Below, one piece after another: positions 1-64,000 of a stretch of 64,000 nt of DNA. Source of the stretch: Scenedesmus sp. PABB004. Lineage: Eukaryota. The first letter of the stretch is position 1. Every line of letters begins with the position of its first letter. Where the stretch lies: positions 1,116,001-1,180,000 of the forward strand of contig JABVCE010000007.1 of assembly GCA_014905635.1 (NCBI GenBank), given 5' to 3'. Below the pieces are notes generated by a model, which worked only from the letters and a program-made list of their open reading frames with translations, was not told where the DNA came from and did not search any database. The translations under genes were made by a program, and so were the position numbers.

Positions 1-3098
<3,098 letters not shown>

Positions 3099-4176
3099 CG
3101 CCCCGGCCACGCGCTGCCGCCGGCGGCGCTGCGGCGGGCGGCTGCTGCTGCCGCCGCTGCTGTGCGTCGCTGCCCGGCGGCCTGGCGCGCCGTGTGCCGC
3201 CACGGTCCTCTGGGCGCGGGGCGGCACCACGCCGTGTGCCAGCCAGGCACGCCCGCGCGCTGGCACCCCGGCGCGGCACCGCCTGAGCCCCGGCGCGGGA
3301 AGCGCGCGCGGGCCCGCCCGCCGGCCGCCCGCCGGCCGCGGGCAGGTGCGCGGCGGCCTGGCGCGCAGTCCGCCTGGTGCCAGCTGCACCCGGAGAGGAC
3401 GCGCCCGCGCGCCGGGGCCAAGAGCCCTGGCGCGCGTCGCCGCCGGCGCTCGTCGGGCGCGCCGCGTCCCTGGCGCCGCCCGCCCAGCAGCGTGCAGCGG
3501 TGCGCGTCAGCGCCAGCGCATCGCACCGGGCGTCTCTCCGTCCGGGCGTGCGGGTGTCGGCGCTCGCGTGGCGACGGTTCCTTGAGCCCTCGGGCCCAGG
3601 CACCTCCCGCCGCGCTCTCGAGCTCCCCCGCACCGGCCACCGCGCACGGTTGACAAGCGGTTCACGTGTGCACTAGTTTCCGCGAACACCGCAAGCCGGG
3701 TAGCACCTGCTCGCGCCGCAGCGACTTGCTGTACTGCCGGACTCGCTGCGCCGCGGGATCGCGCGCCGCCGGCCGTTCGAAGCGAGGTCAAGTGGGCGAT
3801 GCGTTGTGGCTCGCACACGGTGCGCAGCGGGCTCAGCGGAGCGAGGGCTGGTCAGCGCGTGTTCGTTGGCCCAGGAGCGCGCGCCTGCGCGCTGCGGCGC
3901 GCGGCAAGCGTGCTGGGAGGGCGATCCCATGCTCTGGGCGCCTGCCGGGACCGTCGGACCGGGAAGCAGGCGCTCAGCGGCGCGGCCAGGCGGCGATGGG
4001 CGCCCGATGGCCCGCCGCGGCGCCCTCCGCACACCAGCGGCGGCCGGGGCGCGCCGATGGCTGTCGGGCCGCTAGCTGCTATTCACCGGCCGCCGCCTGC
4101 CGCCCGCCTGCGCCCGCAGGCGGCCTGAGCAGGCCTGCGCGGGCAGCCCGCCTCCCAGCCCCTCTCGCGGCAGTGC

Positions 4177-4968
4177 ATGGCTTATCGCGCCTACGGGGCT
4201 GACTTCGACATGAGGTGCGCGGGCGCGGGCGCTCCGCAATCGCCGCAGCCTGCGGCGCGCAGCCGGCGCCGCATGGCGGCGCCGCGCGCCCGAGCAGCGG
4301 CGCGCCCGACCCCACCCGGCGGCGGCGGCGCCGGCGAGCCCCGGGCGGTCGGGGGAGCGTCGCGCAGCCTGCAGCTGCGACAGTCGTCAGCAGCACGGCA
4401 GACGCGCGGCCGCGCCGCGCTGCCCGGCGCTCGCTGCCCGCGCCAGCCAGCCGTGGCCACAGCTGTGCCGCCGCGGCCCGGCCGCCACTCACGCACGCGC
4501 CCACGCGCCGCCCGCCGCGCCGCAGGTGCACGTCCGACAGCGACCCGTCCGAGGCGCCGAGCGTGGACAGCGACGACTCGAGCGCCGCGCCGCCGCGGCG
4601 GCACCGCGCGAGCCAGAAGAACGCGCGCGCGCGCAGCGTCAAGGTGCGCACGCTCAACCGCTGGACCACGGAGGAGCACGACAAGCTCGCGTACCTCGTG
4701 GACAAGTGGGGCAGCGAGAAGAACTGGGCCAAGGTGGGGGGAGGGGGGGGGCGCTCCGCGCGACCGCAGCTGCGCAGCCCCGGCGCGCGCGGGGCGCGGC
4801 GCCGACAGCTGCGCCGCCGTCGCCGCCGCCGCAGGTCGCGGAGGAGATGCCCGGCCGCACGGGCAAGCAGTGCCGCGAGCGCTGGCTCAACCACATGAAG
4901 CCCGGCATCATCAAGTGAGCGCGGCGGCACGCGCGTGGCGGCGCGCGCGCGCGCGCGCGCCCGCGGCA

Positions 4969-5001
<33 letters not shown>

Positions 5002-7835
5002 CCGGCGGCGAGGCGGCCCGCCGCGCCGCCCACGCGCCGCGCGCGCCGCGCCCGCCCGGCGCGCAGGGGCAACTGGTCGTCGGAGGAGGAGTTCCTGCTC
5101 GCGCAGTGCCACGCGCTCGTGGGCAGCCACTGGTCCAAGATGACCAAGCGCCTGCCGGGGCGCACCGAGAACTCGATCAAAAACTTCTGGAACGCCACGC
5201 TGCGCTCCAAGTGCGCGCGCGCCGCGCGCCGGCGGCAGGGGCGGCAGGGGCGGGGGCTCGCGCGCGCGCGCGCGCGCGCCGCCGCCGGCACGCCCGGCGC
5301 TCACGCCCGCCCGCCCGCGCGCGCCGCGCGGCCCTGCGCGCAGGGCGCCCAACAAGAAGCGCGGCATGCTGTGGACGTACATGCAGATGCACGACCCCAA
5401 GAGCGACGACAACACGCTCGCGCTGCTCACCGCCGTGTCGCGCCTGCACGAGTCGCGCGAGCTCCCGCCCGCGCTGCTCGCGCAGCTCGACGCGCAGCTG
5501 CTCGACGCGCGTGGCTGGAAGGCGGTGCACAAGGCGGAGAAGGACTTCCTGGAGAACGTGGGCGGCGAGCTGCACTACCTCGCGCTGCCCCACCCCGCGC
5601 CCGGCAGCCTCGCCGCGAGCGCCGCCGCGGCGGCGGCCGGCGGCGGGCCGCCGCTCGCGTTCGGCGCGGCGCACAGCGCCGCGGCCGTGCCGCCGGCGGG
5701 CTCGCCCGACGGCTCGCCGGGCGGCTCGGGCGCGACGCGCGAGTACGCGCCCGCGCTGCGCGGCGGCCGCGGCGGCTACCGCGCGCAGCGCGGCGGCGGC
5801 GGCGGCGGCGACGCGCCGCGGCTGTGCGAGCCCGACGCGTACGGCGCGCACGCGGCCGACGACGGCAGCCACGCCGCCGCGCTCGCGGGCCTGCTCTCCT
5901 GCCCCGGCCTGCCGAGCGTCAGCGCGGCGGGGCCGGGGCACCACCACCACCTGCCGCTGCCTGGCGCGGCCGGGTTTGCGGCCATGGGCGCGCTGCTGAC
6001 GGCGCAGGACCCGCTGCTGAGCTGCGTGCCCGACGGCATCGACCACGCGGAGCTGCTCAAGCTGTTTGAGACTGGCGGCGTCACGCCGCACGGCGCGGCC
6101 GGCGGCGCCCTCGTCGGCGCCGCGCCGCTCGCCGGCGGCGGCGCGCCCGCCGGCGGCGACCTGGGCGTGCTGCCGCCGCCCAAGGAGCTCGCGCCCATCG
6201 TGACGCTGCAGCTGCCCCTCAAGCTGGAGCCCGCCGACGGCTCGGGCCCGCCCGGCAGCAAGGCGAGCACGCTCACCGCCGCCGACGCGGGCGGCGCGTG
6301 CGGCGGCCTGCCGCACCACCACCTGAGCCCCGTGACGTCGTGCGAGCCCGGCGGCAGCGCCACGTCGATGCACGGCGGCCAGCTGCTCAGCGCCGCCGCC
6401 GGCGGCCACGACCAGCAGTACGCCAACGCCGCGCTCGCCGAGTTTGCACGCCGCCAGGCCGGCGCCGGCGGCGCGGCGGCCGGCTACGACGCGCACCGCA
6501 GCGCCGACACGGCCTACGCCGGCAGCCGCCTCGCCGGCGGCCGCGCGGCGGGCGGGCACGGCCCGCAGTGCAGGTGCGCGCGGGCGCGGCCTGCGCCGCC
6601 AGGACGCCCGCGGCGCCGCGGGCGACGGCACGCCGACCCGCCGCGGCTCACCCGCCGCCGCCGCCTGCCCTTGCCCCTGCGCGCACGCAGCTGCGGCCCC
6701 TGCTCCAACTCGCGCAAGCTGCACGGCCTGCACAGCCCGAGCGCGCGCCGCAACGCGCGCAGCAATACGGCCGGCGGCGCCGCGGCGCAGCGCTTCCGCG
6801 GCGCAAGCGACGTGGCCGGCCCCGCGTTTGGCGCCGCGGGCGCCAAGCTGCAGCGCAAGGCCCCGCCGCAGAGCGACGCCGGCGCGGGCGCGCCCGGCGG
6901 CTGGCACGGCGCCGACGCGGGGGCGCCCGGCGGCTTTGCCGCGGGCGCGGCGCAGCAGCAGCTTTTTGAGAGCATCCAGGCCAGCCTCGGCGCAGGGAGC
7001 GGTGGGCAGCAGGAGGGCTTCCAGGCGTACTTTGGGCCCGGCGCGTCGGCGCAGCGCGCCGGCAAGCAGCAGCAGCCCGGCGGCAGCCAGGAGCCGCGCG
7101 CGGAGTCGCCGTTTGCGCAGCAGGCGGCCTGGGCCGGCCCCGCGCTCGGCGGCGGCGCGGAGCTGCCGACCGTGCTGCGGCCGGACGGCGCCGGCGCGGG
7201 CGCCGGCGCGGCGGCGCAGGAGGGCAGCTTCCCCGCCGAGGCGCTGGCGAGCATGCCCTGGCTCGGCAGCGCCGCCGCCGACAAGCAGCAGCCCGGCCAG
7301 GCGGCCGCGGGGGCCGCCGCCGCGCGCGCCGCCGGCGCAGCAGGGCGGCGGCGCGCCACGGCCGGCGGCGCTGCTGGTGCCGGGGCTCACCTCCGACGCG
7401 CTGACCGGCTTCCTGCTGTCGCCGCTGGGCCTGGGCCTGCTGTCGCCGCTCGGCGGGCTGATGCTGCCGCCGTCGACGCGCTCGGTGCGGCTGCCGAGCT
7501 TTGGCCAGATCACGCTCGCGCGCGCGAGTATCAACGGCGCCGACTGGGACTGGGACGCGCTGCTGGGCGCCGACCTCGCGCACAGCGTGCGCAGCGCGCG
7601 GCCGTCCGAGACGGGCGACGCCGGCGCCGCCGCGGGCGCCTCGGCGCCGCCGTCGGTGCCGCGCAGCGGCACCAAGCGCGCGCGCGCGTCGCTGACGAGC
7701 GTGGACGACGAGGCGGCGCTGCTCATCGACATGGCGCCCGCCAAGGCGCCGCGCACGGGCGAGGCCGCGCCGGCGGGCACGATCTTTGGCTGCGGCGGCG
7801 CCTGGCCGCCAAAGGACGCCGTGGACCGGCTGTGA
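4177..7835 (+). CDS. R2R3-MYB transcription factor with a long low-complexity C-terminus (apparent 1-nt frameshift near 7310)
   Basis: Spliced exons give RWTTEEHDKLAYLVDKWGSEKNWAK-VAEEMPGRTGKQCRERWLNHMKPGIIK-GNWSSEEEFLLAQCHALVGSHWSKMTKRLPGRTENSIKNFWN. The 3' end is less certain because of a frame change at about 7301-7340. Confidence 0.88.
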
Positions 7836-8988
7836 CCCACCCACGAAGAATTGGCCACACGCTGCCAACGCTTGCCGGCCGGCCCACCCGCTGGCCGGCG
7901 GGCAGGGGCGGGCGAGGGGGGAGGGGGAGGGGGCGCGCGCGTGATCGCGCGCGCCCTCGGGTTGACGGGTGACGGGGGGCTTGCGAGCCGCCGTGCTTGT
8001 GTGTAGGAGGGCTCATAGCGTGTGCATGCCACGGCCCGCCCTGCGCGGCGCCCCCGGAGCGGGCGGCGCGCGGGCGCGGCCGGGTGGGACCGGGACCGGG
8101 GCGGGGCGCCCTGGCGCCCGCGACCCTGCTCGCGCGGGGAGGAGGCCGCCGCTGGAGCGCGGCGCCTCGACCCTCCCCGCGCGACGCGGCCGTCGCCGAT
8201 GATTGCGGCCGCGCGCGCGCGGCGGCGCGGCGGCGCCTGGGGCCCGCGCTGGCGCGCCGCCGCGCATGCTGCTCTCGCTCACGCCCCACACGCGACTTCC
8301 ACGGCGCGCACGACCGCGCGCCGCGCACGCGGCCCTGGGATTCCGAGTTTCCGCAAAACTCGCCGGCATTGACCCACGACGCAGCGGCTCTAGGCGCGCG
8401 CCCACGCGCGGGCGGACAAGGCTCGGCGCGCTCGCGGCCGCGCGGCCGCGGCGCCCGACGCGCGCGGCACGCTGGCACGCACGGCAGGCCCGCCAACTGC
8501 TGCTGAACAAGCAGCCATCTTTTTTGGCCGTTGCTGGTAGCGCGCAACCCCGCAGGTGCTTCGCTCGAGTAACGAGCTCGGGCGCTCCGCGGTCCGCGTC
8601 CCGCGCTCCGCGGCGGCGGCAGGCGCAGCGTGCTGCGGCGGCAGCCGGCGGCGACCTCCCTGGACAGCACTCAGGCTCCATGACCCAGGCCGCCCGGCAG
8701 CGCCGCCGCCGCCCCGACGCAGCGGTGAACCCGGGTTCCAACCTTTTCAATTTTCGCTCGGCTCCCGCCGCCGTCGCGGAGCGCGACCTGCCACTCCGGC
8801 CGCGCGACGCGTCTCGCACCACGCAGCCACGCACGACACAGGCGCTCACCGCCCCGGCCGCGCGTCGCGCGCGGGAGCAGCAGTCGAGCCGCATCTTCTC
8901 GCCCAGCCCGGGCCGCCAGGCCGCCCCAGGGCCCCGCGGCGCCGGATGGGCGGCGGTCCAGCGGTGACCGTCTGCAGATAGCGGTGCC

Positions 8989-10201
8989 ATGCCGAAGGAG
9001 CTGCCCGTCAAGCCGGAGGAGGTGCGCGCAGCAGCAGCGGCGGCAGCGGGCGCTCCGCGCGCCCGCTCGCTGCGCCGTCCCAGCCCTGCGCCGCCCCTTC
9101 TGCTGCTCCCGCCGCGCAGCTGGAGTTCTTCGCGGAGGAGGAGCGCATCCGGATCTTCGTGGTGGAGGGCCTGCCCACCGTGCACGTCGACGGCATCCTG
9201 GTGCGCCGCCGTCGGGCGCGGCTTTCTGCCGCGCGGCCGCCGCGGCAGCCGCCGCCGCCGCGGCCGACCGCCGCCGCCGCCGCGCGGTGCGCGCAGGCGC
9301 GCTACGGGCCGTTTGAGCCCAACCGCACGCTCGAGGTGCCCATCTGGCTCGCGCTGCAGCTGCACAAGCGCCACAGCGTGAAGATACTGCTGCCCCAGTG
9401 GCTCACCGCCGCCGCGCTCACGGGTGCGCCGCGCGGCGCCGGCCCCCGCCCGGCCCCGCTTGCGCGCCCACCCCGCCGCCGCCGCCGCCGCGGCTCGGCC
9501 GCCCCGCCGCGCAGAGGCCATCGAGCAGGAGCGGGGCAGCCCCGACTCGTTCAGCGCGCAGCCCTTTTACTTCATGGAGATCGCCTGCCTGCTGCTGGAG
9601 CACGCAAAGGACTGCTTCGAGGGCGAGGACGACTTCTTCACGGTGCGCCCGCCCGCCCGGCGCAGCGCGACACAGCGCGGCACGCAAGCGGGCGCGCGGC
9701 GGGGCCGGCGCGGCGCGCGCCGTGGGCGGGCGGGCGGCGGCCGCCCGCCGCGGCCGCGCGGCGCACGACCCCGCCGCCCGGCGCCCCCCCCCCCCCCCCC
9801 CCCGCGCCCGGCGCGCGCGCCGCGCAGGTGCGCGACCGGCTCGCCAAGCTCGTCAACGTGCGGCGGCACAAGATGGAGGAGGGGCTGCACCAGATCGCTG
9901 GCACCGCGACGGTGCGGGTCAACGGGCTCGGCGCGTACGAGCTCAACCTCATGCGCTTGAACTTCACCGGCGCGCTCAACATCTTCCTCAAGCTCGAGGC
10001 GGTGAGGGAGGAGCCGGGCGCGGGCCGAGCGCGCGCGGGGCCGAGCGCGCGGGGGCCGAGCGCGCGGGGGCGAGCGCGCGGGCTGCGCGCGGGCGCCCGA
10101 CGCCGCGCGCCGCGCCGCGCTGCCCGCGCGCGCCGCAGGTCGAGGCGGCGGTCGCGGCGCCGCCGCTGGGCTCGTTCGCCACGCCCTCCGCGCTCGGCTG
10201 A
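8989..10201 (+). CDS. PSF2: DNA replication GINS complex subunit PSF2
   Basis: MPKELPVKPEE-LEFFAEEERIRI, YGPFEPNRTLEVPIWLALQLHKR, ILLPQWL, FSAQPFYFMEIACLLL, VRRHKMEEGL and GLGAYELNLMR match the PSF2 pattern. Confidence 0.93.
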
Positions 10202-10246
10202 GCGGCACGCGCGCCGCGGCGCGGCGGCGCAAGCGCCGCCGAGACC

Positions 10247-10251
10247 TGTAA
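10247..10251 (+). terminator. TGTAA polyadenylation signal of PSF2
   Basis: The chlorophyte poly(A) signal UGUAA lies about 45 nt after the stop codon, and the motif is rare in this GC-rich sequence. Confidence 0.7.
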
Positions 10252-10430
10252 CGCGCGCACACGCGGCGGCGCCGGCCCCGCGATCGTGCAGTTGCTCGCT
10301 CGTGCCGTGGCGGTGGCTGTGGGCTGCGGGACGGGGCAGCTCGGGGCCGGGGCGGCGGCAGCAGCGGCGGCGTCCGCGCCGCCCACAGCAGCACGGCAGC
10401 GAGCCAAGGTTCCCACCGCACGCGACCGCC

Positions 10431-12399
10431 ATGGAGGCAGCGCCGCTGCTGCAGATGCCGGGCTCCGCCTGGGCGCTGGTCGCACAAAAGCTGGTGGCGG
10501 CGGACCTGCTCCGCGCCGCTGCTGCCAGCCGCTCGCTGCGGGCGTGCCTGCTGGGCGTGCCCGGGATCTGGGAGGAGGCGCTCCTGAGTGTGCAGTGGAT
10601 GGAGGGCGGCGGCGCAGCGGCGCCGCAGCCGCACGACGCGCAGCACGACGCGCACCCGCAAGCCGCGCCGGACGCGCTGGCGGCGCGCGCACTCGCGGCG
10701 CTCGCGAGCGCGGCAGCCGCGGCGGCGAGCCTGCGGCCGGCGCTGCGGCCTGCCTCCTTCCACCCGCCGCCGTGGCTCGCCGCGCAGCCGGGCTCCGCAC
10801 GCGGCTTCACCCGCGTCGACCCGGGCGAGCTGCAGCCGCGCCTGGCGCTGACGGCGGACGACGTGCACTGGCTGTCGCACGGCGCGCTCACGGGTGCGCC
10901 CGCGCGCCCGCCGCCGCCGAGCTGCGCCCCCGGGCGCGCGGCCGCCGCCTACCCCGCCCCGCCCCGCCGCTGCGCCGCGCGCCGGGCGCGCAGGGCCCGG
11001 GCACACCAGCGGTGTGTTTGCCTCTGTGCTGAGCAGCAGCCCGCGCAGCCAGCGGCCCTGCGGGTTCATGGCGGCGGTCGTCCTTGACAATGCGCTGCTT
11101 GCCGAGCTGTATTTGCCCGCCGCGCGCCCCAGCGAGCGCTGGCCGGGCCTGCTGTCGCCGCGGCGCCCGCCCGGCGACGGTGCCGGCGCGGAGGCGCCGG
11201 TCGAGCTGTGGCTCAGCAGCGCCGTGTCGCTGGGGGAGGGGGAGGCGGCGGGCGCGGGGCTCGTCGGCGGCCAGGGCGGCCGAGCGCGCCGCGGCGGCGG
11301 CCACAGCGGCGTCGGCGCGGCAACGTGGCGCGACGTGCACCGCACGCTCCTCGCCTGCGTCGCGGGCAATGCCTCGCGCGGGCGCGCGGTCCGGGGCAGC
11401 AGCGTGGTGCCGCCGGGCACGCCCGCGGCCGCGCGGCTCGAGGCGGCGCTCGCGCAGCTTGCCGCGGCGGGCTGCACGCCGGTGCTGGACCTGCGGCGCC
11501 TGGACCTGTCGGCGGTGGGGGCGGCAGCGGCGGCAGCGGCGGCGGCCGCGGCGCAGGGTGAGCTCGGCGGCGGCCGGCAGCGCGGCAGGCGTCGGCGGAA
11601 GGGCGCGGCGGGGGCCGCCCGCCAGGCAGGCGGCACGCCGCCGGCCGGCGGGAGCGCCGCCGCGCCGGCGGGCCCGGGCGCTCGGCTGGCGGCCGCGGTG
11701 CGGCGATGGTCGGCCGTCACGGCCGCGGTGCAGGCGGCGGCGTCGGCGGCCGTCGCCGCCAAGCTCGCGGAGCCGGGCGGTGCCGGCGGCGGCGCCAGCC
11801 CTGGGCGCCTGGACGACGACGCAGCGGCGGACGTCCTCGCGGCCGTCGTCGCGTCGCTCCCGGCCCTGGCGCCGGAGCTGTCGCTGCTGGTGCTGCCGGT
11901 GCAGCTGCCGGGCGGGCGCGCGGGCGCACGCCTGCCCGGCGGCCGGCTGTCGGCGCCGCGCCTGCTCGCCCTCAACGTACCGTTCATCATCGCGGCCCGG
12001 CACGCCTTTGACGCCCTGCCGGCGCTGCGCCAGGTGCTGCTCATGGCCGGGCCGCCGCCGCCGGCGCCGGCGCCGGCGCCGCGCGAGGCGGCGGGCCCCG
12101 CCGCTGGCGGCGCGCTCGGCGTCGCGCGCGGCGTGTTCTCGGCGCGCGAGCTCGAGGAGCGGTGGGCGGCGCAGCTGTCGCTGGCGCAGGCGTGCGACGC
12201 GGCCCCGGGCTGGGCGGAGGACGACGAGGCCGCCTGGTTTGCGGCGCAGGCGGGGCAGCCCCCGCCGGCGCCGCGCGGCGGGGAGGGCTCCGCGCCTGCA
12301 GCCGCCGCGGAGCTGCCAGCACACGCCCTGGAGGCGCTGGTGGGCATGCTCTTGTCCTGCATGGACCGCCAGGTGGCCAAGGCGGACGACAACGGCTAG
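10431..12399 (+). CDS. Putative F-box-like protein of unknown function (one intron at about 10894-10993)
   Basis: N-terminal LLQMPGSAWALVAQKLVAADLLRAAAASRSLR resembles an F-box motif. It splices into the long open frame ending at TAG 12397-12399. Confidence 0.6.
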
Positions 12400-12691
12400 A
12401 CGGTGCCGGCAGCGCGGCGGCTGGCCGGGCGGTCTGCCGCGGTTTGGCGGCGGCCCGCGGCGCGGCGCGGCCACGCCCCCGTGATCCTTAGCTCTCCTTG
12501 CACATCCGCGCCCGCCGTCCGGGCCGCCCGCACGCGCGTGGCAGCGCAATTGCATCGCAAGCGCTCCAGGCATTCTCGCTGCTCGCGCCGCCGAGCAGCG
12601 TCGCGCCGGAACCTCAGGCTCACTGCGCAGCCGGGAAGCACCCGCGCCAGCCTCGGTGGCGGCTCGGCCGCAGCTCGTGGCCCCGCGCGCC

Positions 12692-15469
12692 ATGCTCCAG
12701 CGCTGCGCCGCCCCTCCCGGGCGCGCCCGGGCGTTCTCGAGCATGCGGCCCAGCTCTCGGAGCTTGGCGCGCAGCAACGCCAGCCGGGGGCGCGCCGGCG
12801 TCGCCGCCGCCGCCGCGGCCGTGGCAGCGCCGGCACGCGCGCCGCCGGCGGCGCCGGCCGCCCCGGGCGACGCCGTGCCACGCGGCGAGACGGCGGGCGC
12901 GATGCTGGTGCTGGAGGACGTGACGGTCCAGGCGGGCGAGCGCGACCTGCTGGTCGGCGCGGAGTGGCGTCTGATGCCGGGGCAGCGCGTTGGCCTTGTC
13001 GGCGCAAATGGCGCCGGCAAGTCGACGCTGCTCAAGTGCCTCGCGGGGCAGCGCCGCGTCGACGCGGGGCGCCTGCTCGTCGCCAACGGCGTCTCGCTCG
13101 GCTACCTGGCGCAGACGGCGGTGTCGGGCTCCACGCGCACCGTGCACGACGAGGTCCGCGCCGCGATGACCGACCTGGCGGCCGCAGAGGCGGCCGCCGC
13201 GGCCGCGGCGGCCGCGGCCGAGGCGGACGACCCGGACGCGGCGCAGGCGCTCGCGGACGCGCAGGCCGGCCTCGAGGCGGCCGGCGCGTGGGACGCCGAC
13301 CGCCGCATCGGGGCGGTGCTCAGCGGTCTGGGCTTTAGCCCCGAGCAGTGGGACTGGGGCTGCGACCGCTTCAGCGGCGGCTGGCAGATGCGCATCGCGC
13401 TCGCGTGCCTGCTGCTCTCGCCCGCGGGGCAGGCGGCGACGACCCGCGGCGGCGGCGGCGCGGCCGGCGCGGCGGGCGGCGGGCTGCTGCTGCTGGACGA
13501 GCCGTCAAACCATCTCGACGCCGCGGCGGTCTCCTGGCTGGCCAGCTTCCTTGCCGCGAGCGACGCGAGCCTCGTGCTCGTCTCGCACGACGAGGCGCTG
13601 CTGCAGGGCGCGTGCGACCGCATCGTGGAGGTGCGCCGCGCGGCTGCGGGGCGGCCGCGACGCGGCGGCGCGGCATCTGCAGCGCGGCGCACGTGCCCGG
13701 CGCGGCCGGCGCGCGCACGCGCCGACCCCCGCCGGTGGGGGCGCCGCCGCTGCCGGGGCGGCGCCGCAGGTGCGCGGCAAGCGCCTCCACCACTACGCGG
13801 GCACCTACTCCCGCTTCCTGGAGCAGCGCGAGGAGCGCGCGGCCGCGGCGGCCGCGACGGCGGCGTCGCAGGCGGCCGAGATCAAGCGGCTCGAGGCCTT
13901 TGTCGCCCGCTTTGGCGCCAAGGCCTCCAAGGCGTCCGAGGCGCAGAGCAAGCTGAAGCTGCTGGAGAAGCTCAAGCGCGAGGCCGCCGCGACCGCCGAC
14001 GCGGCGGGCGCGGGCGCGGCGGCGTCGGGCGCGGGCCCCGGCGACGCGCGCAAGGTGGGGCTGAAGCTCCCGCCGGCGCCGCCGTGCTACACGGAGGTCC
14101 TGGTGGTCGACGGCCTGGCCGTGGGCTGGGGCGCGCCGCCGCCGCCGGGCGCGGACGCCGCCGCCGCGGCCACGGACGCGCCCGCGCCGGCGCCGGTGGT
14201 GTCGGGCGTGACCTTCACCATTCAGAAGGGCCAGCGCGTGCTCGTCCTGGGGCCCAACGGCGCGGGCAAGTCCACGCTGCTCAAGGCGCTCTCGGGGCGC
14301 ATCCCGCCCTGGGCGGGCTCGGTCCGGCGCGGGCAGGGCGTGGAGCTGGGTGAGACGCCGGCGCCGCGCCGCGCGGTCGCGGCGGTCGCGCCGCGGTCGC
14401 GCGCCCTGCCCGCGCCCCGTGCGCCGCCGAATGCCGCCAACCGCCGCCGCCGCCGCCGCCGCCAACCGGTCAATTCAGGCGTGTTTGACCAGGACCTGGC
14501 GCAGGAGCTGCCGCTCGACCAGACGGCGCTGGACTACGTCTCGTCCGTCGCGCGGCGCGCCGACCCCGGTCTCACGCTCGAGCGCGTGCGCGCCGCGCTC
14601 GGCGCTCTAGGCCTGTCCGGGTCGCTTGCGACGCAGAGCATCGGCTCGCTCAGCGGCGGCGAGAAGGCGCGCGTCGCGCTCGCGGTGTTTGCGCTCGTGC
14701 CGGCAAACGTGCTGCTGCTGGACGAGGCGTCCAACCATCTCGACGCCGCGACGCTCGAGGTGCTCACCACCGCGCTGCGGGGCTTCAGCGGCACCGTGGT
14801 CGCGATCACGCACAACCAAGCGTTTGCGGCCGCGCTGCAGCCGACGCACGTGCTGCGCGTGTCGCGCGGCGGCGCGAAGCTCGAGCAGCACAGCGGCGCG
14901 CTGAGCTCGGCCGACTTTGACCACGAGCCCGCCGCCGCGGGCAAGAAAAAGCCCGCCGCCGCCGCCGGAGGCGGCGCCAAGGCCGGCGGCGCCAAGGCCG
15001 GCGGCGCCAAGGCCGGCGGCAAGGCAGACGCGGGCGCGGGCGGCGGCAAGAAGGTGCGCGGGCCGCCGCTGGGCGCGGCCGCCGCGCGCGCTGCGCGCGC
15101 TGCGCGCGCCGCGCTTGCCTCGACCCCCGCGCCGCGTCGCAGGGCAAGGCCAAGGCGCCAGCGGCCACCGCAAAGGCAGTGGGCGGCGCCAAGGCTGCCG
15201 GCGGCAGCAGTGAAAGCAGCGCTCCGCAGCGGAAGCGGACGACGCTCGCGTGGAGCGAGCGGCAGGAGTATGAGCGGCTGTGCAGCGAGCTGCAGTCGTT
15301 CACGGCGTCGCGCGACGCGCTCGAGGCCAAGGTGACCGCGCTGGCGGCCGGCGGCGGCGACCGCGCGGGCCTCGAGGCGGCGAGCGCCAAGCTCGCGGCG
15401 GTCGCGGAGGCGGTGGAGACCAAGGAGCTGCGCTGGCTGGAGCTCGCCGAGCTCGCCGGCGACCTGTGA
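12692..15469 (+). CDS. ABC-F family ATPase with an Uup-type C-terminal domain, probably organelle-targeted
   Basis: Two nucleotide-binding domains (GANGAGKST/FSGGWQMR/LLLLDEPSNHLD and GPNGAGKST/LSGGEKAR/LLLDEASNHLD), the linker YAGTYSRFLEQR, and a C-terminal LAWSERQEYERL...ETKELRWLELAE like the Uup CTD. The N-terminus is Arg/Ser/Ala-rich and transit-peptide-like. Confidence 0.92.
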
Positions 15470-15536
15470 GGGGAGAGCGCGAGCGGCGTCGCGGGGTGCG
15501 ACCTGTGAGGGGAGAGCGCGAGCGGCTTCGCGGGGG
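15459..15536 (+). repeat. 39-bp tandem duplication that includes the ABC-F stop codon
   Basis: GCGACCTGTGAGGGGAGAGCGCGAGCGGC(G/T)TCGCGGGG occurs at 15459 and again at 15498. Confidence 0.85.
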
Positions 15537-15729
15537 GGCGAGGCGCGGCGCGGCGGCGCAGGGTTTTTTCCTGGTTGACCGAGCGTGAGCGTCCGCTGCC
15601 GCCCGTCGGGTGCAGTGCAGACAGTCGCCGCTGCGGGCTAGGTGTAGGCGGGGCAGCGCGCGTCTTCGCCGTCCCAGCGGGGGTTGCCATCTCGCCGGGC
15701 TGCCCCCGCGTTGCTGGGCAGCGCACGCC

Positions 15730-18709
15730 ATGGGCGGCGGCGCCCAGGCGCCCGGCGGGGCGCGCCGGCGGCGTCACCCGCTGGCCAAGGTCAAAGGGGG
15801 TTGGAGCGCGGAGGAGGACGCCATTCTCATAAAGTACGCGCCCGATGCCCGCAGCGCGCGCCAGCGCGACCGCGGCGTGCATTGCCCCGTCCCGGCGTGC
15901 GGCCTGGCTGCGCGCCCACGACGGCAGCGGGCGCGGGCGGCGCCGGGCCCGGGCGCGCGCGCCAGGGGCGCGGGCAGCAGCAGCAGGGCGCTGCCCCCTC
16001 GGCCGGCACGCCGCGCGCACGGCTGCCCGCGCGATCGCGCGCTGTGCGTCGTCTCACCACCCTGCGCCCCTCCCCCGGCGCCGGCAGGCTGGTGAAGAAG
16101 CACGGCGAGGGCTGCTGGAGCCCCATCGCGAAGGCGCTGAACGAGGCCTTTGACAAGAGCGATGACCAAGGCCGCATCGGCAAGCAGTGCCGCGAGGTGC
16201 GGCGCCCGGGCCGCCGCGCTCGCTGCTGCCGAGCGGCCCGCGCTCGCTGCTGCCGCCAACCGCCGCTGGCGCGCAACCGCCGCCGCGCGCAGCGCTGGAA
16301 CCACCACCTGCGCCCCGACATCAAGAAGGACGCCTGGACCGCGGCCGAGGAGGCGCAGCTGGTCGACGCGCACCGCGAGCTGGGCAACAAGTGGTCCGAC
16401 ATCGCGCGGCTGCTGCCGGGTGGGTGCGCCGCGCGGCCGCGGCCAAGCGCGCCGCGCCGCGCCCGCCGCGCCGCGCCCGCCGCGCCGCGCCGCGCCGCGC
16501 CGCGCCGCGCCGCGCCCGCCGGTCCCCGCTCACGCCGCGCCGGCGCGCAGGGCGCACCGAGAACGCTGTCAAGAACCACTGGAACGCGACGCTGCGCCGC
16601 AAGGACGCCGCGCCCGCGGGCGGCGCGCCGGCGGTGCTCAAGACCTACATGCTGCAGCTGGGGATCATCCCCGGCGGCCGCGCCGCGGCGGCGGCGGCGG
16701 CGCGCCCGCCCAAGCGCAAGCGCGGCGGCGGCGCGCGCGACGACGACGCGGCGGGCAGCGACAGCTCCGACCCGAGCTGGGACCCCGCGGCAGAGGGGCT
16801 GGAGGGCACCGCCGCGGCCGCCGCGGCCGCCGCGGCCGCCGCGGCCGCGGCGGCGGCGGCGGCGGGCAGCACGGCGCGCGCGGCGGCGGCGGGCGCCGCC
16901 GCCCTGGCGCACGGCCAGCTCGGCGGCGCGGACGCCCTGGCCGTGGCGCTGGCGGCGGCCGCCGCCGCGAGCGCCGGCGCGGCGCCCGTGCTGCCCGGCA
17001 CGCCCGGCGCCAAGAAGCGCCGCGCGGGCGGCCGCGGCGCGGCGCAGCGCAAGCCGCGCGGCGCGGCGCTGGTGAAGCAGGAGCAGGAGCAGCAGCAGGA
17101 GCAGCAGCAGCACCTGTTCGCGCTGGGTGGCGCCGGCCTGCCCGGCCTGGCGGCCGCGTTCCCCGTGCCGGCCGTCAAGCTGGAGCCCGGCGCGGGGCTG
17201 GGCGGCCCGGCCGCCTGCGCAGCGCTGGCCGGCCCGGGCGCGCCCTGGCTGCCCGGCCCTGGCGCCGGCGAGCCGTGCTGGCCCGGCGCGCACGGCCTGC
17301 CGCGCTCGGCGTCGTACCTGCTCGGCGCGGCGGGCGGCGGCGGCCAGCCCGAGAGCATCAGCAAGGCGGCGAGCTGCCCCAACCTCGGCGCCGTCGGCCG
17401 CCGCGAGCCGGGCTCGCCGCTGCTGGCGGGCCTCGGCGGCGGCGCACGCGGCGAGCAGCCCGGCCCGTCGGAGGCGGCGGCCGCGGCCGCGGCCGCCTGC
17501 GACGCCAGCGCCGTGGCCGAGGCGCAGGACAGCGAGGAGCTGGAGCACACGCTGCAGTGGCTGCAGTCGGCAGACGAACAGAGTGCCATGATGGTGGGCC
17601 TGACGGGCCTCGACGCCCTCGTCCAGCCGCCGACCGCGGCGCAGGCCCCGCAGGTCGCGCCCGGCGCGGCCACGATGGCCGCGGCCGGCAGCGCGTCCGC
17701 GAGCTCGCTGGCGTCCTGCTCCGCCGCGGCGCCGGGCGGCGGCGGCAGCGGCGGCGGCGGCGATGCGGGCGCGCCGCTCGACACGCCCACGTATGCCACG
17801 CACGGCGGCGGCGGCCTGCTGTGCCGCGCCCGCGCGTTCAGCCCCGAGGCGCGCGGCGCGCCCAGCTGCGCCAGCCCGCTGGCCGCGGAGCAGCTGCAGG
17901 GGCTCGCGTCCTGCGCGTCGGCCGCCGACCTCGCAGCGCTCACGGGCAGCTCGGCCGGCCTGGACGCGCTGGCCGGCAGCGGCGCGGCGCTCGCGGCGGC
18001 GCCCGCGCAGCTGCGCGGGCCGCCCAGCCGCTGCTGCAGCACCACCGCGATGATGATGGCGGCGCCGCCGGCGCCCGACGGCGCGCTGCGCCGGCGCAGC
18101 AGCGGCGGCGGCGGCGGCGCGCTGGGGCCACCCGGCCCTGGCCTGCTCGCGCCCGGCGAGTGGGTGCTGCCGGCGCCGGGCTGGGCGGCGGACGGCGCGC
18201 ACGACGCGGCGGCGGCCGCGCTGATGCTGCCGCTGGTGCAGCCGGACGTCGCGGTGCTCGTCGGCCACGCGCCCGCGCCGCTGCCCAGCCGCGAGCAGCT
18301 GCTGGCGCTGCTCGCGGCGCCGCTGCCGCACGGCGCCGCGCGGCCGGGCGCGGCGTACAGGGAGGCCAGCGTCTTCACCTCCCACGGCCCGCAGGCTGTC
18401 TCGGCGCGCAAGGTCGCGTGCCAGCTCGCCCTGCTGGGCCTGCCGAGCGCGCTCGCGGCCGGCGGCGGCGCGGCCGACGCCGACGCCGGCGCGCTGGCCG
18501 CCGACCTGACCGCGCTGGCGGGCCACCTCGCGCACAACATGCGCCGCGGCGCCGACGTGGGCCGCGTCGTGATGGGCCTGCGCCTGGGCGCCGGCGCCGA
18601 CGCCGGCGCGCCGGGGCTGGTGATCGCGACCACCGCGGCGAGCCTCGACGAGGCCACCGCGGCGGTGCGGCTGCTGGTGGACCAGCTCTCGCTTGTGTAC
18701 GAGGCCTGA
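15730..18709 (+). CDS. R2R3-MYB transcription factor with a C-terminal globular (MoaE-like) domain
   Basis: KVKGGWSAEEDAILIK-LVKKHGEGCWSPIAK...[62 protein letters not shown] across three introns, followed by one long exon to TGA 18707-18709. Confidence 0.92.
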
Positions 18710-19771
18710 GCTCCAGGCGTGGCAGGGGCCGGGCGCCCCGGGCGCCGCCGGCGCAGCATAGGAGGTGTATCATAGGCAACGCGGCAGGCTGGCTGGCTGG
18801 CGGCGGGGGCATGGGGTGCAACCGCTCACGAGGTTGCGCAACAGAACTGCCCAGAACAGTGAGTGCGCAGTGTGTGCGTGTGTGTGCGTCTGTGTGTGCG
18901 TGTGTGTGTGCTGCGGGTGCGGCGGCGACTGGCCGCGCCGATCTGTCTCCGCTCCCCGCACCAACGCATGTGCACGCGCATTGACGGGCCGCGGCGCTAC
19001 CGCCACGCGCGCCGGCTTCAACAAACGTCCCGCGCCCGGGGCCTTTGGCGGCGGGGTCGCCGCCTGCCTGTGCATGACACACACCACACCACGTCCGCCT
19101 CATTGTGTGCCGTGCGTGTGCCGCGAGCTGGCGGGTGGCGTCACGCACGCACGTGCCCGGGAGGGAGGAATGGAGGGGGGGGGGGGCGGGGGAGGGTCGA
19201 GCGGCGGCATTGCATGCAGTTTGGGGCGGAGCCGGCAGACTCCGCCCACGCACCTTGCGCCGCCCGCCGCGCAGCGCTGCGAGATCAGCGGCGCGCCCGC
19301 GGCGGCGGCGGCGCCCGACTCGCCACCAGTCGGGCGCGGAGGGCCGAGAACCGAAGAATCAAAGCCGTGCAGAGCGCGGCCGGGCCTGGGACGAGGCAGT
19401 CGCGGCCCGAGTATACCTTGAGTCTCCCTTAGCGTGCGTGTGTGGGTGGGGGCGTGCTGTGAGAAGCGTGAGAAGTGGGGGTGGGACGCGCTGCAGCGCC
19501 GCGCAGTCCGCGGCGCGCCACAGCGGCGGGCATCATCAGACTTTGCGCGCCGCGCCGACCGCGGGCTGCACAAGCCGATGCGTGCCGGCGGCGTGCGTGG
19601 GCAGGCGTAGCGTCAGCGTGGGGGGTGGGGGGCACTGCGGCTGGGTCGATTGGTGTGTGCGTGTGCGGCTGGATGCTGCAGCAGCCAGGGCGTCGTGTGC
19701 AGGGGTGCGGGTGCGAGCGAGCCAGAGTTGGCGAGTTGGGCGACGGTTACGGTTACGTAACAGCAGCCGCC

Positions 19772-22609
19772 TCACGCGCCGCGTGCCCGGCCGCCCTTGC
19801 CGCCCGGCCGCTGCTTCTGCTTCTTGTCGCCGCCGCCGCTGCGGCCCTTGCCGAGCTTCTTGCGCACGCCGCCCTTGGCCCGCGGCGCGGCCGCCGGCGC
19901 GCCGCCGCCCTCGTCCGCGCCGCGCCCCTCGCCCGCGCGCTGCGCGGCCTCGCCCTTGGCCCGCTTCTGCTTCTGCGCCCGCGGCGGCCCGCCGGCGGGC
20001 CTGCGCTTGCGGCGGTCGCCCTTGGACAGCTGCAGCATCCACTCCGGCACCTGCGGCGGCGCCGCGGCGGCGGCGGCGCACGCGCTCGGCTCGCTCGCCG
20101 CGCCGGGCCCCGCGCCCGACCACGCGCGCGCGCGCGCGCGCACCACGCTGCCCGCCTCGCGCGCCAGGTGCGCCACGCTGCGCAGCTTGGGCGCGTCGGC
20201 CTCGGTGAAAAACGTCACCGCCTCGCCCGCGTGCCCCGCGCGGCCTGCGGGCGCGCGGCGCGGGGGCGCCGCGTCGCGCGCGTCCGCCGCGCTGGCGGCT
20301 CGGCGCGCCGCCGGCCCCGCGCCGGCCCCCGCGCCCCCGCCGCACCGGTGCGCCCGACGCGGTGCACGTAGTCGGCGGGGGTGTGGGGAAAGTCATAGTT
20401 GACGACCGTCGCCACGCCCGCAAAGTCCATGCCGCGGCCGACCAGGTCGGTCGCGACGAGCAGCCACGTCTTGCCGGCCCGGAAGTTGTCGACCGCCGCG
20501 GCGCGCGCGGGCGCGGGCTGGTCGCCGCTGATGCTGTCCACGCGCAGGCCGTCGTAGAGCAGCTCGCGGTGCAGCGCCGACGCGCGGGCCTTGGTGGACA
20601 CAAACACCTGCGCGGCGGCGGCGGCGGCGGCGGCGCGGTGGTGGCGCGATGGCGGCCACGCGGGTGAGGCGACGGGGGTGCGGCCGCGTGCCGATGACGG
20701 CGCGGGCGTGCGGGGGAGACGGAGGAGGGTGGGGCCGCGCGGCGGCGCGGGCGCGCGCCGCCCCCGGCGCCGCACCAGCACGGGCGGCTTGAGCCCCGCC
20801 TTGATGAGCTGCCGCAGCGCCAGCAGCTTGCCCGCCTCGCGCCCCACAAACAGCAGGCGCTGCGACACGAGCGGCTGCGCCGCGTTGCGCGACCCGACGA
20901 CGACGTGCAGCGGGTCGCGCAGCACGCTGCGCGCGAGCTCCTCCACCTGGGCGGGGGGTGCGCGGGGCGTGCGCGGCCGGCGGCGAGCGCCCCGCGCGTC
21001 GGCGGGCGGGCGGCCGGCGGCGGCGGCGGCGCGCCCGCGGGGCCGCCGCGGCGGAGCGGCAGCGGCGCCGCCAGCCAGCACCACCGCCCGCCGGCGCGGC
21101 GCGCACCTTGTCCGGCAGCGTCGCGCTGAAGAGCGCGCGCGTGATGCCGGGGTGGCTCGCCGCCGCGAGCACCGCGTCGACCTGGGACGTGAAGCCCAGC
21201 GCGAGCAGCTTGTCGGCCTCGTCCAGCACCAGGTAGGTCACCTGCGCGCGACACGATGGGACAAAGGGAGCGGGGCGGGGAGCGGGCTCGCCGCCGGCCG
21301 CCGCGCCGAGCGCACAGGCCACGGCGCCGCGCGGCGCGACGCGTCCCAGCCGCAATGGCGGCCGCAGACGCGCGCGCGCGCACGCGCCTGCGAGAGGTCG
21401 ACGCGGCGCTGCTCCACGAGGGCCTTGAGGCGCAGCGGGTTGGCAACGAGCACATCGACCTTGGAGAAGTCGCTGCCGCCGGCCGAGGCCTGGCTGAGCA
21501 GGCAGCAGCGCAGGCCGCTGCCGGGGAGGAGCAGCTTGAGCACGCGCGCCGTCTGCGCCGCGAGCTCGCGCGTCGGGCTCAGCAGCAGCGCCTTGGGCGC
21601 GCCCGGCCACGCGGCGCCGCCGGTGCGCTTGGCCTCGGACAGCAGCGCGATCATGGGCAGGACAAACGCGAGCGTCTTGCCGCTCCCCGTCGGCGCGACC
21701 GCGAGCAGCTCGCGCCCCGCGAGCAGCGCGGGCACCGCCTGGCGCTGGATCGGCGTGGGCGTGTCCCAGCCGTTGGCGGCCAGGTGGGCCATGAGCTTCC
21801 GCCCCAGCCCCGGGGCCGCCGCCGCCTGCTCTGCCGCCGCTGCCGGGGCGCCCTGCTGCGCCTTGCCGCGCTTGCGCTTCGTCGGCTGCTGCTCCGGCTG
21901 CTGCTGCTCCACCTTGGGCTGCTTGGCGATGTCCGACCAGTGCTTCAGCGGCGGCGGCGCTGCCTGGCCCTTGACCTGCGGGCGGGTGGCAAGCTGGGCG
22001 GCCGCCGAGGCGCCGCGCGCGCTGCGCCGCGGCGCCAGCGGCGCACCTTGATGCGCAGCGCCTTGCGGATGAGGTTGACCTCCTCGTGCGGGTCGTTGCT
22101 GTGCACCTCCGGCAGCGCCGCCTCCGCGTGCTGCTGCGACTGCCGCTGCTGCGGCTGCGCCGCGCCTCCAAACAGGGCGATGTCGCCGGCGGGCTGCTCC
22201 GCGCCGGCCGCCGCCGCCGCCTTGCGGCGCTGCTTTTTGCTGGGCTGGCCGGCGGGGCGCGGCAGGTCTGCGGCGGCGGCCGGCCGGCGGCAGGCAGCCG
22301 CAGCTCGGCCCCGTGGCGGAGCGCTGCTGCGCGCGCCGCTGCCGCCGCCCCCGCCGGCTGCGGCGCCGGCGCTCCTCGTGCGTCCCGAGGCACCAGCGCA
22401 TCCAGGGTGCCGCCCCGAGCCTGCCGCGCGCCCCCCTGTGGCGCCCCCGGGCGCGTGGCCCGCGCGACAGCGTGCGGGCGCGTGCGGCGGCCCGCCGCAC
22501 CTGGCAGCGGCACCGCCACGCCCTGGCCGCGCGGCTGGGCGGCCGGCGACGGCGCGGCGCGCTTCCGGTCGTAGCGCGCGCCCGCAGAGAGCACGGCGAA
22601 GGGGTCCAT
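19772..22609 (-). CDS. DEAD-box RNA helicase of the ROK1/DDX52 (RH57) type
   Basis: PTPIQRQA, APTGSGKT, SPTRELA, LVLDEADKLL, ALFSATL, PPVLVFVSTK, LVATDLVGRGMDF, VVNYDFP, YVHRVGRTGRAG and VPEWML. Confidence 0.93.
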
Positions 22610-22742
22610 CGCGGGCGCGAGCCGCCGCTGCTGCCGGCGCGCGCTGGCGGCTGCGTGCGGCGCGCGGCCGGGGCCGCGGCAGGCGGTGTGCGTGGCGGCT
22701 GAACTGTATGGAGGCGTTCACGAGTTGCCAGGGCACGCGCCG

Positions 22743-24216
22743 TCATGCCTCTTTGTCACGCCGCGCCGCGCCGCGCTCGCGCGCCGCCGCCGCCAGCTGC
22801 GCGGCCGTCGCGGCCGCGAGCAGCGCCGCGCAGCACCCGCACACCGCGGGGTAGCCGACGCGCTGCAGCAGCGACGTGCCGACGAGCGGCGCGAGCATGC
22901 GCAGCGCCGATCCGAGGCTCATTTCGAGCGCCATCACGCTGCCCGCCTGGCTCGCCGGCACAGCGGCGGTGAGCCGCGCCGTGTTGAGCGTCGCGACCAG
23001 CACGCCCGCGACCGCCAGCGGCAGCATGCACGCGAGCAACCAGGCGAGGCTGCCGCGCGCCGCCGCCATTCCGCCAAAGCTGGCGGCCATCGCGGCGAGG
23101 CCTGCCCGCGCGGCGGCCGCCTCGCCGAGGCGCTCGGCGGCGGGCTTTATGACGAGCGCCTGGCCCACAAACACGCACGCGCCGACGTAGGACAGCACTA
23201 GGCCCGTGTCCCGGCTGCTGAGGCCAAAGGTCCCCTGCATCACCAGCCCGAACGTCCCTTGAAAGAGCGACATCGCCAGGCTGCTGGCCGCCTGCACCAG
23301 CAGCAGCGCCGGCACGCCGCGGCAGCGCGCCACCGCGGCGAGGCTCGCGAGGCTGGGGCCGCCGCCGGCGGGCGCCGCCGCCGCGCCGTCGGCCGCGCGG
23401 CCGCGCGGGCCGTCTGCTGGCAGGCACGCCGCCACGACGGCCAGCGCGGCGAGCGAGCCGGCCGTGGCCGCCCACGCGGTCGACGCGAGGCTCACGCTGC
23501 TCAGCACCCCGCCCGCCGCGGGTCCGAGCGCAAAGCCCAGGCCATACGACGCGCCCAGCAGCCCGAGCAGCGGCCCGCGCTCAGAGGGCGGCGAGTGCGC
23601 GACGACGATTGTGCGCGCCGCCAGCATCGCGTGCTGCGCGAGCGTGACGAGCCTGCGGCCGCGGCCGGCGGCGGGCGCGGGGGCGTGGGCCGGCGCCGCG
23701 GCATGCAGGCGGCGGCGCGGGCCGCGCACCGGCTGACGAGCAGCATCCAGATTGTCTTGGAGCTCGCGGTGCCGGCGTAGCACGCGGCCGACGCGGCGAA
23801 CGACACCAGCAGCAGGGCCTTCCCGCCGCACGCGTCGACCAGCGGGCCCGACAGCAGGCCGCCGACGAGCTGCAACGCATGGCCTGAGCTCATCAGCACA
23901 CCGTAGTAGCGCGCCGAGTCGGCGTGCAGCTCCGAGACGACGTACGGCAGCAGTGGCGCCTGGGCCATGTAGCACACCGCTGCGCGCAGCGGCGGGCGAC
24001 GAGCGGCGAGCGGCGTCGGCGGCGGGCGGTGGGCGGCGAGCGGCAGCAGCAGGAGGCGGTCGTTGGCTTGGCATGGTGGGCCCGGGCGGAGGCCGGCCGA
24101 TGCTGGGCGCAGGCCGGTGGTGCCGCCGCTGGCAGCGGCGGTGCCGCTGCTGGCGCCGCACCGTACACGAAGACCGCGCCACACAGCAGCGCCATGTCTC
24201 TGCGCGGCATCGCCAT
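22743..24216 (-). CDS. Major facilitator superfamily transporter (TetA/SLC22A18-like)
   Basis: Many hydrophobic helices, a motif A-like GPLVDACGGKALL, and motif C GLLGASYGLGFALGPAAGG. Two introns. Confidence 0.88.
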
Positions 24217-24447
24217 GGCCGCGCGTTTCTGCGGCGGCTCAGCGGCTGCGGCGCCCCGAGCGGGCGGTGCGCCGGCAGATGCCGCTGCTGCTGCACCGGC
24301 GGTGACGACAGGCTGAGGCCGCTGCGGCGCTGCCTATGCGATCAGTGGCATGCGTGCGGGAAGACGGAAGCGAGCCGGGGTTGCAATCTGCGCGCCGCTG
24401 CGGGCGGCGCGCGCCTCCACGGTCGCCGACGCCGCGGTTGAGAGCGC

Positions 24448-26276
24448 TCACGCCGCCGCGCCCGCCGCCACCGCCGCCTCGCCGCCGCCGCCGGCGCCGC
24501 CCGCGGCGGCGCGCTTCTGCAGCACGTTTTTGAGGAAGAACTCGCCCGCGCGGTACGAGCTGCGCACGAGCGGGCCGCTCGCGACGTAGAGGAAGCCCAG
24601 CTGCTCCGCGGCGGCCTGGTACGCGGCAAACGCGGCGGGCGTGACGTATTCGGACACCGCCATGTGCTTCTTGGTCGGCCGCATGTACTGCCCCAGCGTC
24701 ACGACGTCCACGCCGTGCGCGCGCAGCGCCTTAAACGCCTCCACCACCTGCCGGGGGGCGCGCCGGGGGGGGGGGGGAGCGCGCGCGGGGGGGGGGGGGG
24801 GGGGGGGGGGACGGGACGGGGACGGGTTGGGACACGCTGTGGGCGAGCGGGGGGCGGCTGGCGTGGCGCGGGAGGCCTGCCGGCGGGCCGCGCGCGCACC
24901 TCGTCCTTGTGCTCGCCGCAGCCGAGCATGATGCTGGTCTTGGTCACCGCCACGCCCGCCTCCTTGGCCGCCGTGAGCACGCCGAGGCTCTGCGCCCAGT
25001 TGGCGCGCCGGTCGCGCACGACGCCCTGCGCAGCGGCGGGCGGGCGCGGCTCGCGGGCGGCGCGGCGCGGCGCGGCGGGGGCTGCCGGGCGGCGCGCGCG
25101 CGCGGCGCGGCGGCGCGGCCACGGCGGCGCGCCTGCAGCCGCTCCACGGTCTCCACGTTGTGCGCAAACACGTCCAGCCCCGACCGCGCGACCTGGTTGA
25201 TGCTCTCGCGGTTGCCCTGCGCGCGACGCGGCGCGGCGCGGCGCGCCGGCGCGTGGGCGGCCGCGGCGCCACGCGGCTGCGCGGCCCCGAGCGCGCGCGC
25301 GCCGCGCCGCCGCAGCCAGCAGCAGCGCCGTCACGTCGAGCGCTGCGCCGCGCCGCGCGCCTGGAAGTCCGGCACCAGCGCCTCCACCAGCAGCCGCCCG
25401 TCGGTCTTCTGCTTCAGCAGCCGGATCGTCTGCGCGATGTGCGCCGCGCCGCCGTCTGCGCCGCGGCGGCGGGCGCGGCGGCGTGAGCGCGCGCGCGCGC
25501 CGCGGCCCCTCCCTGACGGAGCTCGCCGGCCAGCCCGCCGCGACCGTGACCCCCGCGTGCGGGGGGCGTGCCCGCGGCCGCGCGCACCCGGCAGGTCGTC
25601 CCGGTCCACGCTGGTCAGCACCACGTAGTCCAGCCCCCACGCCGCGATGGCCTTGGACACGTTGTCCGGCTCGGCCGGGTCGAGCGGCGGCGGCGCGCTG
25701 CGCGCGCAGCGGCGGCGCCGGCGGCGGCGGCGGCGCGGGGTCGGGCGCGGCGGCGCGCGGCGCGCGCGCGGCCGCGGCGCCGACCGCCCCGCGGGCCCGC
25801 CGCGGCCCCGCCCGGCCCAGCGGCTGCCGCCCAGGCCCGGCCCGCGCGCGCACCGCGAGGTCTTGACCGCGCAGAAGCGGCAGCCGCGCGTGCAGGTGTC
25901 ACCCATCAGCATGATCGTTGCCGTCGCGGTGTGCCCGTCACCGCCGCCCCAGCACTCGCCGATGTTGGGGCACCGCGCCTCCTCGCACACCGTGTGCAGC
26001 TTCAGCTCGCGCAGCTTGCCCTTGATGTCTGCGGGGCGCGGGCGCGCGCGTTGACGGCGGCGCCGGCGCGGTGGCGCTGCGCAGCGGGCACGCCGGCCGG
26101 CCGCAGCGCGCCGCCCCCTGTCGCTCACCAGCGTACTTGTCGCCGCCGGGGATGACGCGCTTCATCCAGTCTGGCTTGCGCCGGCGCTCCTGCGTCGCCG
26201 GCCGCGCGGTGGGCGCGTGCGGCAGCGGCCAGGGCTGCGCGTCAGCCCGAGTCGCTCCCGCTGCCGCTGCCGCTGC

Positions 26277-26316
<40 letters not shown>

Positions 26317-26319
26317 ACA

Positions 26320-26388
<69 letters not shown>

Positions 26389-26841
26389 ACATCTGCTGCT
26401 GCTGCTGCTGGTGGCTGTGAGGCCAGGAGGCCGGCGCGGCGGCGGCGGCGCGGCGGGCGGGGCAGCAGCAGCGCGCCGCACCTTGTAGCCGGGCGCCTCT
26501 AGCGAGTAGACGTCCGAATTGAGCTCGCTGCCGCTGATGAAGTCGCCCAGGTCGGGCCCTGCGCGACGGCCGGGCGCGACGGGCCGTGGGAGCCGGGATT
26601 GGCCGTGGGTGGGCGCCAGGCAGCGCTGTCCCATCTCGCGCCCATCCGCGCGCGCCGGCGCCTCACCCTGCGCCATGCGCCGGCGCAGGCCGTCCAGCGT
26701 GCTCGCGACGTCCTTCCCGGCCGGCGCGCCCGCCTGCTGTTGCGCCACGGCGGCCTCGGCGGGCCCGCAGGCGCCCCCGGCGCCAGTGTGCAGCCCCGCG
26801 CGCGCCCCGCCCCGCAGCAGGGGCACCAGCGCGCGGCGCAT
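24448..26841 (-). CDS. LIP1: Lipoyl synthase, mitochondrial (radical SAM)
   Basis: [82 protein letters not shown] and [14 protein letters not shown]. The N-terminus resembles a mitochondrial presequence. Confidence 0.96.
26260..26410. repeat. Intronic (CTG/CAG)n trinucleotide repeat with two identical CTACAT interruptions
   Basis: Lies in the LIP1 intron 26190-26481; the flanking exons join in frame as ...[13 protein letters not shown]. Confidence 0.9.
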
Positions 26842-27101
26842 CGCGGCCTGTCTGCTCTGGCCTGGCGGCGGGCTGGGTGGCAGCGGCGGCGCGCGCGCCG
26901 GCAGCGGCGCGTCGGCGTCGTCGGAGGGCGGCGGCCGCGGGGGGCGCGCAGCGAGCTCGGGGGCGGGTGTGTGTGGGCGGTGCGGGGAGCGGCAGGAGAC
27001 CGGGCGTTGCGAAGAGCGTTGCACCGCCGCCCCGACGCGCCCTTGAGCCCTGGACGCGCAACTCGTCGCCCGCAACTCCCCCGCGCAGCTCGGTCGCCGC
27101 T

Positions 27102-28120
27102 TCACTTGTCCGCGAGCAGGTCGTACGCGAACTTGAGCGTCGTGCCGACCAGGCCAAACAGGCCCAAGTAGCTCAGCGCTGCGACGCGGCAGCCGGCGGC
27201 GGCGCGGCGCGGCGGCGGCATCAGCGGGCGCGCGCTCGGGCCAGCCAGACCGCCCCAGGGCCGTGCGCCGCGCGCCGCGCCGTGCACCCGTGAGCTTGTT
27301 GACGCGCTTGGCGGGGTCGCCGGTCGCGTAGCCCTCGACGTAGCCGATCCGGCCCAGCAAATACGCCGCGCCCAGCGTGGCGGAGGTCAGCGGGTACTGA
27401 GGGCAGGCGTGGGGGGCGCGGCGGGCGGGGGGGAGGGGGGGGGGGGGGGGGGGGGGGGCGTGAGGCGGCAGGGCGGGGCGAGGGGCAGGGCAAGAGGACG
27501 CGCGGCGCGGGGCCGGTGCGGCGCTGCGGCGGTGGCGCGGCGCGGCGGCGGTTGCGTTGGCACCTGAAGCCCGGAGATGGTGAGCAGGGTGAGGAAGATG
27601 GGCTGGCTCTCCAGGCTGTTCTGGTGGGCGCGCTGGACGCAGTTGAACTCGGTTGCGTGCGCGTGCCCCGGCTCGGCGTAGAGCGCGGGATACTGGCGGC
27701 GGCGCGGCGCGCGGGCGGCGGGGGCGGGGCGGGGCGGGGGCGCGCGCGTGGACCTGGCGCCGCGGCGGCCGGCGCGGAGAGTGCTCGGGCGGGGAGCGTG
27801 CGGCAGCGCACCTCGACCTTGAACTGCTTGCGCGCCTTGACCACCTTGAACGCCATGTAGATGTGGTGCCTGCACGCGCCGGGGAGGCGCGCGGGCGCGG
27901 GCGGCGCTGAGCGGCGGCGCCGCTGAGCAGTGCAGCGTCGACAGCATCGCAGTCTGAGCGCGCACGGCTGTCGCGCACGGCGGTCGCCGCGGCGCGCGGT
28001 GGCACGCGGGCGGAGCCGCACAGCGCAGCAGCGGCCGCGGCGCGCCACGCACACGAAGTAGCTCGCCGCGGCGGTGCCGACGACGTAGCCGAAGCCGGGC
28101 TTGAGGTTGAGCGACGACAT
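27102..28120 (-). CDS. MAPEG family protein (microsomal glutathione S-transferase 3-like)
   Basis: GFGYVVGTA, MAFKVVKARKQFKVEYPALYA, FNCVQRAHQNSLESQP and GRIGYVEGYATGDPAKR. Confidence 0.94.
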
Positions 28121-28584
28121 GCTGCGAGCGCGAGCAGCAGCGGCGGGCGCGGCGGCGGCGGCGGCGGCGGCGCTCGCTGCCAGCGCGCGCGGCGCCGGCC
28201 CGGGCGTTGCAGCGCCGACACCACGCCAGCACCCAGCGGGCGAGCGCAGGCGCCGCGATCGCGCGCCACGCGCCTGCTGCTGATGCGGTGACCACGCTGT
28301 CGTGCGTGCGGTCGGTGCGGTGCCTGGGCGGGGTCAGGCGAGGGTTTGGGAGTCTGCACGTGACGTGGGCGGTGGCGGGGCCGCGTGCGCGCGTCGCAGG
28401 CCGCGCAGCAGCACCGCGACCGTCTCGCTGCCCAAGCGCGAGCGGCCGATCGATGCCGGCGCGACGCCAGCGCGGTGCAGCACGCGTCAGTCCGTCACGT
28501 CATGGCGCGCCAGCGCGCAGCGGCTGCCTAGCGCCGCGCCGGCGCAATCCGACCCGCGCGCAGCACGCGCGGGCAGGCCCGCCC

Positions 28585-31500
28585 ATGCCGCCCGCGGGCG
28601 TGGCCGTCAACCTGGAGGAGCGTCTCGAAGAGGCGCGGACGAGCCACAAGCTCAACTATGGGTGCGGGTCAACGCCGCCGCCCGCGCCGGCCGCGCTCGC
28701 GTGAAACGCTGCGCCGCCAGTCGCCGGCGGCGCGCCCGGGCTGCCGGCCAGGTGGGCCACCGCGCTGCACGCGCCGCCGACGCCCGCGCCGCGCGCGCCA
28801 CGCGCCGCGCGCAGCTACGCGAGCCTGCCGTCGCTGCCGCCGGGCTTCGTGGAGGCCGTCAAGCGCGCCTGCCCCCACCTGGCCGAGCTGGAGCTGTCCA
28901 GGTGACCGCCGCGGGCCGCGGCGGCGAGCTGGCCAGCGCGACCCCGCAAGCGCGGCTGGCGGCCGTCGACGCGCGGCGCCCGCCGCCGCGCGCGCGCGCC
29001 CGCGCGCCGCGCCGCCCTCCGCGCGCGTGGCGCAGCAACACCCTCACCGACCTGCCGGACGACGTGGTGGAGCTGGCGGGGCTGCGCACGCTGCGGCTCA
29101 AGTACAACGCGCTGCGCCGCCTCCCGAGCGCGGTCACGCGCCTGCCCGGCCTCGCGGTGCTGGAGCTCAGCGGCAACCAGATCGCCCGCCTCGACAGCAG
29201 CGTGTCGCGGGTACGCCGCGCGCGGCGCGGCCGGCAGAGAGCAGGCGCGGGCGCGGCGGCCGCCGGCGCCGGCGCCGACGGCGGCCGCCGCCGCCGCCGC
29301 CGGCCGCGCAGCTGACGAGCCTGCGGGAGCTGGACGTGTCCGGCAACCTGCTGACGGAGCTGCCGCAGTCGCTGGCGAGCCTGCCGAAGCTGGAGGTGCG
29401 GCGGCGGGCGCGCCGGCGGCCGGCGGCGCGCGGTGGCGCCGGCCGCCGCGGCGCCAGGCCAGAGCCGCGGCCCCAGCGGCGGCAGCGGCCGCACACGCGG
29501 CAGGGCTCAGCGCACCCTCGGCGCAGGTGCTGCGGCTGGAGAACAACCGCCTGGAGGCGCTGCCCGACAACCTCGGCAAGGCGCCCGCGCTCGCCAAGCT
29601 CGACGTGTCGACCAACTGCCTGCGCACGCTGCCCGCGAGCCTCGGCCGGCTGCGGCGCATCCAGCGCATCGACGCCGCCAACAACAGCCTGGTGCGCGGC
29701 GCGCCGCCTGGCGGCCAGGCCGCACCTCCGCGCGCCGCCCGCCGCGCGCCGCGCGTCGAGCCCCCGCTGCGTGCCGCGCGCCGCGGCGCCCGCAGGCGCG
29801 CGTGCCGCCGAGCATGGGGCACCTGAAGACGCTGAAGGAGCTCAACCTGCGCTACAACGCCCTGGACGACCGCTACCGCGCCAAGGCGGACGAGGGGCTC
29901 AGCAGGCGCGCCGCACGGCGCCCGGCGCGGCGCGGGCTGGGCGGGGCCTCCTGCGGGCGCAGCCACGCCGGCGCCGCCCGCGCTCGCGCGACAGCCCGAC
30001 CGGGTGTGCGCACAGCGCCGCCGCGCCCCGCCGCCGCCGCGCGCAGGCTGCTCGCGTTCCTGCGCGAGGAGGAGGAGCGGGAGCGGCTCGAGGAGATGGA
30101 GCGCCTGCGGCCGGTCGGCACCGCGGTGGGGCCCTACATGGAGTTTCGGTGCGCGCCCCCGCCCCGGGCGGCGGGCGCGCCGGCGCGCCGCGCGTGGCCG
30201 CCGGCGGCGCAGCCGCCCAGGCCCACGCGCCGCCGTCGCCGCCGCCGCGGCTGCCAGGTGCAAGGCCGAGCCGGCGCAGACGGTGCAGACCGATTATGGC
30301 GAGTTTTCGGTCGACAACCGGCTCTGGGTGCGCACCGGCTACAGCCTCACCCAGGTGCGGCCGGCGGCGGCGGCGCCGCGGCGAGCGGGCCGGCAACGGG
30401 GCCAGCCAGTTGCAGCTGGCAGGCGCAGGCCGGCCGGCGCACGCGCCCACTGCGCCCGCGCCGCGCCCCTTCTGCAGGTGAACAACGTCGCGTACGTCTT
30501 TGGCGGGCAGCCCGTCAAGGGCGGCGCCGTGTCGAACGAGCTCTTCTGGATGACGAGCGAGCGCATGGAGTGGCACGCGCAGCCGACGCGCGGCGACCGC
30601 CCCGCGGGGCGCTACGGCCACGTCGCGGTGTACGACCCGGACCACCACCAGCTCGTGGTCTTTGGCGGCCGGTGCGCGCGGCGCGGCGCGGTGCAGGCCG
30701 GGGCGGCGCGACATGGGGTGCCTTTGCACGGGCCCACCGCTGCGCGGCACCCCCCGCCCCGCGCCGGAGAGCAACGCGCCGCCCCGCGCCGCGCAGCAAC
30801 GCGGACCGGAAGCGCCTCGCCGACGTGGCGGCGCTGGACCTGGACTCCTTCACCTGGCGCCGCCCGGCCGTGTGCGGCGCGCCGCCGAGCGCGCGCGCGA
30901 GGGCGCGGCGGCGCTGTACCACGCGGGGCGCATGCTGGTCTTTGGTGCGCGGCGGGCCGGGCCGGGCCGCACTGCGCGGCCGCGCGGCGCCCCCTGGGTT
31001 TGACCCCGCCGCCGCCGCCGCAGGGGGCCACGCCACGGGTGGCCGCACCAACGACCTGCTGCTCCTGGAACTCTCGGGCTGGGCCTGGAGCCAGCCGAGC
31101 ACGACCGGCGCCGCGCCCAGCCCGCGCAGCGCGGCGGCCATCACGGGTGCGGCGGCACCGGGGTCGCGGCGGGCGCCACCACTGGCCGCAGGGCGGGCGG
31201 CGCGAGTCGGCGCAGCAGCCGCGGTCACCTCACCTCACCTCACCCGCCCGCCCGCTCGTATTCGCGCCCGCCCGCTCGCCTTCCACCCGCAGTCGCCAAC
31301 GGGCACTACCTGGCCATCCACGGCGGGCGCAACAACTTTGTGCTGGACGACATGCACTTGCTCGATCTCCTCACACGCACATGGATCGACGTAAGCTGGG
31401 CACAGCGGGCCAGCCACCGCGCGCGGCGGCGGGAGCGCGGCGGCGGCGGAGGGGCGCGCGGCGCGCCCACGCAGACGACGGCGCCGCGTCGCAGGTCGCG

Positions 31501-34500
31501 CCGCGCGGCAGCCTGCCGCCGCCGCGGCACGGGCACGCGCTGCACGTGCACGGCGACGCGCTGTACCTGTTTGGCGGCGTCGATGAGCTCGGCGCGCCGA
31601 GCGTGGCGCTGTTCCGCGCGCCGCTGTCGCGGAGCGCGATGGACGCGGCGGGCGCGCGCGCGCGCGGCGGGCGGCGCCGGCGGCGGCGACGCGGGTGTGT
31701 GGGCCGCCGCGGCGCGGCGGCGCCGGCGCGCCGGCAGAGCGCCGCGCGCGCGGCGTCGACGCGGCCGCCGCACCACCCCCGCCTCGCGCGCCCGCAGGCG
31801 ACGGCGGCGGCGCGGTGGAGGTCGAGTGGGCCGAGCTGGACGCTGAGCTGCCGTTCAACCGCGCGCGCGGCGCGGCGATGGCGGGCGGGTCGCTGCGCGT
31901 CTACCAGCTCGGGTCCGCCGCGCTCGGCCGCGCCGCGAACGACGACGACGCCGAGCGCGGTGCGTCGGCGTCGGCGCGCGCTGCTCGCCGCCGGGCCGGG
32001 CCGAGCCGAGCCGGGCTGAGCGCGGCACTCGTGCCCCCGCAGGCCTGGCGTTCTGGGATGTGTTCAAGACGGCGCGGCTCGACGCGCTCAAGCCCAGGCC
32101 CTCGGCGGCGCCCGGCGACGGCGAGCGCAAGCCCGGCGGCGCGGCACGGCCGCAGGCGAGCTCCACCAAGGCGAGCCGCGTGCAGCACGCGACGCACAGC
32201 GCGGCCAAGATGCCGCCGGCCTTCACCTCCAACAGCGCCAAGGAGGCGCGCCTGCTCGCGTACGTGGCAGACTGGCAGCGCGTCTTCGGGGAGCTCTACC
32301 CCCACCGGTGGGTGGGTGGGTCGATGCGGCGCGCCGGCGCGTGCGCGGCGGCGGCGGGCGCGCCCGTCCGTGTTGTCGCGTCGCTCCGCCGCCGCGGGCA
32401 GCCCGGAGCGAGAGAGGCTCGAACGGCGGCGAGCGGTCACGCGCGCGCCTCTGCCGCCTCCGCGCGCCGCAGGCGGCCGATGCCGCTCGCGCCGCTGAAC
32501 GAGTGCGGCGTGCCCAAGTTCCTCTGCTCCGGGCTGCGCCCGAGCCTGCCGCCATACCCGCAGCTCCACAGCCTCGACGGCGCGGCGCGGTTTGTGGCCG
32601 AGCTCCTGACCTACGAGCCCCTCGCCGACCCGCTGCACTCGCCGGCGCACCTGCCGAGCCCGCACAGCGTGCTCGCGTGGCAGGCGGCCGACGCGTTTGA
32701 CGCGGCGGGCGTGCTCGCGTCGCTGCTGCTCGGCGCGGGGTTCAACGCGTACGCCGTCATGGGCTATGCGCCGCACGCGATCACGCTCAACGACCAGACC
32801 GACGCCGAGTGCCCCGCGCTGCAGGAGCCCGGCGCCGGCGAGGCGGGCGCCGCGGGCGTGGGCGGCTCGGCGGCGGGGCAGGCGGCGCAGCGGCCGCCGG
32901 CGGGCAGCGGCGGCGGCGGCAGCGGCAGCGGCGCCGGCGGCGGCAGCGGCAGCGGCAGCGGCAGCGGCGCCGGCAGCGGCAGCGGCAGCGGCAGCGGCAG
33001 CGGCAGCGGCAGCGGCAGCGGCAGCGGCAGCGGCAGCGGCAGCGGCAGCGGCAGCGGCAGCGGCAGCGGCAGCGGCAGCGGCAGCGGCAGCGGCAGCGGC
33101 AGCGGCAGCGGCAGCGGCAGCGGCAGCGGCAGCGGCAGCGGCGGCGGCGGCGGCAGCGGCAGCGGCAGCGGCAGCAGCAGCAGCAGCAAGGCCGGTGCCA
33201 GCGGCGGCAGCGCAGCCGGCACAGCCAGCGGCAGCAGGCCCGGCGGCGGCGAGGGCGGCGCAGCGGCGCCGGCGCGTGGTGACGAGCCCGGCAAGCGCAG
33301 CAAGTACCAGGTGCGGCCACGGCCGCAGCTGCTCAGCAAGTTCCTGCTGGAGCACGGCGGCGACGGCACGCTCGCGAGCAGCGAGGAGCCCGCGGCCAGC
33401 GCCGCGCAGGTGGGCGCGGGGCAGCGGGGCGGCGGTGCGCCGCGCGCGCGCGTCTGTGCGCCCAGCCCGAAACCGCGCTCACCACGCGTGCCGGCCACCA
33501 CACCGCAGTCGCCGGAGCCAGGCGCCCCAGCCGCCGAGGGTGAGCAGGAGGAGGCCGACGACGAGGCGGGCGGCGCCGGCGGCCCCGTGGCGACGCAGGA
33601 GCAGGAGCAGCCGCCGCCGCGGCGGCAGCGGGACAACCGCGTGCACGCGTGGGTGCTGGTGCTGCCAGGGCGGCGAGAGGTGCGCGTGCGGCGCTGCCGA
33701 GCAGGCACACCCGGCCTGCGCGCCGCGTGCATGCGCGCAGCCAACCAGGGCCGCCGCCGCCGCCGGCGCAGGTTGCCGAGCCACTGTTCATTGAGCCCGC
33801 CACCGGGCGGCGCGTGAGCCCGGCCTCGCCGGCCTGCCCCTACACCGGCGTGGAGCTGGTGTGGAACGCCTGCAACGCCTGGGTCTGCATGCAGGTCGGC
33901 GGCGGGCGCGGCGCGCCGCGGCGCGTGCTGCGCGCGCAGCTCCTGCCAGCCCTTCGTCCGGCCCTGCTGACGGCGGCTGCGCGGCACCGCAGGCGCCGGA
34001 GCCGCACTCGGACTCGCGCGCCGCGCCGGCGTCGATCAGCTGGGACCTGGCCAACCCTGCGCTGTGGGAGGCGGTGCTGGACGAGCGGCAGACGCGGTGC
34101 GCACGCTGCGGCGCGTGCCAGCTGAGCTGACCGCGCCGCGCCCACGCCTCGCCGCCGCGCCTGCCACCGCCGGTGCGGGCACACGCGCGCGCCGCAGGCC
34201 GCCGCGCAGCGAGCCGTCGCCCGACGCGGGACGGGGCGGCGCCGCCGGCGCGCTGCCTGCAGGCATGACCTCGCGCGCGGGCCTGGGCAGCACGCTCAAC
34301 GCAATGGGCAGCATGCTGACAGGGCGCCCGCTCACGCCGAGCTCGCTCAACCTGCCGCGCGCGGCCGCGCCCGCGTCGGCGGGCGGCGCCGGCGCCGGGC
34401 CGCCGCCCGGCACACCCGGGCTCGGCGGCGTGCTCAATCGCGTGGCGAGCCGGCCGGTGCCGCAGCTCGGCGGCGGCGTGGCAAGTGAGTCTGGGGCGCC

Positions 34501-37056
34501 AGACGCAGGGCCGGGCCGGGGCGCTCAGCGTCTGCCGGCGCCGCGCTCAGCGTCTGCCGGCGCCGCAGGCAGCACGGGCTTTGGCAGCGGCGGCGGCGGC
34601 GGGACGGGCACGCCGCGCGGCACCGACAGCGGCCGCGGCGGCGTGGAGGGCTCGACTGGCGGCACGCTGGCGGCCGGCCCGCCCAGCAAGGCCGCGAGGT
34701 CTGAGTATGCGCGCTCCGAGTATGCGCGCAGCGAGCTGGGCGACGGCAGCGCCGCCGGTGCGGGGCGCGGCGGTGGGGGCCCGGTGCGCGCGGCCGACGG
34801 GCAGCAGCGCGCCGGCCGAGCAGGCCCGCCCACCGCGCGCGCCCCGCACGCCGTGCAGGCGGCGCCGCCGCGGACGAGGCGGGCCCCGAGGCCGACCTGC
34901 TGCCCGACCTGCCGCCGAGCTGGGTGCCGAAGCTCACCATCCCACGCGACGTGCTCGACATGCGCTGCCCCCGGGTGCGGCTGCGGTGCAGCCAAGGCGC
35001 AAGGCCCAGGCCCGCAGTCGCCGCGCTGCCCGGCAGGGGCCCGCGGCGCACGGCACACGTCGGCGCCACCGCCCCGCTGACGCCGCCGCCGCGCCGCCAG
35101 GGCTCACGCACCACGCTGTACCGGCGCTGCAGCCACGAGATCTTTGCTGGCTACGGCGAGTGCGCGCGCTGGGACGGCCTGGTGGAGCGCATCACGCTGT
35201 ACGCCGACGACGCGCGGCACGCTGTCGCCGAGGTGTGTGCGCGCGGGCGGGCCCGCGGCGGCGGCGCGTCCCGGGCTGCGCGCGCGTGCAACAGCCTCGA
35301 GGCGTTTGGTTGGCCCACCGCCGCGCGCCCACGCAGGTGCGCGAGCTCTTTGCGCGGCGCAAGGACAAGCTGCGCGAGCGGCGCACCTACCCGCCCCAGG
35401 ACGCGGTGGAGGTGCGCCGCGGCGCTCGTACCCGCGGCCCGGGGGCTGGCCCCCGCCGGCCGCTCACACGCAGCCGCCGCCGCCGCCGCTTTTGTGCGCG
35501 CGCCAGGAGTTTTTCCTGCCGGGCAGCCTGTTTGCGGTGAAGCACCTGCACGCCGTGCGGGGGCGGCGGCGCGCGATCGACTTTTACGCCCCCGCCCGCC
35601 TCGACGGCCTCGCGTGCCGCGAGGAGGTGCTGGGCGTGAAGATGACCGAGGCCTTTGTCGGCCGCGACGACCGACTCACCTACCGCAGCGCGACGTACGG
35701 CGCGCCCGGCGCGCCCGGGGGAGCGCCGCCGGCGGCCGGCGCCGAGCCCGGCGCCGGCGCTGGCGCGGGCGCGGGCGCGGGCGTGGGGCCGGGCGGCGAG
35801 CGCGCGCTGCCAGTGGTGAAGGTCACCGAGAAGTTTGACCGCGACCCCGGCGCGCCCGCGGACGCCGACGTCGCCAAGCGCACCTTCCACGTGTTGGCGG
35901 GGCGCACCGTCGTGTGCCACCACCTCGGCGACGGCCGGCTCACCGCGGGCAGCCTCGTGTTCACGCGCGACGGCCAGGCGCAGGCGGTGCAGGTGCGCGC
36001 GCGCGCGTTGCGCGTTTGTGCCGCCGCGCCCGCCCCGCCGAGACCACCGCCGGCTCACGCGCGCCTGGCCGCAGGTCGACCCGCTCGCGCCCAAGCCCTG
36101 CGCGCGCGCGCTGCTGGAGACGTACCGGTCGCTGCAGGCGGCGGAGCGCGCGGTGCTGCAGGCGGTGCGGGACAGCGAGTGGGAGGGGCGCGAGATTGCG
36201 CGCACGCGCGGCAGCCAGGAGCAGACCATCGCGCTGGAGGTCCCCTACTACGACGCGCCGCGCGTGCAGGTGGGGTGTGGGCGCGCGGCGCCGGGTCGTC
36301 TGCCGTCTTGCCCGCCGGGAGCCGCCGCGGGCCACGCGCGCGAGGCAGAGCGCGCGCCGCGTCCCCCGCCGCCTCCCGGTGCGCAGGCCGACGACAGCGA
36401 CGACGAGCCGCCGGACAGCGAGGGCGCCGGGTTTGACTACCTGCTGCCCTTCCTGCCGCCGGGTGAGGCCGCCGGCGCTCTGAGCGCACCCGGGCGGCGC
36501 AGCACGCCCGGGTGTGTGGGTGCTGCGCGCGCAGCCGGCCACCACGCGGGCTGGTCTCACCGCGCGCTGCCGCCGCTCGCCGGCCGCCAGGCACGGCGGT
36601 CAGCGCGGCGGCAGGCGGCGGCGGCAGCCTCACGCACGAGCAGGCGCTCGCGGTGCGCGAGCGCTGCCTGCGGGCGCTCAAGGACCGGCTCATCGAGCGT
36701 GCCAACATCATCCAGGTGCGCGGCGCAGCAGGGGCGCGGCTGGAGCGCAGCCCAGCCAGCCAGCACCCACCCCACCTGTGCGCCGCGCGCCCCGCGCGCG
36801 CCCGCGGCAGGCGCGCCTGGACGAGGAGCAGGCGGCGCTCGAGCGGCGGCAGGCCGCGTTTGCGCGCGACCGCGGCGCGCTGAGCGCGGAGGAGGAGGCG
36901 GAGCACGAGCGCGGCGCGGACGAGGCGGCCTTCCGGCTGGCCATCCTGGCGCGGCGGCTCGCGCGGCACGAGGAGGCGGCGCTGGCCAAGTACCACGCGC
37001 TCGACCGCCGCCTGCGCGGCGACGCGCGGCTCGCGGTGCTGCTCGCGCCGCTGTGA
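28585..37056 (+). CDS. DRC7: Dynein regulatory complex subunit 7 (DRC7/FAP50/CCDC135 family) with N-terminal LRR and Kelch regions
   Basis: LRR exons (LRTLRLKYNALRRLP, LDVSGNLLTELP) and Kelch exons (YVFGG, RYGHVAV, LVVFGG, LYLFGG) splice in frame into DRC7 motifs: LNECGVPKFLC, LPSPHSVL, ASLLLGAGFNAYAVMGYA, VHAWVLVLPGRRE, FIEPATG, WDGLVER, DYLLPFL and LIERANIIQARL. There is one apparent frameshift at about 30890. Confidence 0.85.
32903..33187 (+). repeat. (GGCAGC)n coding repeat giving a long Gly-Ser linker within DRC7
   Basis: Hexamer repeat in frame with the DRC7 exon, translating as GSGSGS... Confidence 0.9.
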
Positions 37057-37243
37057 GCGGCTCCCGCGGGTCACACGGCCGGCGGTGCCGCGCGCGACGC
37101 GCACAGGCAACAACAAGGCCCCGACACCGCGTGCTGCGGCCAGGCGACAAGCTCTAGAGACCTCCCTCCCCCGCGCAACAGCCGCCGCGCCAGCCCTCAC
37201 ACAGCTCGGCCAGGTCGCCGCCCAGGTCGCACCCCGACAGCGG

Positions 37244-38447
37244 CTATGGCCCGCCCGCCGCCTCACCGCCCGCGCCCCGCATGGCGCGGCGCCGCCGGCT
37301 CCTGCCGCCGCTCGCGGCCTCGGGCGCCTGCGGCGCGCCCGCCGGCTGTGCCACCGGCGCAGCCGGCGCAGCCAGGGGCGCCGCCGGCGCCGGCTGCACG
37401 GCCAGTGGGGCCGTGAACGGGGAGCTGCGCTTGGCAAACGCGCCGGGGCCCAGGAGCTCCAGGATGAGCGGCTTCAGCGGGCCGTGGTTGCGGTTGTTGG
37501 AGCAGATGTGGAGCGATTGCTTGTAGGGGTTTTTGTTCCGCGCCTGCGCGCCGTGGCGGCGGTTGCGGCGTCAGCGGCGGCGCCAGCGCGGTGCCGCGAG
37601 CGCGCACGAGGCGGTGCCGCACCTTGCTGGTGGCGTGCTCAAACTCACTCGCGCTGGCGTACTCCAGGCCCGTCGGCAGCCCCATGACACGGTCCAGCTC
37701 CAGCACGCGCACCTGGCGGGGGCGTGCGAGCAGCGGTGGGGTTGGGCTTGTGAGAGTTGCCGGCCTGGCTGAAGGGGGCCCGCGCGCGCCCAGGCGCAAG
37801 GCGCGCGCCGCCAGCCGCCGCACCGCGCGGGAGAGACTGAACGGCTTCCCGTCGTCGGGGGCCGAGTCGAGCACGGCCACCGCGCGCGCCGGCTTCCCCG
37901 CCTGCGCGCCGTCCGGCCAGACGCCGCACTCCACAAACAGCCAGTAGCGGGCGCGGCTTGCGTACGACGCGTCAACGCCCTTCAGCATCGTCTCTGCTGC
38001 TTCGCGCTGCGCCTTCGAGGCGGTTGGGCTGGCAGCCGCCAGCATCTGCTGGGCGCAGCCCTCCACAGAGGTGTCCACCCCAGCAAAGCGGCCGGGCACC
38101 ACCGCCAGCGCGCCGCCCGGCGTGCCCTGGCCCGCGCCTGGCAGCGTGCCCGGCCGGCTCGCCGGGCCAGCCGCCGCGGCGGACCAGCTCCGGCGCGTCG
38201 CCTGGACCTGGAGGGCGGGGTGGCGCGTGGCAGGGACGGTGTCGGCAAGCGGCCGCGCAGCCGGCGGCCGCAGCGCGCGCCGCGCTGCGCCGCTGCTGCG
38301 CCGCCGCCGTGCCTGCTCGCTGCGCGCCGGCCCCCAGCCAGCAAACCGTGCGTGCGCGTAGGCCAGCGAGGCCTGCCTCGCGAGGCGGGGGCTGCTGGCG
38401 GGCGCCGCCGCCGCCGCCAGGCCCGCGCGGGCGCAGCGCAGCAGCAT
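37244..38447 (-). CDS. Unknown protein with a SAND-like domain and a transit-peptide-like N-terminus
   Basis: Removing introns 37713-37823 and 37544-37622 gives ...YWLFVECGVW...YASASEFEHATSKARNKNPYKQSLHICSNNRNHGPLKPLILELL...; stop TAG at 37244-37246. Confidence 0.65.
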
Positions 38448-38663
38448 GGTGCTCCCGGCGTGCGTGGCGTGGCGCGTGCGCGGTCGTGCGGCGTGAGTGT
38501 GAGATGGTGGCGGGGCGCGCCTCGCGCTGGGCAGCGCCGCGGTTGAGCGCGGGCGCCGTCATTTTGGCGGGGCGCGGCCAGACGGCCACGCCGGCCACGA
38601 GGCCGCCTGGTTGCGCTCGAGGCACCGCCACAGACCTGACGCGTGGGCCTCGCGCTCGCATCC

Positions 38664-39885
38664 ATGGCTTCCCTGCGAGCGGCCAGCTGCTGGCAGCGCG
38701 GGGCAGCGGCGCTGGCGCGCCCCACCGCCGCTCCCTCCCGCCTGGCGCCAGGCCGCCTCGCAGCTCCCAGAGACAGCCTCACGCCTTCCAGCGGGGTGCG
38801 GCGCGGCGGCAGCACGCATGCGGCCGGTGGCTGGGCGGCGAGCAGCGCTGCCGCGCGCGTGCCGGCGGCGCACGGCCGGCCGTGCGCCGCCAGGCCTGGC
38901 CGGCCTGCTTCGGCAGCCTCTTACCCACCTGCCGCCTCTGTCACCTGCCGTGACGCCGCAGGCGGGGCTGCACTGTGCCCAGCAGGCGCGCGCCGCCCGC
39001 TGCGCGCGCGTGTCGCCCGGCGTGGTTGGCGGCGGCGCGCTCGGCGGCGACGTCGAGCCGTCGGGGCGAGCTCCCTCCGCCGTGATGGCCTACAGCATCA
39101 TGGGCGCCCTCACCGAGGCCATCAGCTCTGCCCCGGCGCCCGCGCAGCACAGCCCTGAGTTCACGGCGCGCGTGGAGGCAACCGCTGCGCTCATGCAGGA
39201 GCTGCAGGACGAGGACGGCGACTACAGGCAGGTGGCGTGGCTGGTCGTTCAGTGCGGCGACTGGCAGCTCGATGTCAGAGGCACAGGCGCCGGCCGGCCC
39301 GCGCGCGCGCTGCTGCGCGTGAGCGGCTCGCCCGGGTGCTGGTGGGAGCCGCCGCGCAACATGATGGCGCTGCCGCTTGGCGACGACGGCCTGCCCTGGC
39401 CGCGCGGCGGCGCGTGGCCCAGCGGCCAGCTGCGGCGCAGCGCATTCTGCCCCGTGAGCATCGGCTTCTTCAAGAGCTTGACTAATGCACCTCAGCAGCA
39501 CGCCTGGCAGGCCTGCAAGGTTCTCCACGGGGGCGTGGAACTGGCGAGCTTCAGGGCTTTCCTGGACTACCTGCGCAGCCGCAGCAGCCAGCCGGGCGAC
39601 GACAGCGCGAGCAGCCTCGCGCCGCAGCCGGGCGCCGCCGTGCCCCAGCCGCGCGCTGTCGGCGAGCTGCTGACCGGCGCCCTTGCGGTCCCGCCACCGG
39701 CTGGCGGGCTGCCCGACGGGGCGCCCGGGGCCAGCACACTGCAGTGTGCTGGCCAACAGCTGTCGGCGTGGGTGGCGCTGAGGCGCGGGCTGGCGGCACT
39801 GAGGCGCGGGCTGGCGGTGCACAGCGGCGCGCTGGTGCTGATGTTCCTGATCGCGCTGGCAGCGGTCAAGCTGCTCGCGCCGTAG
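38664..39885 (+). CDS. Unknown protein paralogous to its left neighbour, with a transit-peptide-like N-terminus and a C-terminal transmembrane segment
   Basis: Exon 1 MASLRAASCWQRGAAALARP... joins through intron 38796-38961 in frame to ...AWLVVQCGDW...GAGRPARA...; the protein ends ALVLMFLIALAAVKLLAP*. Confidence 0.65.
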
Positions 39886-40153
39886 CGCGCGCCGGGCGCG
39901 CGCCCGCCGGGCACGGGAGGCGCGCGAGCGGCAGGCAGCGATGCAGCCCCGCAGGGAGGCATGCGCGGCCGCCGGCGCGGTGCTGGCGCGGCTGTGCCGG
40001 GTGGGGGTCCAGAGTTGTCGTGCGGCTGCGGCGTTGCCACTCCCCGCACGTGCGCCGCCGAGGTTGACCACGCAGCGCGGCCGGCCAGCCCCCTGCGCTG
40101 CAGCCCGCTGAGCCGGCACAGCCGCCCGCCCGCCGGTCGGCGCCCGCGCCGCC

Positions 40154-40840
40154 TCACATGCGCGTGGCGGGCGAGCCCGGCGCGGCCGCGGGGCCGGGCC
40201 CCGGCGCGTAGCCACGATTCTCCACGCTCTGCCCGCCGCGGTCCTGCGCGCGCGGCGCCGGCAGCGGTCGCGCGGCGCGCGCGCGCGGTCGGCGCCCCCG
40301 CGCGCGGCGCAGCGCCGGCGCTGCTTCAGCTGGCGCGGGCGTGGCGAGCAAGCCGAGCTCTAGTTGCAGTTGCAGGTCGCTCGCGCTGCGCCCGCCTGCG
40401 GCCGCCCACCTTGATGCCAAAGGCCTTGTTCACGCCGGCCTGCAGCGGCTTGGTCGTCGCGGGCGCACCGCCAAGCAGCGCGGGCAGGACGAAGAGCACG
40501 CCAGAGAGGAAGATGCTCGCGACGGCGACAAAGGCCACGATCGAGCCGTCCCGCTCGCGCTCCGTGCGCGGCGCCTCGGGCAGCTGCACCGTGCGCTGCT
40601 TGCCTCCGCGGCGGCCGCCGGCGGGGGCGGCCTTGGCGTTGGCGGCGCGGCCACGGCTGCCCGGCGCGCCTGCGTGGCGCGGCGCGCCGCGTGGCGTGGG
40701 GGCCCGGCCGCTGCCGCCGCCGCCCGCCCGAGCCGCGGCCCACCCTTGAACGCCACCACGCGGAGCGTGGCGCGGCCACCAGGCCTCGGTACGGGCGCCC
40801 GGAGCGCGCAGGGGCGCGAGCAGGCGGCGAGAGCGGTCAT
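40154..40840 (-). CDS. Small putative plastid-targeted single-pass membrane protein
   Basis: Transit-like MTALAACSRPCALRAPVPRPGGRATLRVVAFK, a hydrophobic SIVAFVAVASIFLSGVLFVLPALLG segment, and two GT-AG introns. Confidence 0.6.
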
Positions 40841-40995
40841 GGCGGCGGCGGCTATGACTCCACCGGTGGAGTCGCGAGCGCGCGACGGCGGGCGTGCGGC
40901 GCGGCCGGCCGAGCGGGGGCTGAACGCTGCGCTGGGGATGCTGCCACTGCCACGGGCTGTGCGACTGGGCGTGAACGTCATCCGGGATGCGCGCG

Positions 40996-41000
40996 TTACA
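40996..41000 (-). terminator. TGTAA polyadenylation signal of NOP16
   Basis: TTACA on the plus strand, about 32 nt downstream of the NOP16 stop. Confidence 0.65.
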
Positions 41001-41032
41001 AACGTCGGCGACGTCGCCTCGGCAGGGCGGCG

Positions 41033-41898
41033 TCAGTAGCCCGTCGTGCGCACGCCGCGCAGCAGGTTGCGCGTCGGCGGCTTGTGTGGCGCGCGGAAGT
41101 CGTGCCGCGAGTTGGGGCCCCACGCCGCGTGCGCCTCGAGCAGCTCGCGCAGCTTCCCCACGCTGTGCTGCATGGGGTTGAGCTTGCGGTCCCGGAACAT
41201 CGCCTGCACATCGTCGCCGTGCGCCGCGACCAGCCGCTCCACGATCTGCCGCTGGTGGCTCGTGAGCCGCTTCGGCGGCGCCTTGCCGCTCTTGCGCTCC
41301 TGGTTGGTCAGCACGCGCAGCTCTGCGGAGCGGCGCGGCGGCGCGCCGCCTCAGCGCCGCCTCAGCGCCGCCGGCGCGCTGCACCCGCCGCTACGCTCGC
41401 AGCGCCTGCGCGGCGCGGCGCCGCGGCGCGCGCACGCCGCGCCGCCGCCGCCGCCGCCGCCGCCGCACCGTCGTCGTCCGAGTAGGTCCCGCCGTCCTCG
41501 GCCTCGCGCTCCGCCTTGCTCTTGAGCGGCGCGTCGCGCTTGTTGCGGCCGAAGCCCTCGTTGGGGTCGAGCAGGAATCGGTTGGCTGCGTAGTTCTTGC
41601 TCAGCGTCGCCTGCTCGCGCCACTCGACGCTGCGCGCGGCGGGCGGCCAGGCGCGGGCGCCAGGGCGTGGGCGCGGGCGCCAGGGGCGGGGGGGGGGGTG
41701 ACAGGGGGGCGGCGCGGCGCGGCGCGGCGCGCGGGGCGGCAGCAGCGGCGCTCACGCCGCCTGCAGCCGCGCCGGCACCGCCGGGCACTGCTCGGTGACC
41801 TCGAGCGGGACCTGGGCCTTGGTGGTCTTCTTGCGCTTCACCACGCCCACGCGGACCTTGGGCGCGTTGCGCTTGAGCCGGCGCCGGCTGCCGCCCAT
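41033..41898 (-). CDS. NOP16: Ribosome biogenesis protein Nop16-like
   Basis: Basic N-terminus MGGSRRRLKR, WREQATLSKNY...LLDPN and LVAAHGDDVQAMFRDRKLNPMQHSVGKLR, the Nop16 C-terminal signature. Confidence 0.85.
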
Positions 41899-42490
41899 GG
41901 CCGCCGCCGCTGCTGTGCCGCGCCGCCGCGCCGCCGCGCCGCCGGGCGCCTAGCCGCTGCCGCGGGCGCGCTGGGGTCGCGGTCGCCGGGAGCGCCGGTC
42001 ACAGGCGCCCGGCGCGGCTCGGGGGCGCGCGGGCGAGGTTGTGCTCCGAGCGTCGGCGGGCGGGCGCGCTGGGCGCGGCTGCGCGGCGCGTGCGGGCTGC
42101 GGGTGCGTGGCCTGACTGGTGCGGCGTGGTCAGCGCGCGCGCTGCAGGCGGGCGAGGAGCAGCAGGCTGTGTCGCGGCAGCTGCGAGACGAGCGGCGGGC
42201 TGCACGCCGCTGGACCGCCGCCCTGGGCCCCGGCGCGTCACGAACGTGAGAGAGAGCGCCCATCAGCAAGACTTACTCACACACAGCCGGTGCACCCCTC
42301 CAAGTGCTTGCCCCCGCGCCAAGTCCAGCGCGCATGCGTTGGCCGAGCCCGGCCGGGCGGCGCGTGCGGGCGGCGTCGCAGCCGCCCGCACTCCCGCGCC
42401 TCGCGCAGCGCGCACGGGTGGCACGTGCCACCAAAACGCCACCGGCGCGCGCACCGCGCGCGCGCGCGCACGCCCCGCTCGCCGCCGCGC

Positions 42491-44107
42491 TCACAGGAGC
42501 GCCGCGAGCGCCGCGCCGAGCAGCGCCGCCACCGCGGCGCCGCCGGCGCCGGCGGCGCGCGCCCCCGCGCCGCTCTTGGCGGCCGCGGTCGCCTGTGCGG
42601 GCTGGCTGCGGCCCAGGTCCATGATCTGGCCGGTCAGCAGCTTGTACGCGCCCACGCAGTTGCTGCCCTGGCCGCCGAGCTGCACAAACATGGTGTCGTT
42701 GCCGCGCGTCTGCATTGTGGCGACGCCCTTGAAGTTGGGGATGACCTGCGGGGCGGACCAGGCGAGGGGGGGGGGGGGGGGGGCAGTGGGCTCGCGCGGC
42801 GCGACCAGCCGCAGCCTGCCGTGCGCGGGGGCCCGACCGAGGCCGCCCGCCGCGCCGCGCCGCGCCGCGCCGCGCCGCGCGCGCGCGCGCCCGCCCGCTG
42901 CTCCACGGCCCGCGCGCCGCACCATGAGCGCCGTGCCGGCGCCCGTGACGACGCCCTGGATGGGCTTGCTGCACGCCGCGTTGACCGCGCCCGGCGGCAG
43001 CGGCTGCAGCAGGTGGCGGCCCGCCACGCCGGTCATGCCGTTGCCCATGAGCGCCGCGCTCGGCGCGCCCATGCCCGCGCCGGCGGCCATCATGCCCGCG
43101 CCCGTGCCGGCCGTGCCGGCGCCGCCGAGGCCCATGCCCGCGCCCGCGCCGCCGAAGCCCGCGCCCGCGGCCGGGCCGCCGAAGCCCGCGCCCGCGGCCG
43201 GGCCGCCGAAGCCCGCGCCCGCGCCCGCGCCGCCGTAGCCCGCGCCCGCGCCCGCGCCGCCGTAGCCCGCGCCCGCGCCCGCGCCGCCAAAGGCGCCCGC
43301 GCCCGTGGCGTCGCCCGCCGGCATGGGCCCGGCCGCCGCCATGCTGCCGCCCGCGCCGGCCGTGGGGTCGGCCGCCAGGCCGGGGACGCCGCCCAGGCCC
43401 GGCACGCCCGCGGGCGCCGCGCCAGGCATCGCGGCGCCAGCGCCGGCGCCCGCGCCGCCGCCCGCCGCGTCGGCGGCGGCGAGCTGCGCCGACGCGGCGG
43501 CCATGGCGGCGGCCTGCGCCTGCGCGGCGGCCTGCGCGGCCGAGACGGCCGCCTGCGCGGAGGCCTGGTCCTGCGCCGCGCCGTTGAGCGAGTTCATCAG
43601 CCCGTTCAGCGTCATGTACTGCGCGCAGTCGTAGAGCCACGTGCTGCCCTGGCACGCCTCGGGGCCGGGCCACTGCACCATCTGGAAGATCGCGGCTGCG
43701 CGCGCGGCGGGCGGCGCGGGTGAGTGCGGCGCGCGAGAGCCACGCGCCGCGGCCGGGCGCGCGCCCGAAGCGTCACCGGCCGCGCCGCCGCGCGCGGCGC
43801 GGCTGACGCGCGCCGCAGGCCCCGCCGCGGCGCGCCGCCGCTCACAGCCGTCGGTGACCACGCCCGCGGGCGGCGGCGTGGTGCACTTGCAGTCGCTGCT
43901 CGGCTTGTTGAACGTGCCGCCGCTGTTGCAGAGGAACAGGAAGCTCTGCGGGGCCGCGCACCGCGACGTGCAGTCCCGGAGGTTGCTGTTGCACAGGTCG
44001 GAGCCGTCGTTCTCAATGATCAGGCCCGCCAGCGCGCCGGGGGCCAGGGCCAGCACCGCCAGGCATGCAAGGCTCGCCCACGCGCTGGGCGCGCCCCTCC
44101 TCGCCAT
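42491..44107 (-). CDS. Secreted, probably GPI-anchored protein with a Cys-rich N-terminal domain and Gly/Ala silk-like repeats
   Basis: Signal peptide MARRGAPSAWASLACLAVLALAPGALA, a Cys-rich segment, GAGAGAGYG repeats, GRHLLQ, and a hydrophobic C-terminus AAVAALLGAALAALL*. Two introns. Confidence 0.75.
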   Translation of the reverse strand: MARRGAPSAWASLACLAVLALAPGALAGLIIENDGSDLCNSNLRDCTSRCAAPQSFLFLCNSGGTFNKPSSDCKCTTPPPAGVVTDGCERRRAAAGPAARVSRAARGGAAGDASGARPAAARGSRAPHSPAPPAARAAAIFQMVQWPGPEACQGSTWLYDCAQYMTLNGLMNSLNGAAQDQASAQAAVSAAQAAAQAQAAAMAAASAQLAAADAAGGGAGAGAGAAMPGAAPAGVPGLGGVPGLAADPTAGAGGSMAAAGPMPAGDATGAGAFGGAGAGAGYGGAGAGAGYGGAGAGAGFGGPAAGAGFGGPAAGAGFGGAGAGMGLGGAGTAGTGAGMMAAGAGMGAPSAALMGNGMTGVAGRHLLQPLPPGAVNAACSKPIQGVVTGAGTALMVRRAGRGAAGGRARARRGAARRGAAGGLGRAPAHGRLRLVAPREPTAPPPPPLAWSAPQVIPNFKGVATMQTRGNDTMFVQLGGQGSNCVGAYKLLTGQIMDLGRSQPAQATAAAKSGAGARAAGAGGAAVAALLGAALAALL

Positions 44108-44949
44108 GGCGCGCGCTCCACCACCTGCGGCGCGGCGCAGGGGCGTGCTCAGGCCAGCCGGCTGCGCGCGCCGGCCCCGCACCGCGCGGGACCGCGCTCC
44201 AAGCCGCGCGGCAACTGTCTGGGCGCCGCGCCGCACGCGCGCGCAGCCCAGGCGCCGCGCCCAGCGGCCGCCCACGATCCCGCCCAGCACAACGCGGCCA
44301 GCGTGGCAGCCCCGCGCTGCGTCGGAGGAGCACTCACCGAGCGCGAGCGCTGCTGCCGCTGGCGGGCGCTGCCCTGGAGCGCGCGAGCTGCGGCGTTTCT
44401 GCCACGTGTCGGCGTGGGCGTCGTCGGAGCGTGCAATTGGGCGTCGGGCGGAGCCAGGCGAGCCGCGGGCGCGCGGTGCCAACCGACTGCTCGCTGCTCC
44501 CGCCCGCCCCCCTCCCGGCCGGGCCGCCCAGCGCGCCGATGCGCATGGCGTCCGTAGCCGTCGTAGCTTAGCGTGCTCGCAGGGATGCGGAGGAGCGCGC
44601 CGCCGCCGCCGCGCGGCGCCGCCAACCGCCGCGCGCGCTGCGCCGAGCGGGCGCCGCGCGCGGCTGCCGCCGCCGCCGGCGCGTGTGCAGGCGGGCCGGC
44701 GGGAGCGCAACGCCTGGTGGTTGAGGCTGCGCCAAGCAGCAGCTCGCGGCAACGGCGTTGCTGCAACGGCGCGATATTTGGCGCTCTGAACCGCGCCGCC
44801 GCCGCGCTCGATCGTCGCCGCGCACCTTCCCCGTCCTCAGGAGCTGCCCCGCACTCGGCGTCCCCGCTGCCCACCGCCACTCCCGGCCGCTCCACGCACC
44901 CCGGAGGCCGTCCAGCCCCTCGAGCACCGAGAGAGCAGCAGCAGCAGGC

Positions 44950-45720
44950 ATGAGCCGGCCAATGAGCAAAGCAGACGAGGTGCGGGGCTGCTGGGCGCGT
45001 GGTTCCGGGGTGCGGGGCCGCCCCCGCGCGCGGCGGGCGGGGCAGGGCCGCTGGGCCATCGCGCCAGCCCAGGCGCCGCTGCGTGCGCGGGCGGGCGCCG
45101 TGCGGTGGCGGTGGCGCCGCTTCAGGCGCAGGAGCCGCCGACAGGCGCTGCGGAGGGCGAGCGGGCGCCCGGCGCGCCCGGGTCGCGCGCAACAGGCGCC
45201 GCTGCTGCTGCCGCTGCCGCGCCCGCCGCGCCCACCACCCGCCGCCGCCGCCGCCGCCGCGCAGGCCACCTCCTGGCGCCGGCCCGCGGGGGCCCCGCCG
45301 GGCGAGCAGCACGCCGGCGGCGGCGGCAGCAAGGGCGGCAGCTTCGGCGGGCACCCCGGCGGCGCGCACCACCGCGCCGCGTCGGCGGGCGGCGCGCACG
45401 CGCACCTGGCGCAGCAGCAGCAGCAGCAGCTGCGCAACCAGCAGGTCGGCGCCAACATGCTGCAGGCGCTGCAGCGGCCGGGCGGCGGCGGCGGCGGCGC
45501 GCAGCAGGCGCCGGCCGAGTTCAACGCGGTCGAGGCGCAGGCGCTGCTGGAGCAGCGCTGGGCGGCGCTGCGCCAGGCGGGGCACGAGCCCACGTGCCAG
45601 TGCGCCAGGGCCGCCGACGGCGGCGGCGGCGGCGCCGGTGGCGGCGGCGCTGCCTTCCTCGCCGCGCTGCGGTCGGCCGCCGACAGCCGCAGCGCCGACG
45701 GCGCGTGGGACGACCCGTGA
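44950..45720 (+). CDS. Small unknown Gly/Gln-rich protein
   Basis: MSRPMSKADE joins through a GT-AG intron to ATSWRRP...EFNAVEAQALLEQRW..., with coding-like codon usage. Confidence 0.55.
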   Translation: MSRPMSKADEVRGCWARGSGVRGRPRARRAGQGRWAIAPAQAPLRARAGAVRWRWRRFRRRSRRQALRRASGRPARPGRAQQAPLLLPLPRPPRPPPAAAAAAAQATSWRRPAGAPPGEQHAGGGGSKGGSFGGHPGGAHHRAASAGGAHAHLAQQQQQQLRNQQVGANMLQALQRPGGGGGGAQQAPAEFNAVEAQALLEQRWAALRQAGHEPTCQCARAADGGGGGAGGGGAAFLAALRSAADSRSADGAWDDP

Positions 45721-46113
45721 GGCCCGGGCCCACGCCCGTGAGGCGTGGAGGAGGGGGAGGGGGCCACGGATCGGCCCGGGGTAAATTCGTGCTCGACGCG
45801 ACACCGCGCGCGCCGCGGTCCGTGCGCCCCGGCGGCGCGCGTTAGGTGACGCGGCCGCCGCCGTGCTGGTCAGGCTGCACCCCAGCATTCCTCTTGACAC
45901 TGTGCGCCCGCCGCTTGGTCGCGCCCCTGAGGCCGCTGCCGCACACGCGCTGCCGCCGTCCCGGCGAGGATCCACCCGCGCCGCCGGCGAGCAGCAGCAG
46001 CAGCCGCCACCGCCGCGCCGCTCGCCCCGCGTCGAGGCCAGCGCCACCTTGGCGTGCGCGCGCCCTCCCGCGCCTCAGCCCCAGCGCGCCGGCAGCAGCA
46101 GCAGCGCGTCGCG

Positions 46114-47295
46114 ATGCGGGCCGGCCGCGCCCTGGGCGCCGCGCTGCGAGCGGCGCGCGGCCTGGGCTGCAGCGCCACTGGCCCCTGGTCCTCGGGCGCG
46201 CCGCAACAGCTGGCGGCCGCGGCCGGCTGGCCGGCGGCGGCGGGCGGCAGCGGCGGCGTGCAGCGGCTGCTGCTGCCGCCGCCCGCCGGCGCGCGCGGGC
46301 TGGCGGCGCGCACGCACAAGCTGTCGCTGAAGCGCGCCAACAACGCCGCCAGCTGGGAGGCGGTGCGGCCGTTCCTGGAGCAGCAGCCGGCGCGCGGCGG
46401 CGACGCCGCGCCGCCGCCGCCGCCCATCCGCAGCGCGCTGCCGGAGCTGCCGTCGCAGCCGGGGCCGCCCGCCGCGCGCCTGATCGGCCGCATCACGGGC
46501 CCCTACGCCGTGGCGCGGCAGGCCGCGTTTGCGGTCGTGGAGAGCGGCGGCGCGCAGTGGAAGGTCACGCCGGACGACCTGCTCTATCACAACAAGATCC
46601 CCGGCGTGCAGGCGCGGCCGCTCGGCCCCGACCGCCGCAGCAGCCGCCGCCGCCGCCGCAGCCGACGCCGCCGCCGCTGCCGCTGCCTCTGACGCCGCCG
46701 CCGCCGCTGCCGCCGGGTGGCCGCAGGTCAACGACGTGCTCGAGCTCGGCCGCGTGCTGCTGCTCGGCACCGCGGCCGCCACGACCGTCGGCCGGCCGCT
46801 CGTCCCGGGCGCGGCGGTCGTGGTGGTGGTCGAGGAGACGCTGAAGGATGCCAAGGCGCGCCGCGGGAGGGGGGCGGCCAGCACGGGGCCGCTGCGCTGC
46901 AGCGCGGCGGACGCGGGCCGCGCGCCGCGCCGCGCTGCGCCACACCGACTGACCGCCGCCGCCGGCACCGCCGCCGCCGCCGCCGCCGCCGTCGCCGGCG
47001 CTGCTTGGCGCAGGTGCACGTGTTCAAGAAGAAGAAGCGCAAGGGCCACCAGCGCCTGCACGGCCACCGCAGCCACATCACGCTGCTGCGCGTGCTCGAG
47101 CTGCGCGCGCCGCCGGGCGTGGGGCTGCCGCCGCCCGAGCGCGGCGCGCGCGCGGCGGCACCGCTCGAGGGCGCGGGCGGCGCCGCGCCGCCGGCGCTGG
47201 GCGGCGTGCTCGCGCTGGCGCGTGGTGGCGGCGGCGGCAGCGGCGGCGGCGGCAGCAGCGGCGGCGCGGCGCCGGGCAGCGAACCGCAGAGCTGA
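46114..47295 (+). CDS. Organellar (likely mitochondrial) ribosomal protein bL21
   Basis: FAVVESGGAQWKVTPDD, VLLLGT...VGRPLV and KVHVFKKKKRKGHQRLHGHRSHITLLRV. Both introns (46612-46726 and 46856-47013) are GC-AG. Confidence 0.92.
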
Positions 47296-47726
47296 GGTGC
47301 TGGGCTGGGCGCATGGCGCGTGCGGCGACTCTCCGGTTGCAACCTCCAGGCCCAGCGCCGCGCCCCCCGTGCCCCACCCAACGGATGCAGTCAGGCGTCG
47401 CAGAGGGGGCAGGCGGCCCGCCTGCGCATGCGCCTGCCCGCCCCTCAACAATTTGATCGACCCGAACCGCGACGCCCGCGCGGCGCGGGCCTCGTGTCGG
47501 TCGGGCGCAGCAATCGAGTTGGCCGCCCGCCCTCCGTCGGCGCGCGCGCCCAGCACGCCCAGCACGCTCAGCCCAAAGCGCCGTCATGGCGTGCCGCCCG
47601 CCGGCAGCCAGCCGCCGCCTCTTGCGCCGCCGCCGCTGCCTCCCCCCCCCCCGCTCCGCCCGCTCCGCCCGCCCGCCGCCCGCCGCGCCCGCCCGCCGCC
47701 CGCCCGCCGCCCCGACGCCGCGCGGC

Positions 47727-49220
47727 TCACGCGGCCTTGACGCGCGGCGCGCGCGACACCGCGGCCGCGCTGCTGCCGTTGGCGCCCGCCTCCTCGCCCG
47801 CGCCCTCGTGCCCGAGCGCGATGCGCACGATCTTGGCAAACCAGAAGAGCTGCAGCGCATAGATGAAGAGAAGGAGGCCGTTGGTGGTCGCGTAGCTCGC
47901 GAGCGGCATGGCCCGCCCGTCGAGCAGGCCCGGCCGGATGAGCGCGAGCGGCGGCAGCAGCACGCGGCACACGAAGAACGACGCCGCGAACGCCTTGAAC
48001 GCGGCCTGCTTCGCGCCCTCGAGCCGCGGCAGCACGGGGACCACGTAGTTGAGCGCCTTGGCGCCGTGCAGCAGCATGTTGCTCGTGTCGAGCAGCGCCG
48101 TCGCCATGAGGCCGTAGCGGCCGAGGCTGTAGAAGTAGCCGTACAGCTGCGGGGGCGGGTGTGTGTGTGGGTGTGTGTGAGGGGCAGGGGAGGGGAGGCG
48201 GAGACGGGGAGAGTGAGAGGAGGGAGGGGAGAGGGGGAGGGAGGGAGGCGGGGTGGGGCCGAGGCGCGCGCGCGCATTGGCGGGCGCGGCGCGGCGCGGC
48301 GCGCGCGCTTGGCGGCGCGGCGCACCATCATCCACATGGTGATGAGGTGGTGCACCACCATGTCGGTGCTGCGGCGGTGCAGAGGGCAGCGTGCTCAGCG
48401 CCCCGGCCGCCGCGCGCCGCCGCGCGCGCCGCGGCCGGGCAACCCACCCGGCCGCCCCCGCGCGCCGCGCCGCGCCGCGCCGCGCCGCGCCGCGCCGCGC
48501 CGCGCCGCGCTGCGCCGTGCGCGCTGCGCGGCGCGCCGCACCTGAGCACGCAGCCGACGCGCAGCGCTGTGCCGATCATCTCATAGAGGTAGAATCCAAA
48601 CACGGTGAGCCACACGAGCTTGAACTCGCGCGTGACGGGCAGGTCCGGCCAGCCCACGAGGCAGGGCTTGGTGTTGAACGGCGTGCAGCCGTGGTTGGCA
48701 AACGCGGTCGCGTGCCAGAGCCAGCCCGTCTGCGCGGAGCGGCGGGCGGCGGCGGTCGGGCGCTGCTGCCAGGCGCTGCCGGCCGCTGCCGCCGATGGCG
48801 GCAGGCGTGCCTCGCGCCGCGCGCGGCGCCGCCAGCGGCGCCACCGGCCCCGCGCCGGCTTGCACGCCTCGCTGCGCGCCCCGCGCCGCGCCCCGCTGCA
48901 CGCGTCGCCCTGCCGCCGCCGCGCGCCGCGCGGCGCGCCGCGCCCCGCCGCACCATGAGCAGCGAGCTCGCGGCGATGAAGGAGTTGTTGAAGACGTTGA
49001 ACGCCGCCTTGCGCGCCTTCTCCGCGCTGTCGTCGCCCTTGAGGCGGAGCTTGAACGCCGCGAAGAGCCGCGGCGCGATCAGGCGCTCGCTCACGACGCG
49101 CAGCGCGAGCACGCCGAGCGCTATGTACAGCGGGAGCAGCATGTCGATGGGCTCCCCCTCCAGGGGCGGCATGATGGCGCCCAGGGCGTCGCCCATGCGC
49201 TGCAGCGCGCGCAGGCCCAT
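47727..49220 (-). CDS. TLC-domain LAG1/ceramide synthase-like membrane protein
   Basis: GWPDLP, FYLYE, DMVVHHLIT, GYFYSLGRYG, LLDTSNMLLHGAKALNY, FFVCRV and LQLFWFAKIVR. Confidence 0.88.
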
Positions 49221-50364
49221 GGCGGCGCGGCGGCGGGGCTGTATCGGCAGCTGCTGCTGTTGCCCGCCCTCCACGCGGCCTGGCGCGGCGCGGCCCGGCG
49301 GGCGCGGGCGCGGAGTGAGGCGACGCGGCGCAGCGAGCGCCACGCGCGGCCTCGCGGCCGCGAGGGCACGCAGGGCCGAGGGCGCGCGGCGGGCTGCCCC
49401 GCAAACGCACGGGCCTCACCGCGCGGCGCGCAAGGGTCCGGCGCGCTCGGTTCTGACCTCCCGCGAGCTTGCACAGCGTGCTGGGCTGCACCCGCGGTTG
49501 AGGTGCGCTGAGACTGCACGGCACGGGCCGAGCTGGCGCGGGGAGTCCGGCGCTGCTCTCCGGGGGGGCTCCGGGGGGCCGCGCGGGCGCGGCGAGAGTG
49601 CCTTGGCGCGGGGAGGCGCTCGGCTCCAGGCCTGCGGCCCTACGCGTCGCTTGCGCCGCCGCGGTTGCGCCGCTGCCGCTGCGACGCGCGGCTGACGGCG
49701 GGCGGGGCGCGCGGCGCGGTGGAGCCCAGGTCGTAGCGCAGGCTTGCTTACCGACCTCCTGCCAGCTGCTCCACGCGCTCACTGTACAGCCGGCGCGCCG
49801 CCGGGCAGTGCAGAGTGCAGCCCCCAAGAGAGATGGGCGCGCCGCCCCAGCGCACGTCTCAGCGAACGCAGCCAACTCAGCCAACTCGGACCCAATCGCT
49901 CGCGCAGGGCGCGCGCCATTGATGTGAGTGCTTGCCCTAGGGCCCTGGGGCGCCCGGGCGCCTGTGTCGCGCGCACGCGCGCCAGGCCCAACGGCCCCCC
50001 TGCACGCGCGGCGGCGGACCGCCGCTTATGCACAGCATCGCGCAGCCAGCCAACATCAGCAACCCCGCTGTCTGTCAAGGCGCAGGCTTGCTTGTGCGTG
50101 GCACACGTGGCCGTCAGTCGGTCAGGGCCGCACGAGGCGGCCGTAGTTGGTGCACGCACTGCGTGCACCAACTAGTCAGCGTCGCGCGCGCTAGCCGCCC
50201 GCTGCATTGCGGCAGCGGGCGGCGGGCGGCGCGCCGCGGCTGCGCGCCGCGGCTGCGCGCTGCGCCCCGCGCGGCGGGAAAAAACGTCCCACATGCCCTC
50301 AGGAGCAACCCCGCCCCGCGGCGCGGCGGCCGCAAGGGCGCGAAACGGCCTGCCCGCGCGCCGC

Positions 50365-52395
50365 TCACGCGAGCACGCGCTGCAGCTTGGCCGGCGCGGA
50401 CCAGGTCGCACACAGCGGCGCCTCGGGCGTGACCAGGGCGAGGTCGCGCGGGCGCTTCTTGGAGCCGGCCTCGGCCGCGTCCTTCTGGCAGTGCTGGCAG
50501 CCGGCCGCCGCGCGGCCGCGCCACGCGTGCGGGAGCTCAAACGGGCTCGCCCGGGCCGCAGTGTCGCTGTCGCGCGCGCGGCTGGGCGCCGCGTCGCGGC
50601 AGGGCAGCGCCTCGACCGCGGCCAGCGCCGCGACCGCGGCGGCGCTGGGCGCCTCAGCCGGCGCCGGCGCCGCCGCCGCCGGCTGCTGCTTCTGCTGCTG
50701 CTGGCCGGCGCTCCGCCCAGCAGCAGCAGCAGAGCCAAAAGGGCGCGGCTTGAACCTGGCCGCCAGCGCCGCCTCGGCCGCGGCCTCGGCCGCGCGCCGC
50801 GCCTTCCACGCCTCGCTGCCCGCCGCGTCGCGCACCAGCTGGCGCATGAGCTCGATCGCCGCCGCGGTCACCGCCGCGGCGCCGCGCGGCGCCGGCGCCG
50901 CCGGGTCGCCGCCGGGCGCGCCGACGCGCGTGCCAGTGCTGCAGGCGCTGTCGCAGCTGTCGCTGCTGCTGCTGCTGCTCGGGCGGTGCGGGGCGGGCGC
51001 GACGTCGAGCAGCATGACGGTGATGTTGTCGGTGCTGCCGCGCGCGAGCGCGACCTTGGTCAGCAGCTTGGGCAGCACCGCCGCGACCTGCTGCCGCGTC
51101 ATGCCCGCGCCCGTGAGGCGCGCGGACGCCGACGACACCAGCTCCGCGGCGTCCTGCGCGGGCGGCGTGGGGGAGGCGGCCGGGTGAGCGGGCGGCTCGG
51201 GCTGCACGCGCCGCGCCGCGCCCCGCGCTGGGCGCTGCGGCGCAGCGGTGCGCGCACCTCGTTGCTGACGACGCCCCACAGGCCGTCGCTGGCGAGGAGC
51301 AGGAATTCGTCGCCCGCGCGGCGGCTGTAGTGCGCGATGTCGGGCTCCGCGATCACACCTGGAGGGCGGCGGCGGGCGCGGCACGCGACAAATCAGCTTC
51401 GCGCTCACACTTCCGGCGCCACGCGGGCGCCGCCGTTGGGCGCGGCCGCCGCGCCGCCGCGCCGCCGCCGTCGCCGCGCGCGGGCCGGGCCGCCGCGCGG
51501 CGCGCGCGCCGGCTCACCGAAGGGGCGCAGCGCGTGGTCGCCCAGCGCGCGGCTCATGGCGAGCGCGCCCATCACGCGGCAGCCGTTGTGGTACAGCACG
51601 CGCCCGCCCGCCGCCTCCACGCGCGCCTGCTCGTCCGCGCGGCTGGGCGTGTGGTCCTGCACGGGCTGCACCGCCCGCCCCGCGTGGCAGATGATGGCGC
51701 GGCTGTCGCCTGCGCGCGGGCGGCGGCGGCGGGCGAGAGTGAGTGGGGCGGCGCGGCGGAAGCGGCGGCGGATCCGGCGATGACCAAGGCGCGCCGCCGC
51801 CGGCGCGCGCGGGCCGTGCGCAGCGCGCGCCGGGCGGCTGTAAACGCCCCCGGGCGCCGCCGGGCGCCGCCGCGCGGCGGCGCGCGGGGCGGGCGGCCCA
51901 GCTGGCGCCGCCGGCGGGCGCCGCGTCACGGGCGCGCCTCCCGGGGCCGGCGGTGCGCCGCGGCGCCCGCGGCGGCGCTGGTGAGGTGCGTTGCTCACCG
52001 CAGCTGGCGATGTGGATGGTACTTGGCGTCACCAGGGCCAGCACCGCGGTGCTGCCCTGCAGCATGGCGCGCCTACTCGCCGCCAGCTCCCCGTCGATCG
52101 CGGCGAAGCCAGTCGCGCAGGCGGTCGCCACGGCCTCGGGAGTCAGCTCCCGGCCCGCCAGGGCGCCGGCGACGCGGCCGGCGAGCTGGCGCGCGGCTGT
52201 GCGGGCGGCCAGCGCGCCACCGTGGCCATCGAAGACGCCCCCCACGACCAGGCGCGTCGCGCCGCCCGCTGCGTCCACGCGCAGCGCGCCGTGGCAGAAC
52301 GCGTCCTCCTGGCGCGGGCGGCGGCCCTGCTCGGCCTCGACGGCCCAAGCTGGCGCGCCGCTGCTGCGCCCAGCGGTCGCCTCGTCGTCGGCCAT
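50365..52395 (-). CDS. Protein phosphatase 2C (PPM family); an alternative start exists at 52467
   Basis: QGRRPRQEDA, GVFDGHGG, GSTAV, ASCGDSRA, DHTPSRADEQARVEAAGG, LAMSRALGD, LLLASDGLW and RGSTDNITV. Confidence 0.94.
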
Positions 52396-53087
52396 GGGCG
52401 CGCAGGCGCTGCTGGAGGGCTGGGCTTGCGTTGGGGGAGTGCTGTGCGGCGCGGGAGCTGCGCCCATGGGCGCGGGCAGGTGCTGGGAAGGTGGGACCGG
52501 GACAGCGTGCGCGGCCGCGTTCTGAGCGGTGCTGAGCGGTGCACAGGGATCGCGGGTGAGCTCGCTTGTGGCGTCGCGGTGCGGGCGGGCGCGCCTTGAC
52601 CGGGCGCGGGGGAGTGACCGGTGCCAGGTTCTGGCGCGCCTCCGCGACTGGCCCAGCTAATGACCAATGACTTGACCGCCGCCCCCGGTTCGTGGCGCCG
52701 CCTGGGTTTGATGGCCCCGCCGCCCGCGGCGCTGCGGCGCGCTGCTGGGCGCGGCGCCTGGTGGCGTGAAGAGTGGCGCGGTCACGGGGCGCAATCGTGC
52801 CGCCCCGCACGCGCGGACCGCGCGCGCGCCACGCCCCCGCCGTCCCACGCGAGCGCGGTGCTCGTGCCGAGCCCTGCAGCGGCAGGTTGAGCAGGGCAGC
52901 TGCTCGGCGCCCCGCGCCCAACGGCGGCGCCGCCGCGGAAGCTGCGACCCCCGGCCGCCGCGCCGCCGCCGGACGGCCGCGCCTGCTCGATCAGCGCGCT
53001 CGGGCCGCCGCGGCAGGGCTGCGGTGGCGCGAGCGCGGGTGTACTGCCGCGCGCGCGCTGGTCTGCGCGGCGCGGCGGCCGGCGGCG

Positions 53088-53679
53088 CGCACCTCAGGCT
53101 GCCGGCGGTCTGCATGGCTGCTGCGGGCGGCGGTGTCGCGGCACCTCCAAAACACGCTGCGGGGCGCGTGTGTGTTCGCGGTGATCGCGAAAAGGCGGGC
53201 GGCCGGGCGCCGCGGCGCGCGCAGTCGCGGCGCTCGGCGCGGTCTCGAAGTCTCGCGACGCCCCGCCTGCTCGGCCGGGCGCGCGGCCCAAGCTGCCGCG
53301 CCGAGCCCGCCGCAGCCGCTCTCCGCGGCCTCCCCCTCGCCACCGCGCTCATGGGCGCGCCAATGAGCGGCGGCGGCGGCGACCAGCGCTGGCGCGTCCG
53401 GCGCGTGGGCCGCGCGCGCAGCCGGGGGCGGCGGCGTGCGCGCACTGGCTTGGCCCGGGAAACTGCGTCTGAGTCTCTCCCTGAGCTGCCGCGCCGCCCC
53501 CCAGCTCCGTACGGGCAGCGCGGGAGCGGGGGGGCTCGCGGCACGTTTAGCAGCGCGCCGCCGCGGCGCAGCGCTGGCCGGCCGCCGGCGCCCTGCGCGC
53601 GGGAGCCCTCATCGCGGCGGGCGCAGCATAGCGGGGCCAGGCTGAACACTGGGCGGGCTTGGGTGGCTCCACGGGGCCT
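53088..53679 (-). repeat. Left arm of a ~590-bp inverted repeat (copy of the CPN60B promoter, 5'UTR and exon 1)
   Basis: Reverse complement of 56353-56945 with scattered substitutions and short indels. It keeps ATG CAG ACC GCC GGC AGC CTG AG|GT (ATG at 53115). Confidence 0.95.
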
Positions 53680-53705
53680 TGGGCCAGCCCCACCGCAACA
53701 GCGCG

Positions 53706-54784
53706 TCAGCCGCAGGCCACGCTCCTCAGCAGCGCGCCCGCGGCGCCGAGCTGCAGCGGCCACTCCGTCTCGCCGTCGAGCGCCAGGGCCGGCGCGGGCC
53801 CGCTGCTGGCGGCCAGCCACTCGGCGGCGCTGGGCAGCTCGGGGCACGCCGCGAGCGCCAGTAGGGCCTCAGGCGCTGGGAGTTCGCTGGCCAGCGAGGC
53901 GAGCTGCCGCTGCGCGTCCGCCTCCGAGAGCGCGGCCAGGGCGCAGCCGACCTTGCGCGCCGCCGCCACGGCGCCGGCGGCCAGCCTCACCACCCTGACG
54001 TCGCGGCCGCAGAGTGGCGCGTGTGAGCTCACGGCGAGCCGAGCTCGAGCGGCGAACAGGTCCCGGTCGCGCGCCCCAGCCACGCCCCGCACTCACTGCG
54101 TGGGCTCGGCCGGCTCCGCCGCGTCCGCGCTGCTGCCGCCCGGCACACACGTGCCGTACAGGCCCCGCCAGCAGCGGCTGGGCAGGCCCTCCATCGCGAG
54201 CAGCACCCGCGCCTCCTTAACCAGCATGCCGCCGCCGGCGCCACGCGCCGCGATGAGTGCGCGCAGCGCGTGCTGCACGGCCGGCAGCTCGCCCTGTGCG
54301 GCGGCAGCGCGCGCGGGTCTCGTGCGCGCCCGTGCGGCTCTTGCCGGCAGCGTCCGCCAGCGGCCCCGCCCAGCGGCCACCAGCCCAGACCCACCTCAAG
54401 GCAGAGAAGGGCGCAGGTGGCCCCGGCCGCGAGCAGGCCGGTGACCGGCGGTGGCGCGGACTCGCCGTCTGGCTGGCCGGCTGCCGTCAGCAGCGCCTGA
54501 CGCAGGGCGGGTGCGGTCAGCGAGCGCGGTCGCCGCTGGTGCTGCCGCCGGGCGGCGTGCGGCACCGCCGCACCTGCACGGCCTCGCCCCCGCCTCGCTC
54601 CGTGATGGTCGCGGTCACGCACACTCGCACCAGCGCGGAGGCTTCGATCTGCAGGCCAGGCGAGCGGCGTCGGCGGCGAGCGACAGCAGCGGCGCCCGGA
54701 CTCGCGCTCGCTCGCACGCGCCTGCTCGGCTGGCGTGGCGCCCAGAACGACGTCCAGGAGGCTCTCCTGCTGCACGAGCGCCAT
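53706..54784 (-). CDS. BLUF-like protein, probable divergent MOT7/DYBLUP/TEX47 homologue
   Basis: Five exons give MALVQQESLLDVVLG...LVRVCVTATI...VTGLLAAGATCALLCLEGELPAVQHALRALI...ARVLLAMEGLPSRCWRGL, which follows the BLUF pattern (TG-L...LEG...V..L...I...R). Confidence 0.62.
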
Positions 54785-54885
54785 GGCGCGAGAGTGAGGA
54801 CGCGCGGGAAGGCAGCGGCGGCAGCGCGGCGGTCAACGCCGGCCGAGCACTGTCCTTGCGCGGCGCCCGGCAAAGGTTCGCAGCG

Positions 54886-54890
54886 TTACA
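54886..54890 (-). terminator. TGTAA polyadenylation signal of the Kelch gene
   Basis: TTACA on the plus strand, about 63 nt downstream of the stop at 54954. Confidence 0.65.
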
Positions 54891-54953
54891 ATCGCCGGGG
54901 CCGCATTCGGCGGCGCGCGGCACGCCGCCGGCAGAGCCCCAGGCCGCCGCGCG

Positions 54954-56282
54954 TCACGCGCCGACGTCCACGCCCACCAGGAAGGTGTCGTTGTAGCTCT
55001 CGACAAAGGCGCGCCAGCCGCCCTGCAGCAGCAGCCGCGCGCCGCCGCCGGCGCCGCCGTCGCCGTGCGGCAGCGGCAGCATGACGGCCGCGTTGCGCGC
55101 CGCCGGCGGCGCGCCCGCCACGGCCGGCGTCGCCCACGCGTCGGCCTCGCTGTCGTACAGCGCGACGTCGCCCAGCATCTCCAGGCCGCCGCCCGCGCCG
55201 TAAAAGGCGCCGCCGACGATCAGCATGTACCGCCCGCCCACGGCGGCCGCCGCGGCGGAGCAGCGCGCCGCGGGCCCGCCCGCGCGCCGCTCCCACGCCA
55301 TGCTGCCGAGGTCGAGCCGCCAGCAGTCGTCCAGCATCGGCCCGCTCTGCGGCGCGCCGCCGAACAGGTACAGCCCGTCGCGCAGCGCGACCATGCTGTG
55401 CAGGCCGCGGCTCGACGGCGCGGGGCTGCCCGGCGCGAGGGGCGCCTTGGACAGCGCGGGCCCGCCCGGCGCGGCGGTGTCGAGCAGCAGCACGTGGTCG
55501 TCGCAGCGGTGGGTGTGGATGAAGATCTTTGCCCCCACTGCGGCCGCCTGGAAGCGGGAGATGCCCGCGAGCGCCTCGCCCGCCGGCACGACCGCCTCCC
55601 ACGCCCAGGTCGACAGGTCGAGGCGCCACACGTCGCTGAGGAACGCGTCCGGGCCGCTCACGCTGCTGTCCCAGCCGCCGATCAGCCACAGCGCGTCGCC
55701 GACGACCACCGCCTGCGCGACGAGGCGTGGCCGCGGCGCCGCGGCGGACGCGTGCGCGATGCGCTCCCACGCCTGCGCGTCGGAGCGGAAGCCCCACGCC
55801 TCGTTGCTCGGCGCGCGCTGCTTGTCCGCGTCCTCGGTGTAGCCTGCGGGGCGGCGGCGTTGGAGGGGCGCGGCGATGCGTGCATGCCATGGGGGGGGGA
55901 CGCTGCTGGCTGCGCTGGCCGCTGTTGCCAGGCGCGCAGCGCGGCCCGCCCTGCGCGGGCGGCCGCCGGCCCCCGCGCAGCTGGGCGGCCCCCGCTTGCC
56001 CAGACGCCGGCAGAGGCGTCGCGCCCACCCACCGCCAAAGATGATTGCCGCAAAGCCAGAGGCGTGGCCGGGCGGCAGAGCCACGCCGCACGCGCCGCTG
56101 CGCGGCAGCCCCGGCGGCGCGTCGGTCGCAGTCTGCTCAAACGTGACACGCGGCATCGCAGCTGCCGCACACAGCGTCGTCAGCGGCCGTCGAGCGCTGG
56201 CGGCGGCGCTGGCGGCGCAGGCAGCGGCGAATGCGTGCGCGGCCGAGCGCCCCAGGGCCCCACCGCGCGGCGCGGCAAGCAT
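54954..56282 (-). CDS. Kelch-repeat beta-propeller protein, possibly organelle-targeted
   Basis: IIFGGYTE, LWLIGGWD, DVWRLDL..WAW, RGLHSM..LYLFGG, MLIVGG and LLLQGG. One in-frame intron at about 55843-56033. Confidence 0.88.
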   Translation of the reverse strand: MLAAPRGGALGRSAAHAFAAACAASAAASARRPLTTLCAAAAMPRVTFEQTATDAPPGLPRSGACGVALPPGHASGFAAIIFGGGWARRLCRRLGKRGPPSCAGAGGRPRRAGRAARLATAASAASSVPPPWHARIAAPLQRRRPAGYTEDADKQRAPSNEAWGFRSDAQAWERIAHASAAAPRPRLVAQAVVVGDALWLIGGWDSSVSGPDAFLSDVWRLDLSTWAWEAVVPAGEALAGISRFQAAAVGAKIFIHTHRCDDHVLLLDTAAPGGPALSKAPLAPGSPAPSSRGLHSMVALRDGLYLFGGAPQSGPMLDDCWRLDLGSMAWERRAGGPAARCSAAAAAVGGRYMLIVGGAFYGAGGGLEMLGDVALYDSEADAWATPAVAGAPPAARNAAVMLPLPHGDGGAGGGARLLLQGGWRAFVESYNDTFLVGVDVGA

Positions 56283-56352
56283 GGCTGTCGGTCTCTGGAC
56301 GGTGAACTGGAAGGGCTGGCGAGGCGTCCGTCTGCTCCGCCGCCGTGCCGCG

Positions 56353-56945
56353 AGGCCCCGTGGCGCCACCAAGCCCCCCGGGCCCGCCCAGTGGTCAGCC
56401 TGGCCCCGCTATGCTGCGCCCGCCGCGATGAGGGCTCCCGCGCGCAGGGCGCCGGCGGCCGGCCAGCGCTGCGCCGCGGCGGCGCGCTGCTGAACGTGCC
56501 GCGAGCCCCCCGCTCCCGCGCTGCCCGTACGGAGCTGGGGGGCGGCGCGGCAGCTCAGGGAGAGACTCAGACGCAGTTTCCCGGGCCAAGGCGAGCGCGT
56601 GCGCGCCGCCGCCCCGGCCGCGCGGCCGCGCGCCGGACGCGCCAGCGCTGGTCGCCGCCGCCGCCGCTCATTGGCGCGCCCGCGAGCGCCGTGGCGAGGG
56701 CAGGCCGCGGAGAGCGGCTGCGGCGGGCTCGGCGCGGCAGCTTGGGCCCCGCGCCCGGGCGAGCAGGCGGGGCGTCGCGAGACTTCGAGACCGCGCGGAG
56801 CGCCGCGACTGCGCGCGCCGCGGCGCCCGGCCGCCCGCCTTTTCGCGATCACCGCGAACACACACGCGCCCCGCAGCGTGTTTTGGAGGTGCCGCGACAC
56901 CGCCGCCCGCAGCAGCCATGCAGACCGCCGGCAGCCTGAGGTGCG
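56353..56945 (+). repeat. Right arm of the inverted repeat; forms the Kelch/CPN60B divergent intergenic region plus CPN60B exon 1
   Basis: Reverse complement of 53088-53679. Confidence 0.95.
56670..56792 (+). promoter_or_regulatory. Putative CPN60B promoter elements: inverted CCAAT box (ATTGG 56670-56674) and a degenerate heat-shock element (56773-56792)
   Basis: GTCgcGAGacTTCgaGAC has nTTCnnGAAn-type spacing upstream of a chaperonin gene. Both motifs are retained in the duplicated copy. Confidence 0.4.
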
Positions 56946-59900
56946 GGGGCCCGCTTGGGGGCGCTCCGGCCGTCGGGCGCGCCGACAATTGCTGCCAGCG
57001 CGCGGCGCGGCGCCGCGCGCGCCCGCAGCGCGCCGGGGCGCGCCGGCGACGCCGGCCATCCATTCTGCCGCCCGCAGGGGCGCCAACGCGCGGGCCTTTG
57101 GCCCCGCCCGCATGGCGGGCCGCTCCAGGTGCGTGGCGGCTAGCAGGGGCGCGCGCCCTGGGCATCGCCGCGCCGCGCATGCGCCAGAGCGCCGGGTGCT
57201 GCTTGCCCGGCCGGCAGCGGCCCCCCGCCGGCGCGGCGCGCGGCCCGGCGCCGGGGCGGCCGGCGCATTGCAGCGGCGACATGCCCGCGGCGCCCCTCCC
57301 GCGCGGCCGGGGCCCCGCGCGCGCCGGCCGGCGGCCCACGCGCGCCGTCGCGCCGCCCGCCGCCGCCCGCGCGCAGGCGCACGCACGTCGTGCGCGCCGC
57401 CAAGGAGCTGCACTTCAACCGCAACATGGAGGCGCTGAAGAAGATGCAGGCGGGCGCCGACAAGCTGGCCACCGTGGTCGGCGTCACGCTCGGCCCCAAG
57501 GTGCGCACACAGCGCGGCGCGGCGGGCGCAGCTCGCGGGCGGTGCAGGCCGGCAGCAGGCAGGGCAGGCAGCGGCGGCACCCGGGGCGGCGGCGGCGTCG
57601 GCGGCAGGAGCAGGAGCAGCAGCAGGCGCCGGGACGCGCGCGCGCGCCGCGTGGAGCGCCTGCGCTGCGCGCCCGCGCCGCCGCGCTCACACCGCCGCGC
57701 TCCCCTCCCCCCGCGCCCCCCCTTTTCCCCCACAGGGCCGCAACGTGGTGCTCGAGTCCAAGTACGGCTCGCCCAAGATTGTCAACGACGGCGTGACCAT
57801 CGCGCGCGAGGTGGAGCTCGAGGACCCGGTGGAGAACATCGGCGCCAAGCTCGTGCGCCAGGCCGCCGCGCGCACCAACGACACCGCCGGCGACGGCACC
57901 ACGACCGCGACCATCCTCAGCGCCGCATTCATCGCCGAGGGCCTCAAGATCGTCGCCGCGGGTGCGCGGCGCCACCGCGCCGCGCCGGCGGCAGCCGCGC
58001 CGCGCCGCGCCGTGTGCCGGCGCGCGCACCGGAACGCGACACGCCGCCGCCTGAACACGCCCGCGCGCCGCGCCGCGCCGCGCCGCGCAGGCACCAACCC
58101 GGTGCAGCTGACGCGCGGCATGGACAAGACGGTCACCGCGCTGGTCAAGGAGCTCGCGGGGCTGTCGACCGAGGTCGCGAGCGACAAGGACCTCTCCAAC
58201 GTGGCCGCCGTGTCGGCGGGTGCGGCGCGCCGCCGCGCGGGCCTGCCCGCGCGCGCGCGACGACGGGCGAGGGCGGGAGGGCGGGCCCAGCCGCGGGTGG
58301 CGCCGCCAGAGGCAGGGGGCAGGGGCCGCGCCGCCGCGCGGCGCGCCGTGTTGTTGGGGAGGCGGGCGGGCGCCGGGCGCGCGCGCCGACCCGGGGCCCT
58401 CCTCCCGCCGCGCGCCGCAGGCGGCAACGCCGAGATCGGTCAGCTCATTGCTGACGCGATGGCCAAGGTCGGCCGCCAGGTGCGCGCACAGCGGCGCCGC
58501 GCTCGCACCACTCGCGCGCCGCCGCCGCCGCGCCCACACCGCGCTCGCCCCTCCGCCGCGCCCACCCCTGCGCCCCTCCGCCCCTGCGCGCGCGCGCGCC
58601 TGTCTCCGCCCGCGCGCCCGCCAGGGCGTGGTGACGATGGAGGAGAGCAAGACGGCGGAGGACGCGCTCGTGTTTGTTGAGGGCATGCAGTTTGACCGCG
58701 GCTACTACTCGCCCTACTTTGTCACAGACCCCGAGCGCATGGTCGCAGAGTACGAGAACTGCCGGTGAGGCCGCGGTTGCGCACGCCCGGGCGTGGAGGG
58801 GAGGGGCCGGGGAGGGCGGGGGGCGGGGAGGGGGGGGGAGTGGCGTGGGGCGCGGGCGGCGCGCCTTGCGCGCGCGCGCCCCGCCGCGCGCGCCGCGCGC
58901 GCCGCCCCACCCCCGCCGGCTCACACCCCGTCCGCGCCCGCGCGCGCCCTCAACAACACCCAGCGTGCTGCTGGTGGACAAGAAGATCAGCACCGCGCGC
59001 GACGTCATCGGCCTGCTCGAGGCCGCGATCCGCGGCAACTACCCGCTGCTGATCATGGCGGAGGACGTCGAGCAGGAGGCGCTCGCGACGCTCGTGGTGA
59101 ACAAGCTCCGCGGCACGCTCAAGGTCGTCGCGGTCAAGGCGCCCGGCTTCGGTGAGCCGCCGCGCCGCCGCGCCGCGCCGCGGCGGGCGGCGCCCGGCGG
59201 CCGCGGGGCGCGCCGCGCGCTCGCGCCTCCACCCCCACCCACCCACCCGCCACACCACCACCACACGCACACACTCGCACGCGCACGCGCACACGCACGC
59301 GCCGCCCTCACCCGCCACCACCGCCCCCGCCCCCAGGCGAGCGCAAGACGTCGTACCTCGAGGACATTGCCATCCTCACTGGCGGCACGCTGGTCAAGGA
59401 CGAGCTCGGCGTCACGCTCGACAAGGCCGACGAGAGCGTGCTCGGCCTCGCCGCCAAGGTCGTCATCAGCAAGGAGGCCTGCACCATCGTCGGCGACGGC
59501 CGCACCCAGGCAAGAAGCAGGGAGGGGCGCCAGGGCCTGCGCCGCGCGAGGGGGCCTGCCTGCAGTGCAGGGGCCTGAGCCCGCGGCCCGCGCGGCCCGC
59601 GCGGCCCGCGCGGCCCGCGCTGACGCACGCGGCGCCCGCGCGCGCGCAGGTGGACGTCGACACGCGCGTGAAGCAGATCCGCAACCTGGCCGAGGCGGCG
59701 GAGCAGGAGTACGAGAAGGAGAAGCTCAACGAGCGCATCGCGCGCCTCAGCGGCGGCGTGGCCATCATCCAGGTGCGCCGCGCTGCCGCCGCGCGCGCCC
59801 TCCCGCGCGCGGCTCCCGCGCCCGCTCGCGGCGGCGGCGGCGCTCGCGGCGTCGGCGGCGCGCGCGGCGTCGGCGGCGGCAGCTGCCGACTTGTGGTGGG

Positions 59901-61422
59901 ACAGGCGCACGCCGCCGTCCTGCCCCGGGTGGGGTCTGCTTGTCCTCTGCTTGTCCAGGACAGCGGCGTCCACCTGGGGCAGGACGGCGGCGTGCACGTC
60001 GCGCAGCTCAGCGGCAGGTGCACGTCGCTGTCCTGCTCTATGATGGCATGGAGCAGGGCGGCGACGCGCACCTGCCGCTGGAGCAGGGCGGCGACAGGTC
60101 ACGTCTGCGTCCTGCTCGTTCAAGCAGGACAGCGGCGTGCACCTGTCGCTGTCCTGCTTGTTCAAGCAGGACAGTGTCGCTGTCCTGCTGTGGTCACGTC
60201 TGCGTCCTGCTTGTCCAAGCAGGACGTGTCGCTGTCCTGCTTAAACAAGCAGGACGCAGACGTGACCTGTCGCTCCTGCGCGCCTCCCCCCCTCAGCACA
60301 CGCGCTCGCCTTCTCCCCCCCCCCATTCGCTCCCTCTCGCTCCCCTCTCTCACACACACGCACATCAACTCACACCCAACACGCCCCTCCCCCTCCCCGC
60401 ACGCGCGCGCGCAACCACGCACGCACACGCACGACAGGTCGGCGCGCAGACGGAGACGGAGCTGAAGGAGAAGAAGCTGCGCGTGGAGGACGCGCTCAAC
60501 GCGACCAAGGCCGCGGTCGAGGAGGGCATCGTCATCGGCGGCGGCTGCACGCTGCTCAAGCTCGCGGCCAAGGTCGACGCGATCAAGGACACGCTCACCA
60601 ACGAGGAGCAGAAGGCGCGCGCCGCGCCGCGCGCGCACGCGCACCGCCCGCGCGCCCGCGCGCGCGCGCCCGCAGCCGCGCCCCGTCTCGAGGCCGCGCG
60701 CGCCGCCTCACGCCCCGGCCCCGCGCCCGCCCGCCGCCGCCCGCGCCCAACACCCCAACGCCCCGCCACCAGGTGGGCGCCGAGATTGTGAAGAAGGCGC
60801 TCACGTACCCGCTGAAGCTCATCGCCGAGAACGCGGGCACCAACGGCAGCGTCGTCATGCAGCGCGTCATCGACAGCGCCGACCCCAACTACGGCTACAA
60901 CGCCGCGATCGACAAGTGCGCCGCGCCGCGCCGCGCGCTGCGCCGCGCGCTGCTCTGCCGTGCCGTGCCGTGCCGTGCCGCGCGCCGCGGCCGGCGCCCG
61001 CGCACGGCGTGCCCTCTCCGCCTCGGCTCTCCTCCCTCGCTCACCCGCGTCCCGCCCCGCCCCCTCAACTGCAAAGGTTTGAGAACCTGATGGACACCGG
61101 CATCATCGACCCCACCAAGGTCATCCGCTGCGCGCTCGAGAACGCCTGCTCCGTGGCCAAGACCTTCCTGCTCGCCGGTGCGGCGCGCGGCGCCAGGGGG
61201 CCGCGGGGCGCGGGGCGCGGGGCGCGGGGCAGGGGGTGGGGCAGAGGGCGCCGTGCGGCGCGGCGGCGGCCGCGCCCGCGCGCGCGGCGTGCGCGCCCAC
61301 ACTCCGCCGCCGCCGCCGCGCCCGGCGCCCCGCGCGCCGCAGACGTGGTGGTGACCGAGATCCCGGAGAAGCAGCCCGCCGCCGCGGCCGCGGCCGGCGG
61401 CGCCGACGACTACGGCTACTGA
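56918..61422 (+). CDS. CPN60B: Chloroplast chaperonin 60 beta subunit
   Basis: Transit peptide [32 protein letters not shown], then [71 protein letters not shown] and GIIDPTKV. Confidence 0.97.
59907..60273. repeat. Nested palindromic (foldback) element inside a CPN60B intron
   Basis: Three long inverted-repeat stems and four copies of a 22-nt near-palindrome (consensus GTCCTGCTTG-NN-CAAGCAGGAC). The segment is visibly less GC-rich than the rest of the intron. Confidence 0.9.
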
Positions 61423-62165
61423 GCGCGCGGCGCGGCGCGGCCCCGGGGCTGGCGGCGTGCTGCGGCCCCCGGGCGCCCGCGGCGGCGCGGCCGGCGGCCG
61501 GCGGCTGGCGACGCCGGCGGCGGCGCGCGGCAGCAGCTGCTGTCGCGCGTGGCGCGCGCGCGCCGGCCGGGCGCAATAAGGCAGAAGCGGGCGGCTTCTC
61601 TCCCTCCAGCCGCGCGCCGGCGGCGGGCATTCCTCTGCCTCGCGCGGTGTGGTAACCCTCAGACCACAGACCGCGGACGCGCGCACGCGCACGGTCCGCG
61701 GCGGCGAGGGCGCCGCGGCAGCAGCGAGCCGCCGCGCATTTCGGGCCGCCCCGCGCCGCAAACACCACGGCGAGCTGCGCGCGCTGGCCCCGTGGGGCTG
61801 GGTGCCGCCAGGCGCCGATTACAAACCGCAGACCGCCAGCGCGTCCCGCAGACCTGCTGGCAGCTGGCGAGTGAGCGCTGCGCCGGGGCTGCTCCCGCGG
61901 CGGCGTGCGCCGCCGCCGCCGTGAGCGCTCCTGCTCACGCACCGCCGTGTGGGCGCGGGCGCGGCGGCGGTGCGGCGCGCCAGCGGCGCTTGTGACACGG
62001 GGGCCGTTGCTGCGCCCGTCACCGTGCGCGCCGACCGCGCCCGGCCGCCCATTCTCGCGCATGATCGGCCCACGCCGCCTGGGCGCCCGCTGCCTCACCG
62101 CCCTGCTCTCTCGCGCACTCGGCAACCCCTCCCTCGCCCCAAGCTGCTCCGACCCCTCCCGCAGC

Positions 62166-64000
62166 ATGGCGCAAGTCAGCCTGCAAGTGCGCAACAGCCT
62201 GGACCTGGCCTCGGCGCGCTTCAAGGGTGCGCCGGCGCGCCGACGCCGGCGCGCGCGTGGGCGCGGACGCGGGTTGCCCATCCCTCTGCCGCGCCTCACC
62301 GCGCCTCACCGCGCCCGCGCCGCAGGCGACACGACCATCAGCTATGAACTCATTCTCGAGAAGTTCCGGTCCATTGAGAAGCCCATCGACAAGTACCTGA
62401 CGCTGCGCGACCTGCTGCGCCTGGCGCCCAAGGTGTACTACGACCTGCTGCTGAAGCACACCGAGGAAATCCTGCCCTACATCTACACGGTGGGCGAGCG
62501 CCGGGGCCGCGCCGGCGCCGCCGCGGTCGCCGCGCCCGCGCGCCCGCGCGCCGCCGCTTCCGGCCGACCGCCGACGCGCCGCTGCGCCTGCGCGCGCCGC
62601 GCCCCGCGCAGCCCACGGTCGGCGAGGCGTGCGAGCTGTACCACAAGCTGCCGCTGAAGACGCGCGGCCTGTACATCACGCTGCACGACAAGGGCGCCGT
62701 CGCGGCCAAGCTCGCCGCGTGGCCGGTGCAGGACGTGCGCGTCGCGGTCATCACCGACGGCGAGCGCATCCTCGGCCTCGGTGCGCCGCCGCCGCCGCCG
62801 CGCCCGCCGCGCCTGCTGCTGCCGCGCCGCACGCCGCCCGCCGCGCGCTGCCAGCCCCCCGCGGCGCGCGCGCCCGCGCGCCCCGCGCCTGCGCCGACCC
62901 GCGGCGCCGCGCCGCCCTCTCCCCTCTCCCCTCTCCCCTCCCCGCCAGGCGACCTGGGCCGCAACGGCATGGGCATCAGCGAGGGCAAGATCACGCTCTA
63001 CACCGCCGCGGCGGGCGTCAACCCCATGCAGGTCCGCGCGCGCGCCGCGCCGCGCCGCGCCTGCCCTCCGCGCCTGCGCCCTCCGCACTCCCACGCTCCT
63101 TTCCTCCCTCACCGTGCCTCTCCCCGCCCGCCGCGCCCGCCCCGCGCCCGCGCCGCCGCCAGTGCCTGCCCATCTGCGTTGACATCGGGACCAACAACCC
63201 CACCTACCTGGAGGACCCCGAGTATCGCGGCATCAAGGCGCCACGCGTCACCGGTGCGCGGGGTCGGAGGCGCCAGCAGGGGCGAGCAGGGGCGAGCAGG
63301 GCGAGCAGGGGGCGGCAGGGGCGAGCAGGGGGCGGCAGGGGCGAGCAGGGGGCAGCAGGGGCGAGCAGGGGGGCGGCAGGGGCGAGCAGGGGGGCGGCAG
63401 GGGCGAGCAGGGCCGGCAGGGGCGAGCAGGGGCGGCGCGGCGCGGCGCAGGCGGCAGGGGCGGCAGGGGCAGGGGCAGCCGCGGCGGGCAGCGAGCCCCC
63501 CGCACCCCGCTCACGCCGCTCTCCCGCTGTCCCGCCGCGGCTGCCGCGCTGCGTGGTCAGGCGCTGAGTTTGATGAGTTCATGGGTGAGGTCATGGAGGC
63601 CCTGGCCGCGTGGCAGCCGCACATGCTGGTGCAGTTTGAGGACTTTGGCAACAACAACGCATTCAGGTGCGTGTGTGCGTGTAGCCAGGGGCGGGGGCAG
63701 CAGCGGGAGCAGCGGCGGCGGCGGGTTGGTGGCGCCGGCGGCGCGGCGGGCGGGCCAAGCGAGAGAGAGAGGGGGGGGGGAGGAGAGCGTCGTCGCGGGC
63801 GCGGCGCGGGCGGGGCGCCGGCGGCCGCGGCCGAGCGCGGCGCGCCCGCGCGCGCGCCGCAGGCTGCTGGAGACGTGGCGCCACAAGATGTGCGCCTTCA
63901 ACGACGACATCCAGGTGCGGCCCACCCCCCCCCCCCCACACACACACACACACGCTGCTGCGGCGGCGCGCGGCGGCGCGGCGGCAGCGCCGGGCGGCCA
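62166..64000 (+). CDS. Malic enzyme (NAD(P)-dependent), 5' part; continues beyond the window
   Basis: ILPYIYTPTVGEAC, RGLYIT, VITDGERILGLGDLG, GMGISEGK, CLPICVDIGTNN, QFEDFGNNNAF and FNDDIQ. Confidence 0.95.
63276..63475. repeat. G-rich 10-11-bp minisatellite (GCAGGGGCGA/GCAGGGGGCG) in a malic enzyme intron
   Basis: Tandem GCAGGG(G)C(G)(A/G) units lying between the donor after ...PRVT and the acceptor before GAEFDEF. Confidence 0.85.

Follow-up and report, generated by a model that had tools for sequence, protein, structure and literature searches.

Introduction

The SAND domain is a chromatin- and transcription-associated domain that occurs in many architectures in green algae (PMC10137558). 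In a preprint, the Chlamydomonas reinhardtii SAND protein SND1B (Cre06.g256850) is placed in chloroplast nucleoids and is reported to co-localise and co-precipitate with HLP1 (bioRxiv 10.1101/2022.05.31.493820); with this precedent, an organellar SAND protein is not new. Two SAND cores, TPxxFE and KDWK, have been described, and the KDWK sequence varies among SAND proteins (PMC4349709).

Membrane attachment of plastid nucleoids has been described for angiosperms, in which PEND, MFP1, and pTAC16 act as anchors that tie a nucleoid or DNA-binding protein to envelope or thylakoid membranes (PMC4154389). PEND is a dicot bZIP protein and MFP1 a coiled-coil protein. The PEND anchor is C-terminal. The anchors named in this review are from angiosperms, which makes the attachment of organellar DNA to membranes in chlorophytes a question of interest. 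In the limited collection of literature that was searched, we found no membrane-anchored algal SAND protein.

Here we report on two divergently oriented genes, referred to as A and B, in a 64,000-nt stretch of Scenedesmus sp. PABB004 contig JABVCE010000007.1 (the window; GC content 74-82%). The original prediction for this locus was a co-regulated pair of SAND-like paralogues, one soluble and one membrane-tethered, that are imported into an organelle and anchor its nucleoids, and it regarded this location as unexpected for SAND proteins; the chloroplast-nucleoid location reported for SND1B weakens that surprise (bioRxiv 10.1101/2022.05.31.493820). What is supported now is a probable pair of orphan paralogues, one of which shows a faint trace of SAND. 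Our preferred reading, which we hold only tentatively, is that the two form a rapidly evolving organellar pair of SAND origin, in which A is soluble and may bind DNA and B is degenerate and anchored in a membrane.

Results and Discussion

Structure of genes A and B

Splice signals define gene A as three minus-strand exons (38447-37824, 37712-37623, and 37543-37244) encoding 337 aa and gene B as two plus-strand exons (38664-38795 and 38962-39885) encoding 351 aa. Both proposed start codons, at 38447 on the minus strand and at 38664 on the plus strand, were confirmed; they are arranged head to head and 216 nt apart, and this divergent region (38448 to 38663) is presumed to represent a shared promoter. 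A weak E2F-like site, one of 21 such matches in the window, is located mid-gap at 38563 (plus strand). All three introns of A and B start with GTGCGG, end with CAG, and are in phase 0, and the core exons of both genes show coding periodicity with a GC3 of approximately 0.9.

Exon 1 of A (37824 to 38447, minus strand; codons 1-208) encodes an acid-poor N-terminus, a Gly/Ala linker, a predicted helix, and the motif WLxVxCGxW...G(K/R)PARA, which is shared with B and is found in A at residues 149-197 (37857 to 38003, minus strand). While codons 1-34 are coding-like, with a GC3 of 0.97 and zero acidic residues, codons 35-80 have an intron-like codon score; due to this score and a C-rich acceptor at 38208, a 105-nt in-frame GC-AG intron (38208 to 38312, minus strand) is a possible additional feature of this exon, removal of which would shorten the presequence and keep the frame. 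Intron 1 (37713 to 37823, minus strand; 111 nt, GTGCGG...CCGCCAG, phase 0) lacks codon periodicity (GC 0.81/0.78/0.78). The 30 codons of exon 2 (37623 to 37712, minus strand) include SASEFEH, which is similar to the SAND TPxxFE core, and intron 2 (37544 to 37622, minus strand; 79 nt, GTGCGG...GCGCAG, phase 0) separates these from exon 3 (37244 to 37543, minus strand), which encodes KNPYKQSLHI, a Pro/Ala tail, and the basic cluster RSRRRR (37303-37286) ahead of the stop codon. As the SAND-like core of A thus spans intron 2, the splice sites and the motif support each other.

Exon 1 of B (38664 to 38795, plus strand; 44 codons) is transit-peptide-like in sequence and has a codon bias that is not coding-like (score of -0.37, with the two other frames at -0.57 and -0.29). 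The ends of the B intron (38796 to 38961, plus strand; 166 nt, GTGCGG...CCGCAG, phase 0) are canonical, and splicing keeps exon 1 in frame with exon 2; an alternative in-frame start, ATG 39085, is found in good context, with G at -3 and +4. Exon 2 (38962 to 39885, plus strand; 307 codons plus stop, GC3 0.90) encodes the B copy of the shared motif at residues 116-168 (39175 to 39333, plus strand), for which a low-confidence model predicted a helix followed by a beta-hairpin. This is followed by a stretch collinear with the SAND-like core of A (39457 to 39573, plus strand; F214 and W226), in which the SAND F-to-W spacing is kept and FE is changed to FK, a resemblance that is not above chance. 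Just ahead of the C-terminal hydrophobic helix that represents the putative tail anchor (39829 to 39876, plus strand), a 21-nt tandem duplication (39774 to 39817, plus strand) gives rise to two copies of a basic amphipathic heptad.

Gene A carries a faint SAND-like pattern that is not detectable in B

Searches of the genome (a 40-Mb assembly of 80 contigs), conducted exon by exon, yielded six matches to SAND (PF01342), five of them over the curated cut-off of 22 bits, as well as three matches to TDBD (PF16135) and two to SAND_ULT1 (PF23292); the A/B locus was absent from all three sets. Neither B exon 2 nor any single A exon showed a PF01342 hit; the core of A is split over three exons, whereas the B domain sits in one exon and is nevertheless absent from the TDBD and SAND_ULT1 matches. 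For more sensitive comparisons, a profile built from five of the genome SAND matches, which also retrieves the solved SAND structures of SP140, Sp100, and GMEB1, was used to collect 113 further proteins, from which 126 domains were cut as a reference set. None of the 113 SAND hits was matched by A or B (best E 0.051).

With the 126-domain profile, spliced A scored 2.6 bits in hmmsearch, a value reached by 5 and 3 per 2000 shuffles and by 5 of 630 ORFs in the window, and hhalign gave a probability of 31% with a pairwise E of 5e-4, a result that none of 150 shuffles equalled. A three-block SAND model placed LFVECGVW, SASEFEH...SLHI, and LILELLGP of A in the correct order; 0 and 1 per 500 shuffles, and one of 405 ORFs from the window, scored as high as its 11.9 bits, while 60 true SAND domains, which are members of the training set, scored at least 31.8 bits (median 84). 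For B, by contrast, all three tests returned noise, i.e., -3.9 bits with the profile (reached by 463 and 526 per 2000 shuffles), 1.7% with hhalign (4 of 150 shuffles), and 1.3 bits with the three-block model (125 and 103 per 500 shuffles as high), even though the best three-block placement in B is collinear with A and retains W at F+12. The proposed SAND likeness is thus weak in A, though ordered and above shuffles, and statistically null in B.

Individual SAND features give a similar picture. As in SAND proteins (PF01342, including volvocine VARL/regA and multi-SAND PHD/SET proteins), A has V-x-C-G, S-x-x-E-F-E, and K-x-x-Y-K-x-S-L in order as well as a basic patch; the net charge of the FE+25 segment is +3 in A and +1 in B, as compared to a SAND median of +3. 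The V-x-C-G strand motif scores 6.9 and 8.8 bits in A and B, respectively. On the other hand, scores of both proteins are far lower than those of SAND domains and their spacers are longer (58 and 72 residues from Cys to Phe in A and B, respectively, versus 26-55 in SAND). In the TPxxFE core, FE is present in 121 of the 126 reference domains; A has SASEFE, with FE kept and P lost, whereas B has SIGFFK, with E lost. W at F+12 is present in 107 of 109 reference domains; A lacks it and has, at the position equivalent to KDWK, KNPYKQSLHI with Y (at F+13) replacing W, while B has W at F+12 without the flanking lysines. AIRE also lacks the KDWK tryptophan, and since the KDWK sequence varies in general, the missing tryptophan lowers membership in the family more than it lowers common ancestry. 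ULT-type SAND domains carry an insertion after the VxCG strand, and an insertion at the same place is suggested for the shared motif by its low-confidence model, a possible likeness to SAND_ULT1 (PF23292). Neither A nor B is assignable to the SAND family. Judged from these sequence patterns, we consider a SAND origin of A evenly balanced, and B may be a SAND protein only via descent from an ancestor in common with A.

These data also bear on the alternative that A and B are true and probably organellar paralogues that have in common a small alpha/beta domain of an orphan fold, with no relationship to SAND, which would serve as a protein-binding adaptor that is soluble in A and tail-anchored in B. 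The only significant A-B similarity is located outside the SAND DNA-binding core; the second alignment that had been proposed, which pairs SASEFEH in A with SIGFFKS in B, did not hold up, with regions after the first motif scoring 24, as did or exceeded 1259 of 5000 shuffles. When A and B were pooled, the SAND match fell to 0.8% in hhalign, and both the noise-level scores of B and the Cys-to-Phe spacers beyond the SAND range fit an orphan fold. This alternative does not account for three SAND-like blocks in A that are correctly ordered and above shuffles, and no other family was matched by A or B in Pfam, NCBIfam, or PHROGs. We regard it as a credible but rather doubtful explanation.

N-terminal regions and the hydrophobic tail of B

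The N-termini of A and B were proposed to be acid-poor, and each does indeed contain a single D/E within its first 50 aa, a composition not equalled by any of the 21 named algal SAND proteins compared. However, an equally acid-poor start is found in 250 of the 460 ATG-started open frames of the window, and 140 of 460 also fit when basic and Ser/Thr criteria are added. Transit-like N-termini hence are weak evidence in DNA with 79% GC, and of the organellar targeting originally claimed, the composition stands but is shared by 30-54% of random ATG-started frames in the window. The targeting argument further depends on the true starts, of which that of A is fairly well supported and that of B is not. 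We take the start of A and its RRSWS motif to look more mitochondrial and the start of B more plastidial. For each of the two proteins, we place organellar import at even or very slightly better than even. The hydrophobic tail proposed for B was confirmed, as residues 328-346 have a mean hydropathy of 2.39 (Kyte-Doolittle, 19 residues), as compared to 1.09 for the best stretch in A, and form a clear hydrophobic helix within the last 25 residues; such a tail anchor, like the acid-poor N-termini, is unlike the 21 named algal SAND proteins, which were compared by their N-termini.

With the N-terminal extensions in question, an alternative is that they are not presequences at all. In this case, A would be a degenerate SAND factor that acts in the nucleus, and B, translated from ATG 39085, would be a tail-anchored protein exposed to the cytosol from either the ER or the outer membrane of an organelle and may be a membrane-held form of the same domain. 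The cluster RSRRRR near the C-terminus of A is NLS-like, B exon 1 lacks coding bias while ATG 39085 is well placed, acid-poor composition is frequent by chance, and SAND proteins mostly function in chromatin or transcription (PMC10137558), all of which are consistent with this alternative. Against it, codons 1-34 of A have a strongly coding-like character and encode no acidic residue, and the B intron has canonical ends and keeps exon 1 in frame. Overall, we consider this explanation unlikely.

Relationship between A and B

Both of the motifs quoted in the original prediction are present in the translations, and the first was found to be similar between A and B above chance, with 18 of 46 residues identical (39%) and an E of 6e-5 in BLASTP. 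An hhalign comparison of A with B gave a probability of 75% (E 2.6e-5), and the Smith-Waterman score of the two cores (72) was reached by 0, 2, and 0 per 10,000 shuffles (global, 10-aa blocks, and 20-aa blocks, respectively). The two proteins match at W, C, G, and P residues, 23 of 28 nt are identical between the WLxVxCGxW codons of A and B, and the motif is located at similar depth behind similar N-termini in both proteins. The full-length A-B score of 90 was reached by 3 of 3000 global but by 284 of 3000 local shuffles.

At the genome scale, the A motif retrieved B at E 0.045 as the third of four matches, behind an unrelated glycoside-hydrolase-like locus (E 0.011), and the B motif retrieved only itself and not A. 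Unrelated loci scored 79 and 70 against the A core, i.e., on either side of the 72 of B; these loci are the top scorers across all six frames of 40 Mb, as opposed to B, which lies directly next to A, and it is this adjacency that makes the A-B match meaningful. Among 1242 decoys, the only one that reached 72 with the A core was a preselected unrelated hit, and none did so with the B core. Based on these sequence comparisons, A and B are quite probably paralogous.

The improbable alternative that A and B are unrelated orphan neighbours, with the shared stretch and the SAND-like words due to chance in GC-biased protein, draws on the bracketing scores of unrelated loci, on the weak genome-wide E and failed reverse search, on intron positions that are not common to A and B, and on the expectation that a similarity of about 1e-4 per pair would arise in about one of the order of 10,000 neighbour pairs, but it has to contend with the six-frame, 40-Mb origin of those loci, with the near absence of decoys that reach the score of B, and with matches that fall on W, C, G, and P and extend to the DNA level.

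Paralogue searches found no third family member in this genome. Two hits, L016 (G000:C5:225342) and L018 (an antisense frame), were rejected as chance hits rather than paralogues. The product of L016 looks secreted and has Cys-rich repeats ahead of a further domain, which we take to be glycoside-hydrolase-like.

Homologue and structure searches

Searches for relatives elsewhere were uniformly negative within the collections covered. Among near-length proteins in a set of 5.8 billion proteins, residues 40-215 of B matched 0 of 1269 candidates and A, read through intron 1, matched 0 of 4091 candidates; the read-through A query also gave 0 hits among 1.84 billion representatives. No match to B or A was found among ESM Atlas features, no homologue of either in metagenome contigs, viral contigs, or prokaryote genomes, and no relative in the PDB by sequence; exact look-up of single-exon versions of B returned 0 of 3. 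Searches outside the genome used A without spliced junctions, which lowered their sensitivity, and since the eukaryotic sets are also thin, the blank results point to fast evolution or a coverage gap rather than to absence of relatives.

Without homologues, a confident fold prediction was not obtained; models had a mean pLDDT of 36.0 for the B core alone and 53.6 for the shared motif predicted from two sequences. Fold searches with these low-pLDDT models gave best Z scores of 4.4 (rmsd 5.8, 72 aligned) and 3.6 (rmsd 3.8, 67 aligned), and Foldseek matches had E values of 0.58 or worse, with many HU-like; no SAND was among the fold matches listed, none of which is interpretable at this pLDDT. 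A PDB hit (E 0.0014; 0.042 for the best stretch) suggested the D-serine dehydratase C-terminal domain (PF14031) as a candidate, which was ruled out as the copy of this domain in the genome scored at chance against A and B (1443 and 1865 per 3000 shuffles) and as the A/B locus was absent from the PF14031 genome search. The genome copy itself is located at L023 (G000:C5:932963-933280; PF14031 E 1e-15).

A tentative model for the A/B pair

The reading that we prefer, a SAND-derived organellar pair, would start with an old inverted duplication that gave rise to lineage-restricted, fast-evolving paralogues around the 216-nt divergent promoter region. Their common domain would most likely be a degenerate SAND domain with a long insertion between the first two strands, and both proteins would be imported into an organelle through N-terminal presequences. 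A, which would be soluble, may bind organellar DNA non-specifically via the basic SEFEH...KARNKNPYK patch in a manner similar to SND1B, while B would have lost most of this patch and, anchored in a membrane through the helix at its C-terminus, would serve as a scaffold or a weak tether for DNA. This reading is favored by a shared motif beyond shuffles, the ordered blocks and +3 charge of A, the W at F+12 in B, and the SND1B precedent; it is weakened by the low SAND scores of A, the noise-level scores of B, the long Cys-to-Phe spacers, the lack of coding-like codon bias in B exon 1, the alternative start at 39085, the RSRRRR cluster, the commonness of acid-poor starts, and the occurrence of other, unrelated divergent gene pairs in the window (at about 28.1/28.6 kb and 3.1/4.2 kb).

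Two known systems resemble parts of this model. SND1B is a chlorophyte organellar protein with a SAND-type domain, which is the role proposed for A; it differs in that its SAND domain can be recognised and that it is annotated as a predicted histone-lysine methyltransferase, whereas A and B have no Pfam match (bioRxiv 10.1101/2022.05.31.493820). By analogy with PEND, MFP1, and pTAC16, the layout of B (presequence, domain, linker, and hydrophobic tail) could work in the same way, and the predicted helix of B corresponds to the C-terminal transmembrane anchor of PEND. No sequence relation to the three angiosperm proteins was seen, however; B shows neither a bZIP nor any other Pfam family, and its SAND-like patch is weaker than that of A.

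Functional roles are correspondingly graded. A nucleoid role of A seems somewhat unlikely, and cooperation between A and B very doubtful. It is just as doubtful that the two form a two-part tether, in which a co-expressed DNA-binding A and tail-anchored B would pair via the hairpin that they have in common, thereby holding organellar DNA at a membrane; in a variant of this same proposal, the copies would serve different organelles, with A in the mitochondrion and B in the chloroplast. If a tether were true, a single SAND domain would fill the role that PEND or MFP1 has in land plants. If the preferred reading is true, a tail-anchored protein of SAND origin would be a candidate chlorophyte anchor and, with SND1B as precedent, could point to a small family.

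Neighboring genes and other SAND-related loci

The A/B pair is flanked by DRC7 (dynein regulatory complex subunit 7) and, beyond one small gene, Nop16. DRC7 (34000-37057, plus strand; Pfam DRC7_C E 2e-22, MORN_DRC7 E 1e-21), a flagellar gene that looks intact in this alga, ends 187 nt from the A stop codon, tail to tail. The small gene (40360-40836, minus strand) has a plastid-like N-terminus and one hydrophobic helix, with no Pfam match in the piece that was scanned, and the Nop16 ribosome biogenesis gene (41033-41899, minus strand) was identified with a Pfam E of 6e-16. Elsewhere in the window, 27600-29700 contains two divergent, unrelated genes approximately 465 nt apart on the minus and plus strands, which presumably encode a MAPEG/microsomal GST-like protein and a leucine-rich-repeat protein, respectively, and a plus-strand gene at 4178-4920, which we take to be MYB-repeat-like, is divergent from a minus-strand gene that starts near 3091.

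Among the other SAND-related loci in the genome, the SAND domain at L008 (G000:C35:975748) shows 73% identity to a Tetradesmus obliquus relative; near relatives of this kind, together with intron-rich genes, are indicative of a Sphaeropleales-like green alga. Two near-identical SAND-encoding stretches, L006 and L007 (G000:C35:980429 and 1012353), are located 32 kb apart and are probably copies of one part of the PHD-type gene with multiple SAND domains at L008, due to either a recent duplication or an assembly artefact. Finally, a SAND/TDBD-like motif at L012 (G000:C35:1126219-1126320) is located upstream of a DNA-glycosylase-like sequence, which we take to resemble the DEMETER/ROS1 type and which may be part of the same gene.
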